Below are positions 1 to 64,000 of a DNA stretch of 64,000 nucleotides, piece by piece. The notes under the pieces are model-generated. The model was given only the letters and a program-made list of their open reading frames with translations. It searched no databases and was not told where the DNA came from. Source of the stretch: Alistipes sp. (GTDB taxonomy: Bacteria > Bacteroidota > Bacteroidia > Bacteroidales > Rikenellaceae); assembly GCA_045638285.1 (NCBI GenBank), contig JAZUBB010000019.1:43053-107052 (forward strand), in the 5' to 3' direction. Numbering within the stretch: the stretch's first letter is position 1; every line of letters starts with the position of its first letter. A program made the position numbers and the translations under genes.

Positions 1-1613
1 TTGAGTTGCACAACAGCGTCAGCAATCCGTTGTTCGGTCTGGGCGTTGATGCCGATATGATGAACAGCACCGTGAATGCTCTCTACGCTCAGCAGTCGGG
101 TCTTGGTATGGGCAACCGCGACTACTATCTCGACGAGGAGAACGCCTCGAAACGTGAGGGTTACGTTGCCTTCCTGACCAAAGCATTCGAGTTGGCAGAG
201 ATCGAGGGCGCGGCTGAGAAGGCTGCTGCCGTTCTCGACTTCGAGACCAAGATGGCTAAGGAGTTCCGCTCGATGGTTGAGTTGCGCGACATCAACGCAA
301 ACTACAACCCCACCACCCGCGAGGCTTTCGTAGCGCGTTACGACGCGATTGATTGGGAGAGCTACTTCGCAGCAGTCGGTATCAGCGACTTCGAGCAGGT
401 GATCGTAGGTCAGCCTGAGGTTTTGGACGCTGTAAACAATCTGCTCAAATCGACCTCGATCGAGGTTGTTAAGGACTACCTCGCAGCAGGCTACCTGCGT
501 AGCGCAGCGTCGTATCTGAACGACGAACTGAACGCCGCATCGTTCGACTTCTTCGGTCGTCAGATGTCGGGCGCACAGCAGCAGCGTCCCCGCTGGAAGC
601 GTGCTATGGGCGTGCCCAACTCGATTTTGGGTGAGGCAGTTGGTAAGATGTACGTTGCGAAGTACTTCCCTGAGGAGGACAAGGCACGTATGACCGAGAT
701 GGTCAAGAACTTGCAGGTGGCACTTGGTCAGCATATCGAGGCTTTGGAGTGGATGAGCGACGAGACAAAGGCTCGCGCACAGGAGAAGCTCGCCTCGTTC
801 ACCGTTAAGATCGGCTACCCCGACAAGTGGAAGGATTACTCGTCGCTCGAAATCGACCCCACGCTGTCGTATTGGGAGAACATCAAGCGCGCAAGTGCTT
901 GGTACACAGCCGACAACTTCGCTAAGTTGGGCAAGCCCGTCGATCGCGACGAGTGGTTTATGTCGCCTCAGACCGTGAACGCTTACTACAACCCCACCAC
1001 CAACGAGATCTGCTTCCCCGCAGCAATTTTGCAGCCCCCCTTCTACAACTCGGAGGCTGACGACGCGGTGAACTATGGTGCTATCGGCGTTGTGATCGGT
1101 CACGAGATGACCCACGGTTTCGACGATCAGGGTCGCCAGTTCGACAAGGACGGCAACCTGAACGATTGGTGGACCGCAGCCGACGCTGCCGCTTTCAACG
1201 AGCGTGCCGATAAGTTGGTTGCTCAGTTCGACGCTATCGAGGTGCTGGCAGCAAAGGAGGATCAGCCCGCCATATTCGCAAATGGTCGCCTGTCGCTCGG
1301 TGAGAACATCGCCGATCAGGGTGGTCTGCGCGTGGCTATGACCGCACTGCGCAACTCGCTCGAAGGCAAGGAGACACCCGCTCCGATTGACGGTTACACC
1401 GCAGAGCAGCGTTTCTACTTGGCTTACGCTACCCTTTGGGCACAGAACATTCGTGACGAGGAGATCGCTCGCCTGACCAAAGTCGATGTTCACTCGCTCG
1501 GCAAGAACCGCGTGAACGCAACACTGCGCAATATCGAGGACTTCTACACCGCATTCTCGATCGAGGACGGCGCGATGTTTATGCCCGTCGAGGAGCGCGT
1601 TGTGATCTGGTAA
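1..1613 (+). CDS. pepO: M13 family zinc metallopeptidase (PepO/neprilysin-like), C-terminal 535 aa; 5' end outside window
   Basis: ORF 6..1613 is open to the window edge. It has an HEMTHGFD (HExxH) zinc site and the downstream GENIADQGG block typical of M13 endopeptidases. A hairpin terminator follows. Confidence 0.85.
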   Translation, partial: ELHNSVSNPLFGLGVDADMMNSTVNALYAQQSGLGMGNRDYYLDEENASKREGYVAFLTKAFELAEIEGAAEKAAAVLDFETKMAKEFRSMVELRDINANYNPTTREAFVARYDAIDWESYFAAVGISDFEQVIVGQPEVLDAVNNLLKSTSIEVVKDYLAAGYLRSAASYLNDELNAASFDFFGRQMSGAQQQRPRWKRAMGVPNSILGEAVGKMYVAKYFPEEDKARMTEMVKNLQVALGQHIEALEWMSDETKARAQEKLASFTVKIGYPDKWKDYSSLEIDPTLSYWENIKRASAWYTADNFAKLGKPVDRDEWFMSPQTVNAYYNPTTNEICFPAAILQPPFYNSEADDAVNYGAIGVVIGHEMTHGFDDQGRQFDKDGNLNDWWTAADAAAFNERADKLVAQFDAIEVLAAKEDQPAIFANGRLSLGENIADQGGLRVAMTALRNSLEGKETPAPIDGYTAEQRFYLAYATLWAQNIRDEEIARLTKVDVHSLGKNRVNATLRNIEDFYTAFSIEDGAMFMPVEERVVIW

Positions 1614-1634
1614 TCGGAACTTTATATTATTAAA

Positions 1635-1668
1635 AATGGAGTTGCTTTTCAGAGTAACTCCATTTTTT
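1635..1668 (+). terminator. Intrinsic terminator after pepO
   Basis: Arms AATGGAGTT / AACTCCATT are followed by a T-run. Confidence 0.6.
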
Positions 1669-1771
1669 GCACCTCCTTCGCCCCCCGAAAGTCGATAAGC
1701 GAGATGTTGCGAAATGTGCGGTCAGAGAAAAATAATTGTGAATTGCGCATTGTGAATTGTGAATTGATGCG

Positions 1772-1779
1772 TACCTTTG
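1772..1779 (+). promoter_or_regulatory. Bacteroidota -7 promoter box (TAnnTTTG) for rnpB
   Basis: TACCTTTG lies about 6 nt upstream of the predicted RNase P RNA 5' end. Confidence 0.5.
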
Positions 1780-1784
1780 CAGCC

Positions 1785-2152
1785 GCAGAGGCGGGCTCTA
1801 CCGCTGTCCCCGCAAGGGGAGGGAGGAAAGTCCGGGCAACGCAGAGTGCCGTGCTTCCTAACGGGAAGATGGTCGTGAGATCATAGTAGCGTAACAGAGA
1901 ATAACCGCCTGCCGCCCACGTGTGGGCTTGGCAGGTAAGGGTGAAAAGGCGGGGTAAGAGCCCACCGCCGTCGTGGCGACACGTGCGGGTCCGTACGCCT
2001 TACGGGTTGCAAGACCGCGTATACCGACAATTAAGGGTTACTCGTCCAATGTCGGGGGGTAGGTTGCTGGAAGTGTCGAGTGATCGGCATTGTAGATAAA
2101 TGGTAGAGGCTCCGCTCGTCGGAGTACAGAACCCGGCTTATACCACCTCTGC
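1785..2152 (+). ncRNA. rnpB: RNase P RNA, bacterial type A
   Basis: Universal GGAGGAAAGTCCGGGC block near the 5' end and ACAGAACCCGGCTTA near the 3' end. P1 pairing is GCAGAGG (1785-1791) with CCTCTGC (2146-2152). Length about 368 nt. The overlapping ORF 1704..1886 is spurious. Confidence 0.9.
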
Positions 2153-2161
2153 AAAAATTAA

Positions 2162-2195
2162 ACGGAATCGTTCTCGGTGAGCGATTCCGTTTTTT
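2162..2195 (+). terminator. Intrinsic terminator after rnpB
   Basis: Arms ACGGAATCG / CGATTCCGT are followed by TTTTT. Confidence 0.65.
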
Positions 2196-2205
2196 CGTCT
2201 TAATT

Positions 2206-2330
2206 AATCTTGAATCTTGCTTTTGCTTTTTGAATCTTGCTTTTTGAATTTTGAATTAGCAAAACCCTCCGATGATGAACCTAAATGTCAGCAAAGTAAT
2301 TTTGAATTTTGAATCTTGAATTTTGAATTA
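2206..2330. repeat. Composite intergenic repeat: two 7-bp tandem arrays flanking a CCGATGATGAACCTAAATG module
   Basis: Arrays of TTGAATC/TTGCTTT/TTGAATT units lie at 2206-2257 and 2298-2330. The central module recurs at 6020-6040 and, inverted, at 9361-9378. Confidence 0.8.
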
Positions 2331-2370
2331 CAAAAAAAGCGGGCGGCTATAATTGTGAGCCAAGAACGAA

Positions 2371-2979
2371 CTATCTCAGCTTGTGACCGATCAGGTTGAG
2401 GAACTCCTCGCGGGTGCGGTGGTCCGAGAGGAACGTACCCGTAAATGCCGAGGTGGTGGTTACGGAGTTCTGCTTTTGGATACCGCGCATCTGCATACAG
2501 GTGTGACCTGCCTCGATCACCACTGCCACGCCCAACGGGTTGAGAGCCTCCTGAATGCTGTCGCGGATCTGCACCGTCAGACGCTCCTGCACCTGCAAGC
2601 GGCGGGCGAAGCACTCCACCACGCGAGCGATCTTCGACAGACCGGTGATGTAGCCATTGGGGATATATGCCACGTGCGCCTTACCGAAGAAGGGAAGAAT
2701 GTGGTGCTCGCACATCGAGTAGAGCTCGATGTCCTTGACAATCACCATATGTCGGTAGTCCTCCTTGAACATCGCCGACTGGATAATCTGCTTCGGGTCC
2801 TCGTTGTAGCCCTTGGTCATAAATGCCATTGCCTTAGCCACACGTTCGGGTGTTTTGAGCAGACCTTCGCGGTCGGGGTCCTCGCCGAGCAGACGCAGGA
2901 TCTCGCGGTAGTGAACCATCAATTCGCTGATAGTCTTTTCGTCGTAGCGATCTTCGCGCACGTAATTGGGGTTTTCCAT
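2371..2979 (-). CDS. folE: GTP cyclohydrolase I
   Basis: 202 aa with the conserved [10 protein letters not shown] and GHTCMQMRG blocks of FolE type 1. Confidence 0.93.
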
Positions 2980-3006
2980 AGTTTGCCTCAGTTGTTAAAT
3001 TTTCGG

Positions 3007-3014
3007 CAAAGGTA
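3007..3014 (-). promoter_or_regulatory. -7 promoter box for folE
   Basis: Plus-strand CAAAGGTA is TACCTTTG on the minus strand, about 28 nt upstream of the folE ATG. Confidence 0.45.
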
Positions 3015-3281
3015 CGCAATATTTTTTAATTATAAGGCAAACTGCAATTTTGGTTAAATAATCCAGCTGATTCGCCCAAAAATCCAATCTTTGCTCCCAA
3101 AAGCAAAAAAACTCACATCTTGCAAAAAATCACTAATCGAGCCACTTAGGAGTGATCGCGCAACGCAAGAGGGTGAACTGAGTTTCGATTTGAAACCAAA
3201 GCTGCGCAAAATGCTTTCGATCCGAAATTTCGCTCACAAAAAAAGCATAGGAGAAAATTTGTTTATTTAGTTTCAAAACCA

Positions 3282-3289
3282 TATATTTG
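3282..3289 (+). promoter_or_regulatory. -7 promoter box for the lipoprotein gene
   Basis: TATATTTG lies 34 nt upstream of the ATG at 3323. This supports the downstream start. Confidence 0.45.
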
Positions 3290-3322
3290 CATTTACGAAA
3301 TCACTTAAAAATGCTTATTAAT

Positions 3323-4795
3323 ATGAAGAAATTTTTCACTCGCTTTGCTGCCGTTGCAATGACATTGGTAGCAGCATTCTCGTTCGTAGCTTGCGAAGAG
3401 GATAAGGTTGAAGAGGTTGCAGTATCGGACGCAACCGTTGAGGTAGCCGTAACGGCTAAGGACGCTCAGTCGGCAACTTTCGCCATCACCACCACTAAGG
3501 CTGAGGCAGTTGCTTACTATCGTACCACCGACACTAAGTTTATCGCAACTGGCGACTTCGTTTTCAAGAATGGTAAGGAGGTTGAGCCCAACACCACCGT
3601 TAGCGTTTCGATGCCCTACTTGGAGGAGATGAGCGACTACCGTCTGGTTGTTGCAGCTCGCGCTGCTAATGGTGCTTACACCGTGACCAATACCAATGTT
3701 CATATTCCCGACTTCGCAACTTCGTTGTCGATTTCGGTTGCTAACCTGACTTACAGCGGTGCTGAGGTTACCGTTACCCCCAGCGAGCACACCGCTAAGT
3801 TCGTAGTAGGTATCGGCGATGGCAACTCGACCGTTGAGCAGTTCTTGGCTGGCGAGATCGAGACCGTTAGCGCAAACGGCAACGAGCCTAAGACCGTGAC
3901 TTTGCAGAACTTGGACGCTGAGACCGATTATATCGTTTACGCTCAGGCATTCAACCGCGAGAACACCGGTAGCGATGTTGTTAGCCAGAAGGTTACCACT
4001 CTCTATGGTCCTGGTTGCGACATTCAGGTTTCGATGGACAACACCATTCAGGCTTACGTAACCTACACCCCCAACGACAAGTGCGGTGGCGTGATCGCAT
4101 TGGCTGCTTCGGCATCGGTTTACTACGATTTCGCTGAGGCATTCGGTGGCGAGCAGTCTCTGTTGGAGACCTACTATATGTTGGATATGGCTGACGTTGT
4201 TATGGCTGGCGAGACCAAGACCTCAATGTGGGCAATGAACGGTGAGTGCGACTATGAGTATCTGGTTGCAGCGATGATTCTGGACGAGAACGGCAATGTC
4301 TACGAGATCGTTCACGCTCCCTTCACCTCGCCTTCGTTCGACGAGAACGCTCCCGAGGCAACCGCAACCATCACTCTCGGTGAAGTTACTTCGACCACTG
4401 CTCAGTTGATCTACACGATGGGTGAGGGTACCATTGGTTACTATCAGTCGGTTTACTCGCAGCTTGACTACGATGAGTTGGTAGCTTACGGTGAGTCGAT
4501 CGGTATGACTGAGGAGGAGTACATTCAGCAGTACACCGCATTCTACGGTTACTCGATGTTCGAGAACGACGACTATGTATGGCCCGGTTTCGATCCCGAC
4601 ACCGAGTACGTAGCAGTTGCTTGCCCCTTCAACAAGAACGGTATCGAGGGTTACGGTAAGATGACCACCTTGAAGTTCAAGACTGCTGTCGCTGATGCTG
4701 AGGGTGCAGCAGCAGTACGCGAGTTCGTAACCAAGAAGGCTACCACCAAGCGTGCTTTGGTTCGCAAGGAGCAGCTCGACGCTTTGAAGAAGTAA
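3323..4795 (+). CDS. Hypothetical surface lipoprotein with repeated Ig/Fn3-like modules
   Basis: Signal peptide MKKFFTRFAAVAMTLVAAFSFVAC with a lipobox Cys. There are three internally similar beta-rich segments (ATVEVAVTAKDAQSATFAITT / LSISVANLTYSGAEVTVTP / ATATITLGEVTSTTAQLIYT). I recognised no family. Confidence 0.7.
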   Translation: MKKFFTRFAAVAMTLVAAFSFVACEEDKVEEVAVSDATVEVAVTAKDAQSATFAITTTKAEAVAYYRTTDTKFIATGDFVFKNGKEVEPNTTVSVSMPYLEEMSDYRLVVAARAANGAYTVTNTNVHIPDFATSLSISVANLTYSGAEVTVTPSEHTAKFVVGIGDGNSTVEQFLAGEIETVSANGNEPKTVTLQNLDAETDYIVYAQAFNRENTGSDVVSQKVTTLYGPGCDIQVSMDNTIQAYVTYTPNDKCGGVIALAASASVYYDFAEAFGGEQSLLETYYMLDMADVVMAGETKTSMWAMNGECDYEYLVAAMILDENGNVYEIVHAPFTSPSFDENAPEATATITLGEVTSTTAQLIYTMGEGTIGYYQSVYSQLDYDELVAYGESIGMTEEEYIQQYTAFYGYSMFENDDYVWPGFDPDTEYVAVACPFNKNGIEGYGKMTTLKFKTAVADAEGAAAVREFVTKKATTKRALVRKEQLDALKK

Positions 4796-4822
4796 TTCGA
4801 AATACTAATCAAGTGATATGCA

Positions 4823-4856
4823 AAAGCCGCACTCTTCGGGGTGCGGCTTTTCTTTT
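4823..4856. terminator. Hairpin terminator, usable from both strands
   Basis: AAAGCCGCAC-TCTTCGGG-GTGCGGCTTT is flanked by A-run and T-run sequence. It lies between convergent genes. Confidence 0.6.
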
Positions 4857-4858
4857 GT

Positions 4859-4990
4859 TAATTCAAGATTCGAAAGGCAAAAATTTGAATTTTGAATCTT
4901 GAATTTTGCTTTTTTTGAATTTTGCTTTTTTTGAATCTTGAAAGCAAAAATTTGAATTTTGAATCTTGAATTTTGAATTTTGAATTTTAA
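4859..4990. repeat. Longest 7-bp tandem repeat array (TTGAATT/TTGAATC/TTGCTTT units), with an internal inverted segment
   Basis: About 130 nt of heptamer units. AATTCAAGATTC at the left end is the reverse complement of the GAATCTTGAATT units further right. Confidence 0.85.
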
Positions 4991-5001
4991 ATAATCTCCA
5001 A

Positions 5002-5430
5002 TTAGTAATCCTTCAAAAAGAGTTTCCAACCCGCATCGAGGGCGTCGAGTTGGGCGGGTGAGGGTTCGTGACCGCGTTCGAAACGGCTCATAGCCTCGGC
5101 AATGGCTCTCAGGCGTATGTCGCGCGGCTGCAACTCAGCGTCGGGATCGACCTCCGAGCGCGAGGCAACGAATCGGATATAGCTCTCGGTGTCGTTTTCG
5201 GAGGGTGGTGCCCAGCGCGTGATGATGGCACGCAGGGTGTCGATTGCATAGCGACGGCGGTAAGATTCGAGCAACACAAACATCGCTCGGTAGCCCCACT
5301 CGTCGCTCTCGAACTCCTTGAAGGCGGGGTCGCACGAGGGGCGTCGCTCACCGCGATAGCGCACTCCGCAACGGCGGATATTACCTGGGTTGTGGTTGCG
5401 TTCGGCTCGGGTCAGGGGGTGACGTTTCAT
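5002..5430 (-). CDS. Putative phage lytic enzyme (NHNPGNIR-motif family)
   Basis: 142 aa with an N-terminal RNHNPGNIR motif and a WAPPSENDT block. I recall these from a family often annotated as phi6 P5-like structural/lytic protein. ATGA overlap with the upstream holin gene. The assignment is from memory only. Confidence 0.45.
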   Translation of the reverse strand: MKRHPLTRAERNHNPGNIRRCGVRYRGERRPSCDPAFKEFESDEWGYRAMFVLLESYRRRYAIDTLRAIITRWAPPSENDTESYIRFVASRSEVDPDAELQPRDIRLRAIAEAMSRFERGHEPSPAQLDALDAGWKLFLKDY

Positions 5431-5870
5431 AGTTTTGGAGTGATTTGATTACCGAGCGTGTCGGCGAGTTGTTTCTGCATAAATTGTCTGAGCCAGCGAA
5501 AGGGTGGGTAGTTGCACACCTCAGCGCCGTTTTCGAGGAAACTCCACAACTCGACTCCGCACGTGAATCCCGTGAAGAGGTTTGCCAGACGCAGGTGGGC
5601 GAAGTCTAAAATCAGCGAGTCAATGAGCCACGCGAGGGCGATACCGACGATGATAATTGCGGTTTTGCGGATTGTATCCCACGCGCGATGGCTCTCGAAG
5701 CTCCACGCCGTACCGAGGCGTGCGGCGCGGTGGCGCGAGGCGAGGACACCCGTCACGAAATCGACCGCCACGAAGGTGATGGCGCAACAGATGAGTCCCG
5801 CAATGGGGGCAAACAGCCCGACGAGAGCCGACAACGCCCCGAAAATGAGTTTGAAAAGGGTGTTTTCCAT
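5427..5870 (-). CDS. Phage holin (holin_4 / toxin-secretion-lysis holin family)
   Basis: 147 aa with 3-4 predicted TM helices. It has the family-typical VDFVTGVLAS block after TM2 and is coupled to the lysin gene by a 4-nt overlap. Confidence 0.7.
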   Translation of the reverse strand: MENTLFKLIFGALSALVGLFAPIAGLICCAITFVAVDFVTGVLASRHRAARLGTAWSFESHRAWDTIRKTAIIIVGIALAWLIDSLILDFAHLRLANLFTGFTCGVELWSFLENGAEVCNYPPFRWLRQFMQKQLADTLGNQITPKL

Positions 5871-5897
5871 AGGTAGTTAAGTGTTAGCGTTTTTTTT

Positions 5898-5924
5898 AAT
5901 TCAAAAAGCAAAATTCAAGATTTT
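5898..5924. repeat. 7-bp repeat array (AATTCAA/AAAGCAA orientation)
   Basis: TAATTCAAAAAGCAAAATTCAAGATTT. Confidence 0.7.
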
Positions 5925-5943
5925 ACTTTACTATTAAAAGAGT

Positions 5944-6040
5944 ATACGCGGCGGCAGGGGGCGGCGCAACTGAAAGTTGCGGGTGCCGCCGCGTATGTCG
6001 AAATCAGAGATTTCGCCCGCCAATGATGAGCCTAAATGGA
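5944..6040. repeat. GC-rich nested palindrome (variant) plus CGAAATCAGAGATTTCG hairpin plus GATGAGCCTAAAT module, inside the phage-like operon
   Basis: Outer arms ATACGCGGCGGC (5944-5955) / GCCGCCGCGTAT (5985-5996). Inner hairpin GCGCAACT-GAA-AGTTGCG with a G-rich bulge. Same architecture as the copies at 17834, 21585, 26463 and 47968. Confidence 0.8.
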
Positions 6041-6050
6041 GGCAACGGAA

Positions 6051-6085
6051 TTAATTTTGAATCTTGAATTTTGAATTCTGAATTT
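6051..6085. repeat. 7-bp repeat array directly 3' of the 158-aa ORF
   Basis: TTAATTTTGAATCTTGAATTTTGAATTCTGAATTT. Confidence 0.75.
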
Positions 6086-6087
6086 CG

Positions 6088-6564
6088 TCAAGCGACTACT
6101 CCGCCGTCGATTCGGCAGCGACGCCAAATGTTCATTCGTGCGTTGTATTCGGGATAGTTGTCGGGGGCGGATTCGATTCGCGCGACGGCTTTACGCAGCA
6201 GCGTCGTTGCCTGAGCGAGAGTGGTGCGACGCAGCGAGCGGAGTTCGTTTTCGGTTGCGGCGTCGAGGTATTGGTTCGAGCCCTTCGACACTCCTGCCGC
6301 ACCTGTGCGCAGGGCGAGGGCGGGCAACATCAACGCGCGGGTGTAGAGCGCGAGGGCAGGAGCGACCCACTTGTCCATAAGTTCGGCATAGTCGCCTCCA
6401 ATCATCGCCTCAACCATCGCCTCGCCCAAGACGGGAACAATGAATCGCTCCTGCGCCACGCTGATAGTCAGCGGGTTGATGTCGTCAGGCGTAACGTGGT
6501 CGAGTGGCGCAAAGGCTTGCGAGGCGACCTTTTCGGGTGAAATAAGGTTTTCCATAGCGTTCAT
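6088..6564 (-). CDS. Hypothetical phage protein (possible head-completion/adaptor protein)
   Basis: 158 aa. Its start codon abuts the portal stop codon, which suggests translational coupling. Function is guessed only from its position after the portal gene. Confidence 0.55.
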   Translation of the reverse strand: MNAMENLISPEKVASQAFAPLDHVTPDDINPLTISVAQERFIVPVLGEAMVEAMIGGDYAELMDKWVAPALALYTRALMLPALALRTGAAGVSKGSNQYLDAATENELRSLRRTTLAQATTLLRKAVARIESAPDNYPEYNARMNIWRRCRIDGGVVA

Positions 6565-7779
6565 TTAGTCGATGTTACGAAGGTTATACTTAGTGATCTG
6601 CGCCAAGAAGGGCTGCTGGTCCTCCGCCTCAGGATCGTAGTCCAGTCCGTCAGCCTTGCGAGCCTCCCAAACGCGCATATAGAGGGGTTTGGCTTTGGTC
6701 GGCGGGCGGTTGACAATCTGCAACGACGAGGTGTCAAGACCCAAAATCGAGCGCATCAGCTCCTCGATCGGCTCCATCAGTTCGGCTTGCTCGGCAAGGA
6801 TCACGGTATTGAGCGCGATCTCATATTCGTGCAGAATACGGTCGGCATTGAATCCCGACGAGTAGTCCAGACCGCTCAACGCGCGGAACCACGAATGTGC
6901 CACAACGATGTCGCTCGTAGCCTGCGAGTGGAGGTCGGTCCAGTCGCCGTCGTTCGCCGAGCCGATGGGAATGAAGCGCGAGTTGTCGTCGCCTGCGCCA
7001 TCGCGGATCACGAACATCACCTGCCCGGGCGAACCTGCAAAACGACGCTCGGCACGACGCACCAGATCGTATGCCGCCTGCTCGTTGTCGATGTCGGCGT
7101 CGAGCATCATCACGCCCGAGAGTTGGAACGAATTGTCCAGACGCGAAATGTTCCAACGGTCTGTTTTGTAGGCGATTGCCGATACGTTCATACCTGCGAT
7201 GTAGGGCGGCACGCCATAGTGCGAGAACATCGGTTCGTAGTCCTTGTAGTGGATCATCGCGCGATGCAGACCCTCGTCATCGACCTCGAACGTGGGATAG
7301 AGAGCCACCGAACGCGCCTCGGCGAGCTTGAAGTGAGCCCAATCGTGGTGCAACAACACGTGCTGGTTGTCGCGTGCGAGGCGGCAGTGCGAGGCGTCGT
7401 GGTGGTAGAGCGCGAGAAACGAGTGGTCGGCATCGGTCACCACCTCCAAAAAGGCGTTGCCGAACAGCGACTTGTCGAATGCCAAACGGTTGAGCGTCTG
7501 ACGGAGCGTGTCGCCCGCACCATTGACGCGCTCGACAAACGAGCCGAGCAGGCGGTTCGAGTGGTCGAAATTGAAACCCTTGCCTGAGATGTAGTCTGCC
7601 TTGTCGTTGATGATTCGGCGGTGGGTTGTCGAGCGACGCGACATCAGCGCAAGAGCCTCAGGGAGCAGGTTGTCGTCGCCCCAACGCCAAAATTTATCGC
7701 TCTTGCAGCGCGTCGAGCGAACGAAGTAGGGATCCGAGCGATCGGCGGCAGCCAAAATTTTAGTTGGTTTATTGCTCAT
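6565..7779 (-). CDS. Candidate phage portal protein
   Basis: 404 aa. The N-terminal block LLPEALALMSRRSTTHRRIINDKADYISGKGF resembles the conserved N-terminal block of HK97/PBSX-type portals as I remember it. Size and context fit. Not verified by a profile search. Confidence 0.5.
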   Translation of the reverse strand: MSNKPTKILAAADRSDPYFVRSTRCKSDKFWRWGDDNLLPEALALMSRRSTTHRRIINDKADYISGKGFNFDHSNRLLGSFVERVNGAGDTLRQTLNRLAFDKSLFGNAFLEVVTDADHSFLALYHHDASHCRLARDNQHVLLHHDWAHFKLAEARSVALYPTFEVDDEGLHRAMIHYKDYEPMFSHYGVPPYIAGMNVSAIAYKTDRWNISRLDNSFQLSGVMMLDADIDNEQAAYDLVRRAERRFAGSPGQVMFVIRDGAGDDNSRFIPIGSANDGDWTDLHSQATSDIVVAHSWFRALSGLDYSSGFNADRILHEYEIALNTVILAEQAELMEPIEELMRSILGLDTSSLQIVNRPPTKAKPLYMRVWEARKADGLDYDPEAEDQQPFLAQITKYNLRNID

Positions 7780-7797
7780 AGTCTTTTCGGTTGATTT

Positions 7798-8301
7798 TTA
7801 GTTGATTAGAACGGGGGCGAGGCTCTCGGTATAACATTCGAGCATAATGTACGAAACGGGGCGTTCGTCGCGTTCCGCCTCGACCGAGTGACGCGCGGAG
7901 CCCATACGCAGCGGTTGCTCATAGCCCAGCAGAGGCGACACGCCGACCAACAGTTCCAAACCCGTATTGAGCCTTACGCGGGCAACCAAACCACCCAATC
8001 GCGTCGCCTCACGCAACGAGTCGATGAAGGCGGCGGTATCCTCGCGTGCGGGGAGTTCGAATCGCAGGGCGTGGTAGATCTCGGTCATACCGTTGCTGAC
8101 GGTTGCGGTCTGAATGTATGAGCCCGACTCGGGTATGAAATTGACGCGCACAAAGTGGTCGTCACCAATGATTTGCGGTTGCGAGCAACGTGTTTTGGTC
8201 GAGTCGAATGTAGGCAGAGCTAAACTTCGAGCCTCGATCAGTTCAATGGTGGCGACTCCCCCGACAAGGGAGCCGCACACACGGTTGAAACTTTCGATCA
8301 T
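7798..8301 (-). CDS. Hypothetical phage protein between the capsid and portal genes
   Basis: 167-aa intact ORF, 2 nt downstream of the capsid-candidate stop. I recognised no motif. Confidence 0.55.
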   Translation of the reverse strand: MIESFNRVCGSLVGGVATIELIEARSLALPTFDSTKTRCSQPQIIGDDHFVRVNFIPESGSYIQTATVSNGMTEIYHALRFELPAREDTAAFIDSLREATRLGGLVARVRLNTGLELLVGVSPLLGYEQPLRMGSARHSVEAERDERPVSYIMLECYTESLAPVLIN

Positions 8302-8303
8302 AG

Positions 8304-9281
8304 CTACTCGATGTGAGCATACGACATCAACTCAGGCAGCAGATAGTCGCAGCCAGCCATAAATACGGCACGCTGACGGTTCTCCATCTGGTCGGGGTTG
8401 TACCACATACGGATCTCGGTACCAGGGAAGTCCGCAGTGTTCACAGCCAAAGCCAAGTTGCGTCGGTCGGTCAGAATGATGAACGATTTGGGCAGGTCGT
8501 TGATCTGCTGCGAGTACTTGCTCAGCTGCAAGTCGATCACCGGCACGCCACGCATCGACAGACCCGTACGACCCGCCTGCTTAGCCTCGTAAGCGGCGTC
8601 GAGCACCACGCTGTCGAGCGAATTTTCGTAGGCGTTGTAGATATCCGACGTGCAGAAGAATGCCAGCTGACCCTCCGACTTCAATGCACGCAGCTCCTCA
8701 GGAGCGTCTGCCAGCATCTGTCGCAGCGTAGCCTCGACAAAGCCCTCGGTTGCCACCTCGCTTGCCTCGTAGGTCGAGTAGGTCATCTCCTCGCGGTCAT
8801 TGTGGATCGCTTTGAGCAGACCGTTGAAGGTGTTGAGCGAGCCATTCGCACGCTCGGTGTTGCCGAGCCACATCGTTGCGCGGATACTCTCGGCGATCGC
8901 CTGACGGAACAACTCGGTCTCGGCACTCTCCAACTCGGTACCCGACAGGTCGTCCATATTGACGTCGGCGCGGTTGGTGATCAGCTCGTAGACCATCGAG
9001 AAGTAGTCGGCAGCCGAGTATGCGATTTCCGCCTTGACCTTGCTCATATCAATCGACTTCTGATAGCGGTCGGCAGCCTTCGAGCCGTTCCAACCTGCGC
9101 CATAGGGCTGCAAGATGTCGCCACTGCGACGCCAGAAGTTGAGGGTGGTGGGTACGGGCATATTGTACATCACCTTGATGCCCAGATCGAGGGCGTCGGG
9201 ACCGTTCAACATAGGACGGAAGAAGATTGTTTCGAGCTCACGACCCGAATAGGTCTTGGGGTTTTCGATCAGTTTACTCAT
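8304..9281 (-). CDS. Candidate major capsid protein (HK97-fold class)
   Basis: 325 aa and the first ORF after the prohead protease, which are typical size and position. There is no signal peptide or TM helix. The assignment rests on context and general resemblance only. Confidence 0.5.
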   Translation of the reverse strand: MSKLIENPKTYSGRELETIFFRPMLNGPDALDLGIKVMYNMPVPTTLNFWRRSGDILQPYGAGWNGSKAADRYQKSIDMSKVKAEIAYSAADYFSMVYELITNRADVNMDDLSGTELESAETELFRQAIAESIRATMWLGNTERANGSLNTFNGLLKAIHNDREEMTYSTYEASEVATEGFVEATLRQMLADAPEELRALKSEGQLAFFCTSDIYNAYENSLDSVVLDAAYEAKQAGRTGLSMRGVPVIDLQLSKYSQQINDLPKSFIILTDRRNLALAVNTADFPGTEIRMWYNPDQMENRQRAVFMAGCDYLLPELMSYAHIE

Positions 9282-9360
9282 AATGGTTTTTAGGTTTTTG
9301 GTTGGTTAATAAAAATGAATTAATTGAGGTGTGTGGTCTGTTGTTTTTTACTTTACTTTC

Positions 9361-9440
9361 ATTTAGGCTCATCATCGGGGGGTGGGGGGCTCGCCCAAAG
9401 GGCGACCCGCCGATGATGACACGCTCTACTGAGCGTGCTC
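9361..9440. repeat. GC-rich nested palindrome (variant) plus a second hairpin, between the protease and capsid genes
   Basis: ATTTAGGCTCATC module, then arms TCATCATCGG (9369-9378) / CCGATGATGA (9410-9419). These enclose a G-run and the inner hairpin TCGCCC-AAA-GGGCGA. A second hairpin CACGCTC-TACT-GAGCGTG follows. Confidence 0.8.
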
Positions 9441-9445
9441 ACTCT

Positions 9446-9495
9446 GCTTTTTGCTTTTTGCTTTTTGCTTTTTGAATTTTGAATCTTGAATTTTT
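9446..9495. repeat. 7-bp repeat array (GCTTTTT x4 then GAATTTT/GAATCTT) abutting the protease stop codon
   Basis: GCTTTTTGCTTTTTGCTTTTTGCTTTTTGAATTTTGAATCTTGAATTTTT. Confidence 0.85.
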
Positions 9496-10363
9496 AGAAC
9501 TTTGCTTCGCGCATAGCGTCGGCGTCGCGCGAGTACGAGGCGGCATTAGCGGGCTCGACAGCCTCACGATCCGAGGGGTCTTCGGCAGATAGGATCGGAG
9601 TGGGTTGGGCACGCTCCTGACCGCGACGCAGAGCCTCGACAGCAGCCGATGAACGTGCCTCGATGGCTGCGGTTTCGATGTCGAGCACGGCGCGGGGCAT
9701 AGGCTCGTCGGCGGTTGGGCGCAGAACCGACATCAACCGCTCGGCAGCGTCGGCAATGCGAGCCTTCATCGTGCGGCGCGTAGCCACCGAGTCGATGATT
9801 CGGTCGACCAGACCCGCGTCGAGAGCCTCCTCAGGGGTTAGCCAGCGACCGTTGCCGCCATTTTCGTTCATCAGGGCGACGATCTGCTCCACCTCGCGTC
9901 CGCTACGTGATGAGTAGATTGCGGCAAGACGTTCGTCGGTTTTGGCGAGCAGGTCGAGGCTCTGTTGCAGGTCTACGGCGTTGCCTTCGGTGGCACTGAC
10001 CGAGCGGTGGATCAGATAGAGCGCACCCGACATAATCTCGCGGCACCCTTCGGAAGCGGCTTGTGCGATGATGGTGGCGGCTGAGGCGGTGTAGCCGTGA
10101 CAGCGCGTAACGACCTGAGCGTCAAGGGCGCAAAGTGCGTCATAGATCAACAGTGCGTCGGCGACGTTACCGCCCGTTGAGCGGATATTGACGGTGATTT
10201 GGTCGACGTCGAGCGAGCGGATTTCATCGAGTGCGCGGTTGAAAGCCTCGTAGGTTGCAACGCTGCGCGAGTCGTTCGAGGCGGGGTCGATGCCGATCGT
10301 ACCTTCGATGTCGATCACTGCCGTGCGGTCGACCGCGCAACGAATTTCAATGGAGTTTTTCAT
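9494..10363 (-). CDS. ClpP/S14-family prohead (head-maturation) serine protease with a C-terminal extension of about 100 aa
   Basis: 289 aa. ClpP-like core blocks: VNIRSTGGNVADALLIYDAL, GYTASAATIIAQA, LYLIHRS and TPEEALDAGLVDRI. The Ala/Arg/Glu-rich tail may act as a scaffold. Confidence 0.8.
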   Translation of the reverse strand: MKNSIEIRCAVDRTAVIDIEGTIGIDPASNDSRSVATYEAFNRALDEIRSLDVDQITVNIRSTGGNVADALLIYDALCALDAQVVTRCHGYTASAATIIAQAASEGCREIMSGALYLIHRSVSATEGNAVDLQQSLDLLAKTDERLAAIYSSRSGREVEQIVALMNENGGNGRWLTPEEALDAGLVDRIIDSVATRRTMKARIADAAERLMSVLRPTADEPMPRAVLDIETAAIEARSSAAVEALRRGQERAQPTPILSAEDPSDREAVEPANAASYSRDADAMREAKF

Positions 10364-10674
10364 TTTTGTAATAGTTTGATTGTTTGTTGATTAGAGGTGT
10401 CATAGACGGCGCGGCAGGCGGTCGAATAGGAACAACCGAAGTCGATAGCTGCCTGCTCCAATGCCTCGGTTTTGGCGCGTCCGCGGGTGACCTGCTCATC
10501 GACGTAGAGGGCTAAGGCAAGGGCACGCAGACGTGAGGTGTCGAGCAGGTTGGCGCGGATCAGTCGGTCGGCAATACGACGTGCGCGAATGGGAGGACAG
10601 AGATCGCGCAGAAGGCGTTCGAAAGGACGTGTATCAAGTGCCATAAACGATTGATTTTTAGACGAGTTGAACAA
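10360..10674 (-). CDS. Small helix-turn-helix-like protein (possible regulator or small-terminase-like DNA binder)
   Basis: 104 aa (94 aa if it starts at the ATG at 10644). HTH-like segment KTEALEQAAIDFGCSYSTACRAVY. Its stop overlaps the protease start. Confidence 0.4.
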   Translation of the reverse strand: MFNSSKNQSFMALDTRPFERLLRDLCPPIRARRIADRLIRANLLDTSRLRALALALYVDEQVTRGRAKTEALEQAAIDFGCSYSTACRAVYDTSNQQTIKLLQK

Positions 10675-13000
10675 ATCGGCAACGAGCCACGTGCTCCTCT
10701 TCGCGCCACTCCTCGATTGCCTCCAAGCGGTAGAGAGCCTCCTCGCCGTCGATGGTGAGGCGGAATACCGAACGTAGGTCGCGTCCTGCGGGGTCAGTCA
10801 CGATGATGGGCAGCAGGTCGGCAGCCGAGAGTTGCAACGAAAGAGTCACGCGCCGAGCCGAGTTAAGTTCCTCATAATGAGCGTCGAAGTAGCGATGCAG
10901 ACCCTCTTCTCCGTCACGATCTTCGAAACAGAGCGACCCCTCGGCTGAGTGAAATGCCGCGTGCGGATAGGCTGCGGCAACCAACCCCCAACGCTCGTCG
11001 TCGGGCAGGGTCCTCATACCGTTGTAGAGCAGGATTTTGGTCGGGAAGTTGAGTTGTGCGGGGTCGTCTGCGTCGCGGTCACCCACCTGCGGCAACGACA
11101 CCGACGGTGCGAGCGAGAAGATCTCCGAGGCGTTGATCGTGGGGGCAAAAATCGGGTTGCAGGCGTCGCGCGTACCCTCGTCGGCAAGTTTCGAATCGAC
11201 CTCACCGACCCACTCGCCAAAGCGATCGTCGTGCTGTTGGTTGTATCGTCCGACGGCTCCGTCACCCACGAGGTAGCGGTGCAGCGTACCCTCGTCGCTA
11301 CCCATTGCAGCCGAGCAGATGACGATCTGCTGCGATTGAATGACGCGGTCGCTCCAATCTATAACACTCTCACGCTCAACCATATCGGCTGCCGATTCGA
11401 TGTAGACCTTTCGCTCGATGGGGTCGGTGTAGAAACGCAGGTTGAACATATGAGCGAGCGATTCGAGCAGGTCGACCTGACGCATATCGTAGTGCAGCAC
11501 GTCGGCAAGCGCGAAGGTCGAACCGAGGGCGGGATTGGGTTGGAACGAGGGGTATGCGCGGGTCGAGGCGTAGAGGGTCATCGACTGTCCTGCGGCGGCA
11601 CCTCCGAAGGCTATGTTACGGAACTCGAAAGGCTCCGACGCCGACACTTCGCGCGGTGCGGTGGCTACGGTCACCTCGACCTCGGTCTGCCCCGTCATCT
11701 CGACATAACCGCCATAGAGTGCCCAATCGTTCGGACAAGGGATATAGTTTGATGTGCCCGAGGGTCGATACATAAGCATTGGCTCATAGGGAGTTACGGC
11801 TGTGGAGATCGTGAACAGAGCGTTGTTCGATGAGAATTCGACGGCAATCTCCTCGGAGGTTACCGAGCCGCGACGAGCGAGGTAGACGAGTCGGTAACTT
11901 GCGCCCGCTTGATGATCGAATACCACGCAACGGTACTCCACTCCTGAGCGAATCTCGGCGCGGTGGTCGATAAAGCGGTTGGCTAAGGCAAATTTGTAGC
12001 AATTTTCGGCGTCGAGCCAAATCGTGTCGAAACCCTGCAACGTGTAGCGCGTTGCGATGCGGTAGTCGGTTGCGTAGTGGAGTCGGCAGACGATCGAGGC
12101 ATTGACCTTTTCGTGGGGTGCGAAGATCGCTCCACCCTCCTCGATACGGAACGAATCGTCAGCTGCGTGCAGGTCGGTTGCGTCTGCCGAGGGTGCGACC
12201 GTATCGACCAGATTACCAACGGTATTGAGCGACGTGAAGGGGTTTGCATAGACCATTCCTCGGCTGTCTGCTTTGGCGGTTGTAGCGGTCGAGCGACCTG
12301 CACGGAACCCCATTTGGGCGTCGAGACGCGAGGTGTCGCGCTCGGCAAAACGACCACTCATCACCAATCGGTTGAAGGGGTGCGAGTTGAACAGACGGCT
12401 CTCGACGCGATAACCTGCGTCGGCAAAGATCGCCTCGACAATCTTCGGCACACTCACAAAGGGGTGGAAATCGGTCAGTGAGGGGATCTGCTGCACGGGC
12501 ATTAGCTCGACATCGGAACGCAGAGCGGTGTATCGGTCGCGCAGCACGGGCAGCATACGCACCACGCTGTCGTTCTCCCAGCTGTCGATGATCGCGGTTG
12601 AGTCGAATGTTGCCGAGAAGTCAATTCCCACCTCGTCGATCTGTCGAAGCGAGGCTGTGCGTGCCCACTCGTGCGCACCCGAGATGATCTCGATTGAGTA
12701 GCGATCGCCCGTGGTGGTGCACTCCGTCCCGACGAGCAACACCGTACCCTCGATGAGCGTCACGCCGTCGAACTCGATTCGCGCCTTGTGCTCCACGTCG
12801 TTGAACGAGGTGGCGGCAAGAATCCGATCGTCATAACCGATGATCTCTCGATTTTGGCGACAGATCGGGATCGAGAGTCGGTAGCGTCGTCCCACACGCA
12901 GAGCTTTGAACGAACGCAGGTCGGCAGCGTCGAACGAGATGCTTGGGGCTACTGTGGCGGCGTCGGTCAGGCAGAGTCGGTTATCAATGTAAAGTTTCAT
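10658..13000 (-). CDS. Large hypothetical protein (780 aa), possibly a tail or adsorption component
   Basis: Long intact ORF in the operon, beta-rich, with no TM helix, signal peptide or nucleotide-binding motif. I recognised no family. Confidence 0.6.
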   Translation of the reverse strand: MKLYIDNRLCLTDAATVAPSISFDAADLRSFKALRVGRRYRLSIPICRQNREIIGYDDRILAATSFNDVEHKARIEFDGVTLIEGTVLLVGTECTTTGDRYSIEIISGAHEWARTASLRQIDEVGIDFSATFDSTAIIDSWENDSVVRMLPVLRDRYTALRSDVELMPVQQIPSLTDFHPFVSVPKIVEAIFADAGYRVESRLFNSHPFNRLVMSGRFAERDTSRLDAQMGFRAGRSTATTAKADSRGMVYANPFTSLNTVGNLVDTVAPSADATDLHAADDSFRIEEGGAIFAPHEKVNASIVCRLHYATDYRIATRYTLQGFDTIWLDAENCYKFALANRFIDHRAEIRSGVEYRCVVFDHQAGASYRLVYLARRGSVTSEEIAVEFSSNNALFTISTAVTPYEPMLMYRPSGTSNYIPCPNDWALYGGYVEMTGQTEVEVTVATAPREVSASEPFEFRNIAFGGAAAGQSMTLYASTRAYPSFQPNPALGSTFALADVLHYDMRQVDLLESLAHMFNLRFYTDPIERKVYIESAADMVERESVIDWSDRVIQSQQIVICSAAMGSDEGTLHRYLVGDGAVGRYNQQHDDRFGEWVGEVDSKLADEGTRDACNPIFAPTINASEIFSLAPSVSLPQVGDRDADDPAQLNFPTKILLYNGMRTLPDDERWGLVAAAYPHAAFHSAEGSLCFEDRDGEEGLHRYFDAHYEELNSARRVTLSLQLSAADLLPIIVTDPAGRDLRSVFRLTIDGEEALYRLEAIEEWREEEHVARCRFVQLV

Positions 13001-13013
13001 AAAAGGTTGTGTT

Positions 13014-14003
13014 TTAGACGGTTCGAGAGATTGTTTCGGTGTAGCTCAACTGCACCACGAGGCGATCGGGACGCTCCACGGGGTGCGACAAATAGTCGGC
13101 TGTAATCACCTCGACCTTGCGCGGACGACCATCGACAAAGAGCCAAACGGCGGGCGACGAGAGCAACGACAACAGCGCGTCGAGCGAGTTGTGGGGCATA
13201 ATTCCGCTGTCGAGCGTGATCGTTATGCGACGTGTGGTGAGGGGATCGGGCGCATTGGCGACGCGGCTGCGTTCGATGGTCACTCTACGCCCACCGCACC
13301 CCTCAAAGGTGTGCAGGTCGCAGGCTCCGAGCGAGTTGAACCACGCCACGCGGTGGCTTGCTGTGCCGCGCTCGACCACGTCGTAGATGATCATTCCGAC
13401 CTCTTTTTTCGAGGAGTGGAGAGTCACTGCGATACGTTTCAATGGGGCTGTGATACGCGCCTGCAACGAATCGAAGTCGATCACCACGCCGACCATCTGC
13501 TCGCGCTCCTCGGACGAGAGGGTGTAGGGCGTTGCGTTGCCCTTGTCGTCGATAAGTTGTATTATCGCAGCGATCGTTCCGTCCTCGGAGATGAAACGCA
13601 GGTCGTCGTTTTCGCCCGCCGCTATGGTACGGAGGAGAGGTTTGTCCGAGAGCAATTCGCAGGGTGCGAGGGGTGAGTTGTGGGGCGCAGAGAGGGTTGC
13701 GGGGAGGTTTTGCGACTCGATGTCACCAATGCGAATATGGCAGTTGATGATCGACGAGGGGTGACCGACGGAGTATGTGCCCGAGTTGGTCACGGGATTG
13801 AGAATGAAGTGACGACGCAGGTAGGGAGCGATGTCGATCGAGCGCGTGGCAAGACCTTTCAGACGCAACGTACCGAGTGTTGCTCCGTTGTCTGAGTTGA
13901 TGATCTCGACCGATGTAACCGCGTCGGGATCAAGTCCTTCGAGGGTGTAGAGCAGCGGTTCGACAGCCGAGGCGTATGGCGCAGGTGAAGATGTGATGTT
14001 CAT
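13014..14003 (-). CDS. Hypothetical protein (329 aa)
   Basis: Intact ORF, 13 nt upstream of the 780-aa ORF. No recognised motif. Confidence 0.55.
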   Translation of the reverse strand: MNITSSPAPYASAVEPLLYTLEGLDPDAVTSVEIINSDNGATLGTLRLKGLATRSIDIAPYLRRHFILNPVTNSGTYSVGHPSSIINCHIRIGDIESQNLPATLSAPHNSPLAPCELLSDKPLLRTIAAGENDDLRFISEDGTIAAIIQLIDDKGNATPYTLSSEEREQMVGVVIDFDSLQARITAPLKRIAVTLHSSKKEVGMIIYDVVERGTASHRVAWFNSLGACDLHTFEGCGGRRVTIERSRVANAPDPLTTRRITITLDSGIMPHNSLDALLSLLSSPAVWLFVDGRPRKVEVITADYLSHPVERPDRLVVQLSYTETISRTV

Positions 14004-14018
14004 AGTTTTTCGGTGTGT

Positions 14019-14429
14019 TTAGATGCAGTATTCGACTTTGATTGTGAAAGTAGCGACGATACCCAGCTCGCCGTGGTTGGTTGTTTGGAAGGCGGTCGGA
14101 GTCAGTTTGACGTTGTCGAGGGCGATGACGCCACTACTGATCGAGAGCGCGTGGAGCAGATTGATGGCGTCGAGTTCGACCCTCTCCCATACCGTTTCGG
14201 GGTTGAGTACAGCCTCGCGGTCGGCGCGGTGGAGCAGTCGTAGCGAGATTCGGTAGCTGATAGAGCCTTCGCCTAACCCCTCGACGGCGGTGGCTATGGG
14301 TGTATCGAGCCACGCGGTGGGATAGTTACGGATTGTTGCGGTGGCGACTGCGGGGTCGCCCGTTGCAAATGAGTAGCCGAGCGGCTCGACGGCGGCACGC
14401 AGGGCGGTGAAAAGTGAAGATCGGTTCAT
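14019..14429 (-). CDS. Hypothetical protein (136 aa), first gene of the phage-like operon
   Basis: Intact ORF. Its size and style resemble small phage neck or tail-completion proteins, but that is a guess. Confidence 0.5.
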   Translation of the reverse strand: MNRSSLFTALRAAVEPLGYSFATGDPAVATATIRNYPTAWLDTPIATAVEGLGEGSISYRISLRLLHRADREAVLNPETVWERVELDAINLLHALSISSGVIALDNVKLTPTAFQTTNHGELGIVATFTIKVEYCI

Positions 14430-14439
14430 TGTTTAGAAT

Positions 14440-14589
14440 ATGTCGATAAAGTGTTAAGATGTGTCGATAACCATTGACAACCCACTGCAAAAGATGTGAG
14501 ATAGCGGGCGCAAAGCATTGATAGACAATGCTGTTCGATGGTTTAATATTCGAGTGTTGAAAACCCGCGCTATGGAGTGTCGAAAACCG
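14440..14589 (-). promoter_or_regulatory. Four phased direct repeats GTGTYGAWAAC in the leader of the phage-like operon (candidate operator or iteron set)
   Basis: ATGTCGATAAA at 14440-14450 and GTGTCGATAACC at 14461-14472 (21-bp spacing). GAGTGTTGAAAACC at 14552-14565 and GAGTGTCGAAAACC at 14575-14588 (23-bp spacing). Confidence 0.55.
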
Positions 14590-14615
14590 AGTGGAAAGCG
14601 GGTCGATTGATGGTG

Positions 14616-14623
14616 CAAATATA
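14616..14623 (-). promoter_or_regulatory. Candidate -7 promoter box for the phage-like operon
   Basis: Plus-strand CAAATATA is TATATTTG on the minus strand, a perfect TAnnTTTG. It lies about 190 nt upstream of the first ATG, so the direct repeats fall in the transcribed leader. Confidence 0.4.
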
Positions 14624-14892
14624 GTGTTTCGGGAGGGCGTTTGTCAAGAGGTGAACGCAAAATTTTTCGCAAGTTGAGAATCGTCCACCCGCCACAATGG
14701 TGAGAATGAGCACGCTACGCCACCCGAAAAAATGCAAAAATTTTGCAGTGAAAGCCAAAAAAGCGCGTTGGTTTGCTATTTTTTTGCGCTCGGAGGCGGC
14801 AGTTTCCAAAAATTATATTAATTTAGCGGCGGATTATGGCTACGTGTGTCCATAGTCCGCTATGTTTCACCAAATGCTCAACAATATGGACG

Positions 14893-15657
14893 ATGGCTAT
14901 TCTGCGGAGAATTGCACTTACTTCCTACCTCGATACGGTGCCATTCGAGTATGGCATCAAGCACGCACCCGAGTGTCGTGCCGAGTTGCTGTTGTCCTCA
15001 CCCGCGCATAGTGTCCAACTGATCGAGGAGGGCGCAGCAGATGTTGCCCTCGTCCCGACGGCTGCGGCTGATCGCCTGCGCGGTGTACGTATCCTCTCGG
15101 AATATTGTCTGTCGGCTCCCGAACGTCTTGCGACGGCTCGTATGGAGTGCGATGTGCCCTTGCAGCAGATCGAGCGAATCATCTACGATGCCGAGTGGTT
15201 CATCACGCCTGAGATTTTGGGTCGCCTTTGCACCCATCTGTGGCGTATCGCACCCAAGCTGATCGACCGTAACGAACTGCCCGCTGATTGGCAGGCAGCA
15301 CCGACCGACGCCGAGATCGTATGTGGCAATGAGGCATTTACGACCTTGCGTCGCCGCCTTTACGAGTTCGATTTAGGCGAGGAGTGGCGTCGTTCGACCC
15401 ATTCGCCGTTGGTGTTGGGCGTGTGGGTTGCGCGTGCAGATGTCACCCCTGAGGAGAGCGACGCCTTCGAGCGTGCGCTGACCTACGGTATTGAGCATAC
15501 GTGGGAGGCTCTCGAAGAGTGCTCGATGGCTACGCCCGAGAGCTACACCCAGCTGACCGAACGAATCGACTATCTGTTTGATCAAGAGAAAGATAAGGCA
15601 TTGCGCAAACTTTGGCGCGAGGGCGTCAAGGTGGCTCCGCGAGCCAATCCCGGCTGA
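14893..15657 (+). CDS. MqnA-like protein (chorismate dehydratase / VitK2_biosynth family)
   Basis: Starting at the ATG at 14893, the protein reads MAILRRIALTSYLDTVPFEYGI...GAADVALVPTAA. This matches the N-terminal pattern (YLNxxP ... DxALxP) of MqnA/DUF178 proteins. Confidence 0.65.
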   Translation: MAILRRIALTSYLDTVPFEYGIKHAPECRAELLLSSPAHSVQLIEEGAADVALVPTAAADRLRGVRILSEYCLSAPERLATARMECDVPLQQIERIIYDAEWFITPEILGRLCTHLWRIAPKLIDRNELPADWQAAPTDAEIVCGNEAFTTLRRRLYEFDLGEEWRRSTHSPLVLGVWVARADVTPEESDAFERALTYGIEHTWEALEECSMATPESYTQLTERIDYLFDQEKDKALRKLWREGVKVAPRANPG

Positions 15658-15779
15658 ACGTCCTGAGGATCGCCTGCGCGAGCGATCCGCCACATCGGTT
15701 CGGCGCAATGAATTTACGCCCCTGAGTGACCTCGGTCACCGACTCACAAAGTACGAATATTCTCAAAAACAGGGAGCCA

Positions 15780-16730
15780 ATGATTACGATTTATCTCAAA
15801 CAATACAACAAAATAGTCCGCAACGCCGATCTTCACCTGTTCGACGATCTGGGCTACGACGACATTCTGTGGATCGACCTGCTGAATCCTTCGATCAAGG
15901 AGCAGAAAGCGGTCGAGAACTTTATGGAGTTGAACCTCCAAACGCGCCAGCAGGCGGAGGAGATCGAGTCGACCTCGAAATATTTCGAGACCGAGAATGC
16001 AATTTTCTCGAACTCGAACTTCTTCTTGCGCACGGAGGATACCTTTGCTGTCGAGCCCGTTTCGATGATCATCTCGGAGGGAGTTCTGATCTCGGTGCGC
16101 ACGGCAGAATCGCGTACGGTGCGCGAGGCGGAGAAGAAGTTGCAGATGAACTACCGCGCCTTTCCGACGGGTTACCACCTGATGATCTCGATTTTGGAGG
16201 TGCGTATCGACTTCGACGCCGACCTTGTGGAGAACATCTCACGTCAGATTGCTCGCCTGAGCCGCGACCTGAACTCGGGCGAGGCGGTCGATAAGGAGGA
16301 CTTGCAGCGCATTAACTCGTTGCAGGAGAGCACGATGTTGATCCGCGAGACCATCTTCGACCGCCAACGTGTACTGTCGGGCATCTTGCGTTCGGAGCGT
16401 TTCCCGAACGATATCTACCCCCGTCTGCAACTGATGATCAAGGACGTCAATTCGCTGATCAACCACGCCGATTTCAGTTTTGAGCGTTTGGACTACTTGC
16501 AGGATACGGCGCTCGGTTTGATCAACCTCGACCAGAACAATATCACCAAGATCTTTACGATCGTATCGGTATTCTTCCTGCCCGCGACGTTGATTGCGAG
16601 CTTGTACGGTATGAACTTCAAGTATATGCCCGAGTTGGAGTGGAAGTATGGCTATTGGTTTGCGCTGGGTCTGATTCTGTTGATTTCGGGCGCGATTTTG
16701 AGCTACTTCAAGTATAAGAAGTGGCTGTGA
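15780..16730 (+). CDS. corA: CorA-family magnesium/cobalt transporter
   Basis: YGMNF signature (SLYGMNFKYMPE) followed by two C-terminal TM helices. The ATG at 15780 is preferred over the GTG at 15726. Confidence 0.88.
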   Translation: MITIYLKQYNKIVRNADLHLFDDLGYDDILWIDLLNPSIKEQKAVENFMELNLQTRQQAEEIESTSKYFETENAIFSNSNFFLRTEDTFAVEPVSMIISEGVLISVRTAESRTVREAEKKLQMNYRAFPTGYHLMISILEVRIDFDADLVENISRQIARLSRDLNSGEAVDKEDLQRINSLQESTMLIRETIFDRQRVLSGILRSERFPNDIYPRLQLMIKDVNSLINHADFSFERLDYLQDTALGLINLDQNNITKIFTIVSVFFLPATLIASLYGMNFKYMPELEWKYGYWFALGLILLISGAILSYFKYKKWL

Positions 16731-16757
16731 TTTAGGCGATTCAAACTGCGAAATTAT

Positions 16758-16786
16758 GCCGCGCCCACATTGGGTGCGGCTTTTTT
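16758..16786 (+). terminator. Intrinsic terminator after corA
   Basis: GCCGCGCCC-ACAT-TGGGTGCGGC followed by TTTTTT. Confidence 0.7.
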
Positions 16787-16833
16787 AATTCAAAATTCAA
16801 GATTCAAAATTCAAAAAGCAAAATTCAAAATTA
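16787..16833. repeat. 7-bp repeat array
   Basis: AATTCAAAATTCAAGATTCAAAATTCAAAAAGCAAAATTCAAAATTA. Confidence 0.85.
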
Positions 16834-16837
16834 ACGT

Positions 16838-16894
16838 CACACCTTCTGAGGCTTGCCTTCGGCGACCGCCCCAGCCCCCCCGAAGGTGCGCACG
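16838..16894. repeat. GC-rich nested palindrome, degenerate copy (core in inverted orientation)
   Basis: CACCTTCTGAGGCT-TGCCTTCGGCGACCGCCCC-AGCCCCCCCGAAGGTG. Confidence 0.75.
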
Positions 16895-16954
16895 TGAATA
16901 GTTATTAATTTTGAAAACGCCCCGCCCCGCCCCATTCCATTCGCTCGCCACCAA

Positions 16955-16985
16955 CAAAAAAGAGCCACCCTTCGTGGGTAGCTCT
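16955..16985 (-). terminator. Intrinsic terminator after rpmH
   Basis: The minus strand reads AGAGCTACCC-ACGAA-GGGTGGCTCT followed by TTTTTT. Confidence 0.65.
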
Positions 16986-17013
16986 TATTTTGGCGTTACC
17001 GTCTTCTACGCGA

Positions 17014-17175
17014 TTAAGCGTACTTGAAAGTAGCCTCGTCCGAAACGGTCAGCTTCTTGCGGCCCTTTGCACGACGTGCAGCCAATACCTTACGACCGTT
17101 AGCGGTTGCCATTCTCTGACGGAAACCGTGCTTGTTGATTCTCTTCCTGCGCGAAGGCTGGAATGTTCTTTTCAT
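17014..17175 (-). CDS. rpmH: 50S ribosomal protein L34
   Basis: Hand translation gives [53 protein letters not shown] (53 aa). It is below the ORF-track size cutoff. The core is canonical L34. Confidence 0.92.
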
Positions 17176-17233
17176 CGCCATAACTCTATCTTTTTATATT
17201 TTGTTTTCCAAAAAAATTGTCCTTTGCGGAGTG

Positions 17234-17241
17234 CAAAGGTA
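17234..17241 (-). promoter_or_regulatory. -7 promoter box for rpmH
   Basis: Plus-strand CAAAGGTA is TACCTTTG on the minus strand, 59 nt upstream of the ATG. Confidence 0.4.
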
Positions 17242-17384
17242 TAACATTTTTGTCTTTTACAAAAATTTTAGCACAATATTTTGCTGTTTAGGCGTTGAAA
17301 TCCACACTATAAGCCCTCGTCGAGTAGCGAAATACTCGATTTCCGACCAATTTTTCGCGTAAATGTAGAGATGAGGTGACTTTT

Positions 17385-17699
17385 TTACGCCTCACCCACA
17401 TTGAACCCCATTGCCATTGCTTCGTCGGTTGCGGGTTGCATAGTGACCTCGATTTTGCCCATTGCACTCTCATAGCGAATGATGTTATCCTGCAAAGTCA
17501 TCATCAATCGCTTAGCGTGTTCGGGGGTCATAATGATTCGGCTTTGGACCTTAGCTTTGGGCATTGCCGGCAACATCGACGCAAAATCGAGCACGAACTC
17601 CGACGCCGAGTGAGTGATGACCACAAGGTTCGAGTAACGACCCTGTATGGTCTGCTCGTCGATACTGAGTTCCAACCCCATCTGTTCTCCTTTTGCCAT
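17385..17699 (-). CDS. DUF3467 domain-containing protein
   Basis: From the ATG at 17699 the protein reads MAKGEQMGLELSIDEQ...YSNLVVITHSASEFVLDF...RIIMTPEHAKRLMMTLQDNIIRYE. This fits the DUF3467 pattern. Confidence 0.7.
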   Translation of the reverse strand: MAKGEQMGLELSIDEQTIQGRYSNLVVITHSASEFVLDFASMLPAMPKAKVQSRIIMTPEHAKRLMMTLQDNIIRYESAMGKIEVTMQPATDEAMAMGFNVGEA

Positions 17700-17720
17700 A
17701 GAAATTGCTTTTGGTTGGTG

Positions 17721-17728
17721 CAAAATTA
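17721..17728 (-). promoter_or_regulatory. -7 promoter box for the DUF3467 gene
   Basis: Plus-strand CAAAATTA is TAATTTTG on the minus strand, 22 nt upstream of the ATG. Confidence 0.45.
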
Positions 17729-17824
17729 TCTATTCGAGTCCTACAAAATCCTCGCCTGCGAGAAAATTTATCTACCAATTATTAACAATTTTGAAAAATC
17801 CACACGGCTGAGGCACGTTGTGTG

Positions 17825-17902
17825 GGCGATGCGCACCTTCGGGGGCTGGGGCGGTCGCCGAAGGCGAGCCCCCGAAGGTGTGGCGATTTTGGAGAAATCG
17901 CC
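17825..17902. repeat. GC-rich nested palindrome (canonical copy) plus GGCGATTT...AAATCGCC hairpin
   Basis: The palindrome at 17834-17880 is CACCTTCGGGGGCT-GGGGCGGTCGCCGAAGGCG-AGCCCCCGAAGGTG. It is identical to the copy at 47968-48014. Confidence 0.9.
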
Positions 17903-17994
17903 AATTTTAATTCAAAATTAAAGATTCGAATTTGCTTTGAAATTGGTTCTATTTTTTTCTTCTTATTTTATTATTAATATGTATTAAACCGAAA

Positions 17995-18023
17995 GCAAAA
18001 AAGCCGCACTTTGAAGTGCGGCT
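17995..18023 (-). terminator. Intrinsic terminator after prfC
   Basis: The minus strand reads AGCCGCAC-TTCAAA-GTGCGGCT followed by TTTTTT. It lies just beyond the heptamer array that follows the stop codon. Confidence 0.7.
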
Positions 18024-18025
18024 AT

Positions 18026-18058
18026 AATCTTGAATTTTGAATCTTGAATCTTGAATTG
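18026..18058. repeat. 7-bp repeat array directly 3' of prfC
   Basis: TAATCTTGAATTTTGAATCTTGAATCTTGAATT. Confidence 0.85.
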
Positions 18059-18061
18059 TCG

Positions 18062-19639
18062 TTAGAACTCCGAGGTGAAGTGGAAACGGATATCGGGGAA
18101 GTTCTCCTGCGCCAGCGCGAGTGCGTAGCTCGTGTCGGCGAGGAAGACGTCGCGTCCGTGCTTATCGACCGCCATATTGGTATGCTTACGACGCTTGAAG
18201 TCGGTCAGCTGTGCAGCGTTGTCGCTCTCGATCCAGCACGCTTTGTAGATCGAGATTGGCTCGTAACGACACTTTGCGCCATACTCGTGCTCCAAACGGT
18301 ATTGGATAACCTCGAACTGCAACGCACCGACCGTACCGATAATCTTGCGACCGTTGAGCGACGAGGTGAACAGCTGCGCCACGCCCTCGTCCATCAGCTG
18401 GTCGATACCCTTGCTTAACTGCTTGAATTTCATCGGGTCGGCATTCTCGATATAGCGGAACAACTCAGGCGCAAACGAGGGAATACCGGTGAAGGTGAGC
18501 TTCTCGCCCTCGGTGAAGGTGTCACCGATCTTGAAGTTACCCGTATCGTGCAGACCCACGATGTCACCCGGGTAGGCGAAGTCGATCACCGACTTCTTTT
18601 CCGCCATAAATGCGGTGGGTGACGAGAATTTCAACTGCTTGCCGCTACGCACGTGGAGGTAGTTTTTGTTACGCTCGAACGTACCCGAACAGATCTTCAA
18701 AAAGGCGATTCGGTCGCGGTGGTTGGGGTCCATATTTGCGTGAATCTTAAATACGAAACCTGTCATCTTCGGCTCCTCAGGCTCGATCGGACGCTGCGAG
18801 GTGGTCGAGGGACGGGGCGAGGGAGCGATGTTGATAAAGCACTCCAACAGCTCGCGCACACCGAAGTTGTTGATCGCACTACCGAAGAAAACGGGAGCCA
18901 GCTCACCGCGCAGATATGCCTCGCGGTCGAAAGGCTCATAGACACCATCGACCAGCTCCACATCGTCACGCAACTGCTGTGCGTAGCGACCGATATACTT
19001 CTCCAAGTCGGGGCTGTCGAGCTTGATATCAACCGTCTCGGCGTCGGCAGTCAGACGCTCGTCCGAGAGGAAGAGCGACAGATTCTGCTCGAAGATGTTG
19101 TAAACGCCCTTGAACGTCGGACCGTTGCTGATGGGGAATGCCAGCGGACGCACCTTGATTTGGAGCTCGTTCTCGACCTCGTCCAACAGATCGAACGGGT
19201 CCTTCGACGGGCGGTCCAACTTATTGATATAGACCATCACAGGGGTCTTTCGCATACGGCAGACATTCATCAGTCGGCGGGTCTGCGTCTCGACACCCTT
19301 CGCGCCGTCGATGACGATGATAACGCTATCTACGGCCGTCAGTGTGCGGTAAGTATCCTCGGCAAAGTCCTCGTGACCCGGGGTGTCGAGGATATTGATT
19401 TTGCAGCCGCCATACTCGAAACCCATCACCGACGTAGCGACCGAGATACCGCGCTGACGCTCGATCTCCATAAAGTCCGAGGTTGCGGTCTTTTTGATTT
19501 TGTTGCTTTTCACGGCACCTGCAACGTGGATTGCACCACCGAAGAGCAGCAATTTTTCGGTCAAAGTTGTCTTACCCGCGTCGGGGTGGCTGATGATGGC
19601 GAATGTTCGCCTGCGTGTGATCTCTTCTTGTAAGGTCAT
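18062..19639 (-). CDS. prfC: Peptide chain release factor 3
   Basis: 525 aa. N-terminus [28 protein letters not shown], then DTPGHEDF and NKLD GTPase motifs. RF3 length and domain order. Confidence 0.93.
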
Positions 19640-19668
19640 TTTCTATTGTAAATCAATTTTTCAGGGCG

Positions 19669-19676
19669 CAAAGATA
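19669..19676 (-). promoter_or_regulatory. -7 promoter box for prfC
   Basis: Plus-strand CAAAGATA is TATCTTTG on the minus strand, 30 nt upstream of the ATG. Confidence 0.45.
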
Positions 19677-19726
19677 CGAATTAAAATGTGATTTCCGCCG
19701 CCGCAATTTATATATAAAGGGTATTC

Positions 19727-21388
19727 TTACATCAAAAAGAGCAGAATCACCTGAACCAAAACCACCTTCGTGAACATCGCCAGCGGATAGACCGTTGCGT
19801 AGGCTACCGAGGCGTTGTCGCCCTCGATGGTGTCGTTGGCATAGTTCAGAGCCATCGGATTTGCCATACTACCGCACAACATTCCGCAAACCGTAGCGTA
19901 GTCCAAGTGTTTAACTCTCAGCGCATAAAGACCCATAATCAGCACAGGCACAACCGTAATCAGGAATCCCACCGCGATCCACAGCACACCCTCGGGGCGC
20001 ATCACGGTTTCGAAGAATTGAGCACCCGCGTCCAAGCCCAAGCACGCCAAATAGAGCGCAAGACCTAAGCCACGGAGCATCAGATTTGCGCTGCGGGTGG
20101 TGTAGGTGATCAGTCCAAATCGCGGTCCGAACGTGCCGACTAAGATACCGACGATGATCGGTCCGCCCGCCAGTCCGAGTCGCACGGGCGACGAAATACC
20201 GGGCATCGACAGCGGCACCGCACCGAGCGCAAGACCCAAAATCAGACCTATGAAGATCGACATCAGGTTGGGTTCGCTCAGCTCCTTCGAGGCGTTGCCG
20301 AGCTTCTTCTCGACGCGCTCGATCGAGGGCTCCTCGCCCACAACCATCACACGGTCACCGAGTTGCAGCACCAAGTCGGGCGTCGCCAACAGAGGCACAC
20401 CACTGCGATAGATACGCGAGATGTTGATACCGTAGCTATTGCGCAGACGCAACGAGCCGAGGCGTTTGCCATTGATTTCGGGGCGGGTGATGAGGATACT
20501 GCGCGAGAGCAGCTGGCGGTCGATCTTGTTCCAATCGACGTCGCTGCGGTTCCAATCGGTCTGCTCGCGCTCGCCAAACAATACGGTCAACATCTCCGCG
20601 TCGCGCTCCGAGGCTGTCACCAGCAGGCGGTCGCCGAGTTCGATCGTGGTCTTGCCGTCGGGCACCGACACACGACCCTCGCGCCACACACGCGAAATGA
20701 CAAACTGAATGTTGCTCAGCTCGGCAATTTTCGCAAGCGTCTTACCCGCAATCGCCTTATTACTAACCACAAACGTAGCGATGTAGGTCGTATTCACGTG
20801 CTCGGCATCGGGTGCAGCGAAGTCCTCCTTGCCTGCAAAAAACTTGCGGATCACGATGATTGCCAAGATCACACCCACCACACCTAACGGGTAGGTCACC
20901 GCGCAACTCAGAGCCGCGCCACTTGCCGAAACGTCCATCTGCGAGAGCGTCTGCTGTGCTGCACCGAGCGCGGGCGTGTTGGTGGTCGCACCGCACAGGA
21001 TACCCATCATATCGGGCAGCGGAATGGTCGTCACGTAGGTCAGACCGATAGCCATTGCCGTACCGATCAACGCCACGCCTAAACCCAACATATTCAGGCG
21101 AATACCTCCACTGCGGAAGGCACTGAAAAAACCCGGTCCGACCTGCAATCCAAGCTCATAGACGAAGATTATCAGACCGAAATTCTGGGCAAAAGTCAGC
21201 ATTTGCGGATCGACCTTCAAGCCGATGTGACCCGCCAAAATACCCGCAAAAAATACAAACGTAACGCCCAACGAGATACCCTTGACGCGCACTCGTCCAA
21301 GCATCAGACCCACCGCGCAGATGGTCGAGATGACCACTACCGCCTGCAACGGCGACGGGGTGAGATAGAGGGTTTCGAACCAGTTCAT
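19727..21388 (-). CDS. AAE-family (YidE/YbjL-like) transporter with two central RCK_C/TrkA_C domains
   Basis: Duplicated 5-6 TM halves are separated by two soluble repeats (LGDRLLVTASERD / LGDRVMVVGEEP blocks). The ATG giving MNWFETLY is preferred. The ORF-track TTG start at 21418 lies inside a heptamer repeat. Confidence 0.8.
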   Translation of the reverse strand: MNWFETLYLTPSPLQAVVVISTICAVGLMLGRVRVKGISLGVTFVFFAGILAGHIGLKVDPQMLTFAQNFGLIIFVYELGLQVGPGFFSAFRSGGIRLNMLGLGVALIGTAMAIGLTYVTTIPLPDMMGILCGATTNTPALGAAQQTLSQMDVSASGAALSCAVTYPLGVVGVILAIIVIRKFFAGKEDFAAPDAEHVNTTYIATFVVSNKAIAGKTLAKIAELSNIQFVISRVWREGRVSVPDGKTTIELGDRLLVTASERDAEMLTVLFGEREQTDWNRSDVDWNKIDRQLLSRSILITRPEINGKRLGSLRLRNSYGINISRIYRSGVPLLATPDLVLQLGDRVMVVGEEPSIERVEKKLGNASKELSEPNLMSIFIGLILGLALGAVPLSMPGISSPVRLGLAGGPIIVGILVGTFGPRFGLITYTTRSANLMLRGLGLALYLACLGLDAGAQFFETVMRPEGVLWIAVGFLITVVPVLIMGLYALRVKHLDYATVCGMLCGSMANPMALNYANDTIEGDNASVAYATVYPLAMFTKVVLVQVILLFLM

Positions 21389-21403
21389 AATGTCGGTAAT
21401 TAG

Positions 21404-21431
21404 AGATTCAAGATTCAAAATTCAAAATTAA
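21404..21431. repeat. 7-bp repeat array
   Basis: GAGATTCAAGATTCAAAATTCAAAATTAAT. My by-eye indexing here may be off by 1 nt. Confidence 0.75.
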
Positions 21432-21520
21432 TCTGCCTCGGCCGCTTTTCCTCCTTCGCGCCTCAGTCGAGTTCGAGCCTTCGCTCGACTCCGCATTCGG
21501 CTTGGCGTCGGTTCAAAATT
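21427..21520. repeat. Family-2 intergenic repeat (about 94 bp), copy 1
   Basis: Its reverse complement is about 90% identical by eye to 26584-26675. It contains the hairpin TCGAGC-CTTC-GCTCGA and an AAGGAGG-like stretch. Confidence 0.85.
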
Positions 21521-21573
21521 AGCCTTTGCTAACGTTTATTTTGTTTGCAGGACTGAAAATCAAAATTCGCTCA

Positions 21574-21658
21574 GATGGCGGGCGCACACTCGCGGGCTGG
21601 GGCGGTCGCCCAAAGGGCGAGCCCGCGAGTGTGTGTCAAAATCAAAGATTTTGCCAAA
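21574..21658. repeat. GC-rich nested palindrome with compensated stem variant, plus flanking CAAAATCAAAGATTTTG hairpin
   Basis: The palindrome at 21585-21633 is CACACTCGCGGGCT-GGGGCGGTCGCCCAAAGGGCG-AGCCCGCGAGTGTG. It has three arm differences from the 17834 copy, all compensated on the opposite arm. Confidence 0.9.
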
Positions 21659-21686
21659 TAATCTTGAATTTTGAATCCTGAATTTT
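21659..21686. repeat. 7-bp repeat array directly 3' of the S46 peptidase gene
   Basis: TAATCTTGAATTTTGAATCCTGAATTTT. Confidence 0.8.
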
Positions 21687-23757
21687 ATTTAAGTTCCATT
21701 TCGTCGAGCAGGTAGCCCGCGCCGCCGATACGGTCGATCACGAACAACACGTAGCGAATATCCACAGCGATGTTGCGGCAGATTTCGGGGTCGAACTCGA
21801 TGTCGCTCATTGTCGAGAGCCACGTGCGGTCGAAGTTGATACCGACCAGCTCGCCGCGACCATTCAGCACGGGCGAACCCGAATTACCGCCCGTAGTGTG
21901 GTTCGAGGCGATGAAACATACGGGAACGGTGTAGCGACCGTCCATCTCGATGCCCCAACGACCGTAATCCTTCGCGGCATAGATGTCGCGCAACGACTGC
22001 GGAATGTCGTAGTCGTAGATTGCGGGGTCGTCCTTTTCGATGATACCGTCGAGCGTGGTGTAGTGCTTGTGGTAGACAGCGTCGGCATAGCGATAGCCGC
22101 CAACCTTACCGTAAGCAACTCGCAATGTGAGGTTTGCGTCGGGGAAGAAAGCCATCTCCTTGTCGTACTCCATCAGCGCACGCATATAGGGAGCGTAGTA
22201 CTGCGCGATCGACGGTGCGTCGCTCATATTGCGGTAGCGACGCTGCGAGAAGTTGCCGCACTTGATGAGCTCGGTAACGAATCGGTTCATCGGGTCGTTC
22301 TCCATAATCGAGGGCAGGTGGTCGGGATCCGACGCCAAAGCTGCGAACTTCTCAGGCGTGGTCAGCTGACTCTCGTCGAAGAGGTAATCGACAAAGTGGT
22401 CGGTCGACGCAAAACGTGCCATCTCACTCTTCACCGATTCGGGAATATACTGTGCGTCAATATCTTCGACGAATGCTGCAACCAACTTCTTTGCCACCTC
22501 GCGGTCGATGTCGGCAACATAGTTTTTGTAGAATGCCGCCACCGCTTTGTCGTCAGCCGCAGGTTTGCGCTGAGCGACCATACGGGTCAGCTGCGCCAGC
22601 TCGATAGCCGAAATCGACTCGGCAAAGTACTCGGCACGCCAATAGGGGTCGCGCAGCTCGTCGTAAGCCGCATACATCTTCTCCAACAGACCCTTGTATT
22701 CGGGTTTCGACTCTGCCCAAGCGGCGAACTTCTGCTCGTAGGCACGCTTCTTCTCGACCGTACCAAGTCGCTCCAAACCAAGCACTTCGCCCTGCCATTT
22801 CTTCCAAGCGTTGGCGATGTTGGCGTGCTTTGCGGCATACTGGATACGCACCTTCGGGTCAGCCTCCTGAGCCTTCGAGATCACGTCGAGGCGCAGGGTG
22901 CGGAGCTTGATCTTCATCGGATCCGACAGACGCTCGACATAGTCGGCAGCCGACGAGATGACATATCGCTGGGTGTTGCCGGGGAAGCCATAGATCATCG
23001 TGAAGTCGCCCTCCTCGACACCTTTGGTCGAGATTTTGAAGTGGCGGCGGGGTTTGTATGGGACATTCTCGCGCGAGAAGTCGGCGGGTTTGTTCTCCTT
23101 GTTGGCATAGACGCGGAAAACCGAGAAGTCACCCGTGTGGCGCGGCCAGATCCAGTTGTCGGTGTCGCCACCGAACTTGCCGATCGACGAGGGGGGCGCA
23201 CCAACTAAACGCACGTCCGTAAACTTCTCATACACAAACAGAAAATACTGATTTGCGTAGTACAGCGACTCGACCGAGGTCGAATAGCGACCACCCTCCG
23301 ACGCCTCCTTTTTGATAGCGTCGATGTTGGCAGCGATCTTCTCGTCGCCACCCGCTTTGACGCGGTCGGTCACGTCCTCCATACGCACCAGAATCGCCAC
23401 ATAGAGGTTGGGATTGGGCAGCTCCTGCTCGCGCGACATCGCCCAAAAACCGTTGGTCAGGTAGTCGTGCTCGACGCTACTGTGGCTTTGGATTGCGCCA
23501 TAACCGCAGTGGTGGTTGGTGAGCAGCAGACCCTGCTCCGAGATCAACTCGCCCGTGCAGCCGCCATTGAACAACACAACGGCGTCCTTCATCGAGGCGC
23601 GGTTGATGCTGTAAACATCTTCGGCGGTCAGTCGAAAACCCTTCGAACGCATATCCTTAATGCGATTTCCAATCAGGCTCGGGAGCCACATACCCTCGTC
23701 AGCAGCCGCCGAAAAGACGAACATCAGAGCCACGAGAGTCGATAAAAATTTCTTCAT
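21685..23757 (-). CDS. S46 family dipeptidyl-peptidase (DPP7/DPP11 family; Arg at the putative S1 determinant suggests DPP11 type)
   Basis: Signal peptide followed by the ADEGMWLP hallmark. Catalytic blocks TNHHCGY (His) and TGGNSGSPV (Ser). 690 aa. Confidence 0.9.
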   Translation of the reverse strand: MKKFLSTLVALMFVFSAAADEGMWLPSLIGNRIKDMRSKGFRLTAEDVYSINRASMKDAVVLFNGGCTGELISEQGLLLTNHHCGYGAIQSHSSVEHDYLTNGFWAMSREQELPNPNLYVAILVRMEDVTDRVKAGGDEKIAANIDAIKKEASEGGRYSTSVESLYYANQYFLFVYEKFTDVRLVGAPPSSIGKFGGDTDNWIWPRHTGDFSVFRVYANKENKPADFSRENVPYKPRRHFKISTKGVEEGDFTMIYGFPGNTQRYVISSAADYVERLSDPMKIKLRTLRLDVISKAQEADPKVRIQYAAKHANIANAWKKWQGEVLGLERLGTVEKKRAYEQKFAAWAESKPEYKGLLEKMYAAYDELRDPYWRAEYFAESISAIELAQLTRMVAQRKPAADDKAVAAFYKNYVADIDREVAKKLVAAFVEDIDAQYIPESVKSEMARFASTDHFVDYLFDESQLTTPEKFAALASDPDHLPSIMENDPMNRFVTELIKCGNFSQRRYRNMSDAPSIAQYYAPYMRALMEYDKEMAFFPDANLTLRVAYGKVGGYRYADAVYHKHYTTLDGIIEKDDPAIYDYDIPQSLRDIYAAKDYGRWGIEMDGRYTVPVCFIASNHTTGGNSGSPVLNGRGELVGINFDRTWLSTMSDIEFDPEICRNIAVDIRYVLFVIDRIGGAGYLLDEMELK

Positions 23758-23786
23758 AGTCGTTAGTTGTATTTATTTGTTACTCA

Positions 23787-24380
23787 TTACTTTACAAACT
23801 CGGCGAGTGCCGCATAGACTCGCTGCACGGGCAGCCCCATCACGTTGTAGAACGAGCCGTCGATACGCTCGATACCAACGTAACCGATCCACTCCTGAAT
23901 ACCGTAACTACCCGCCTTGTCCATCGGTTGGTAGCGCGTGACGTAGTAGTCGATCTCCTCGTCGGTTAGGGCGCGGAAATAGACATCGCTCTGCACCGCA
24001 AAACTCTCCACGCGGTCGCGCGAACGGAGCGTGACGCCCGTAGTGACGCGGTGGGCACGAGCAGACAACGTGCGCAACATCTCGCGCGCCTCAACCTCAT
24101 CGGCAGGCTTGCCAAGTATCTCATTATCAACTACTACCACCGTATCAGCCGTAAGCAGAATATCGTTCTCGGACAGCTCCGCGGGGTAGCCTTCGCTCTT
24201 CAAGCGCGACAGATAGACGGGCACCTCGTCGGCGTCCATCGTCGCAGGGAACACCTCCTCGACCTCGTATCGTTCCGCCAGCTCATACTCCAATCCGCAG
24301 TCGGCGAGCAGTTGGCGGCGGCGGGGCGACTGACTCGCTAAAATCAGTCGGTAATTTTTAAGCGTATCGTGCAGTAACAT
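23787..24380 (-). CDS. maf: Maf-like nucleoside triphosphate pyrophosphatase
   Basis: LILASQSPRRRQLL N-terminal block and GKPxD...A, GAYGIQ-like (GSYGIQEW) blocks. Confidence 0.88.
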   Translation of the reverse strand: MLLHDTLKNYRLILASQSPRRRQLLADCGLEYELAERYEVEEVFPATMDADEVPVYLSRLKSEGYPAELSENDILLTADTVVVVDNEILGKPADEVEAREMLRTLSARAHRVTTGVTLRSRDRVESFAVQSDVYFRALTDEEIDYYVTRYQPMDKAGSYGIQEWIGYVGIERIDGSFYNVMGLPVQRVYAALAEFVK

Positions 24381-24386
24381 AGCGTA

Positions 24387-25007
24387 TTATCGTATATCAA
24401 AGTCCAACAATCGACGACCCTCCAACGTAGCCACCAGCTCGTCGCCCTCCTTCACTTCGCCCACTCCGACGGGGGTACCTGTGTAGATCAGATCGCCTAT
24501 TTTCAGCGTCACAAACTGCGAAATGTGGCTGATCAACTGATCGACCGTGAAGATCATCTGCGACGTCGATGCCGATTGACGCACCTCGCCATTGAGTGTC
24601 ATCTCGAAATGGAGGTTTTGCACGTCGCCACCCAGCTCCGCGAGCTTCACAAATTCGGGCGAAATGGCAGCCGAGTGGTCGAATGCCTTAGCCATCTCCC
24701 ACGGCTCACCTGCCTCAGCAGCAGCACGTTGCACATCGCGTGCGGTGAAGTCGATACCCAAACCCACCTCGTCGTAGTAGCGGTGGGCAAATCGCTCGGC
24801 AATGCACTTGCCGACGCGGTTGATCCTCACCACCAACTCGCACTCGTAGTGCACCTCGCGGCTGAACGAGGGTACATAAAAGGGGTCGTTATTTCGCAAA
24901 AGAGCCGTGTCGGGTTTCATAAAAAAGATCGGAGCCGAGGGCACCGCACCCATCTTCAACTCATCGACGTGCTCGACGTAATTGCGTGCTATGCAAAAGA
25001 TCTTCAT
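24387..25007 (-). CDS. Fumarylacetoacetate hydrolase (FAH) family protein
   Basis: N-terminus MKIFCIARNYVEH, acidic metal-ligand block YECELV, and C-terminal GDLIYTGTPVGVG. Confidence 0.8.
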   Translation of the reverse strand: MKIFCIARNYVEHVDELKMGAVPSAPIFFMKPDTALLRNNDPFYVPSFSREVHYECELVVRINRVGKCIAERFAHRYYDEVGLGIDFTARDVQRAAAEAGEPWEMAKAFDHSAAISPEFVKLAELGGDVQNLHFEMTLNGEVRQSASTSQMIFTVDQLISHISQFVTLKIGDLIYTGTPVGVGEVKEGDELVATLEGRRLLDFDIR

Positions 25008-25028
25008 CGTTTGTTCGTTACTTTATCC

Positions 25029-25086
25029 CATTATCTACGGCTGGGGGGGGGTCGCACAACAAAGTTTGCGCGAGCCGCAGATAATG
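25029..25086. repeat. GC-rich nested palindrome, CATTATCT-arm subfamily
   Basis: CATTATCTACGGCT-GGGGGGGGTCGCACAACAAAGTTTGCGCG-AGCCGCAGATAATG. It is the inverted partner of 44150-44205. The palindrome AAAATCCATTGGATTTT follows. Confidence 0.85.
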
Positions 25087-25108
25087 ACAAAATCCATTGG
25101 ATTTTGCT

Positions 25109-26260
25109 TTATTCTATTTTATTGTTTCTTAAATCCTTAACCATTTCAGCGGCAAATCGTTCACTCGCGCCCGCGCCACCAATCAACTCACCGAGCTGGT
25201 CGAAATCCGAGAGCATTTTTTCGCGTTTCGCGCCTCCCGAAACGATCGCTCGCAACTCTCGTTCGGCAGCCTCCAAATCCAACTTCGCACAGACCATTTC
25301 GCGCACCGCCTCGCGCCCCAAGTTGATATTGACCAACGACACAAACGGAATCTTCAACACCAACGGACGCAACACTTCGTAGAGCTTAGGCACGTGATAG
25401 ACAACCATTTCGGGGATTCGCATCAATGCCGTTTCGAGCGTTGCCGTGCCCGACGTAACCACCGCCGCCTCGGCAACCGCCAAGGTCTGCTGCGTCTGGT
25501 CGCACACGTAGCGAACGTCCGACGCGTGCTGACCGTCAGCCATATATGCCCAATAAAACCGCTTGTCGATCCACGGCACTGCCGTCACAACAAACTGATA
25601 TTCAGGCATTCGTTTCGACAGCTCGACCATCGAGGGCAGATTCTCGCGGATCTCGCTCTTGCGGCTGCCCGCCAGCAGAGCGATGATCGGACGCTCGTCC
25701 AAGTTGTTGCGACGAATAAACTCCTCGCGCGAAATCAACTTCTCGCGTCGAGCCACGATATCATCGACCAGCGGGTTGCCACAGAAGGTTGGCTCGATAC
25801 CCTTCGCGCGGAAGTAGTCCGTTTCGAACGGGAAGATCGTGAACAGTCGATCGACATATCGCTGCAACTTCTTCACGCGCCACTCCTTCCACGCCCAAAC
25901 CTTCGGCGCGATGTAGTAGAAGGTGCGCAGACCGCGTTTCTTCGCCCACTTCGCCATCTTCATATTGAACCCTGGGTAGTCGATCAGAATCAGCACATCG
26001 GGCGCAAAACGCTCGACATCGGCTTGACACTCAGCCATTTGTCGAAATATCTTGCGCAGGTTGCGCAACACGGTCATAAAGCCGAAGAACGACGCCTCGC
26101 GGTAGTGCATAGCCAGCCCCTGCTGACCGCCCTCGGCAGCCATCAGGTCGCCGCCCCAGAAACGAAACTCCGCCTGCGGATCCGCTTTACGCAATCCCGC
26201 AATCAGTTTCGAGCCGTGCAAATCACCCGACGGTTCTCCCGCTATGAGATAGTATTTCAT
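25109..26260 (-). CDS. lpxB: Lipid-A-disaccharide synthase
   Basis: From the ATG at 26260 the protein reads MKYYLIAGEPSGDLHGSKLI, the LpxB hallmark. About 383 aa. Confidence 0.9.
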   Translation of the reverse strand: MKYYLIAGEPSGDLHGSKLIAGLRKADPQAEFRFWGGDLMAAEGGQQGLAMHYREASFFGFMTVLRNLRKIFRQMAECQADVERFAPDVLILIDYPGFNMKMAKWAKKRGLRTFYYIAPKVWAWKEWRVKKLQRYVDRLFTIFPFETDYFRAKGIEPTFCGNPLVDDIVARREKLISREEFIRRNNLDERPIIALLAGSRKSEIRENLPSMVELSKRMPEYQFVVTAVPWIDKRFYWAYMADGQHASDVRYVCDQTQQTLAVAEAAVVTSGTATLETALMRIPEMVVYHVPKLYEVLRPLVLKIPFVSLVNINLGREAVREMVCAKLDLEAAERELRAIVSGGAKREKMLSDFDQLGELIGGAGASERFAAEMVKDLRNNKIE

Positions 26261-26447
26261 TCTTTGTTCGTTCCTTAAACTATGTTGAATGCTCATTCGG
26301 TTGTCGTTGGCTGCCCTTGCGCGCGACGTTCCGTCGCGGTTGCAATTCTGACCCACCCCCACCCCCCCGCCTCAGGCAAGGGCTTTGCCGCGACAAGCGC
26401 GGCGGGTTGCCGAATAGGTTGTATTTTTCAATTTATAAATGGCGAAA

Positions 26448-26524
26448 TCTTTGATTTCGACACACCTTCGCGGGCTCGCCTTCGGCGACCGCCCCAGCCC
26501 GCGAAGGTGCGTGTCGCCATTTTG
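26448..26524. repeat. GC-rich nested palindrome (core inverted) with flanking GGCGAAATCTTTGATTTCG hairpin
   Basis: The palindrome at 26463-26509 is CACCTTCGCGGGCT-CGCCTTCGGCGACCGCCCC-AGCCCGCGAAGGTG. The whole element can fold as one long hairpin (AATGGCGA...TCGCCATT). Confidence 0.9.
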
Positions 26525-26583
26525 CATTTGGTTTATATTTTTTCTTTTTCTTTTTAATTCAAACTAATCGCCAACTCAAAACT

Positions 26584-26675
26584 AATTTTGAACCGACGCC
26601 AAGCCGAATGCGGAGTCGAGCTTGCTCGAACTCAGCTGAGGCGCGAAGGAGGAAAAGCTGCCGAAGGCAGATTAA
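26584..26675. repeat. Family-2 intergenic repeat (about 92 bp), copy 2, inverted relative to copy 1
   Basis: AATTTTGAACCGACGCCAAGCCGAATGCGGAGTCGAGC... matches the reverse complement of 21427-21520. Confidence 0.85.
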
Positions 26676-26682
26676 TCTTGAA

Positions 26683-27357
26683 TTATTCCAACAAATCTGG
26701 TCTGAGTCGCTTAGTTCGTTCCCACGCCTGCTCTTCCTGCCACTTTTCGATCTCGCCGAAGTTGCCTGAGAGCAGCACATCGGGCACGCGCCAGCCGCGA
26801 AACTCCGCAGGGCGGGTATAGACAGGCGGAGCCAACAGGTTGTCCTGAAAGCAGTCGGTCAGTGCCGACGCCTCGTCGCCAATCGCACCGGGGACCAATC
26901 GCACCACCGAGTCGGCAATGATGCAGGCAGCCAGCTCGCCACCCGTCAGCACGTAGTCGCCAATCGAGATTTCGCGCGTGATGAGGTGCTCGCGGATACG
27001 GTGGTCGATACCCTTGTAGTGACCGCAGAGAATGATGATGTTCTCCAAGGTCGAGAGTCGGTTTGCCTCGTGCTGGTCGTAGCGTATGCCGTCGGGCGAG
27101 GTGTAGATGATCTCGTCGTAGGTGCGCTCCGACTGCAACTTCTCGACAAGCTCGAATACGGGCTCGCACTTCATCACCATACCTGCCTCACCTCCAAAGG
27201 GATAGTCGTCCGTTGTGCGGCGTTTGTCGTGGGCATAGTCGTGCAGGTTGTGGACCACGATCTCGACCAGACCCTTCTCCTGTGCGCGTTTGAGGATCGA
27301 CTCGCTCAGTGGCGATGTCAGCAGTTCGGGAACAGATGTTATAATATCAATACGCAT
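26683..27357 (-). CDS. trmD: tRNA (guanine37-N1)-methyltransferase
   Basis: [13 protein letters not shown]-terminus, [13 protein letters not shown] and [11 protein letters not shown] blocks. Confidence 0.93.
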
Positions 27358-27365
27358 AATTCGGT

Positions 27366-27415
27366 TAATTCAAAAAGCAAAATTCAAAAAGCAAAATTCA
27401 AAAAGCACAAAGCGA
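27366..27415. repeat. 14-bp tandem array (AATTCAAAAAGCAA x3, two heptamer units each) upstream of trmD
   Basis: AATTCAAAAAGCAAAATTCAAAAAGCAAAATTCAAAAAGCACAAAGCGAA. Confidence 0.85.
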
Positions 27416-27532
27416 AATTGGATACTTTGTAAGAGCTGAATTTTTGAGGTTAAATATTCTTAATTTCAGTTTTTCGTGTTTGTCTTAAACCATAATCTTG
27501 AATTTCAACAAACTACGGTTTTCGACCCGCTG

Positions 27533-28279
27533 TTAATATGCTCTCCAAATAATATCCTTTTCGCCCTCGTTGCCCAGTGGCACCTCTTTGCCGTGTTCGA
27601 GCGTGAAGCCGCGATAGCCGAGCGAGTGGAACAACTTGATGATCTTAGCGCGGTTGTCGCCACCCGTTTCGATCAGCACCGTCGGGCGGAAACGCTCCAA
27701 CAACGGTCGCAACTCGTTCATTACAACCACTTCGTAACCCTCGATGTCGCACTTGATGAAGTTCAGGCGGGTCAATTTCGCAAACAATTCGCTACCGCGA
27801 CGCATCTGCGCGGGGAAACGTTCGCCCTTTTGCTCACCCTCACTCTCGGCAGCCGAGGCGTCACCCACAAAGTTCTGCCCCGTACCGAAGTAACCTTGAT
27901 AGCGAGCCGTGTCGTTGCACATCACAATCTCGCGCTCCTCCTCGCCCAACGCGTAGGGCAGAATCTCGACATTCGAGCAGTGACGCAGGTTGTGGCGCAA
28001 CACACCGAGAATCGGAGCTACGGGCTCAACCGAATAGAGCTTGCCGCCCTCGCCAATCGCCTGCGAGATGTAGCGCGAGTAGTAACCCAAGTTGGCACCG
28101 ATGTCGATCGCTGTCGCGCCCTCGCCCACCAATTCGGGCAGGTGGTAGACATACTCCGTAGCCTCGGCATAGCGACCTATGCCCAGACGTTTCCAGACGA
28201 AGAACATCGCGCTCACCACCCTCAGGTAGCCTTCGAGTGGCAGCAGTCGATAGAGCAATTTATGGATCAAACGCATCAT
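27533..28279 (-). CDS. FkbM family SAM-dependent methyltransferase
   Basis: IDIGANLGYYS (SAM motif I) and IKCDIEGYE blocks typical of FkbM methyltransferases. Confidence 0.75.
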   Translation of the reverse strand: MMRLIHKLLYRLLPLEGYLRVVSAMFFVWKRLGIGRYAEATEYVYHLPELVGEGATAIDIGANLGYYSRYISQAIGEGGKLYSVEPVAPILGVLRHNLRHCSNVEILPYALGEEEREIVMCNDTARYQGYFGTGQNFVGDASAAESEGEQKGERFPAQMRRGSELFAKLTRLNFIKCDIEGYEVVVMNELRPLLERFRPTVLIETGGDNRAKIIKLFHSLGYRGFTLEHGKEVPLGNEGEKDIIWRAY

Positions 28280-28286
28280 AATTGGG

Positions 28287-28961
28287 TTATCCTCGATAGT
28301 TGATTTCGTTGTTCATCACCTCCACAACGAAGGGGTTGTAGAGCACCTCGTGACCGATGTCCGACGAGGGACCGTGACCCGCGTGGAAGACCACGTCGTC
28401 ACCTAACGGCACAATGCGATCCAAAATCGAGCGCATAATCCACGAGTAGTCACCACCAGGCAGGTCGGTGCGACCGATACTCTCGCGGAAGAGTGTGTCG
28501 CCCGTGAAGAGCATACGCCCCTCCTCGTGGTAGAGGCATACGTGACCGGGGGTGTGACCGGGGGTGGGGATAACCTTCAAGACGGTCTCGCCAAAGGTGA
28601 TCTCGTCGCGCTCTTTGAGGTCGATGTCGATCGAGGGCGTCACGGGTACCTTCAAGCCGAACATCGCCGCCTGCTGAGCCGCGCTCTCGACAAGGAATTT
28701 ATCGTCCGACGAGAGTGCATAGGGAATACCTAACTCCTCTTTGAGCGTCTGGACGCCCATAATGTGGTCGATATGTCCGTGCGTACCGACGATCATCTCG
28801 GCTTCGAGTCGGTTCGAGCGAATGTAGTCGATGATTGCGGCAGTTTCGTTTGCGTTGCTGCAACCCGCGTCGATGATTATGCAGCGAGCGGTAGCTTTGT
28901 CGGTCACCACGTAGGTGTTCTCCTGAAAGGGATTGACGCAGAATAGTGCTATGTCGATCAT
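28287..28961 (-). CDS. MBL-fold metallo-hydrolase (glyoxalase II-like)
   Basis: From the ATG at 28961 the protein reads MIDIALFCVNPFQENTYVV. HGHIDH metal motif, TPGHTPG and a later GHG block. Confidence 0.82.
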   Translation of the reverse strand: MIDIALFCVNPFQENTYVVTDKATARCIIIDAGCSNANETAAIIDYIRSNRLEAEMIVGTHGHIDHIMGVQTLKEELGIPYALSSDDKFLVESAAQQAAMFGLKVPVTPSIDIDLKERDEITFGETVLKVIPTPGHTPGHVCLYHEEGRMLFTGDTLFRESIGRTDLPGGDYSWIMRSILDRIVPLGDDVVFHAGHGPSSDIGHEVLYNPFVVEVMNNEINYRG

Positions 28962-29139
28962 AGTTGTATGTGAAGTTTCACGTTTTTTCGGATTAAACAA
29001 TACTTTTCCAAAATACAAAAATACGAATTTTTCGTAATCCACCGCCCATTTTTATACATTATTTTATACGCGCGGAGGTTGGGAGCGTTGCAATCTACCG
29101 CTTTTTGCGTACCTTTGCCGAAAATAAATCCAAACTATC

Positions 29140-30549
29140 GTGGCACGTAAAAGACATCAATACCCTCTGATCGAGGGGCTCGAAATCACCACTCTCGCCG
29201 CCGAGGGCAAGTCGCTCGGTCGCTGGAACGACCAAGTTGTATTCGTTCCGATGACCGTTCCGGGCGATGTGGTGGACGTTCAAATCCGCAACAAACGCCG
29301 CCGTTATATGGAGGGCTATGTGGTTCGTTATCAGAAATTTTCGGAGATGCGCTGCGAACCTTTCTGCCAGCATTTCGGTGTTTGTGGCGGTTGCAAGTGG
29401 CAGAACCTCCCCTACGACGAACAGCTGCGCTTGAAGCAGTCGCAGGTCGAGGACCAACTGACCCGTATCGGCAAGATCGAGCTGCCCGCAATCAGCCCCA
29501 TTTTGGGCTCGCGCCTGACGCAGTTCTACCGCAATAAACTCGAATTTACCTTCACGCCGCGCCGCTGGCTGACGCAGGAGGAGGTCGCTTCGGGTGCCGA
29601 ACTCGACGCCTCGCCCGCACTCGGTTTCCACATTCCGACGATGTTCGACAAGGTGTTGGACATCGAAAAGTGCTGGTTGCAGAACGAGCCTTCGAATGCT
29701 ATTCGTTTGGCTACCAAGCGTTTCTGTATCGACAATGGCTACGAGTTCTACAACGTGCGCGAGCATACGGGATTTATGCGCAATATGATCATTCGCACCG
29801 CCTCGACGGGCGAGGTGATGGTCATCGTGATCTTCGCTTATAAGGACGAGCAGCGTATCGCCGCACTGCTCGACCACCTCTGCGAGCAGTTCCCTGAGAT
29901 CACCTCGATGATCTATATGATCAACGAGAAGTTGAACGACTCGACGGGCGACCTCGAACCCGTGACCTATCGTGGCAACGGGCACATCTTCGAACAGATG
30001 GAGGGCTTGCGATTCAAGGTGGGTCCCAAGTCGTTCTATCAGACCAACTCGGAGCAGGCGTACGAGCTCTATAAGGTGGCACGCGAGGCGGCTGATTTGA
30101 AGGCTGACGACGTGCTCTATGACCTCTATACGGGTACGGGTACGATCGCCAATTTCTGTGCGTCGCGTTGTGCGAAAGTGGTTGGTATTGAGTATGTTCC
30201 TGAGGCTATCGAGGACGCAAAGGTCAACTCCGAGATCAACGGAATTACGAATACGGTCTTCTATGCGGGCGATATGAAGAAGGTGCTGAGCGACGATTTC
30301 GTTGCAGCCAATGGTCGCCCCAATGTTGTGATTCTCGATCCGCCGCGTGCGGGTGTTGATGAGCCTGTGATTGATGTGATTCTGCGAGCTGCACCCGACC
30401 GCATTGTCTACGTGAGCTGCAACCCCGCCACTCAGGCACGCGACATCGCGCTGATGGACGGAATGTACCGCGTCGAGAGTGTCCAGCCGGTGGATATGTT
30501 CCCGCACACCTACCACGTCGAGAATGTAGTGAAACTTATTAAGAGATAA
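29140..30549 (+). CDS. rlmD: 23S rRNA (uracil1939-C5)-methyltransferase (RumA/RlmD type)
   Basis: N-terminal TRAM-like domain and a Cys cluster (CQHFGVCGGCKWQ). SAM MTase motifs DLYTGTGTI, DPPRAG and the catalytic VSCNPAT. GTG start. Confidence 0.88.
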   Translation: MARKRHQYPLIEGLEITTLAAEGKSLGRWNDQVVFVPMTVPGDVVDVQIRNKRRRYMEGYVVRYQKFSEMRCEPFCQHFGVCGGCKWQNLPYDEQLRLKQSQVEDQLTRIGKIELPAISPILGSRLTQFYRNKLEFTFTPRRWLTQEEVASGAELDASPALGFHIPTMFDKVLDIEKCWLQNEPSNAIRLATKRFCIDNGYEFYNVREHTGFMRNMIIRTASTGEVMVIVIFAYKDEQRIAALLDHLCEQFPEITSMIYMINEKLNDSTGDLEPVTYRGNGHIFEQMEGLRFKVGPKSFYQTNSEQAYELYKVAREAADLKADDVLYDLYTGTGTIANFCASRCAKVVGIEYVPEAIEDAKVNSEINGITNTVFYAGDMKKVLSDDFVAANGRPNVVILDPPRAGVDEPVIDVILRAAPDRIVYVSCNPATQARDIALMDGMYRVESVQPVDMFPHTYHVENVVKLIKR

Positions 30550-30573
30550 TAGGTTACACGCAATATAATGATC

Positions 30574-30603
30574 AAAGCCGCACCCTCGTTGGAGTGCGGC
30601 TTT
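30574..30603. terminator. Bidirectional hairpin terminator between convergent rlmD and the EF-G paralog
   Basis: AAAGCCGCAC-CCTCGTTGGA-GTGCGGCTTT. Confidence 0.65.
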
Positions 30604-30627
30604 GGTCATTTATCGAACCGTGGGGGA

Positions 30628-32781
30628 TTAATCCTCGTCGGTGTCGGTGTAAGCCTTCAACAGCTTGTCCTGAACGTCAGCGGGAACCTGCTCGTACGAC
30701 GCGAACTTCATCGTGTACGATGCACGACCGTTGGTCAGCGACGACAGAGTGGTCGAGTAGCGATACAGCTCTGCCAGAGGCACGCGTGCATTCAGGCGAT
30801 CCAGACCGTGATCCGACGACATACCCTCGATCAGAGCGCGGCGGTTCTGCAAGTCGCTCATTACGTCACCCATACGGTCGCTCGGAACGAGTACCTCGAC
30901 GCTGTAAATAGGCTCCATAATCTTCGGACCTGCATTGCGGAATGCCTCCTTGAAGGCGTTACGTGCAGCCAACTTGAACGAGATTTCATTCGAATCAACG
31001 GGGTGCATCTTACCGTCGTAGATCACAACGCGAATATCGCGTGCATACGAACCTGTCAACGGACCCTCGGTCATCTTCTCGTTGATACCCTTCAAGATTG
31101 CGGGCATAAAGCGTGCGTCGATTGCACCACCAACGATCGAGTTGTAGTACTGCAACTTGCCGCCCCATTCGAGCTCGTACTCCTCCTTACCCTTGATGTT
31201 CACGGTAACCTCCTTACCGTTGATCTTGTACTTGGTAGGCTCGGGCATACCCTCGTAGTAGGGCTCGATAACCATATGTACCTCACCGAACTGACCTGCA
31301 CCACCCGACTGCTTCTTGTGGCGGTAGTCTGCCTGAGCGACCTTAGTGATAGTCTCGCGGTAGGGGATACGCGGTGCCATATATTCGATCTCCATCTTGT
31401 TCTCGGTCGAGAGGCGGTACTTCAAGATATTGAGGTGGTGCTCACCCTGACCCTGAATGATGGTCTGTTTCAACTCCTTCGAGTACTCAACCAAAATGGT
31501 CGGATCCTCGTACTTAGCCTTATTGAGCAACTCGCCCAACTTCTCGTCGTCACCCTGCTTAACGGGCTTAACTGCTGCGCGGTAGCGAGCGTCGGGGAAT
31601 ACGATCGGCTCGATCTCAACGGGTGCTGCGGGTGCCGACAGGGTGTCGTTGGTGCGGGTAGCCTTCAACTTAACGGTGCAACCGATGTCACCTGCAACCA
31701 TCTCCGAAACCTTGATACGGTTCTTACCTGCAACAGCAAACAGCTGCGAGATCTTCTCCTTGTTACCCGTACGGCTGTTCACGAGCTCCATACCCTCGGT
31801 AACCTTACCACGCACTACGCGGAAGTAGCTGATCTCACCCAAGTGCTGCTCAACCTGGCTCTTGAATACGAACAGAACGGGCTGACCATTCTCGTCTGCC
31901 TCGATCTCCTCGCCCTCGGTCGAGAGGAAATTGGGAGCGGTCAGCGGACCGGGAGCCACGTTGATGATGAACTCCATAATACGCTTCGAACCTACATCGC
32001 GCTTAGCCGACGAGCAGAATACGGGCAGGCAGTCACGCTTAGCAACGCCTAACTTCAAACCGCTACGAATATCGTCCTGAGTCAGCGCACCCTTGTCGAA
32101 GTAGAGCATCATCAGATCCTCATCGTTCTCGGCTGCGGTCTCAACCAGCGTCTGGTGCAACTCCATAGCGCGATCCATCTCCTCAGCGGGGATTTCGAGC
32201 TCCTCACGAGTACCATTTTCGTCGGTGAAACGATACATCTTCATCATCAGCACGTCGATGAACGAATCGAAGTTCGGACCCGGATTAACGGGATACTGCA
32301 CGATCACGGGCTTCACGCGCGACGAAGCGGTGATGCTCTCGATGGTCTCCTCCCAGTTAGCGTTCTCGGCGTCGAGCTTATTTACGATAGCGATCACGGG
32401 CTTGTTAAGCTTACGAGCGTAGCGAGCCTGAATCTCGGTACCAGCCTCGAAACCCTCGACTGCGCTGATCACGCACAGACCCACGTCAGCCACCTTGAAA
32501 GCCGAGAACAGACTACCGCAGAAGTCGTCCGAACCCGGGGTGTCGATGATATTGAGCTTACGACCCATAAACTCCGAGAACAGAGCGGTCGAATAGATCG
32601 AACGTTTGTATTCGTGCTCGATATCGGTGTTGTCCGACAGAGTATTCTCACCCTCGATAGTACCACGACGGTCGATTACCTTACCTTCGAACGCCATAGC
32701 CTCGGCGAGGGTGGTTTTACCCGAGCCGGGAGCACCAATCAGAACGACGTTCTTGATCTCCTTAGTTGAATAGTTTTTCAT
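30628..32781 (-). CDS. Elongation factor G paralog (EF-G2-like) with altered G1 and G3 motifs
   Basis: 717 aa with EF-G domain order. G1 is GAPGSGKTT (canonical AHIDAGKTT). G3 is DTPGSDDF (canonical DTPGHVDF). NKLD is present. Confidence 0.85.
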   Translation of the reverse strand: MKNYSTKEIKNVVLIGAPGSGKTTLAEAMAFEGKVIDRRGTIEGENTLSDNTDIEHEYKRSIYSTALFSEFMGRKLNIIDTPGSDDFCGSLFSAFKVADVGLCVISAVEGFEAGTEIQARYARKLNKPVIAIVNKLDAENANWEETIESITASSRVKPVIVQYPVNPGPNFDSFIDVLMMKMYRFTDENGTREELEIPAEEMDRAMELHQTLVETAAENDEDLMMLYFDKGALTQDDIRSGLKLGVAKRDCLPVFCSSAKRDVGSKRIMEFIINVAPGPLTAPNFLSTEGEEIEADENGQPVLFVFKSQVEQHLGEISYFRVVRGKVTEGMELVNSRTGNKEKISQLFAVAGKNRIKVSEMVAGDIGCTVKLKATRTNDTLSAPAAPVEIEPIVFPDARYRAAVKPVKQGDDEKLGELLNKAKYEDPTILVEYSKELKQTIIQGQGEHHLNILKYRLSTENKMEIEYMAPRIPYRETITKVAQADYRHKKQSGGAGQFGEVHMVIEPYYEGMPEPTKYKINGKEVTVNIKGKEEYELEWGGKLQYYNSIVGGAIDARFMPAILKGINEKMTEGPLTGSYARDIRVVIYDGKMHPVDSNEISFKLAARNAFKEAFRNAGPKIMEPIYSVEVLVPSDRMGDVMSDLQNRRALIEGMSSDHGLDRLNARVPLAELYRYSTTLSSLTNGRASYTMKFASYEQVPADVQDKLLKAYTDTDED

Positions 32782-32940
32782 AGTTTTGAGGTTATTTTTG
32801 TTTTAGTTTCTAAATTTCGCGACCATAAATATATGAATTTTATTTCAAACTCCAAGCGTTCGCCCCAAAAATTTTAATTTCGACGGGCTATTTCGGGGGT
32901 TTGTGGCGGTTTTCGGGCGATATAGATATATGTATATAAC

Positions 32941-32969
32941 AGAAAAGAGCCGCCCCGCAGTGGCAGCTC
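32941..32969 (-). terminator. Intrinsic terminator after the glsB-like gene
   Basis: The minus strand reads GAGCTGCC-ACTGCGG-GGCGGCTC followed by TTTTCT. Confidence 0.55.
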
Positions 32970-33022
32970 CTTTCGTTTTGTTAGTTGCGTTTTGGCGGGC
33001 TACAATCCGCTCAAAAGATCGC

Positions 33023-33922
33023 TTAGAATTTCATATGTCGCTCGCCTTTGGCGGGGTAGATATCGGCGATGGTGATCAGGATACCCGTCTCCTCGACTGC
33101 ACCGAAGTCGTTGTTGTGGACCGTCGAGAAGGTTCGCATCGAGGGCGAAATGCTCATATAGGAGTTGATCAGCGGCGGAATGTTCTCGCCACGTTCGCGC
33201 ACCTGCTGGCACAGCGTGCGGTGATCCTCGTTGTAGTTGTCACCCGTAAACATCGCGTCGAAACGCTCGTAGTCGATATCCATTTCGACGGGATCAATGC
33301 CCTCCATCAGATCGTCACGATCGGGGAAATAGCGGTGCATAAAGTAGATGATCATATTGCGAGCCTCAACGTTGAAATCGGTGTACATCGTCACCTTGCC
33401 GAAGAAATATCGCATTTCGGGGTTGAGTACGGTGAGTGCTCCCAGACCGTCCCAAAGGTTGTCTAACGCAAAGATACTCTTGTTGTTATCGCGTGATTGG
33501 TAGCTCGGTTGCACGAACGAACGACCCAGCTCGATGGTCCACGGCAGGAACTCCTCGCGGAACTTGTCCGAGAAGCGGAAGTAGTGCTCCGTCGAGAGGT
33601 GCGCGGGGCGCGACGAGCGACAGATGATAAAGCGATAGCCACCCACAATTTCGCGTGCGGCGGGGTCCCAAACAATCAACTGCTGATAGCCGTTCTCTGC
33701 CAAGTCGTCGGCGTCAATATCGACCTCTTCGCCTGTACCGCCACCCGCCTCGCGGAACGATACTTCGCGCAGGCGACCGATCTCGCGCATCACGGCGGGC
33801 GAGTCGGCAGCCGTCACAACATAGATCTCGTTACCGGCTTTGTTGGTGTTGCGAATCTTCTTCTCTGCCGTCAGTTCACGTTCGATCAACTCGCGTGCAA
33901 CGGGCTCTATAATGGGTTTCAT
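33023..33922 (-). CDS. glsB: OlsB-type GNAT N-acyltransferase (glycine-lipid N-acyltransferase GlsB-like)
   Basis: About 299 aa from MKPIIEPV. It has an Acetyltransf_5-like core (LREVSFREAGGGTGEE...GGYRFI) and is adjacent to a PlsC-type acyltransferase, as in the Bacteroidales glycine-lipid locus. Confidence 0.65.
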   Translation of the reverse strand: MKPIIEPVARELIERELTAEKKIRNTNKAGNEIYVVTAADSPAVMREIGRLREVSFREAGGGTGEEVDIDADDLAENGYQQLIVWDPAAREIVGGYRFIICRSSRPAHLSTEHYFRFSDKFREEFLPWTIELGRSFVQPSYQSRDNNKSIFALDNLWDGLGALTVLNPEMRYFFGKVTMYTDFNVEARNMIIYFMHRYFPDRDDLMEGIDPVEMDIDYERFDAMFTGDNYNEDHRTLCQQVRERGENIPPLINSYMSISPSMRTFSTVHNNDFGAVEETGILITIADIYPAKGERHMKF

Positions 33923-33990
33923 CTCACACATAAAAATAGGGCATTTAGGCAAAGATAGCTATTTTAGTTGAGAAACAGCTACTTTTTGAC

Positions 33991-34797
33991 CTATTTTTGC
34001 ATTTCGTAGGCTTTTTTACGTACAAATACCACCTGCTCGTCGTAGTTTCCTGCCTGCTTTAACTCCTCGCGCGAGATCGGTTTTCCGAATCGCAGTGTGA
34101 AGGTTTGACCACTCTGTCGCACCATCTCATCGACCAGCAAAATCATCTCGATATTGAACTTTATGCCGAGTTTTTTGCGCAGATTTGCGAGGTTGTAGAA
34201 ACGGTTCGAGAGCCTACCCTCGACAAATACGGGAACAACCTGACGATCGGTCGAATGCGCCTGCTTGATAAAACTCTTTCGCCACTCCAAATCGGCTATA
34301 ACGCCCTTGGTTCGACGCGAGCACAGACCCGCAGGGAAGGTCATAATCGGCAGCGGTCCTTCGAAAGCCTCGTGCATACGGCGGGCATACTCCGAATTTT
34401 GGCGTCCGTGCTTATTGACGGGCAGCCAAATCGGTTGCAGCGGCTCCATATACATCAGCAGGTCGTTGATCACCACACGCACATCGCCCAAACGCGAGCC
34501 GATAGCCTCGGCGACCATCATTCCGTCCATACCGCCAAAGGGGTGGTTCGAAGCGAAGATGTAGCGACCGTTGGGATCGATATTTTCGAAGCCCTCGACA
34601 TCGTATCGAATATCGAGAATTTTGAATGCGCCGCGAATAAATTCGAGGGGTGACTTGTCGCCGTAATTATCTATGGCACAGTTGAGTACATCTTCGTGAA
34701 TCAGTCCGCGCAACCAATTGATCACACAGCGCGGAATGTAACGTTTCAGGCGTGGAACCTTGTTCTCCAAGATCCTGTCAATGTCGATTCTATCCAT
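33991..34797 (-). CDS. glsA: PlsC-family lysolipid O-acyltransferase (GlsA-like)
   Basis: From the ATG at 34797 the protein reads MDRIDIDRILE. SNHPFGGMDG acyltransferase His/Asp block and later FPAG block. Confidence 0.65.
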   Translation of the reverse strand: MDRIDIDRILENKVPRLKRYIPRCVINWLRGLIHEDVLNCAIDNYGDKSPLEFIRGAFKILDIRYDVEGFENIDPNGRYIFASNHPFGGMDGMMVAEAIGSRLGDVRVVINDLLMYMEPLQPIWLPVNKHGRQNSEYARRMHEAFEGPLPIMTFPAGLCSRRTKGVIADLEWRKSFIKQAHSTDRQVVPVFVEGRLSNRFYNLANLRKKLGIKFNIEMILLVDEMVRQSGQTFTLRFGKPISREELKQAGNYDEQVVFVRKKAYEMQK

Positions 34798-34817
34798 AAA
34801 AAAGATTTTTATGGATA

Positions 34818-34825
34818 CAAAGATA
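34818..34825 (-). promoter_or_regulatory. -7 promoter box for the glsA-glsB operon
   Basis: Plus-strand CAAAGATA is TATCTTTG on the minus strand, 21 nt upstream of the ATG. Confidence 0.45.
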
Positions 34826-34882
34826 GAAAATATGCGCGAAAATCCTCTTTTTTTGAGTAACTTTACGCCCAAATATGCAAAA

Positions 34883-35794
34883 ATGAACGAAACAACTACA
34901 TATCATACCCCCGTATTGCTCTCCGAGTCGGTCGATTTGCTTGCGATTGACCCCGATGGCACATACGTCGATTTGACCTTCGGCGGCGGCGGTCACTCGC
35001 GTCATATCCTCTCGCAACTCTCGGAGCGCGGACGCCTATTCAGCTTCGATCAGGATCCCGACGCCAAGGCTAATTGTCCCGACGATCACCGTTTCCACTT
35101 CGTCGAGAGCAATTTTCGCTTTCTGCGTGGTGCGTTGCGCTATCGCGGTGTGGAGCAGGTCGATGGCATTTTGGCAGATTTGGGCGTGTCGTCGCACCAC
35201 TTCGACTGCACCGAGCGCGGATTCTCGTTCCGTGGCGAGGCACCGCTCGATATGCGTATGAACTACCGCAATGGTCGCTCGGCTGCCGACATCGTCAATG
35301 AGGCGGACGCCGAGACCCTCACCCGCATCTTTGGCGAGTGGGGCGAGATTGACACCCCCTACAAAGCTGCCAACTGCATTGTGCGTGCACGTGCCGCAGC
35401 CCCGATCCTCACGACGGCTCAGTTGGTTGAGGCGGTTGCTCCCTGCACTCCGCGCAAGGACGAGAGCAAGTTCCTCACCAAGCTCTTTCAGGCACTGCGT
35501 ATCGAGGTCAATGGCGAGATGGAGGCGTTGAAGATGGCTTTGGAGCAGAGTTTGAAGATGTTACGCCCGGGTGGTCGCCTGTCGGTCATCTCGTACCACT
35601 CACTCGAAGATCGTCTGGTGAAGAACTTTATGCGCAACGGAACCTTCTCGGCACAAGCCGAAAAGGATTTCTTTGGTCGCTCGACCACGCCGTGGCAACT
35701 CGTAACGCGCAAAGCTGTTGCACCCTCGGCTGAGGAGATCGAGCGCAACCCTCGTTCGCGTAGCGCACGACTGCGTGCAGCCGAAAAACTTTAA
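34883..35794 (+). CDS. rsmH: 16S rRNA (cytosine1402-N4)-methyltransferase
   Basis: YHTPVLL, DLTFGGGGHS and DLGVSSHHFD blocks. It is the first gene of the dcw cluster. Confidence 0.93.
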   Translation: MNETTTYHTPVLLSESVDLLAIDPDGTYVDLTFGGGGHSRHILSQLSERGRLFSFDQDPDAKANCPDDHRFHFVESNFRFLRGALRYRGVEQVDGILADLGVSSHHFDCTERGFSFRGEAPLDMRMNYRNGRSAADIVNEADAETLTRIFGEWGEIDTPYKAANCIVRARAAAPILTTAQLVEAVAPCTPRKDESKFLTKLFQALRIEVNGEMEALKMALEQSLKMLRPGGRLSVISYHSLEDRLVKNFMRNGTFSAQAEKDFFGRSTTPWQLVTRKAVAPSAEEIERNPRSRSARLRAAEKL

Positions 35795-35810
35795 AAACGA
35801 TTACAAGACA

Positions 35811-36347
35811 ATGAGATACGACGAAGATATTGAGATTGATCCCTCGTTTCGTGAGGAGCGCGAGCGTGCGGCAGCCGAAGCCGAGCGCGACCGCCGCATT
35901 CGCAATGAGGTTGTACGCGTGCTGAGCGGCAAAGCCGAGGAGGATTTGGCTGAGGACGAGCGTCTGCGTTTGGAGCAGGAGGAGGCAGAGCAGGAGGCAC
36001 GCGAACGCGAGGAGCGTCGCCAGAACAGCTGGTGGAACAAGACCTTCAAGGCGTTTTTCACGGGCGAGATCCTCACCAACGAGGAGACCCGCCACATCTA
36101 CCCCTATCTGCTATTCGTGGCATTAATATTCTTCGTGAGTATCTTCATACTCTTCTCGGCACTGAGTTTGGATATCAAACGCTCACGCCTGCAAAACGAA
36201 CTGATAGTGTTGCAGGAGCAGTCGGTGCGCCAGTCCGAACAACTCTACCGCGCTACGTCGCGTAGTGCAATCATCGAACAGTCGAAGGCTCGCGGGTTGA
36301 ACCTCGAAGAGCTGCCGACTCAAACCCACATCATCGACAACAACTAA
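35811..36347 (+). CDS. ftsL: FtsL-like cell division protein with an N-terminal Glu/Arg-rich extension
   Basis: 178 aa from MRYDEDIE. Single TM helix (IYPYLLFVALIFFVSIFILFSAL) followed by a short coiled segment. Its position between rsmH and ftsI fits FtsL. Confidence 0.7.
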   Translation: MRYDEDIEIDPSFREERERAAAEAERDRRIRNEVVRVLSGKAEEDLAEDERLRLEQEEAEQEAREREERRQNSWWNKTFKAFFTGEILTNEETRHIYPYLLFVALIFFVSIFILFSALSLDIKRSRLQNELIVLQEQSVRQSEQLYRATSRSAIIEQSKARGLNLEELPTQTHIIDNN

Positions 36348-36350
36348 GTT

Positions 36351-38588
36351 ATGCCCGAACAGAAATATACCATTAAACGCCAAATACGTCGTCGCGCATT
36401 ATGGCTCTACGTCACCTTCTTTTTGGTTGTGGTGGCGATCATCGCACGTTTGATCTATATCCAATATTTCAGCCGCTCGACAGCCGAGTATGCCAACGCG
36501 ATCGAGAATCGTATCCTCACAACCAAGACCCTCAAAGCGCGTCGTGGCAACATCTTGATGCGCGATGGCGAGCCGTTGGCTACGGTGCTGCCACTCTATC
36601 AGGTGTCGTTTGACTTTGGCGCGGAGGCTCTCGACTCGGTTGAGCGTTACGTCAAACTCTCCGATTCGTTGGCGGGTCTGTTGGGTGGATATTTCGCCAA
36701 CGAGGGCTACCCCAAAGCCTACTTCAAGAAGAAATTTGCACTCTATCACGACCATAAACGTTTCACCGATGATGGTCGCCGCCGCTACTCGACCATCGAG
36801 TTGCTACCGCGCTGGATCGACCACAAGGAGTGGAGTCAGATCAAGCAATTCACGATCCTCAATTGGGATATCGGGCAGACCTACTCGCTTTTGGATAGTC
36901 TGACGCGCATCTATCCGTTGGGTGACATCGCCAAGCGTACGGTGGGTAAGTATGAGAGCGACCGTATCAAGACCCCGTTTGGTATCGAGCACGTCTTCGA
37001 CTCGATTCTGCGAGGCGAGGACGGACAGCAGTCGCGACAGCGCATTGCCCACCGCTTCACCTCAAACGTTGCGACCGATGGTAATAAGAAGGATAAACCG
37101 AAGGTTGATGGTGTGGATATCGTCACCACACTCGATAGACGTATTCAGGAGATCTCGGACGTGGCTCTGCGCAAAAATATGGTTGCTAACAATGCCATTT
37201 GGGGTACTGCAATAGTGATGAGTGTCGAGACGGGCGAGATTCTGGCGTTGTCGAATCTCTCTGAAACCTCGGCGGGGAACTATGCCGAGATCGACGATAA
37301 CGCTTTCAAGCGTATGTGCCCTGGTTCGACCTTCAAGCTGGCGTCGTTGCTGGCGTTGGTCGAGGACAAGGGTATGGATATCAATATCCGAATCCCGATC
37401 AAGGAGGGGCAGGTGACCTCGGCAGGCAAGGATCAGCGTATCAAGGTAGGTCCCAATCCCAAGGCGCAGGGTATCCGCGACGACCACGCTTTCTGCGACA
37501 CGATGTCGATGAAGTATTGTGTGGCTCACTCGTCGAATATCTTCTTTGCCAACGCCATCTATCAGTCCTACAAGGATCACCCTGAACAGTATGTAGCCTT
37601 CCTGCGCAAGTTGCACCTCGATCGCCCGATGGGACTGACCGAATTTGGTGAGCAGGCACCCCGCTTCAACGACTATCCGACCGATGACGACCCCGCCAGC
37701 CGCGAGGTGCGTCGCACGTGGATCTATAACAACCGTCTGTGCCAAATTGCCTACGGATACGAGAACGAAATCACTCCGATCCAAACAGCAACGCTCTATA
37801 ATGCCGTTGCAAACGAGGGTCGTATGGTTGCACCGAAGTTGATACGTGAGATACGACAGAATGGTCGCACGATCCAGAAGTTCGAAACCAAAGTGCTCAA
37901 CGAGCGTATCTGCTCGTCGGGTGCGCTGGCGAAGGTGCAGGAGTGTTTGGAGGAGGTTGCGCTGACGGGTACGGCGCGTGCATTCTTTGTGCGCGATACG
38001 GCTCTGTTCCGTGTGGCGGCGAAGACGGGTACGGCTGTGGTTGTCGGATCGAAGACCAACGACTACCTCGGTAGTATGGTTGCCTACTTCCCCACCGACG
38101 CTCCGAAATATACGGTTATGGTGGCGGTGCGCAACAACGCTTCGCGAGGAGCCTACTATGGTGCGGGTGTGAGTGGTCCTGTGGTGCGCGACATCATTTA
38201 TAGTCTCTACACGATGGAGAGCGAGTGGCGCAATCCGATCGAGTCGGGCGCGGCAATCAAGCGACCCACACAGATCAAGGGTGGTCGCACGGAGCAGATG
38301 CGCGAGGTGGCGTCGGCACTCGATATGTCGGTCACGACCGACGCACGTCGCGGGTGGTCGCTGGCGGAGGTTGACGACTCGACCCAACAAGCCAAGTTCA
38401 GTCAGATCACAACCGACGCAGGCAAGATGCCGCGAGTGGTCGGTATGGGTTTGAAGGACGCGATCTACATTTTGGAGAGTCGCGGTCTGCGTGTCGGCTT
38501 TACGGGGCACGGGCGCGTGACGAGTCAGAGCGTGGCGGCAGAGACTACGGTTCGGCGCGGCGACTATGTGCAATTGGTACTTAAATAA
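36351..38588 (+). CDS. ftsI: Peptidoglycan D,D-transpeptidase FtsI (class B PBP) with a C-terminal PASTA-like domain
   Basis: N-terminal TM helix. STFK, SSN and KTGT active-site motifs. The C-terminal segment of about 65 aa (MPRVVGMGLKDAIYILESRGLRV) looks PASTA-like. Confidence 0.92.
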   Translation: MPEQKYTIKRQIRRRALWLYVTFFLVVVAIIARLIYIQYFSRSTAEYANAIENRILTTKTLKARRGNILMRDGEPLATVLPLYQVSFDFGAEALDSVERYVKLSDSLAGLLGGYFANEGYPKAYFKKKFALYHDHKRFTDDGRRRYSTIELLPRWIDHKEWSQIKQFTILNWDIGQTYSLLDSLTRIYPLGDIAKRTVGKYESDRIKTPFGIEHVFDSILRGEDGQQSRQRIAHRFTSNVATDGNKKDKPKVDGVDIVTTLDRRIQEISDVALRKNMVANNAIWGTAIVMSVETGEILALSNLSETSAGNYAEIDDNAFKRMCPGSTFKLASLLALVEDKGMDINIRIPIKEGQVTSAGKDQRIKVGPNPKAQGIRDDHAFCDTMSMKYCVAHSSNIFFANAIYQSYKDHPEQYVAFLRKLHLDRPMGLTEFGEQAPRFNDYPTDDDPASREVRRTWIYNNRLCQIAYGYENEITPIQTATLYNAVANEGRMVAPKLIREIRQNGRTIQKFETKVLNERICSSGALAKVQECLEEVALTGTARAFFVRDTALFRVAAKTGTAVVVGSKTNDYLGSMVAYFPTDAPKYTVMVAVRNNASRGAYYGAGVSGPVVRDIIYSLYTMESEWRNPIESGAAIKRPTQIKGGRTEQMREVASALDMSVTTDARRGWSLAEVDDSTQQAKFSQITTDAGKMPRVVGMGLKDAIYILESRGLRVGFTGHGRVTSQSVAAETTVRRGDYVQLVLK

Positions 38589-38603
38589 CAACACAAGATA
38601 AGA

Positions 38604-40061
38604 ATGAAACAGGTTAAAGATATAATCGAAGGCATCGAGTGTCAAGTGATCGGATCGACGGCGGTGGAGGTCAGTGCGCTGGCTCTCGACTCGCGTCGCG
38701 TCGCGTCGGGCACGATGTTCTTCGCTGTGGTCGGAACAGCAACCGATGGTCACGCCTACATCGAGAGTGCGGTGGCGGGCGGTGCGGTGGCGGTGGTCTG
38801 CCAGCGCGTGCCTGAGCAACCGAACGAGGGGGTGTGCTACGTGGTGGTTGAGGATACGTCGGCTGTGGTCGGTCAGATGGCGTCGAACTTCTACGACCGC
38901 CCCTCGGAGCAGTTGAAGCTGGTCGGTATCACCGGAACGAATGGCAAGACCACGACCGTGACGCTGCTCTATGAGATGTTCCGCGCATTGGGTTATCGTG
39001 TGGGTCTGCTGTCGACGGTCGAAAATCGTATCGACGGTCGCGTAGTGCCCTCGACGCACACCACGCCCGACCCGATTACGCTCAATGCACTGCTGGCGGA
39101 GATGGTCGAGGTGGGTTGCGACTACTGCTTTATGGAGGTGTCGTCGCACAGCATTGTGCAGCGTCGAATCGGCGGTCTGCACTTCGCGGGAGCACTGTTC
39201 TCGAATATCACGCACGACCACTTGGACTACCATAAGACCTTTGCCGAGTATATCCGCGCCAAAAAGATGTTCTTCGACGAGCTGCCGCGCGAGGCGTTTG
39301 CGCTGGTCAATATCGACGACCGCAATGGCGAGGTGATGGTGCAGAACACCCGCGCGAAGGTGTGCCGCCTGTCGCTGCGCTCGATGGCGGACTTTGTCGG
39401 TCGCGTCATCGAAATGCACCTCGACGGAATGTTGCTGCGCGTGGACGGACGCGAACTTTGGGTGCGCTTCCTCGGTCGATTCAACGCCTACAACCTGCTG
39501 ACGGTCTATGGCGCGGCGGTGCTGCTCGGTGCTGATAAGGAGGAGGTGCTGCGCGTGTTGTCGATGTTGTCCTCGGTCAATGGACGCTTCGAGGCTCTGC
39601 GCTCGGAGGACGGCGTGACCGCCATTGTCGACTATGCCCATACGCCCGACGCGTTGCAGAATGTGATAGACACGATCAACGATATTCGCGGGGCGGGGCG
39701 ACTGACCGTTGTGGTCGGTTGTGGCGGCAACCGCGACAAGACCAAACGTCCTGAGATGGCTCAGATTGCGGTGCGTGGTGGCGATCGCGCGATTTTGACT
39801 TCGGACAACCCGCGTGGCGAGCAGCCTGAGGCGATTTTGGACGATATGGTTGCGGGCTTGGAGCCGACGGACCACTACCTGCGCATAGCCGATCGACGCG
39901 AGGCGATCCGCACGGCGGTGATGTTGGCTGAGTCGGGCGATGTGATCCTCGTTGCGGGCAAGGGTCACGAGACATATCAAGAGGTGGAGGGTGTCAAGCA
40001 CCACTTCGATGACCGCGAGCAGGTGCGCGAGGCATTCGACACGCTGCGCAAAAAACGCTAA
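38604..40061 (+). CDS. murE: UDP-MurNAc-L-Ala-D-Glu:meso-DAP ligase
   Basis: GITGTNGKTTT P-loop and the DNPR motif (TSDNPRGE) indicating meso-DAP specificity. Confidence 0.93.
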   Translation: MKQVKDIIEGIECQVIGSTAVEVSALALDSRRVASGTMFFAVVGTATDGHAYIESAVAGGAVAVVCQRVPEQPNEGVCYVVVEDTSAVVGQMASNFYDRPSEQLKLVGITGTNGKTTTVTLLYEMFRALGYRVGLLSTVENRIDGRVVPSTHTTPDPITLNALLAEMVEVGCDYCFMEVSSHSIVQRRIGGLHFAGALFSNITHDHLDYHKTFAEYIRAKKMFFDELPREAFALVNIDDRNGEVMVQNTRAKVCRLSLRSMADFVGRVIEMHLDGMLLRVDGRELWVRFLGRFNAYNLLTVYGAAVLLGADKEEVLRVLSMLSSVNGRFEALRSEDGVTAIVDYAHTPDALQNVIDTINDIRGAGRLTVVVGCGGNRDKTKRPEMAQIAVRGGDRAILTSDNPRGEQPEAILDDMVAGLEPTDHYLRIADRREAIRTAVMLAESGDVILVAGKGHETYQEVEGVKHHFDDREQVREAFDTLRKKR

Positions 40062-40102
40062 TTAACAAAGACTTAAACCGAAAGAAAAACTAAACCAAAC
40101 CT

Positions 40103-41353
40103 ATGTTATATTCACTTTTCGAATATTTGGGCGATGCGTTTTCGCTGCCCGGAGCAGGAATGTTCCAATACTTGTCGTTCCGTGCGGCGATGGCAATCAT
40201 CACCGCCCTGCTGATCGCAATCGTCTTCGGACGCAGAATTATCGACCGTCTGGCGCGTTTGCAGATCGGCGAGGAGATCCGTAACCTCGGTCTCGAAGGT
40301 CAGATGCAGAAGAAGGGCACCCCGACGATGGGTGGCATAATCATTCTGCTGGCGATCGTGGTGCCGATGTTGCTGTTTTGCGACCTGACGAATGTCTACA
40401 TTCAGTTGATGTTGGTATCGACCGTATGGTTGGGTCTGATTGGCGGTGCCGACGACTACATCAAGGTCTTCCGCCACAACAAGGAGGGCTTGAAGGGTCG
40501 TTTCAAGATCGTGGGTCAGGTCGGTTTGGGTCTGATTGTGGGCACGACGATGTGGCTCAATGCCGATATCGTGGTGCGCGATGGCGCGAGCCTGCCGACC
40601 GAGTTGCGTGGCGAGGTGGTCGAGCAGAACTACTTTGCGCCCGAGCAGGGCAAAGTTCCCGAAGCAACTGAGGTCGAGGGCATTAAGACCACGCAGACAA
40701 CCATTCCGTTCATCAAGGACAACGAATTCGACTACAAATGGCTGGCGGGTGGTAACGAGACACTCGGTTGGCTGGTCTACGTTTTAGTGGCGATTTTCGT
40801 CATCACGGCGGTGTCGAACGGAGCGAATCTGACGGACGGTCTGGACGGTTTGGTGACGGGCGTGTCGGCTCCGATTGTGGTAGTGTTAGGCGTGTTAGCA
40901 TACCTTTCGGGACATATCGTTTATGCTGATTATCTGAACATTATGTATATCCCGCATAGTGGCGAGCTGGTTGTTTTCGCGGCGGCAATGACGGGTGCGC
41001 TGATCGGTTTTCTGTGGTACAACTCGTTCCCCGCGCAGGTCTTTATGGGCGATACGGGCTCGCTGGCTATCGGTGGCGTCATCGCGGTCTTTGCACTGCT
41101 GATCCGCAAGGAGTTGCTGCTGCCGGTGATGTGCGGTGTCTTCTTGGTTGAGGCGCTGTCGGTGATGATTCAGGTGAGCTACTTCAAATACACAAAACGT
41201 AAATATGGCGAGGGACGACGTGTATTCCTGATGTCGCCCCTGCACCACCACTACCAGAAGCGCGGTTTCCACGAGGTGAAGATCGTCAACCGTTTTTGGA
41301 TCGTGTCGATTCTGCTGGCAGCGGTGGCACTCGTAACCCTCAAAATCCGATAA
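40103..41353 (+). CDS. mraY: Phospho-N-acetylmuramoyl-pentapeptide transferase
   Basis: Polytopic membrane protein with NLTDGLDGL and [11 protein letters not shown] blocks. Confidence 0.93.
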
Positions 41354-41357
41354 AACA

Positions 41358-42719
41358 ATGAAACAGAAGAAGATAGTAGTGCTGGGTGGCGGTATCAGCG
41401 GATACGGCTCGGCGATTTTGGCAAAGAAACTCGGATTCGCAACCTTCCTTTCGGACGCGGGTCGCATTGCCGATCGCTACAAGGCAGCCCTCGATGAGTG
41501 GGGCGTCGAGTACGAGGAGGGCGGTCACACGATGGAGCGCATTTTGGCGGCTGACGAGGTGGTCAAGAGCCCCGGAATCCCCGAAAAGGCACCCGTGGTG
41601 AAGGCTCTGCGCGAGCAGGGCACGCCAATCATTTCGGAGATCGAGTTCGCAGGTCGCTACAAGGGCAAGGCGCGAACTATCTGTATCACAGGCTCTAACG
41701 GCAAGACCACAACCACCTCGCTCACCTATCAGATCCTGCGCGATGCGGGTTTCCGCGTGGCGTTGGGCGGCAACATTGGCGAGAGCTTTGCATACTCGGT
41801 AGCGACTGCCGAATATGATTGGTATGTGCTGGAACTCAGCTCGTTCCAACTCGACGGTATGTACGATTTCCGCGCCGATGTGGCGGTGTTGATGAACATC
41901 ACGCCCGACCACTTGGATCGCTACGACTACTGTTTCCAGAACTATATCGACTCGAAAATGCGTATCGCACAGAACCAACACACGCGTTGCGCGTTCATCT
42001 ACTCGGCTGATGATCAAGTGATTGCCGAGCAGCTGCCCAAATATGACCTACGTATGCGTCAGCTGCCCTTTGCGGCTAAGACTGCCGTAGCGAGTGGTGC
42101 GGGCGACGCCTACCTCGATGGCGATGGCGTCTTCACGGCGACGGTGGGCAAGAAGTCGATTGAGATCGACACTGCCAAAATGCAGATCAAGGGTCTGCAC
42201 AACGCCTACGACGCAATGGCGGCGTCGCTGGCGGCTTTGGCGGCGGGTGTCGAGCCTGAGCAGGTGCGAGCAACGGTCGAGGCTTTCGGAGGTGTCGAGC
42301 ACCGCTTGGAGCGCGTGAAGGATCACGATAACGTGCTGTGGATCAACGACTCAAAGGCAACAAATGTCGATTCGGTTTGGTACGCTTTGGAGAGTATGAC
42401 CCGCCCGACGGTGTGGATTGCTGGCGGTACGGACAAGGGCAACGACTACGCTCCGCTGATGGATTTCGCACGCGAGAAGGTGCATACGCTCGTATGTATG
42501 GGTGTTGATAATCAGAAACTTATCGACAGCTTTACGGGCGTCATTCCCACGATCCGCGACACCCATTCGCTCGACGAGGCGATGACCGCGGCACGCGAGG
42601 CAGCACGCGAGGGCGATGTGGTGCTGTTGTCGCCCGCGTGCGCAAGTTTCGACCTGTTCCGCAACTACGAGGCTCGCGGCGAGGAGTTCAAGCAGTGGGT
42701 TAATGATAACGTAAAATAG
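41358..42719 (+). CDS. murD: UDP-MurNAc-L-Ala:D-Glu ligase
   Basis: ITGSNGKTTT P-loop, Mur ligase domain order and dcw position. Confidence 0.92.
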   Translation: MKQKKIVVLGGGISGYGSAILAKKLGFATFLSDAGRIADRYKAALDEWGVEYEEGGHTMERILAADEVVKSPGIPEKAPVVKALREQGTPIISEIEFAGRYKGKARTICITGSNGKTTTTSLTYQILRDAGFRVALGGNIGESFAYSVATAEYDWYVLELSSFQLDGMYDFRADVAVLMNITPDHLDRYDYCFQNYIDSKMRIAQNQHTRCAFIYSADDQVIAEQLPKYDLRMRQLPFAAKTAVASGAGDAYLDGDGVFTATVGKKSIEIDTAKMQIKGLHNAYDAMAASLAALAAGVEPEQVRATVEAFGGVEHRLERVKDHDNVLWINDSKATNVDSVWYALESMTRPTVWIAGGTDKGNDYAPLMDFAREKVHTLVCMGVDNQKLIDSFTGVIPTIRDTHSLDEAMTAAREAAREGDVVLLSPACASFDLFRNYEARGEEFKQWVNDNVK

Positions 42720-42731
42720 GCTCGACAAACA

Positions 42732-44006
42732 ATGGCTAAAACAGTTGAAAATCAGCAGGAAGAGCAGGGCTTTTGGGGTAAACTCTTCACGGGCGACCGC
42801 GCGTTGTGGATCATCATCGCGTTGATGATGGTTTTCTCGATTTTGGTGGTCTATTCGTCGACCGCCAAGATGGTCTATCAGGGTGCGTCGAACACGGGAT
42901 CGTACTCCTATATGTTCAAGCAGATCTTCTTTGTGATGGTGGGTCTGGGAACGATTTTGATGGTTCACAAGATAGATTTCGACAAGTATCGCTCGTGGGC
43001 GTGGGTCGCCTATGGCGTTGCGCTGTTGATGACAATTGCGGCATACGTGCCCGGTATCGGTGTGGTGATCAATGGCGCAAGACGTTGGCTCGACTTAGGT
43101 ATTATAACCATACAACCGTCTGAGATTCTGAAAGTTGCGACTATTCTCGTGCTCGCCAAACAGCTCGGTGCACGTCAGAAACGAATCGAAAATATGGATT
43201 TGTTTCCGTCGTTGGCATTCTGGCGTTGGGGTCGCACGTGGCGTCGCGTCAGTAAGACACTGAAAGAGAGCACCATACCCATTTTGGGACCCGTAGTGTT
43301 GTCGTGCGCGGTGATTCTGCCCGCACACACCTCATCGGCGGCATTGCTGTTTCTGACCTGCTGGATTATGCTGGCAATCGGACGTGTGCGCGGAGGCGAG
43401 TTGGGACGACTGCTGTTGTTGGCAATCGCGGCGGCATTGCTGGCTTTGGGTGCGCTCAACATCGGTCGTAGCGACACCGCCGCAGGACGTATGGATATGT
43501 GGATCAACACGTTATTCAACGACGAGAAGGTGGCTGTCGAGAACCTGACCGATACCCAACGCTCAATGATCGCCATCTACAACGGCGGTCTGACGGGCAA
43601 GGGCGCGGGTCAGAGCATTATGCGCGTCGAACTGATCCACCCCGAGTGCGACTACGCCTTTGCGTTCATCGTCGAGGAGTATGGTTTGCTGCTCGCCGTG
43701 GTGATTATGTTGCTCTATCTGTGGATTTTCTACCGCTGTAAGGTGATTTTCGACGGGTGCGCGTCGGGCTTTCCGTCCCTGCTGGTGCTGGGGTTGGGAT
43801 TGATGATTACGTTTCAGGCGTTGATCCACATTTTGGTTACGATCAACTTTATGCCCGAAACGGGTCAGCCTCTGCCGTTGATCAGCCACGGAGGTTCGTC
43901 GATGATCTCGGCGGCGTTGGCTTTGGGAATGATCTTGGGCGTGAGTCGTGCGCTTGCCGACAAGACACTCGAACGCCCGCGCACTGAATCGCTCTACGAG
44001 AAGTAG
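42732..44006 (+). CDS. ftsW: SEDS-family peptidoglycan glycosyltransferase FtsW
   Basis: About 10 TM helices, FIVEEYG and PLPLISHGGSS blocks, and dcw position. Confidence 0.9.
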   Translation: MAKTVENQQEEQGFWGKLFTGDRALWIIIALMMVFSILVVYSSTAKMVYQGASNTGSYSYMFKQIFFVMVGLGTILMVHKIDFDKYRSWAWVAYGVALLMTIAAYVPGIGVVINGARRWLDLGIITIQPSEILKVATILVLAKQLGARQKRIENMDLFPSLAFWRWGRTWRRVSKTLKESTIPILGPVVLSCAVILPAHTSSAALLFLTCWIMLAIGRVRGGELGRLLLLAIAAALLALGALNIGRSDTAAGRMDMWINTLFNDEKVAVENLTDTQRSMIAIYNGGLTGKGAGQSIMRVELIHPECDYAFAFIVEEYGLLLAVVIMLLYLWIFYRCKVIFDGCASGFPSLLVLGLGLMITFQALIHILVTINFMPETGQPLPLISHGGSSMISAALALGMILGVSRALADKTLERPRTESLYEK

Positions 44007-44075
44007 CGATACCTATATATATTATATAGGGGTAGGCTGTATTGAGCGAATTGACGGCAGCTTCGGTCGAACTTG

Positions 44076-44100
44076 GATTCAAGATTCAAAATTCAAAATT
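44076..44100. repeat. 7-bp repeat array inside the dcw cluster
   Basis: GATTCAAGATTCAAAATTCAAAATT. Confidence 0.8.
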
Positions 44101-44130
44101 GGGTTTTGGACTTGAATTAAGAAGAAAGGA

Positions 44131-44205
44131 GCACGCCCATAAGGCGTGTCATTATCTGCGGCTCGCGCAAACGAAGTTGCGCGACCCCCCCAGCCACAGA
44201 TAATG
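44131..44205. repeat. Hairpin GCACGCC-CATAA-GGCGTGTC plus a GC-rich nested palindrome of the CATTATCT-arm subfamily
   Basis: CATTATCTGCGGCT-CGCGCAAACGAAGTTGCGCGACCCCCCC-AGCCACAGATAATG at 44150-44205. Confidence 0.85.
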
Positions 44206-44305
44206 AGATTAAGGTGGGTGGGGTCATAATTGCACCGCGACTGAAAAATCGCGCGCAACACAAAGGTTAATAAACGTAACAAACTGAAAATAACGAATAT
44301 ATGAT

Positions 44306-45415
44306 ATGAAACGCATAATACTTAGCGGCGGTGGCACAGGAGGTCACATCTACCCTGCGGTTGCCGTAGCCGAGGCTCTCAAACGTCGTTTTGGCGATGA
44401 GGTTGAGCTGTTGTTTGTCGGTGCCGAGGGCAAGATGGAGATGGAGAAGGTGCCTGCGTTGGGTTACCAAATCGTCGGACTGCCTACGGCGGGTCTGCAA
44501 CGTCGCCTCACGCTGTCGAACCTGCTGTTGCCCTTCAAGGTGGCAAAGAGCATTGCGAAAGCAAAGCGCGTGATCCGCGAGTTTGGTGCCGACATCGTGG
44601 TGGGCTTTGGTGGTTACGCCAGCGCACCCGTGCTGTGGGCGGCGCAACGTATGGGAATCCCGACGCTCATTCAGGAGCAAAACTCCTATGCGGGCGTAAC
44701 GAATAAGATTTTGTCGCGTCGTGCCGAGCGCATTTGTGTGGCTTACGAGGGTATGGAGCGTTTCTTCCCTGCGGAGCGTATCGTGATGACAGGCAATCCG
44801 TTACGCGGTTCGTTCTCGGCGGCTACGGGCGATACTCGCGCCGAGGGCTTGAAGTTCTACGGGCTCTCGGACACGAAACCCGTAGTGCTGGTTGTGGGCG
44901 GATCGTTAGGCACGCGCACGCTCAACGAGATGATGAAACGTTGGGTTGCCGAGCAAAAGGGCGAGCCTAAGATTCAGGTTATCTGGCAGACGGGTAAGTT
45001 CTACGAGCGCGAGATGCAGGAGTTCTTTGCGGCGCACCCGACCGAGGGTGTTTGGCAGGGCGCATTCATCAATCGTATGGATTTAGCCTATGCGGCAGCC
45101 GATCTGGTCATCTCGCGTAGTGGTGCCTGCACGGTTTCGGAGCTCTGTTTGGTGGGTTGTGCAACGCTGTTTGTCCCCTCGCCCAACGTGGCGGAGGACC
45201 ACCAGACCAAAAACGCAATGGCGTTGGTCGAGAAGGGTGCGGCGGAGATCGTGCGCGATGCGGAGGCGGTCGAGAAGGCAATGGCACGCGCCGAGGAGTT
45301 GCTCTCGGACGAGGCTCGATTGAAGGCGTTGAAGGAGAATATCGCGGCTCTCGGAATCGACGATTCGGCAGACCGTGTAGCTGCGCAAGTGGCTGAAATT
45401 ATTGGACTTAAATAG
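44306..45415 (+). CDS. murG: UDP-GlcNAc:lipid I GlcNAc transferase
   Basis: SGGGTGGHIYPAVAVAE N-terminus and C-terminal QTKNA block. Confidence 0.93.
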   Translation: MKRIILSGGGTGGHIYPAVAVAEALKRRFGDEVELLFVGAEGKMEMEKVPALGYQIVGLPTAGLQRRLTLSNLLLPFKVAKSIAKAKRVIREFGADIVVGFGGYASAPVLWAAQRMGIPTLIQEQNSYAGVTNKILSRRAERICVAYEGMERFFPAERIVMTGNPLRGSFSAATGDTRAEGLKFYGLSDTKPVVLVVGGSLGTRTLNEMMKRWVAEQKGEPKIQVIWQTGKFYEREMQEFFAAHPTEGVWQGAFINRMDLAYAAADLVISRSGACTVSELCLVGCATLFVPSPNVAEDHQTKNAMALVEKGAAEIVRDAEAVEKAMARAEELLSDEARLKALKENIAALGIDDSADRVAAQVAEIIGLK

Positions 45416-45424
45416 TTGAAGAAG

Positions 45425-46810
45425 ATGAACAACAAAAGCATATATTTCGTCGGTATTGGCGGTATCGGAATGAGTGCCTTGGCACGTTATTTTATGCACG
45501 AGGGCTATCGTGTGGGCGGTTACGACCGCACGCCGTCGCCCCTGACCGAGCAACTCGCAAAGGAGGGTGCGGCGGTCCACTACGAGGATAGCGTCGAGTT
45601 GATCGGCGAGGAGTTTCGTGATCCGAGCTCGACGCGCGTGATCTACACCCCCGCGGTGCCGTCTGACCACTCGGAGCTGTGCTACTTCCGCGAGGGTGGT
45701 TTCGAGGTTATGAAACGCTCGCAAATGCTTGGTTTGCTGTGCGAAGACAACTACGTGATGGCGGTTGCGGGCACGCACGGCAAGACCACCACCTCGACCC
45801 TCGTGGCGTGGTTGAACCACCGCGCGGCAGGGTGCGGAAAGGCGGTATTGGGCGGTATCTCGAAGAACTTTGCGAGCAATTTAGTGCTCGGCGAGGGTCG
45901 TCGTATGACGGTCGAGGCAGATGAGTTCGACCGCTCGTTCCTGCGCCTCGATCCCGACGTCGCGGTGATCACCTCGGCAGACGCCGACCACCTCGATATC
46001 TATGGCACGCACGAGGCGGTGAAAGAGGCGTTTTCGCAGTTCGTCGACCGTATCAAAAAGGGCGGTACGCTCATCATCAAGAAGGGTGTCGAGGTGGCGA
46101 TTAACAATCAGTCAATCAACGTATTCCGATATTCGTACGACGAGCCGTGCGACTTCTATGCCTCGAACATCTCGACCGACGAGGGTGGCTACTACACCTT
46201 CGATCTGAACTGCCCCGATGGTGTTCTCAGCGGTCTGCGATTGGGTATCCCTGGGTGGGTCAATGTTGAGAATGCGGTGGCTGCGGTGGCGATGTTGTGG
46301 GCGGCGGCAAAGGCAGATAACCGTCCGCTCGATATCGTCGAACTGCGTGCCGCGCTCAACGAATTTTCGGGAGTGAAACGCCGTTTCGAGTTCTATGTCA
46401 ACCACCCCAAGCAGGTTTATATGGACGACTATGCCCACCACCCGCGCGAGTTGGGTGCGGCGATCTCGTCGGTACGCGCGATGTTCCCCAAGCGTCACCT
46501 GACCGCCATCTTCCAACCTCACCTCTTCACTCGCACGCGCGACCTCTATGACGGTTTTGCCGAGGCGTTGTCGATGGCAGATGAGGTTGTGTTGCTGCCG
46601 ATCTACCCCGCACGCGAGTTGCCGATCGAGGGTGTTACGGCAGAATTGATCGCACGCGAGCTGACCGCACCCTACCGCATTGTCGAGTTGGAGGAGCTGG
46701 CGGCAACGATCAGCGAGATGTCTACCGACGTGGTGGTGAGCTTCGGTGCGGGCAGTATCGACCGTCAAACCGAGGCGTTGGCAGCAGTTGCCGAGGCTAA
46801 ATGTCGTTAA
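45425..46810 (+). CDS. murC: UDP-N-acetylmuramate:L-alanine ligase
   Basis: FVGIGGIGMSALA and AGTHGKTTT blocks. The ATG at 45425 is preferred over the TTG at 45416. Confidence 0.92.
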   Translation: MNNKSIYFVGIGGIGMSALARYFMHEGYRVGGYDRTPSPLTEQLAKEGAAVHYEDSVELIGEEFRDPSSTRVIYTPAVPSDHSELCYFREGGFEVMKRSQMLGLLCEDNYVMAVAGTHGKTTTSTLVAWLNHRAAGCGKAVLGGISKNFASNLVLGEGRRMTVEADEFDRSFLRLDPDVAVITSADADHLDIYGTHEAVKEAFSQFVDRIKKGGTLIIKKGVEVAINNQSINVFRYSYDEPCDFYASNISTDEGGYYTFDLNCPDGVLSGLRLGIPGWVNVENAVAAVAMLWAAAKADNRPLDIVELRAALNEFSGVKRRFEFYVNHPKQVYMDDYAHHPRELGAAISSVRAMFPKRHLTAIFQPHLFTRTRDLYDGFAEALSMADEVVLLPIYPARELPIEGVTAELIARELTAPYRIVELEELAATISEMSTDVVVSFGAGSIDRQTEALAAVAEAKCR

Positions 46811-46822
46811 ACGCCAAACGAG

Positions 46823-47914
46823 ATGAAACAGATAGGTAAAATCATAGCGTTCAGCATCTTTTGGGTTGTTGTGATCGGTGTTATGGTGCTCCTCGGACGC
46901 CACTCATCGACTCGCGCCGAGGTGCAGACACTCACGGGCGTCGATGTGGTGGTCAAGGATAGTGCCCGCCGCCAAATGGTTGATCCACAGACCGTACGAA
47001 GCTGGATTGCCTCGATCAAAGTCGAGGGCGTGCGTGCTGTCGACGCTCCGCTGGGCGAGATCGAGCAGACGATTCTTTCGCACGGCTATGTGCGCTCGGC
47101 AGAGGCGTACCTGACCCCCAATGGTCGCGTGAAGGTCGAGGTGGAGCAGCACGAACCCGCGATGCGAATGATGCTCGATGGGGGCTACGACTTCTACCTC
47201 ACAACGGACGGCGAAGTGTTCCGTTCGCCCGAACTCTCAGCGGCATACGTGCCTGTGGTTACGGGACGTTTCGATGTTCCGTTCACGGCTAAGCACGAGG
47301 GTGCGACCGACGTTCAGTTACGACTGAAAATCAACGGATTGGACTCGCTTATCGACGCCACCGAGGAGGCTCGTAACGACCTTCTGATCGAGCAGCGACA
47401 AATCAAACGCCAACGCAGCAAACTCTACTCTCGCACGGTCAAAAAGGGGCTGTTCGAGTCGAAAGATGAGTTCGAGTGGCGCAAGGAGTCGCTCCTCAAA
47501 GTCAAAAAGGATTCGGGAGCTCTCTACACCTATCGAATGCGCGTCCGCCAAAAGGCTGCCGACCAAAAGACGATCGAGATAAATCGTTTGGTCGAAAAGC
47601 AAAAAAAGTTGCAAAAAAACTACGAAGATTTCATTAATCTCACTAACTTTGTGAAATTGATCGAAGGTGACGACTTCTGGCGAGCCCAGATAGTCGAAAT
47701 TGTCGTATCCCAATCGCAGAATGGTGCTCTGTTTCTGCGACTTGTGCCTCGCGCGGGTAACCATACGATCGTTTTTGGTCGAATCGAGAAGGTCGAGCGT
47801 AAACTCGACCGCTTGATGCGTTTCTATCGTGAGGGTCTCGACAAGGAGGGTTGGAATACCTACCGCACCATCGACGTGCGCTTCGACAATCAGGTGGTAT
47901 GCACCAAGCGATAG
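46823..47914 (+). CDS. ftsQ: FtsQ-like cell division protein with an inserted Lys/Arg-rich coiled-coil segment
   Basis: N-terminal TM helix, POTRA-like region and dcw position. At 363 aa it seems long for FtsQ. Confidence 0.7.
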   Translation: MKQIGKIIAFSIFWVVVIGVMVLLGRHSSTRAEVQTLTGVDVVVKDSARRQMVDPQTVRSWIASIKVEGVRAVDAPLGEIEQTILSHGYVRSAEAYLTPNGRVKVEVEQHEPAMRMMLDGGYDFYLTTDGEVFRSPELSAAYVPVVTGRFDVPFTAKHEGATDVQLRLKINGLDSLIDATEEARNDLLIEQRQIKRQRSKLYSRTVKKGLFESKDEFEWRKESLLKVKKDSGALYTYRMRVRQKAADQKTIEINRLVEKQKKLQKNYEDFINLTNFVKLIEGDDFWRAQIVEIVVSQSQNGALFLRLVPRAGNHTIVFGRIEKVERKLDRLMRFYREGLDKEGWNTYRTIDVRFDNQVVCTKR

Positions 47915-47963
47915 AGGGCTTTTGATAGATTTACAAATGAAAATTCTTCGGCGCGAGTAGCAA

Positions 47964-48040
47964 CACGCACCTTCGGGGGCTGGGGCGGTCGCCGAAGGCG
48001 AGCCCCCGAAGGTGTGCCGAAATCAAAGATTTCGCCATTT
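47964..48040. repeat. GC-rich nested palindrome (canonical copy) plus CGAAATCAAAGATTTCG hairpin, between ftsQ and ftsA
   Basis: The palindrome at 47968-48014 is identical to 17834-17880. Confidence 0.9.
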
Positions 48041-48123
48041 TTGCGGTGCCAGAACATAGCGCAAAAGAGGTGCAAAGTCTTTGATTTGCAAGGAATTGAA
48101 GAAAAACGAAAAAATATATACAC

Positions 48124-49746
48124 GTGGAAAAGAAGAACTACATAGTGGCAATTGATCTCGGCTCGCACAACGTGACCGCAGCAGCGGCAGTGCGCGGTGC
48201 CGACGACAAAATGGTGATTGAGGCAGTCGTGCGCGAGAAGTCGGAAGGCGTGAGCAGTGGCGCAATCGACAACATCGAACTTGCAGCCAAATCGCTCAAA
48301 ACAGCCGTCGATAAGCTCCAAGAGCAGCTGAATATCAAGGTGTTCGAGGCATATTTCGGCATCTCAGGCGAGTTTATTCGCTGCACCAGCCATAACGATT
48401 GGGTGGCTGTGGGTGACTATGCAAACGGCGTCAGCCAGAGCGATGTCGATGAACTCTATGCGCGTATGGGGAAGGTGAGCGCACCGAGCGACGACGAGGT
48501 GATTTTGGAGCGTATCCCTCAGAATTTCGTCGTCGATGGCAACAAAGAGGTGCCCAATCCGGTCGGTTCGTTCGGTAAGAGCCTCTCGTCGACCTTCAAC
48601 TTCATTTTGAGCCTGCGCACCCCCATTCAGCGACTGACAAATGCGGTGTTGAAGCTGGGTATCAAGCCCTTAGCTATCCACATCAATCCGTTGGTTACGG
48701 CTGAGACACTGCTCGTTTCGGACGAAAAGGAGGAGGGTATCGCAGTGGTCGATATGGGTGCCGACGTGACCGACGTGACGATCTACTACAACAATGTGGT
48801 GCGCTATGTAGCCTCGATTCCGATCGGTTCGAACGCCATCAATAACGATATTCGCTCGCTCAGTATCCCCGAAAAGTCGGTCGAGAAGATGAAGGTGAAG
48901 TACGGTAACGCCGTGGCTGCCAACGTCAAAGAGGACGCAGGTATCGCCTACAACACCCCGAAGGGTAAGAAGGTGATCTTGCAGTGCAACCTGGCGGCAG
49001 CAATCGAGGCTCGCGTGCAGGATATCGCCGATCTGGTGGTCAATGAGATCAAAAATGCAGGTTTCGATAAGAAACTTCCCTACGGCATCGTGCTGACTGG
49101 TGGTGGTGCAAATTTGGAGGGTATCGCCGACGCATTTACCCAGCATACGGGCATTGATACCCGTATCGGAGTGCCCGAAATGGTTGTCGATGAGGAGTCT
49201 GCCGAGAAGGTCGATGGTCCTGAGTATGCGACCATTACGGGTCTGTTGTGGAACGCTTTGCAGGGCGGTGCCTATTGTATGGTCGATCAGCGACCCGCAC
49301 CCGCACAGCCCGTGCAGCAGCCCACTCCCGCACCTGCGCCGCGACCTCAGCAGCCGCGCTTTACGCCCCCCGTACCCCCGACACCCGCTCCGCAACCCAC
49401 GCCGCGTGTGGTAACCCCCACGCCTGCGCCCGCACCTGCACCGACCCCCGCACCTACGTCGGAGCCCACAAAGCCGCAGACGATCAATGAGCGTTATGGT
49501 GCTCAGCAGCAGAGTGTTGATCAGCCTAAGCAGGCTCCTGCAACCACTCCGACTCCTGCACCTGCACCTGCACCCGCACCCGCACCCACCCCCGCACCTT
49601 CGACTGAGGGTACTCCCGATGTTGATGATCAGGCACCGAAGGCGAAGAAGGGCGGCTTGTTCGAGGGCTTGAAGAAGTTGGGCAAGAAGGCGACTGAGCT
49701 TCTCGAAAAGATGGATAGCAACAACGCCGACGACGATATTATTTAA
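48124..49746 (+). CDS. ftsA: Cell division protein FtsA with a Pro/Ala/Thr-rich linker of about 120 aa before the C-terminal amphipathic helix
   Basis: Actin-like ATPase blocks (IVAIDLGSHNV, VVDMGADVTD, LTGGGANLEGI). GTG start. C-terminal GGLFEGLKKLGKKATELLEKM membrane-targeting-like helix. Confidence 0.88.
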   Translation: MEKKNYIVAIDLGSHNVTAAAAVRGADDKMVIEAVVREKSEGVSSGAIDNIELAAKSLKTAVDKLQEQLNIKVFEAYFGISGEFIRCTSHNDWVAVGDYANGVSQSDVDELYARMGKVSAPSDDEVILERIPQNFVVDGNKEVPNPVGSFGKSLSSTFNFILSLRTPIQRLTNAVLKLGIKPLAIHINPLVTAETLLVSDEKEEGIAVVDMGADVTDVTIYYNNVVRYVASIPIGSNAINNDIRSLSIPEKSVEKMKVKYGNAVAANVKEDAGIAYNTPKGKKVILQCNLAAAIEARVQDIADLVVNEIKNAGFDKKLPYGIVLTGGGANLEGIADAFTQHTGIDTRIGVPEMVVDEESAEKVDGPEYATITGLLWNALQGGAYCMVDQRPAPAQPVQQPTPAPAPRPQQPRFTPPVPPTPAPQPTPRVVTPTPAPAPAPTPAPTSEPTKPQTINERYGAQQQSVDQPKQAPATTPTPAPAPAPAPAPTPAPSTEGTPDVDDQAPKAKKGGLFEGLKKLGKKATELLEKMDSNNADDDII

Positions 49747-49770
49747 CCCCGCAATGCCGACACTGAAACG

Positions 49771-51141
49771 ATGAATAACGATATAATCAATTCGTTGAAC
49801 GTTGAACGCTCGCAAGCCTCGAAGTCGCACATTATGGTGATTGGCGTCGGTGGCGCGGGCGGTAACGCTGTCAACTATATGCACGAACTCGGCATCAAAG
49901 ATGTCGATTTTATGGTGTGCAACACCGACCAGCAGGCTCTCGATATCAGTCCCGTCGAATTGAAAGTTCGTCTGGGTGAGGACGGTTTGGGTGCAGGTAA
50001 CGACCCCGCCGTAGGTCGTCGCGCGGCGATCACCAGCCTCGATATGGTCAAGCAGATGTTCGAGAACTTCTCGACTAAGATGGTCTTTATCACCGCCGGT
50101 ATGGGTGGTGGTACGGGTACGGGAGCCTCGCCCGTGATCGCTAAGGCGGCACGCGAGATGGATATCCTGACCGTCGGTATTGTCACCTCGCCCCTCAAAA
50201 TCGAGGGTCAGATTCGCTACAAACAGGCGATGGCAGGTATCGAGGAGATGAAGGGCTGCGTCGATTCGTTGCTGATTATCAACAACGACAACATTATGGC
50301 AATGGGCGACTCGACAACAACGGTCGATCAGGCGTTCTCGATGGCTGACGAGGTGTTGGCGTTGGCAGCAAAGGGCATTGCCGAGATCATCACGATCAAG
50401 AGCCCGCGTACGAATATCGACTTTGCCGATGTGTCGAAGGTGATGACCAATAGCGGTCGCACGCATATGGGTGTGAGCCGCGCGTCGGGTGAGGATCGCG
50501 CCGAGACTGCTGCGCGTAATTCGTTGCGTTCGCCTCTGCTGGATCACAACTCGATCCGCGGTGCTAAAAATATCTTGCTGAATATCAGCTGCGACAAGCG
50601 CGAAAATATGATGTATCACGAGCTGACGACGATCCTCGAAGTGATCCAATCGGAGGCTAAATATACCGACGAGAATGGTGTTCTGCACGACGCGAATATC
50701 ATCTGGGGTAATAGTGCCAAGCCCGCGTTGGACGACGATTTGGAGGTGATCGTGGTGGCTACGGGCTTTGAGGCTCAGGGCGATATGACGAGCGACGAGG
50801 CGAGCGACAATGCTCCGTTAGTTGCGGGTGTACCCACCGCGGCACCCACGACAACCACCCTGCCACCACGACCGAGTGAGACGGGTGCTGCGAAGCGTCC
50901 GACGGTTGCTGTGCCGCGTCCGATGATCCCCGTTGTGCTGGGTGCCCGCAAGAATCGCTTTATGGAGATCGACGAGATGAAGCGAACTCCCGCCTACGTG
51001 CGTCGCAAGTCGCCAATGCAGGTGATGAACTCGCCCGCGAACACAAAGTTGATCAACGAGAGCGAAAAGACTCCGAGCAAATCGAAGATCGACAATTCGG
51101 GCAGTGGCAATCTGTTCAGCGATCAGGAGCAAAAAGGATAG
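49771..51141 (+). CDS. ftsZ: Cell division GTPase FtsZ
   Basis: GVGGAGGNAVNYM and the tubulin signature GMGGGTGTGASPVIA. Confidence 0.95.
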   Translation: MNNDIINSLNVERSQASKSHIMVIGVGGAGGNAVNYMHELGIKDVDFMVCNTDQQALDISPVELKVRLGEDGLGAGNDPAVGRRAAITSLDMVKQMFENFSTKMVFITAGMGGGTGTGASPVIAKAAREMDILTVGIVTSPLKIEGQIRYKQAMAGIEEMKGCVDSLLIINNDNIMAMGDSTTTVDQAFSMADEVLALAAKGIAEIITIKSPRTNIDFADVSKVMTNSGRTHMGVSRASGEDRAETAARNSLRSPLLDHNSIRGAKNILLNISCDKRENMMYHELTTILEVIQSEAKYTDENGVLHDANIIWGNSAKPALDDDLEVIVVATGFEAQGDMTSDEASDNAPLVAGVPTAAPTTTTLPPRPSETGAAKRPTVAVPRPMIPVVLGARKNRFMEIDEMKRTPAYVRRKSPMQVMNSPANTKLINESEKTPSKSKIDNSGSGNLFSDQEQKG

Positions 51142-51162
51142 TATTAACCAAACCGTAAAGAA

Positions 51163-52464
51163 TTGACACTTACATATTTATCAATTATCGCCTTAGGGCA
51201 GTTTGAGCCTTCATCAGTGATCGCAATGGCACTGGTGTTGGCTTTGTTATTGTGTGTTTCGGCGTTTGTTTCGGGATCGGAAACCGCATTTTTCTCGCTC
51301 ACCTCGCAGCAGATCCGCGAGATGAAGGAGAGCGGTCAGCCCAGCTCCGAAACCATTATCCGACTGCTGACACAAAGCGACCGATTGTTGGCTACGATTC
51401 TGATTGTCAATAATTTGGTCAATATCTGTATTACGATTATCTCGGCACGAATCGTCGATCTGATGTTCGTGTTCCAGTCGGATGCGTGGACCTTTGTATT
51501 CAAGACGGTCTGCGTCACGTTCCTGTTGTTGCTGTTCGGCGAGATCCTGCCCAAGGTGCTTGCCAACTCCAACCCGTTGCGCGTGGCTCGCTTTGCTGCT
51601 GCGCCGCTCTCGGTACTCAATACCCTCGTCAAGCCGTTGGCTATGGTGCTTGTGCGCACGGGTCGAGGTATCAACAACCGCTTCGAAGCCAAGCGCGACA
51701 ACCTCTCGATGGACGAACTGTCGAACGCTATCGACCTCGCCTCGAATGACCAGACGCAGGAGGAACGCAAGATGTTGTCGGGTATTGTCAATTTCGTGAA
51801 TACCGACGTTTCGGAGATTATGAAACCCCGAATCGACATCGTTGCAGTCGAGATCAACGAGAGCTATTCGGCTGTGAAAGAGCACATTATCAAGTCGGGT
51901 TACTCGCGTATTCCGGTCTATGAGGAGAGTGCCGACAACATCAAGGGAGTGCTCTATGTCAAGGATTTGATCCCCTATATCCACAACGACGACTCGTTCG
52001 AATGGGTGTCGTTGCTGCGCCAGCCCTACTACGTGCCCGCGCATAAGAAGATCAACGACCTGCTCGAAGAGTTCCAGACGACGAAGGTACACTTGGCGAT
52101 CGTGGTCGATGAGTACGGCTCGACGCTCGGTTTGGTGTCGTTGGAGGATATTTTGGAGGAGATCGTGGGCGAAATTTCGGACGAGAGCGACACGTTCGAA
52201 ACCTTCTATACGAAACTTCCCGACGGGTCGTATCTCTTTGACGGTAAGACACATATCGGCGATTTTGAGCGCGTGATGACACTCCCCGAGGACGCTCTCT
52301 CGGAGGTCAAGGGCGAGGCGGAAACAATGGCAGGTCTGATGCTCGAAATCAAGCGCGAACTGCTCAAAAAGGGCGACTCGGTTACCACCCACGGTCTGCG
52401 TCTGACGGTCAAGTCGGTCGATGGTCGCCGCGTGGATAAGATCCGCGTCGAGAAGATCGCCTAA
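51163..52464 (+). CDS. CNNM/GldE-like protein (DUF21 - CBS pair - CorC_HlyC)
   Basis: N-terminal 4-TM DUF21 domain (SGSETAFFSL), a central CBS pair and a C-terminal CorC_HlyC-like domain. The TTG start is uncertain. Confidence 0.8.
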   Translation: MTLTYLSIIALGQFEPSSVIAMALVLALLLCVSAFVSGSETAFFSLTSQQIREMKESGQPSSETIIRLLTQSDRLLATILIVNNLVNICITIISARIVDLMFVFQSDAWTFVFKTVCVTFLLLLFGEILPKVLANSNPLRVARFAAAPLSVLNTLVKPLAMVLVRTGRGINNRFEAKRDNLSMDELSNAIDLASNDQTQEERKMLSGIVNFVNTDVSEIMKPRIDIVAVEINESYSAVKEHIIKSGYSRIPVYEESADNIKGVLYVKDLIPYIHNDDSFEWVSLLRQPYYVPAHKKINDLLEEFQTTKVHLAIVVDEYGSTLGLVSLEDILEEIVGEISDESDTFETFYTKLPDGSYLFDGKTHIGDFERVMTLPEDALSEVKGEAETMAGLMLEIKRELLKKGDSVTTHGLRLTVKSVDGRRVDKIRVEKIA

Positions 52465-52475
52465 ATCATCATAAA

Positions 52476-53111
52476 ATGCTTATTCCCAATCCGATAGAGG
52501 TCGTTGTGCGCGAAATTCCGACCGATGACTCGGCTCTGTTTGCAGGGTTGAGCGATGAGGAGCGTGCGCACGCCACGCAACTTACGGCTTCTCGACGCCG
52601 CGAGTGGGTGGCGTGGCGTGGGTTGTTGCGCGAGCGGGCGGAGCGTTGGGGTGTCGGCGAGCAGGCTCTGCGCGTGGCATATTCGACGTCGGGCGAGCCG
52701 CAGTTTGAGGGTTTGGAGGGGTCGATTTCGGTCACTCATTCGCGGAGGTTTGTGGCTTTGGCACGCGCGTGGGAGGGGCGTTGCGGAATCGACATCGAGC
52801 ACCTCGACCGCAACTTCGAACACATTGAAAATAAATACATTAGCAACACTGAGCGACTGCTGCCGACTGCTGCCGACGAGCGTTTTCGTGCGGCAGTGTG
52901 GTGCGCCAAGGAGGCGATGTTCAAATGTGTGGGGCGCAAGGGGGTCGATTTCCGACGCGATTTACAGCTCACCGAGGTCGATTTCGAGTGCGGTGAGGTG
53001 CGTGGCACAGCCTTTGGCGAGCCCCTCGCAGGCGTGATCGAGCAACTCGACGGCGCACTGCTTGTGGCTATCACGAGCAATCCCGATCAATCTTTCATCA
53101 TCACTGAATAG
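52476..53111 (+). CDS. 4'-phosphopantetheinyl transferase (Sfp type)
   Basis: SVTHS, GIDIEHL (metal ligands) and WCAKEAMFK blocks. Confidence 0.78.
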   Translation: MLIPNPIEVVVREIPTDDSALFAGLSDEERAHATQLTASRRREWVAWRGLLRERAERWGVGEQALRVAYSTSGEPQFEGLEGSISVTHSRRFVALARAWEGRCGIDIEHLDRNFEHIENKYISNTERLLPTAADERFRAAVWCAKEAMFKCVGRKGVDFRRDLQLTEVDFECGEVRGTAFGEPLAGVIEQLDGALLVAITSNPDQSFIITE

Positions 53112-53136
53112 GCGAGTCGAGGCGGCTCGCTTTTTT
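53112..53136 (+). terminator. Intrinsic terminator after the PPTase gene
   Basis: GCGAGTC-GAGGC-GGCTCGC followed by TTTTTT. Confidence 0.55.
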
Positions 53137-53400
53137 GTTTTTGGAGCGGTGCGAGGGGCTCGATCCTGCACTCGCGCAACGCTATTCTTGGCACTCAATT
53201 TGCAAGTTCATCGAGTGGACGCACGCACCTCGGCAGCGCACGATCGGGGTCACCAACGGGCGTTCACGAACGGCAAATGAGCACTCTCTTTTTCCGATAC
53301 TTTTACTTTTTCTCTTTCGATTGGCGTTGTGCGTGTGTGCAACGCCAATTTTGTGGTTCGGCACGTTGTCGAACTGCGTAAACATCTAAAACTGAGAACT

Positions 53401-54384
53401 ATGAAACACATTCACTCCTCATATCTCGGACTGCAACTCTCCTCGCCCGTTGTGGTTGCGAGCTCGCCTTTCACGGCGGACATCGAGGGCATTCGCGCGG
53501 CGGCAGAGGCAGGTGCGGGCGCGGTGGTACTCAAATCAATTTTCGAGGAGCAGATCATCGGTCAGGCGGACCACCTTTCGGAGTTCGGGACCTCGCCTTT
53601 TGGCGATACGGACGACTATCTGCAACACTACGTGGGCGAGGATTATCGCGGTCGGTTTCTGCGTTTGGTGACCGACGCGAAGGCGCAAACCTCGATTCCG
53701 ATCATCGCCAGCATCAACTGCATTGGCGCGGGTGCGCGGTGGGTAGACTATGCCAAGGAGTTGGCTACGGCGGGGGCTGATGCGCTGGAAATCAACCTCT
53801 TCACGCTCGCTGCCGACCGTCATATCCGCTCCGAGCAGATCGAGGAGGAGTACCAATATGTGGTGCGGCGAATCTGCGCGACGGTGAATATCCCCGTGTC
53901 GGTTAAGCTACCGCTGCGACTGACCGCACCGATCAATCTGATTGATCGTCTGTGGGGTGTCGGGGCGCGGGGCGTGGTACTCCACAACCGTCCGTTCGAG
54001 CCCGATGTCGATATCGACGCACTCCATTTCAAGGCGGCAAATCCGTTCAGCGAGGTAGTCGAATTGCGCAATTCGCTGCGTTGGGTTGCGCTCTGCACAC
54101 GCGTGGTGCCGCAGATCGATGTTGCCGTTTCGACGGGCGTGCATAGTGGCACGGAGGCGGTGAAGGCTCTGCTGTGCGGTGCGCGGGCGGTGCAGGTCTG
54201 CACAGCGATACAAAAAGGTGGTTATGAGGCGATTAACGAGATCAATCAGGCTATCAACGCGTGGGGACGCGAGCACGGATTCCGCACGATCGAGGAGTTT
54301 CGCGGTCGCGTTGCCGAGCCACCCGACAGCAAGGACGACCTTCTGCTACGCACACAATATATGCGCTACTTCCCGAAAGGGTAG
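53401..54384 (+). CDS. Dihydroorotate dehydrogenase-like TIM-barrel flavoprotein
   Basis: From MKHIHSSYLGLQLSSPVVVASSP. GAGAVVLKSIFEEQ and class-1 DHOD-like barrel blocks. Its exact function cannot be assigned. Confidence 0.7.
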   Translation: MKHIHSSYLGLQLSSPVVVASSPFTADIEGIRAAAEAGAGAVVLKSIFEEQIIGQADHLSEFGTSPFGDTDDYLQHYVGEDYRGRFLRLVTDAKAQTSIPIIASINCIGAGARWVDYAKELATAGADALEINLFTLAADRHIRSEQIEEEYQYVVRRICATVNIPVSVKLPLRLTAPINLIDRLWGVGARGVVLHNRPFEPDVDIDALHFKAANPFSEVVELRNSLRWVALCTRVVPQIDVAVSTGVHSGTEAVKALLCGARAVQVCTAIQKGGYEAINEINQAINAWGREHGFRTIEEFRGRVAEPPDSKDDLLLRTQYMRYFPKG

Positions 54385-54390
54385 GCTGTG

Positions 54391-54446
54391 AGATTCAAAA
54401 TTCAAAATTCAAAATTCAAAGTTCAAAGTTCAAAAAGCAAGATTTC
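54391..54446. repeat. 7-bp repeat array
   Basis: AGATTCAAAATTCAAAATTCAAAATTCAAAGTTCAAAGTTCAAAAAGCAAGATTTC. Confidence 0.85.
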
Positions 54447-54534
54447 ATTTTTAGTAAAAGTCAGAAAATGCAAAACACGCCCATATGGCGTGCCCGCAGC
54501 CACCGAACTTGGATTAATTGTATGCAAAGAAAAA

Positions 54535-54566
54535 CAATTTTGAATTTTGCTTTTTGAATTTTGAAT
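54535..54566. repeat. 7-bp repeat array (opposite orientation) directly 3' of comF
   Basis: AATTTTGAATTTTGCTTTTTGAATTTTGAATA. The hairpin ACACGCC-CATAT-GGCGTG at 54475-54491 lies between the two arrays. Confidence 0.8.
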
Positions 54567-54568
54567 AG

Positions 54569-55300
54569 CTAAAACATATCCGCCACCTCGCGTTGCGAAA
54601 CGGCTAAGGTCACGACGCTGATTCGGCAGTCGGGAGCCGCGCGGAGGATAGCCTCGGCGCAGGCGCAAATCGTTGCACCAGTGGTAAATACGTCATCGAC
54701 TAACAACACGTGGCGAGCAGCAAACTGCTCCCCTCGACGCACCTCGAAACGACCGTGAACATTCTCCCAACGCTCGTTTTTGGCGCGGCGTGTTTGCGAG
54801 GTTGTGTAGCGCGTGCGGCGCAACGAACGACGATCAACCTCTCGCCCAAGCACCCGCCCAATACCCTCGGCAATGTACTCCGATTGGTTGTAGCCGCGCC
54901 ACATTCGACGCAGCGGGTGCAGCGGCACAGGCACAATCACATCGACCGACTCGAACGCCCGCGAGCGCACCAACTCGCCACCCAACCACTCGCCCATATC
55001 GCGTGCCAGCCGCCACTTCGAGCCATACTTAAATGCGTGAATCACACGACGATAGGGGCTTCCTTCGATATAGAAAAATAGTGCCGACGCCTGCACAAAT
55101 GGCATTAGTCCCCACAGCCGTCGCTCCATTGCGTTGTCGATGTGACCGATGTAGCCGGTCATTGGCATTGCGACGCGACAACGGTTGCAAATCACCTGCT
55201 CGCCCTCGCGCATTGTAGCGTTGCAAACGGGGCAGACGGGCGGAAAAATCAGAGCGTGGAGATCGCTCAATGCGCGACGTAACTTATTGAGGATCAACAT
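54569..55300 (-). CDS. comF: ComF family phosphoribosyltransferase-like protein
   Basis: N-terminal double Cys pairs (CPVCNATMREGEQVICNRC) and the C-terminal PRTase block VLLVDDVFTTGAT. The chosen start overlaps the priA stop by 17 nt. Confidence 0.8.
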   Translation of the reverse strand: MLILNKLRRALSDLHALIFPPVCPVCNATMREGEQVICNRCRVAMPMTGYIGHIDNAMERRLWGLMPFVQASALFFYIEGSPYRRVIHAFKYGSKWRLARDMGEWLGGELVRSRAFESVDVIVPVPLHPLRRMWRGYNQSEYIAEGIGRVLGREVDRRSLRRTRYTTSQTRRAKNERWENVHGRFEVRRGEQFAARHVLLVDDVFTTGATICACAEAILRAAPDCRISVVTLAVSQREVADMF

Positions 55301-57542
55301 CGCAGTAAATATTGATCGTATTCCAATCCTTCTGTTGGCGGATTGCGTCGAGCTGCTCGCGGAGCAGTGTTCGGGCACGTGTGAACGAGAGCGATGTTTC
55401 GATTTTCAGCAGGAAACCGAGGATATAGACCCCATTGATTCGGTCGACGGGTGGCGACTGCGGTCCGAGCACGCGGCGACCAAACACCTCGCGCAACGAA
55501 ACTCCCAACTGACGCGCCGCCGCACGCAACAACTGAGGGTCGCGGTGGCGCATCGTAACGCTGATCAAATGGGCGTAGGGCGGATAGTGAAACGCTTCAC
55601 GCTCACGCAGTTGCGTATTGACCATCGAGAGGTAATCTCCCTCAGCTGCCTGACGTATTACGGGGTGCAGAGGTTGCGATGTCTGAACCACGACCTCGCC
55701 CACATTTTCGCGGCGACCGGCACGTCCCGCCACCTGCGTGATGAGCTGGAACGCACGCTCCGACGATCGAAAATCGGGATAGTTGAGCAGGTTGTCGGCA
55801 TTGAGAATACCGACCAGACTCACGCGCGAGAAATCGAAACCTTTGGTTATCATTTGCGTTCCGACGAGCAGGTCGGTCGAGCCGCTTTCGAAACGTCTAA
55901 TTATCTCATTGAAAGCTCGTTGCGACGACGCGCTATCACGATCGAGACGGTCGATTCGAGCCTGCGGAAAGATCTTCGAGAGCTCCTCTTCGACCTTCTC
56001 CGTACCGAAACCTCGCAACGTCACATCGGCAACCTTGCACGACGGACAATGTTCGGGAAGTGGCTGAGAATGACCACAATAGTGACAACGCAACGTATTC
56101 GGACGATGAAAAGTGAGCGACACATTGCAGTGCGGGCACTCGACCACACGACCGCAGTCGGTGCACTCGACGTAGGGCGAAAAACCGCGTCGATTTTGGA
56201 ACAACATCGCCTGCTCGCCGCGCTCCAAAACCTCGCCCACGCGATCCAGCAGAGCCTTGTTGAAATGCGCGTGACGCTCGCCACGTTTTGCCGCGCGGAG
56301 CGTATCCGAGATGATGATTCGGGGCATTTGCGCACCACCGTAACGCTCTGTCAATGAGGCGTATCCATACTTACCTCGATGTGCATTCATAAAGCTCTCG
56401 ATCGAGGGCGTCGCGCTACCCATCACCACCCGCGCGTCGTACATCGCCGCCGCCACAACCGCCGTATCGCGGGCATTATAGCGCGGTGCAGGGTCGTTCT
56501 GTTTGTAGCTCGCGTCGTGCTCCTCGTCGATCACCAGCAGGCGCGGGTGCGACAGCGGCAAGAGTAGTGCCGAGCGCGTTCCGACGATCAGCCGACCCGC
56601 CTCCGAACGCAACAGACGCAGGTAGATATCCGTGCGGCGCGTGTCGGTCAGCTTCGAGTGGTACGCCACCACGCGATCGCCAAAATAGCGACGCAAGCGC
56701 GAGATCAACTGCTCGGTCAGCGCGATTTCGGGCACCAACATCACCACATCGTCACCCTCGCGTAACGCCTTATGAATCAAATGAATATATATCTCCGTCT
56801 TGCCCGAACCCGTCACTCCGTGCAGCAGCACGCAACGCTTCTCGGTGTGTTGCTCCTCGATCGAACGCAGAGCCTTCGCCTGTGCCTCGGACAGCGTCGG
56901 CAACGTCGCGCACTCCTCGTCCGAACCAAACGCAGTCTCGCGTTCGCGTTCGTGAAACTCAACTAAACCCTTGTCAGCCAATGCTTTGAGAGCCGCAGTG
57001 TCAGCCTGCAACGTGCGGCAACGCACCTCACCCGCAAACCCCTCATCAGCCACCCGCTCTACAATCTCCAACAGCGCGGCATACTGTTTCGGTGCGCGGC
57101 GCGTCAATCGTTCAAACTGCTCATTCAGAGCCTCTTGCGAGCGCAGTGCAGGAGCTAACGACACCGTTCGCTCCCTCGCCACACGAAATTCGTCCTCGGC
57201 AAACTCCTCGTCGGACATTCCGCTCGGTTTCATCTTCGACGGCAGCGCAGCACGCATCACCTCGCCCACCGTACACATATAATAGTCGGCAATCCACTCC
57301 CACAGACGGCGTTGCTCGGCGGAGAGTAGCGGCTCTTGATAGAGTATTCGCTGGATCGGTTTGGTGCGGAACGGAGGTCGCTCCGAGGTGATCTGCCAAA
57401 CGATACCCGTATAGATTTTACGCGCCCCCAACTGCACCACAACTGCCTGACCCTCACGCAAATGCTCCGCCACTTCACCCTCAGCCGAGAAGGTGAACGA
57501 AGGTTGCGCCAGTGGCAACACGATATGAGCATAGAGGGTCAT
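55284..57542 (-). CDS. priA: Primosomal protein N' (replication restart helicase PriA)
   Basis: Walker A GVTGSGKTE, DEEH box, and a Cys-rich zinc region (CTDCGRVVECPHCNVSLTFH...CHYCGH...CPSC). Confidence 0.93.
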   Translation of the reverse strand: MTLYAHIVLPLAQPSFTFSAEGEVAEHLREGQAVVVQLGARKIYTGIVWQITSERPPFRTKPIQRILYQEPLLSAEQRRLWEWIADYYMCTVGEVMRAALPSKMKPSGMSDEEFAEDEFRVARERTVSLAPALRSQEALNEQFERLTRRAPKQYAALLEIVERVADEGFAGEVRCRTLQADTAALKALADKGLVEFHERERETAFGSDEECATLPTLSEAQAKALRSIEEQHTEKRCVLLHGVTGSGKTEIYIHLIHKALREGDDVVMLVPEIALTEQLISRLRRYFGDRVVAYHSKLTDTRRTDIYLRLLRSEAGRLIVGTRSALLLPLSHPRLLVIDEEHDASYKQNDPAPRYNARDTAVVAAAMYDARVVMGSATPSIESFMNAHRGKYGYASLTERYGGAQMPRIIISDTLRAAKRGERHAHFNKALLDRVGEVLERGEQAMLFQNRRGFSPYVECTDCGRVVECPHCNVSLTFHRPNTLRCHYCGHSQPLPEHCPSCKVADVTLRGFGTEKVEEELSKIFPQARIDRLDRDSASSQRAFNEIIRRFESGSTDLLVGTQMITKGFDFSRVSLVGILNADNLLNYPDFRSSERAFQLITQVAGRAGRRENVGEVVVQTSQPLHPVIRQAAEGDYLSMVNTQLREREAFHYPPYAHLISVTMRHRDPQLLRAAARQLGVSLREVFGRRVLGPQSPPVDRINGVYILGFLLKIETSLSFTRARTLLREQLDAIRQQKDWNTINIYCDVDPQ

Positions 57543-57560
57543 CGGGGCGTGATTTAAGGA

Positions 57561-58775
57561 TTATTTTCGCAACAGAATCGACGAGTCGCCATAGCTCAGG
57601 AAACGGAAATCGTTCGCCAGCGCGTAGTCGTAAATCGCGTGCCAATCGTCGCCCACCAGTGCCGAAACCAGCAACAAAAGGGTCGAGCGCGGCTGGTGGA
57701 AGTTGGTCACCATACCCTCAACAATGCGGAACTGATAGCCGCAGGGCGTGATCATAATCTGCGTCGAGGTTTTCAGTCGGTCGAGCCCCTCGCGCGCCAT
57801 ATACTCAATCAGCGCGTCGAGCAGCTCAGCACCACCCACCTCGGCAGGAATGTCGTACAGCTCCCACTGACCTACGGTGCGCTCGCAATCGGGTGTGCCA
57901 CTGCACTTTACGCGGTAGCCAAGTGCCGCTATCGACTCCAACGTACGCACCGACGTCGTGCCTACGGCGATGATCTTACCGTACTTACGGCGCAGGTTGC
58001 GCAGGGTCGGCAGGTGCACCTCGAAGTGCTCGGTGTGCATCGGGTGATTGGCGGCGTTCTCCTCCTTGACGGGCAGGAACGTACCCGCACCCACGTGCAA
58101 CGTAACCTCCTCAAACTCAACGCCCTCACCCTTCAATTCATCGATCAGCTCGCGTGTGAAGTGGAGCCCTGCGGTCGGTGCCGCCACCGAACCCTCGAAA
58201 CGCGAATAGACCGTCTGGTAGCGCGTGTTGTCGATCTCCTCGCTCTCACGACCCAAGTAAGGCGGAATGGGGATTCGACCCAACTCTTCGAGCAACTGCC
58301 CGAACGTGAGCGGAGCCTCCCAACGGAAACGAACGATACTCTCACGACCCTGATTCTCAACTCGTTCAGCAACCAATCGTGTGGGCTGACCCTCATATTC
58401 GAAGTCGATCAGCAGCTCGCCCTCCTTCCACTTTTTCGAGTTGCCGACAATGCAGCTCCATTCGCACTCGCCACGCACCGCAAAGGCACGTTCGTAGTCG
58501 GCTGGGGCGTGCGGTTCGAGGCAGAAGATCTCGATACGCGCACCCGAAGGTTTGTGCATCACGATACGAGCGCGGATCACCTTCGTGTTGTTGAAGACCA
58601 ACATCGCCCCCTCGGGCAGCACCTCGCCAATGCGGAAGAAACGGCTCTCGGCGATCTCGCCCGCGCGATAGATCAGCAATTTGGAGAGCTGACGCTCGGC
58701 AAGCGGGAATTTGGCGATACGCTCGTCGGGCAGCGGATAGGCGTAATCGTCTATATTTATCTGAAATCTACTCAT
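57561..58775 (-). CDS. queA: S-adenosylmethionine:tRNA ribosyltransferase-isomerase
   Basis: IPIPPYL, VAAPTAGLHFT, GTTSVRTLES and NFHQPRSTLL blocks. Confidence 0.9.
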   Translation of the reverse strand: MSRFQINIDDYAYPLPDERIAKFPLAERQLSKLLIYRAGEIAESRFFRIGEVLPEGAMLVFNNTKVIRARIVMHKPSGARIEIFCLEPHAPADYERAFAVRGECEWSCIVGNSKKWKEGELLIDFEYEGQPTRLVAERVENQGRESIVRFRWEAPLTFGQLLEELGRIPIPPYLGRESEEIDNTRYQTVYSRFEGSVAAPTAGLHFTRELIDELKGEGVEFEEVTLHVGAGTFLPVKEENAANHPMHTEHFEVHLPTLRNLRRKYGKIIAVGTTSVRTLESIAALGYRVKCSGTPDCERTVGQWELYDIPAEVGGAELLDALIEYMAREGLDRLKTSTQIMITPCGYQFRIVEGMVTNFHQPRSTLLLLVSALVGDDWHAIYDYALANDFRFLSYGDSSILLRK

Positions 58776-58904
58776 TTTTCACTGATGAATTACCCTACAA
58801 AAGTACTCAATAATTTGGCGGTCGCACACAATTCTCAAAAAAATTACGCATCTTTGTTGCACTTTGGCGCACCCAAACGTATTACTTATGGACAGAAACT
58901 CAAA

Positions 58905-59402
58905 ATGACCCCAAACGAATTCGACATATTTATCGCTACGTTGCACGATCGTATGTATCGTTTCGCCCGCACGCTCCTCGGAGTGCAGGTCGAAGCGGAG
59001 GACGCGGTAGCCGATGTCGAAGAGCGTTTGTGGCGCCGACACGAGGCGTTGGAGCAACATCGGGGTGCGCACTCGATGGCTATGACGGCGGTACGTAACG
59101 CCTGCCTCGATCGTCTGCGTCGCCAGCGCGAGGAGCTGACCGAGCGACTGCCCGAAACGGCTGCCGAAGACTCTCGGAGCGATGTGCGCGAAGCCGTGCG
59201 CAAGGCTATTGCCCAACTGCCCGACCGTCAACGCGAGGTGATTCATCTGCGCGAAATCGAAGGTTACAACTGTCGTGAAATTGGCGAGATGTTGAACCTC
59301 GATGAGGCCAACGTGCGAATGATCCTCTCGCGTGGTCGCCGACAACTGAAAGAGATAATCGAAAAAACAACCGACTATGGACAAATCTATCGAACGCATT
59401 GA
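58905..59402 (+). CDS. ECF-type RNA polymerase sigma-70 factor
   Basis: 165 aa from MTPNEFD. Region 2-like segment and region 4 HTH (REVIHLREIEGYNCREIGEMLNLDEANVRMILSRGRRQLK). This is the C-terminal part of a long ORF that is otherwise antisense to queA. Confidence 0.82.
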   Translation: MTPNEFDIFIATLHDRMYRFARTLLGVQVEAEDAVADVEERLWRRHEALEQHRGAHSMAMTAVRNACLDRLRRQREELTERLPETAAEDSRSDVREAVRKAIAQLPDRQREVIHLREIEGYNCREIGEMLNLDEANVRMILSRGRRQLKEIIEKTTDYGQIYRTH

Positions 59403-59847
59403 TCTGCTCGTTGAGCGTTGGCTCGATGGCGCGACAACCGACGCCGAGGAGCGCGAACTGCGATCGCTCGTCGAGGCGTGTGGCGAGGCTCTACCCGCCC
59501 GTTTGGGGTGGTTGACGACCACCTTCGAGGGCTACGGAGCATTAGCCGAGGAGCGCAACCCTCAACCCATCAAGCGACCGCTACGTGCTCAGCGTCCGAC
59601 AATGCGCCTCGGACAGCGAATCGTTGCGTGGAGTATGGCGGCGGCTGCGGTGGTGGCGATGATCGTCGCAACGACAATCGACCGCGAACCCTATTGCTAC
59701 ATCAATGGCGTGGCGGTGCACGACGCTCAGATAGCGATGAACGAGACACGCTGTTTCGAACATTTGGCAGAGTTGGATCAGACGATGCAGGTGCTGACCC
59801 TGCTCGAAGACTTTAACCTCGAAAACAACTTAGAAGTAAATAATTAA
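59377..59847 (+). CDS. Putative membrane-anchored anti-sigma factor
   Basis: Overlaps the sigma gene by 26 nt. N-terminal helical segment and a single TM helix (IVAWSMAAAAVVAMIVATTI). Confidence 0.6.
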   Translation: MDKSIERIDLLVERWLDGATTDAEERELRSLVEACGEALPARLGWLTTTFEGYGALAEERNPQPIKRPLRAQRPTMRLGQRIVAWSMAAAAVVAMIVATTIDREPYCYINGVAVHDAQIAMNETRCFEHLAELDQTMQVLTLLEDFNLENNLEVNN

Positions 59848-59872
59848 CCCTTTTTCCAAAACCGATACAACT

Positions 59873-60748
59873 ATGAAACGAATCGTAATTATACTCGCAA
59901 TGATATTTGCCGCTGTCGCAGCCAACGCCCAGCAGCCCAACGAAGAGATTGTTAAAGAGCCTGCGCTCGACGCTACCGCAACCACTGCGCCCACAACCTC
60001 GGCGCCCCTTACCGACAGCACCGACATTGTGCTGCGTGCCGACACCAACACCGCAACCCTCGACTTGGAGGTGGGAGGCTTTGTGATCTCGATCGGTGCG
60101 CCCGAAAAGCCCGAAGGACGCTCCGAGTTCGCCATCGGCGCATATAATATGGATATCGGCACGGTGCGCCTGATCGACGAAGGATATGCGGGTTATTCGG
60201 CTGACGAGCAGGGATTTATGGCGCGTGGTCGCAAGTCGGTACACTTCGCCACTAACATCTTCCGCTACACGCTGCGCCTGAGCGACAGCCGCGTACCGAC
60301 CAAGTGCTACTTTTACACCGGTCTGCGTATCTCGGGTGATAACTACTCGTTGCAGCCCGACCGCACACTCGGCAACGACGCCACGGGACGCGTGGTGCCC
60401 ATCGCCCTCGACCGCGAGTACAAAAAGTCGAAGTTCTATGTCGAGCGCATTGGCGTGCCCATCGGATTCTACGTTTCGCACCGCCCGTCGCGTCTATGGT
60501 TCGATGTGTCGGTGATCAACTCGATCAATTACGCACAACGCACCGTCTATAAGAAACCCAAAGTGCGCAGCAACGCAATCCGAGGTATCAACCCTTATGA
60601 ATGTGCAATTCGCGCGTCGATCAACTTCTATTCGTTCGGATTCTACACCGAGTACTCGTTCACGCCGCTGTTTCGCAAGGGCGTAGGTCCCTCGGGCAAT
60701 ATCTTCTCGCTCGGTGCAACGATCAACGTTGGTGGTGTGAAATTCTAA
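59873..60748 (+). CDS. Putative outer-membrane beta-barrel protein
   Basis: Signal peptide MKRIVIILAMIFAAVAANAQQ, alternating beta pattern and a C-terminal aromatic residue (GATINVGGVKF). Confidence 0.6.
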   Translation: MKRIVIILAMIFAAVAANAQQPNEEIVKEPALDATATTAPTTSAPLTDSTDIVLRADTNTATLDLEVGGFVISIGAPEKPEGRSEFAIGAYNMDIGTVRLIDEGYAGYSADEQGFMARGRKSVHFATNIFRYTLRLSDSRVPTKCYFYTGLRISGDNYSLQPDRTLGNDATGRVVPIALDREYKKSKFYVERIGVPIGFYVSHRPSRLWFDVSVINSINYAQRTVYKKPKVRSNAIRGINPYECAIRASINFYSFGFYTEYSFTPLFRKGVGPSGNIFSLGATINVGGVKF

Positions 60749-60763
60749 ACTATTCGACTCATT

Positions 60764-61231
60764 ATGAAACGTTTACTGCTATTAATAATGTTGTTGTTGC
60801 CGCTCGTCGGTGCGGCACAGGAGGTATTCTACACCTCTTTCTTCAACCGCTACGAGAACAACAAGGAGTTCCGCACCGTGGTGCTCGGACGCAAGATGAT
60901 GGAGATGATGAGCGAGCAGACCTCCGACCGCGAAATGCGTCGCACGTTAGCCGGTATCGAACACATCAAGGTGATCTCGACCTCGACCTACAACAAGCGT
61001 TTCGTTACCGACGCCCAATTTTTGGCCGACCAATTCAAGCTGATCTCGACCGTCAGCGAGGGTGGACGCGAGGTGAGTTTCTACCTCTACACCTCCGAAT
61101 CGCGCTCGGCACTCAACCGCCTGCTGATGCTCTCGTTCAGCGACGATGAGTGGGTTGTGATGGGCATCTACGGCAAGTTCGACGTGCGCAATATCTCGCG
61201 CCTGACCCAAATCCGCCCGAAGACAAAATAG
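60764..61231 (+). CDS. DUF4252 domain-containing protein
   Basis: Signal peptide, about 155 aa, in the typical ECF-sigma neighbourhood of Bacteroidota. The pattern FFNRYENNKEFRTVVLGRKMM...HIKVI fits DUF4252 as I recall it. Confidence 0.65.
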   Translation: MKRLLLLIMLLLPLVGAAQEVFYTSFFNRYENNKEFRTVVLGRKMMEMMSEQTSDREMRRTLAGIEHIKVISTSTYNKRFVTDAQFLADQFKLISTVSEGGREVSFYLYTSESRSALNRLLMLSFSDDEWVVMGIYGKFDVRNISRLTQIRPKTK

Positions 61232-61311
61232 AGCACACCGCAAAACCAGATTCAAGCACACCCCGATGAAAAAAGTTTCACGCGGGTGTGCTTTTTGTGT
61301 TACTATTTTAG

Positions 61312-61319
61312 TATCTTTG
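61312..61319 (+). promoter_or_regulatory. -7 promoter box for nadB
   Basis: TATCTTTG lies 28 nt upstream of the ATG. Confidence 0.5.
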
Positions 61320-61346
61320 TGCAACATATAACTCATACGAACAAGA

Positions 61347-62903
61347 ATGAAAACAGATTTCTTGGTTATCGGCAGTGGCGCAGCGGGTCTTTCGTTCGCA
61401 CTCAAAGCTGCCGAACACGGTCACGTAACGATCGTTACTAAGGGCGAAATGGTCGAGTGTAACACCAATTACGCTCAGGGCGGTATCTGCTCGGTGACCT
61501 ACGAACCCGACACCTTCGAAAAACATATTCACGACACAATGGTCTGTGGCGCAGGTATATGCGACCCCGAAGCTGTCAATCTCGTCGTACGTCGTGCTCC
61601 CGAACTCATAGCCGATCTGATCGCCTGGGGCACTCGTTTCGACAAGACCCCCGACGGTCGTTTCGAACTCAACCGCGAGGGCGGTCACTCCGAGCACCGT
61701 ATCCTCCACCACAAGGACCTGACGGGTGCCGAGATCGAACGTGCCCTAATCGAGAGCGTGCGCCAGCACCCCAATATCACCGTTTTGGAGCACCACTTCG
61801 CTATCGACCTGCTCACCCAACACCACTTGGGTGAGTTCGTTACGCGCCACACACGCGGCTTGGCGTGCTTCGGTGCATACGTGCTCGATATGGATTCGGG
61901 ACGTATCGAAACAATGCTTTCGCGCTTTACGGTCGTAGCTACGGGTGGCTGCGGAAACATCTATGGCACAACGACTAACCCCATCGTAGCAACGGGTGAC
62001 GGCATAGCAATGTGCCACCGCGCCAAGGCGATGATCTCGAATATGGAGTTCATTCAGTTCCACCCCACATCGCTCTACAACCCCGGCGAGCGTCCCTCGT
62101 TCCTGATCACCGAGGCGATGCGTGGTTTCGGCGCGATACTGCGTCTGTCGAATGGCAAGGAGTTTATGGACAAGTACCACCCGATGCGCTCGCTCGCACC
62201 GCGCGACGTGGTAGCACGCGCCATCGACCGCGAAATGAAACGCAATGGCGAAGAGTTTGTATATCTGGACGTTACGCACAAAGATGCCGACTCGATCCGC
62301 AGCCACTTCCCCAATATCTACGAGAAGTGTCTGTCGCTCGGTATCGACATCACCAAAGATTATATCCCCGTCGCTCCCGCAGCGCACTACTGCTGTGGCG
62401 GTGTGAAGGTCGATCTCAATGGTCAGACCTCGATCAAACGACTCTACGCTCTGGGCGAGTGTTCGTGTACGGGTCTGCACGGTGCTAACCGCTTGGCTTC
62501 GAACTCGTTGATCGAGGCTGTGGTCTATGCCGATCAGGCTGCAAAGCACGCCATCGAGCTCTTCGATCGCACCGAGATTCAGGAGGGTATTCCCGATTGG
62601 AACTTCGAGGGTACGTCGAACACCGAGGAGATGTTGCTGATCATTCAGTCGAAACGCGAGATGCAGCAGATTATGTCGAACTACGTCGGTATCGTGCGCT
62701 CGAACCTCTATCTGAAACGCGCAATGCGCCGCTTGGAGATCCTTTGGCACGAGACCGAGGAGCTCTACAACAAGACCACTCCCAACCGCGACCTGTGCGA
62801 GTTGCGCAATATGATCGCCGTTGCCTATTTGGTCATCAAGCAGGGTCGTGACCGCAAAGAGTCGGTCGGCTGCCACTACAATGTCGATTATCCGCAAGAG
62901 TAG
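61347..62903 (+). CDS. nadB: L-aspartate oxidase
   Basis: FAD-binding FLVIGSGAAGLS, YAQGGI, HPTSL and AAHYCCGGV blocks. 518 aa. Confidence 0.93.
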   Translation: MKTDFLVIGSGAAGLSFALKAAEHGHVTIVTKGEMVECNTNYAQGGICSVTYEPDTFEKHIHDTMVCGAGICDPEAVNLVVRRAPELIADLIAWGTRFDKTPDGRFELNREGGHSEHRILHHKDLTGAEIERALIESVRQHPNITVLEHHFAIDLLTQHHLGEFVTRHTRGLACFGAYVLDMDSGRIETMLSRFTVVATGGCGNIYGTTTNPIVATGDGIAMCHRAKAMISNMEFIQFHPTSLYNPGERPSFLITEAMRGFGAILRLSNGKEFMDKYHPMRSLAPRDVVARAIDREMKRNGEEFVYLDVTHKDADSIRSHFPNIYEKCLSLGIDITKDYIPVAPAAHYCCGGVKVDLNGQTSIKRLYALGECSCTGLHGANRLASNSLIEAVVYADQAAKHAIELFDRTEIQEGIPDWNFEGTSNTEEMLLIIQSKREMQQIMSNYVGIVRSNLYLKRAMRRLEILWHETEELYNKTTPNRDLCELRNMIAVAYLVIKQGRDRKESVGCHYNVDYPQE

Positions 62904-62925
62904 GCTTTGTAGGATTCACAATTAG

Positions 62926-62950
62926 AGCCACGCAACCGCGTGGCTTTTTT
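62926..62950 (+). terminator. Intrinsic terminator after nadB
   Basis: AGCCACGC-AACC-GCGTGGCT followed by TTTTTT. Confidence 0.75.
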
Positions 62951-62982
62951 ATTCAAAATTCAAAAAGCAAAATTCAAAATTA
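62951..62982. repeat. 7-bp repeat array immediately after the nadB terminator
   Basis: ATTCAAAATTCAAAAAGCAAAATTCAAAATTA. Confidence 0.85.
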
Positions 62983-63077
62983 TATTTGTCGCAAATAAAC
63001 GCACTCGCCGATAAGCCTTATTTGCGACAAAGAGCAATTTGCAGCGACGAAAAGTAGGGCATATCCAAATTATTTTT

Positions 63078-63085
63078 TAACTTTG
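63078..63085 (+). promoter_or_regulatory. -7 promoter box for pheS
   Basis: TAACTTTG lies 75 nt upstream of the ATG. Confidence 0.4.
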
Positions 63086-63159
63086 TAGCTTGGTAAGGCG
63101 TGCGTACGTGCGCGTACGTGTGCGCAAGAGAGAGAGAAATCACAAAAATTGACAATACA

Positions 63160-64000
63160 ATGGTAGAGAAAATCAACCAACTGATGTCCGAAGTCGAGGC
63201 GTTCGATTCGAAGAATCCCGCTGAGATTGAGGAGTTTAGAATCAAAGTGCTCAGCAAGAAGGGTCTGCTCAACCAACTGATGGAGGAGTTCAAAACCGTG
63301 CCTGCCGAGCAGAAACGCGAGATGGGTCAGAAGATCAACCAGCTCAAAAACTTTGCTCAGGAGCGCATTGCCGCACTCAAAGCTGAGGCTGAGGCAGGTG
63401 CTGCCGACGCGGCGTCGCTCATCGGCGATATGACTCGCCCGGGCACGGCAGAGCAGCTCGGTTCGCGTCACCCCATTTCGCTCGTTCGCAACCAGATCTG
63501 CGACATCTTCTCGCGTTTGGGTTACACCATTGCCGATGGTCCTGAGATTGAGGACGATTGGCACGTATTCTCGTCGCTGAACTTCCCGATGGAGCACCCC
63601 GCACGCGATATGCAGGACACCTTCTTCATCGAGAAAAACTCGGACGAACCCAACCAAAAAGATGTGCTGCTGCGTACCCACACCTCGTCGATTCAGGTGC
63701 GCACGATGGAGCACCAGCGTCCGCCGATTCGCGTTGTTTGCCCCGGTCGTGTGTTCCGTAACGAGGCTATTTCGTACCGCGCACACTGCATTTTCCACCA
63801 GGTCGAGGGTCTTTATATCGACAAGGGTGTCTCGTTTGCCGACCTGAAACAGTCGATCCTCTACTTCGCTAAGGAGATGTTCGGTGAGAACGCAACGATC
63901 CGTATGCGCCCGTCGTACTTCCCCTTCACCGAGCCGTCGGCTGAGGTCGATGTGTCGTGCAACTTGTGCGGCGGCAAGGGCTGCAACGTCTGCAAGGGCA
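63160..64000 (+). CDS. pheS: Phenylalanine--tRNA ligase alpha subunit, N-terminal 280 aa; 3' end outside window
   Basis: Hand translation from the ATG at 63160 gives MVEKINQLMSEVEAF... It includes HPARDMQDTFF, LLRTHTSSIQVR, GRVFRNE and FHQVEG class II motifs. The ORF is open to the window end. Confidence 0.9.
   Translation, partial: MVEKINQLMSEVEAFDSKNPAEIEEFRIKVLSKKGLLNQLMEEFKTVPAEQKREMGQKINQLKNFAQERIAALKAEAEAGAADAASLIGDMTRPGTAEQLGSRHPISLVRNQICDIFSRLGYTIADGPEIEDDWHVFSSLNFPMEHPARDMQDTFFIEKNSDEPNQKDVLLRTHTSSIQVRTMEHQRPPIRVVCPGRVFRNEAISYRAHCIFHQVEGLYIDKGVSFADLKQSILYFAKEMFGENATIRMRPSYFPFTEPSAEVDVSCNLCGGKGCNVCKG

Follow-up and report, generated by a model that had tools for sequence, protein, structure and literature searches.

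A Conserved Capsid and Lysis Operon of Alistipes Is Probably Part of an Undescribed Gene-Transfer-Agent-Like Particle System

Introduction

What purpose might be served by an operon that encodes a phage-type capsid and a lysis cassette, is set between housekeeping genes of an Alistipes chromosome and has no terminase of its own? The locus lies in a stretch of 64,000 nucleotides (contig JAZUBB010000019.1, positions 43,053 to 107,052), hereafter the window, to which all coordinates refer. The answer proposed here is that the operon is probably an undescribed gene transfer agent (GTA)-like particle system; this reading follows from the packaging motor, which is missing from the operon and present as a separate module in relatives. 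More specifically, the locus would hold the structural and lysis genes, one half of a prophage that has been domesticated and is vertically inherited in Alistipes, Tidjanibacter and related Rikenellaceae, and would belong to a split, repressor-controlled GTA-like particle system, an explanation that we consider somewhat likelier to be right than wrong.

Gene Content and Chromosomal Setting

The operon comprises 11 intact, co-directional ORFs on the minus strand (5002-14429) with a single promoter region upstream of all of them, and each of the packed ORFs described in the first-pass annotation of this DNA was found where it had been placed. The gene order is o136-o329-o780-o104-protease-MCP-o167-portal-DUF6712-holin-lysin, and the features are as follows, in the direction of transcription:

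14616-14647, minus strand: promoter signature of the operon, TTGACAA-N17-TATATTTG, which precedes o136 by about 190 bp
14441-14470, minus strand: leader immediately before the o136 start codon, containing TTATCGACA twice as a direct repeat
14019-14429, minus strand: o136, conserved 136-aa protein, first gene of the cluster, at the same position in at least 30 loci and in full phages
13014-14003, minus strand: o329, 329 aa, mostly beta-sandwich domains (AlphaFold2 model, pLDDT 90.8)
10658-13000, minus strand: o780, 780 aa, tail-tip or baseplate-hub-like (AlphaFold2 model, pLDDT 90.1)
10360-10674, minus strand: o104, a small protein; its C-terminal motif, K-T-x-A-M ... F-x-C-S-Y, is conserved (15 homologues aligned)
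9494-10363, minus strand: ClpP-like prohead (head maturation) protease (Pfam CLP_protease, 1e-29; phrog_94, 5.7e-38)
9282-9493, minus strand: intergenic insert 1, with heptamer repeats TTCAAAA/TTCAAGA, an AAAAGC run, a GC-rich hairpin and AGTAAAGTAAAA
8304-9281, minus strand: probable major capsid protein, MCP (phrog_1623, "head and packaging / virion structural protein", 8.5e-12)
7798-8301, minus strand: o167, conserved between the capsid and portal genes in 43 loci and in full phages
6565-7779, minus strand: portal protein (PF04860, 8.5e-11, 42 bits against a gathering cut-off of 39.1; phrog_11226, 4.4e-17)
6088-6564, minus strand: DUF6712 protein, directly after the portal gene (PF20459, 2.3e-12)
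5871-6087, minus strand: intergenic insert 2, of the same repeat family and architecture as insert 1
5427-5870, minus strand: holin (PF05105 Phage_holin_4_1, 6.8e-11; phrog_199)
5002-5430, minus strand: endolysin-like peptidoglycan hydrolase (phrog_873 "endolysin", 2.5e-43)
4822-4991, no strand assigned: end of the operon, where a long array of heptamer repeats precedes a GC-rich hairpin of 13 bp that is common to the convergent lipoprotein gene

Grouped by predicted function, these genes approximate a head (protease, capsid, portal and connector-like proteins), a tail tip (o329, the hub-like o780 and perhaps o136) and a holin-endolysin pair. The five products named from the sequence at the outset (protease, capsid, portal, holin and lytic protein) are backed by profile matches, that of the capsid as a probable assignment. 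Among the features of an HK97-type head module, the portal and the prohead maturation protease are both present. The protease also matches the NCBIfam head-maturation model NF045542 (2.5e-30, under the curated cut-off), and the portal matches the PBSX portal model TIGR01540 (1.3e-14, likewise under the curated cut-off). The product of 8304-9281 is probably the major capsid protein, its HK97 fold being suggested by HMM matches: phrog_1623 is also matched by 14 of 15 capsid homologues, NCBIfam capsid_maj_Podo gives 6e-4 (under its cut-off), and PDB sequences gave no match. For o167 no family match was obtained. The DUF6712 gene follows the portal gene in window-type clusters (type O), in the TerL-containing clusters described below (type T) and in full phages, a position from which its product is possibly a head-tail connector.

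The o780 model gave weak, low-TM but consistent Foldseek matches in the PDB to a CIS baseplate (7b5h), the lambda tail tip (8iyk_F), Mu gp44 (1wru), MuSo2 (3cdd), the monocin tip (9j1k_L, probability 0.98), the JBD30 baseplate and TNF-like jelly-roll folds, which suggest that the protein folds like a baseplate-hub or tail-tip protein. The o329 model resembles uncharacterised proteins of many tailed phages in the BFVD viral library (TM up to 0.81, E 3e-22), including those of Flavobacterium phage 23T, Nonlabens phage P12024S and Polaribacter phage Leef_1, and in the PDB only generic Ig-like folds; since its gene flanks the hub gene in related phages, o329 is probably a tail or tail-tip component. 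No Pfam, PHROG or PDB match was found for o136, nor any family or PDB match for o104, whose C-terminal motif resembles a helix-turn-helix, so that a DNA-binding or regulatory protein is possible. The last two genes of the operon are a predicted lysis pair in which the start of the endolysin-like gene overlaps the holin stop, and the endolysin-like protein matches the endolysin 7q47 (1.1e-11) and the Gp29 N-terminus of 9vvp (3.3e-15) in the PDB.

Outside the operon the window is core chromosome. Of the genes reported earlier beside the operon, rnpB (Rfam, 231 bits), folE, corA and an mqnA-like gene were recovered, together with a protein that has an fn3 domain and a lipoprotein-like N-terminus, and RF3 can be added; the other large ORFs are also housekeeping genes (the division and cell-wall, or dcw, gene cluster, priA, queA, lpxB and an EF-G-family GTPase). 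As had been claimed, the 64-kb window holds no terminase, integrase or replication gene, and a tblastn search of its whole length with the family's own TerL (E<10) returned zero matches. Neither an excisionase nor a primase is present at the locus, no homologue of related-phage genes lies elsewhere in the window, no tRNA was found at the region, in agreement with the earlier reading, and a non-systematic look at the locus revealed no attachment-site-like repeats. No small terminase (TerS) can be recognised in the cluster, nor can a tail tube, sheath, tape measure, neck or fibre, and the particle may therefore lack parts. The reported lack of tail genes stands in part: sheath and tube are indeed unrecognisable, but o780 is hub-like and o329 is a probable tail-tip component. 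Integrase, lysogeny, replication and packaging modules, the hallmarks of an integrated temperate prophage, are missing from the window copy, which is therefore not classed as one.

Conservation, Selection and Inheritance

The capsid gene was found in 150 species-level genomes, and all 80 of the loci fetched belong to Rikenellaceae. The compact cluster recurs with unchanged gene order in at least 50 Rikenellaceae species (about 50 loci). In 46 loci the larger genes align in one piece over their full length, and most of the small ones are intact ORFs in 27-45 loci; o780 is conserved in at least 50. The two best-conserved genes are those of MCP (54-97% identity over the 150 species hits) and portal. 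When the chromosomal junction was compared across relatives, a check proposed with the first reading, the corA-mqnA flank proved common to 16 fetched Alistipes-type genome loci, even at 55% capsid identity, and the clades of a neighbour-joining capsid tree match the flank groups.

Purifying selection acts on all 11 genes (dN/dS 0.04-0.43 for pairs with dS 0.25-2). Values are about 0.05 for the portal, 0.07-0.16 for MCP, 0.06-0.19 for o104, 0.13-0.31 for o136, 0.16-0.40 for o167, about 0.2 for o780 and 0.23-0.43 for o329. The dS of the operon is similar to that of the flanking corA, mqnA and folE, and the host-like codon style noted by eye is borne out by the figures (GC3 0.693 in the operon and 0.697 in host genes; RSCU r=0.90). 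Synteny in at least 50 species, purifying selection, and host-like dS and codon usage sustain the view of a long-resident, co-opted element and not a decaying prophage. As in a GTA, a structural cluster lacking integration, excision and replication functions is fixed in the chromosome, inherited vertically with the host lineage, and kept under purifying selection in its structural genes.

These data weigh on two alternatives. A functionless prophage remnant, intact by chance, would account for the many missing phage functions and is in keeping with the existence of full-length relatives; against it stand 11 of 11 intact ORFs, the dN/dS range, the conserved gene order and promoter and the host-like codon usage, which leave it close to refuted and the least probable of the readings considered. 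The first-pass annotation had also offered a helper-dependent satellite of the capsid-forming PICI type, which would build its own capsids and take terminase and tails from an infecting phage. Capsid genes without terminase or tail fibre, the existence of helper-like related phages and the presence of the compact cluster on small IMG/VR contigs would suit such an element. Integrase, excisionase, replication and primase genes are absent, however, no tRNA or attachment-site-like repeats were seen, the locus keeps its place in the chromosome and has a host-like dS between species, and the capsid tree matches the flank groups; the option thus finds no support and is very improbable. One virome scaffold with the locus, MT838736.1, carries mqnA and the cluster (it is marked unverified and could be contamination); as it includes this host gene, it is not an excised element. 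For the packaging of essentially random host DNA in small pieces, as in a GTA, this scaffold is the sole hint.

Related Phages and Reduced Chromosomal Forms

Uncultured phage contigs of 41-44 kb, among them IMGVR_UViG_3300045988_132707 of IMG/VR, share the module. They encode TerS, TerL, X312 (a 312-aa protein), o136, a Neck1-like protein, o329, o780, a 1086-aa structural protein, the protease, MCP, o167, the portal, DUF6712, a 1447-aa fibre and a DNA methyltransferase. Homologues of o136, o329, o780, the protease, MCP (56-62% identity), o167, the portal and DUF6712 stand in the same order as in the window, whereas TerS, TerL, the 312-aa protein, the Neck1-like protein, the 1086-aa protein, the fibre and the methyltransferase are extras, none of which was found in the window or in the compact loci. 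Because the full phages hold the module together with TerS, TerL, neck and fibre, the window copy is read as a fixed, reduced derivative and not as a fresh remnant. At the outset the reading was said to fall if relatives carried these genes in a full-length prophage and this copy were an obvious deletion remnant. Full-length phages with these genes do exist; the window copy is nevertheless fixed, conserved and under selection, and no obvious deletion remnant.

A second compact form, type T, is found in Rikenella and Millionella, where clusters contain a repressor, TerL, head and lysis genes and no tail genes. As part of the family-wide reading set out below, type T may be a second outcome of the same domestication, a suggestion that we make tentatively.

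The closeness of these phages also gives substance to another alternative, namely that the locus defends the host against these phages, which would infect the same bacteria, by poisoning or hijacking their assembly or by holin-endolysin suicide, in which case no host-beneficial particle would be made and the TerL module of relatives would be a separate relic. Capsid identities of 56-62% to full phages, the apparent lack of some essential virion genes from the cluster and the attached lysis cassette agree with this idea, and long-term conservation is compatible with any selected function. Interference alone, on the other hand, hardly explains strong family-wide selection on a full set of protease, capsid, portal, connector and hub, and the TerL module is independently conserved, adjoins the cluster in two or three genomes and has a promoter motif in common with it. 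We regard defence as unlikely.

A Stand-Alone TerL Module in Relatives

The split GTA-like system calls for a packaging motor outside the operon, and the suggestion that a packaging ATPase is encoded elsewhere has been substantiated in relatives, in which the TerL of this family forms a separate module of an S24 repressor, a small ORF (about 100 aa) and TerL amid housekeeping genes. The repressor is of the LexA/CI type (HTH and S24 domains), and both of its S24 motifs, Ser and Lys, are intact. Of more than 456 metagenome matches 80 loci were kept, and every one of them fits this module, with repressor and small ORF, and TerL where the contig reaches. Five distinct chromosomal contexts were seen: argR|potA, glpA, NMO, PFOR and, in Tidjanibacter-type contigs, beside the cluster. 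In two closely related contigs of the latter type (L037 and L138) the module lies 2.4 kb from the cluster; the 3' end of TerL is 4 kb from it in L079, and repressor and small ORF are 6 kb from it in an Alistipes MAG locus (L025). The module TerLs are 54-58% identical to the type T TerL, and that of L037 is about 58% identical to the phage TerL. In the module dN/dS is 0.08 for TerL and 0.04 for the repressor, and no other cognate head genes lie near the stand-alone TerL. Among the loci compared, no genome was found to hold both the module and a corA-mqnA-flanked cluster; common ancestry, proximity in two or three genomes and the promoter motif suggest that module and cluster are functionally linked.

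Whether the particles would contain DNA is where a further alternative enters. The operon could instead yield empty capsid-like shells, or a device for delivering or secreting proteins that holin and endolysin set free, with no terminase involved; neither TerL nor TerS is encoded in the cluster or the window, and the retained lysis pair could serve protein release. A portal and a maturation protease are, by contrast, hallmarks of a DNA-packaging head, and the same family retains, intact and selected, a TerL of the same ancestry that has no further cognate head genes around it. DNA-free particles or a non-particle role are, in our estimate, about as improbable as defence, or slightly more so.

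Promoter, Leader and Intergenic Inserts

The operon promoter is the best sigma-70-like match of the region (11/12), and its composite signature occurs once in the 64-kb window against 0.00 expected. The composite TTGACAA-N16/17-TATATTTG precedes the cluster in about 45 related loci, and in several stand-alone TerL modules it precedes the small-ORF/TerL genes; nearly all of its 70 matches in 4.65 Mb of loci are upstream of type O clusters or TerL modules. It is found in none of the type T loci and, unlike in the window cluster, in none of the loci of the 41-44 kb phages, and the TTGACAA part is missing from three TerL modules (L152, L153 and L025). The signature offers a handle for searching the whole regulon in closed genomes.

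Both TTATCGACA repeats of the leader are kept in five loci (L005, L069, L061, L011 and L009) despite diverged surroundings and are possibly a regulator site. The two copies of a host intergenic repeat family reported within the operon are real, and the first of them (9282-9493) is probably a transcript 3' end and restart. The heptamer repeats TTCAAAA/TTCAAGA are also seen 3' of many host genes.

Proposed Mechanism

From these elements the following sequence of events can be envisaged. The packaging motor would be supplied in trans by the module of repressor, ~100-aa ORF and TerL. A stress signal, probably through RecA-stimulated self-cleavage of the repressor, would derepress TerL, and the same derepression would, directly or indirectly, switch on the structural operon, all this in only part of the cell population. 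Proheads would then assemble and mature, TerL would load DNA, a short tail tip would join, and holin and endolysin would let the particles out. With assembly, DNA filling and lytic release, the system would work like a GTA or a PBSX-type defective-phage particle, and the particles might serve transfer of host DNA, killing of competitors, or both. The separation of TerL and repressor from the structural genes suggests a means by which the host tightly controls a dangerous step.

A broader reading, to which we give a little less than even chances, is that of a family-wide GTA of independent origin and unusual architecture in Rikenellaceae, abundant Bacteroidota of the gut, with the motor in a tiny module under a LexA/CI-like self-cleaving repressor, the structural operon apart from it and a promoter type dedicated to both. 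If it is true, DNA damage in the gut would trigger capsid-mediated export of chromosomal DNA by Alistipes, Tidjanibacter and related Rikenellaceae.

Comparison With Known Systems

In the RcGTA, TerS and TerL open a cluster of ~15 kb, the tail is complete and siphovirus-like and includes a tape measure, and control lies with the host regulators CtrA and GafA. In contrast with this GTA of Alphaproteobacteria, the Alistipes-type system has a separate TerL, a reduced tail and an S24 repressor of phage type, and would represent an independent domestication, in Bacteroidota. Likenesses to RcGTA-type systems (see also the introduction of PMC12946183) are vertically inherited structural clusters of a domesticated prophage under purifying selection, the lack of integrase and replication genes, lytic release, which is predicted for Alistipes, and further loci elsewhere in the genome.

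The FpGTA of Faecalibacterium prausnitzii consists of two chromosomal operons ~125 kb apart with about 10 genes each, is near-ubiquitous in its genus, has a short-tail gene set, holin and endolysin, and is documented by particle, proteomic and packaged-DNA evidence (PMC12946183, Nat Commun 2026), whereas the Alistipes system is represented by genes. Both are compact, phage-derived split systems of gut commensals with a short-tail set and a holin-endolysin pair. The partition differs: in FpGTA, TerS and TerL lie beside portal and capsid, with the genes for baseplate, fibre and lysis in the second operon, whereas in the Alistipes-type system one operon unites the genes for head, tail tip and lysis and TerL is apart with the repressor. 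The hosts belong to different phyla (Bacillota and Bacteroidota), with no sign of homology between the systems, whose sequences were not directly compared. The Faecalibacterium element has been called the first GTA-like element in a gut commensal (PMC12946183, 2026). Full-text literature searches brought up no description of a GTA-like element in Alistipes or Rikenellaceae, and no precedent in Bacteroidota was found for a split, repressor-controlled, GTA-like particle system.

PBSX of Bacillus subtilis is also a chromosomally fixed defective phage; it is SOS-induced via a phage-type repressor, packages host DNA and lyses the producer. It occupies a single locus of ~28 kb with terminase and complete contractile tail and is mainly a killing particle, whereas the Alistipes-type system totals ~12 kb in two loci with no recognisable sheath or tube. 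With head genes present and sheath and tube unrecognisable, the cluster is not a tailocin either. The cf-PICIs are likewise small elements with their own protease, capsid, portal and connectors and not a full virion. They are mobile, encode TerS/TerL themselves besides modules for integrase, regulation and replication, and borrow only tails, whereas the Alistipes locus is immobile, syntenic across species and devoid of integrase, regulatory, replication and TerS/TerL modules. Classification as a phage satellite (PICI or cf-PICI) was rejected, given the missing integrase, replication and primase genes and the same flanks across species.

If DNA-filled particles are made, a dominant gut genus would have built-in, stress-inducible horizontal gene transfer or kin killing. 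The full phage and two differently reduced chromosomal forms provide a gene-by-gene natural experiment in domestication. Current prophage and virome pipelines would misread such a system, fragments of which IMG/VR and GenBank already label "phage"; small IMG/VR contigs also bear the compact cluster.

Gene content of the operon

The operon at 5002-14429 is best explained as part of a split, domesticated GTA-like or PBSX-like system, a reading to which genomic comparison gives a somewhat better than even chance. All of its 11 closely packed, co-directional minus-strand ORFs were confirmed as real, and the five gene products recognized in the first-pass annotation (protease, capsid candidate, portal, holin and lytic protein) are backed by profile searches. 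The remaining ORFs, apart from a DUF6712 protein, are designated here by their length in amino acids.

Genes of the operon (window positions, strand, product and matches)
5002-5430, minus, endolysin-like enzyme (phrog_873, 2.5e-43; PDB endolysin 7q47, 1e-11)
5427-5870, minus, holin (Phage_holin_4_1, 7e-11)
6088-6564, minus, DUF6712 protein (profile match)
6565-7779, minus, portal (PF04860, above gathering score; phrog_11226, 4e-17)
7798-8301, minus, o167
8304-9281, minus, probable major capsid protein, MCP (phrog_1623, 8.5e-12)
9494-10363, minus, ClpP-like prohead protease (Pfam, 1e-29; phrog_94, 6e-38)
10360-10674, minus, o104
10658-13000, minus, o780
13014-14003, minus, o329
14019-14429, minus, o136

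The capsid assignment is based on phrog_1623, matched by 14 of 15 capsid homologues, the match to capsid_maj_Podo reaching only 6e-4. An encapsulin reading of the operon was dropped because a portal and a protease are present. The housekeeping nature of the flanks noted earlier was confirmed: one side has rnpB, folE and a gene for an fn3-domain protein whose N-terminus resembles that of a lipoprotein, the other an mqnA-like gene, corA and RF3. Elsewhere the window consists of core chromosome and contains, among others, the dcw (division and cell-wall) gene cluster, priA, queA and lpxB. The reported absence of a terminase, an integrase and a replication gene is upheld by profile searches, and a tblastn search of the 64 kb with the family's own TerL gave no match even at E<10. 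Likewise, no tRNA was found in the region.

The first-pass annotation had seen no tape-measure, sheath or tube candidate. This holds in that no TerS, tube, tape-measure, neck or fibre gene is recognizable in the cluster, but the predicted folds of o780 and o329 suggest that tail-tip genes are present. The AlphaFold2 model of o780 is confident (pLDDT 90) and in Foldseek searches repeatedly resembles baseplate-hub or tail-tip proteins (Mu gp44, the MuSo2 43-kDa protein, the lambda tail tip, the monocin tip and CIS baseplates) as well as TNF-like jelly rolls. With E-values near 1e-3 and low TM scores, its assignment as a hub protein is plausible rather than secure. A disguised terminase was rejected for o780, which is devoid of an ATPase motif and hub-like in fold. 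The model of o329 (pLDDT 91) consists mostly of beta-sandwich domains and matches uncharacterised tailed-phage proteins with TM scores up to 0.81 (E 3e-22), including proteins of Flavobacterium, Nonlabens and Polaribacter phages; against the PDB, Foldseek returned generic Ig-like folds only. Taken together, the hub-like fold of o780 and the phage-like fold of o329 make it plausible that the cluster carries tail-tip genes beside those for head and lysis. For o136, o329, o167 and o104, comparison of 36 diverse homologues with Pfam and PHROG gave no meaningful match, and nothing useful came from sequence searches of the PDB with profiles of the capsid protein, o329, o780, o104 and o136 or with a single portal sequence. 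A conserved C-terminal motif of o104 looks like a helix-turn-helix.

Distribution, synteny and selection

A scan for the capsid gene, with one genome per species, was positive in 150 genomes. The 80 loci fetched from these all belong to Rikenellaceae (Alistipes, Tidjanibacter, Rikenella, Millionella and Mucinivorans), and 53 of them carry the compact 11-gene cluster (type O) in the order o136-o329-o780-o104-protease-MCP-o167-portal-DUF6712-holin-lysin. The same 11 genes were obtained from independent gene calls on a 348-kb scaffold. One cultured carrier is Alistipes hominis New-7 (L030). A comparison of the folE/mqnA junction across relatives, proposed in the first-pass annotation, revealed that the corA-mqnA flank is common to 16 fetched genome loci and is kept even where the capsid protein is only 55% identical and CorA 70-75% identical. 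In other clades the cluster is stably flanked by different housekeeping genes (rnhB or lolE-ubiE), and a neighbour-joining capsid tree agrees with the flank groups.

All 11 genes are under purifying selection, with dN/dS of 0.04-0.43 between the window and seven relatives (portal about 0.05, capsid 0.07-0.16, o780 about 0.2). Furthermore, the dS of the cluster genes resembles that of the adjacent corA, mqnA and folE, and the host-like codon style previously noted by eye is reflected in GC3 (0.693 against 0.697 in host genes) and RSCU (r=0.90). These features agree with the earlier proposal of a long-resident, non-decaying element. Conserved synteny, purifying selection and host-like dS and codon usage together appear to rule out both an active prophage and a neutral remnant for the window cluster, the latter being left with a negligible probability.

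In the rnhB-flank group, an Alistipes clade (L013-L035 among the fetched loci; e.g., L031:3527-4369), the cluster starts with an extra gene, preceded by the promoter signature described below, whose product is 24-35% identical to X312, the 312-aa protein encoded after TerL in full phages. This gene has been lost from the window's clade.

Full-length and reduced relatives

The ancestry of the cluster is apparent from IMG/VR contigs (37-44 kb) that represent full phages and contain these genes in an unchanged order; identity is 56-62% for the capsid protein and 24% for o780. The phage order is DNA methyltransferase ... TerS, TerL, the 312-aa protein, o136, a Neck1-like protein, o329 and o780, followed by a 1086-aa structural protein, protease, MCP, o167, portal, DUF6712, a 119-aa protein and a 1447-aa fibre. 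The extra phage genes have no homologue in the window and, save for the X312-like gene of the rnhB group, none in the compact chromosomal loci. The first-pass annotation had regarded its proposal as refuted if relatives carried the genes in a full-length prophage of which this copy was a deletion remnant. Only half of this applies, because full-length relatives exist but the reduced form represented by the window copy is itself conserved and under selection.

A second reduced form (type T) of about 9 kb, with housekeeping flanks, occurs in Rikenella, Millionella and Mucinivorans (L048, L050, L052, L057, L059, L064, L066-L068 and L073; e.g., L073:5245-14794). It encodes an S24 repressor, two small ORFs, TerL, protease, MCP, portal, a long DUF6712 protein, a membrane protein, an M23 peptidase and one more ORF, with neither tail genes nor integrase. 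It could derive from the same domestication as a sister form lacking a tail. Another architectural variant was observed in a 42.8-kb IMG/VR contig (L109), where a homologue of the S24 repressor (5712-6377, 49% identity) lies directly upstream of a truncated o780 gene and of protease, capsid and portal genes.

GenBank MT838736.1 (1-7414; L001), a record from human faecal samples submitted under the name 'UNVERIFIED: Bacteriophage sp.', has the content of a chromosomal fragment, with the host mqnA and the compact cluster. Several compact clusters have also been entered as viral contigs in IMG/VR (L090, L091, L110-L115). These records are either misclassified or stem from host DNA that was present in the VLP fraction.

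A stand-alone terminase module

A profile of the family TerL recovered thousands of proteins. Each of seven Alistipes and Tidjanibacter TerL proteins inspected, representing five distinct chromosomal contexts, belongs to one three-gene module between housekeeping genes, in which a repressor (HTH_3 + Peptidase_S24) lies on one strand and an ORF of 87-102 aa followed by TerL on the other. The contexts are argR/potABCD, a site beside glpABC, EamA/NMO, thioredoxin/PFOR and, in Tidjanibacter-type contigs, a position adjoining the cluster.

TerL modules (locus and positions)
L135:8781-11440
L138:8746-11410
L152:8884-11404
L153:8894-11512
L154:8784-11434

Searching metagenomes with a profile of the repressor yielded more than 456 matches, and all 80 loci kept fit the module (repressor and small ORF, with TerL where the contig is long enough). 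The repressor is 64-87% identical across lineages, with invariant S24 Ser and Lys motifs, and dN/dS between L138 and L037, two closely related Tidjanibacter-type contigs, is 0.08 for TerL, 0.04 for the repressor and 0.22 for the small ORF. By the usual criteria, the conserved module thus appears functional.

In L037 and L138 the module lies 2.4 kb from a type O cluster, and TerL is outside any type T cluster because an unrelated gene follows it. In L079 a TerL 3' end is 4 kb upstream of the cluster, and in L025, an Alistipes MAG, the repressor and small ORF lie 6 kb downstream of it, the locus ending before TerL. No genome with both the module and a corA-mqnA cluster was found by three routes: the NCBI protein accessions of TerL homologues belong to other MAGs than those of o780 homologues; nucleotide comparison links TerL loci to cluster loci only in the Tidjanibacter and rnhB-flank groups; and the 80 metagenome module loci neither carry the cluster within 10 kb nor match the window. 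The earlier suggestion that the packaging ATPase is encoded elsewhere is supported in relatives by the separate module. From these relatives we infer that the window's genome, which belongs to the corA-mqnA group, may carry the module as well.

Promoter signature and proposed mechanism

Two features precede o136.

Features upstream of o136 (window positions, strand)
14441-14470, minus, two direct TTATCGACA repeats, 10-45 nt upstream of the first start codon
14616-14647, minus, TTGACAA-N17-TATATTTG, promoter signature about 190 bp upstream of o136

The composite TTGACAA-N17-TATATTTG occurs once in the window (0.00 expected) and is the best sigma-70-like site of the region. It also conforms to the -33/-7 arrangement of Bacteroidetes promoters, in which the -7 element is TAnnTTTG. 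A scan of 152 loci (4.65 Mb counting both strands) gave 70 matches, nearly all of them single sites 5' of a type O cluster or its X312-like first gene, and the remainder preceding the small ORF and TerL in a number of the TerL modules; about 45 full-phage loci and the type T loci had none. The TTATCGACA repeats, kept in six genomes of the window's clade, could be a regulator binding site.

In a split GTA-like or PBSX-like system, the window operon would build and release head-plus-tail-tip particles, TerL would be supplied by the separate repressor-controlled module, and induction would follow self-cleavage of the S24 repressor. The comparisons show gene content, conservation, selection and ancestry, a conserved TerL module that adjoins the cluster in some lineages, and a motif common to both; that the two loci are co-regulated, that particles assemble, package DNA and are released, and that they transfer anything, is inferred. 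The conserved set of phage genes might instead form a phage-interference locus, and the operon, having no TerL of its own, might yield DNA-free particles or serve another non-packaging role; both readings appear unlikely.

Comparison with known systems

The closest analogue of this proposed GTA-like system is FpGTA of Faecalibacterium, which is compact, organized in two operons, near-ubiquitous in a gut genus and experimentally validated, with its terminase together with the head genes (PMC12946183). The proposed Alistipes system would likewise be compact and split, and it differs in that TerL, in relatives, is apart from the structural operon. RcGTA and PBSX follow the same logic with another architecture. 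A helper-dependent satellite is very improbable: like cf-PICIs, the Alistipes cluster encodes its own capsid, but it does not match their mobility, integrase and replication. Literature searches turned up no earlier account of an element of this kind in Alistipes or Rikenellaceae. It would represent an independent domestication in Bacteroidota, with the packaging motor and phage-type repressor kept apart from the structural operon.

Heptamer repeats

The tandem 7-nt repeat TTCAAAA/TTCAAGA has 36 matches in the window (0.35 expected).

Heptamer arrays (window positions)
2244-2327, 4885-4991, 6057-6082, 9472-9490, 16789-16814, 18030-18055
21407-21425, 21664-21675, 44078-44096, 54394-54433, 54554-54565, 62952-62963

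Most arrays lie directly 3' of stop codons, on the same strand as the gene, after both host and element genes, and in some cases a CATCATYGGCGGG GC-rich hairpin comes next. The two copies of a host intergenic repeat earlier noticed inside the operon are real, lying 3' of the protease and DUF6712 genes; with a further array after the lysin gene, the cluster is split into three apparent units. A 74-aa ORF 3' of the lysin gene (4805-5029) is a translated heptamer repeat (FKIQNS...) and almost certainly no gene. Of nine further Rikenellaceae loci examined, eight lack the exact heptamer 12-mer, the one match being in the TerL-module locus L153, so the array has the appearance of an element that is specific to this lineage and associated with 3' ends or terminators.
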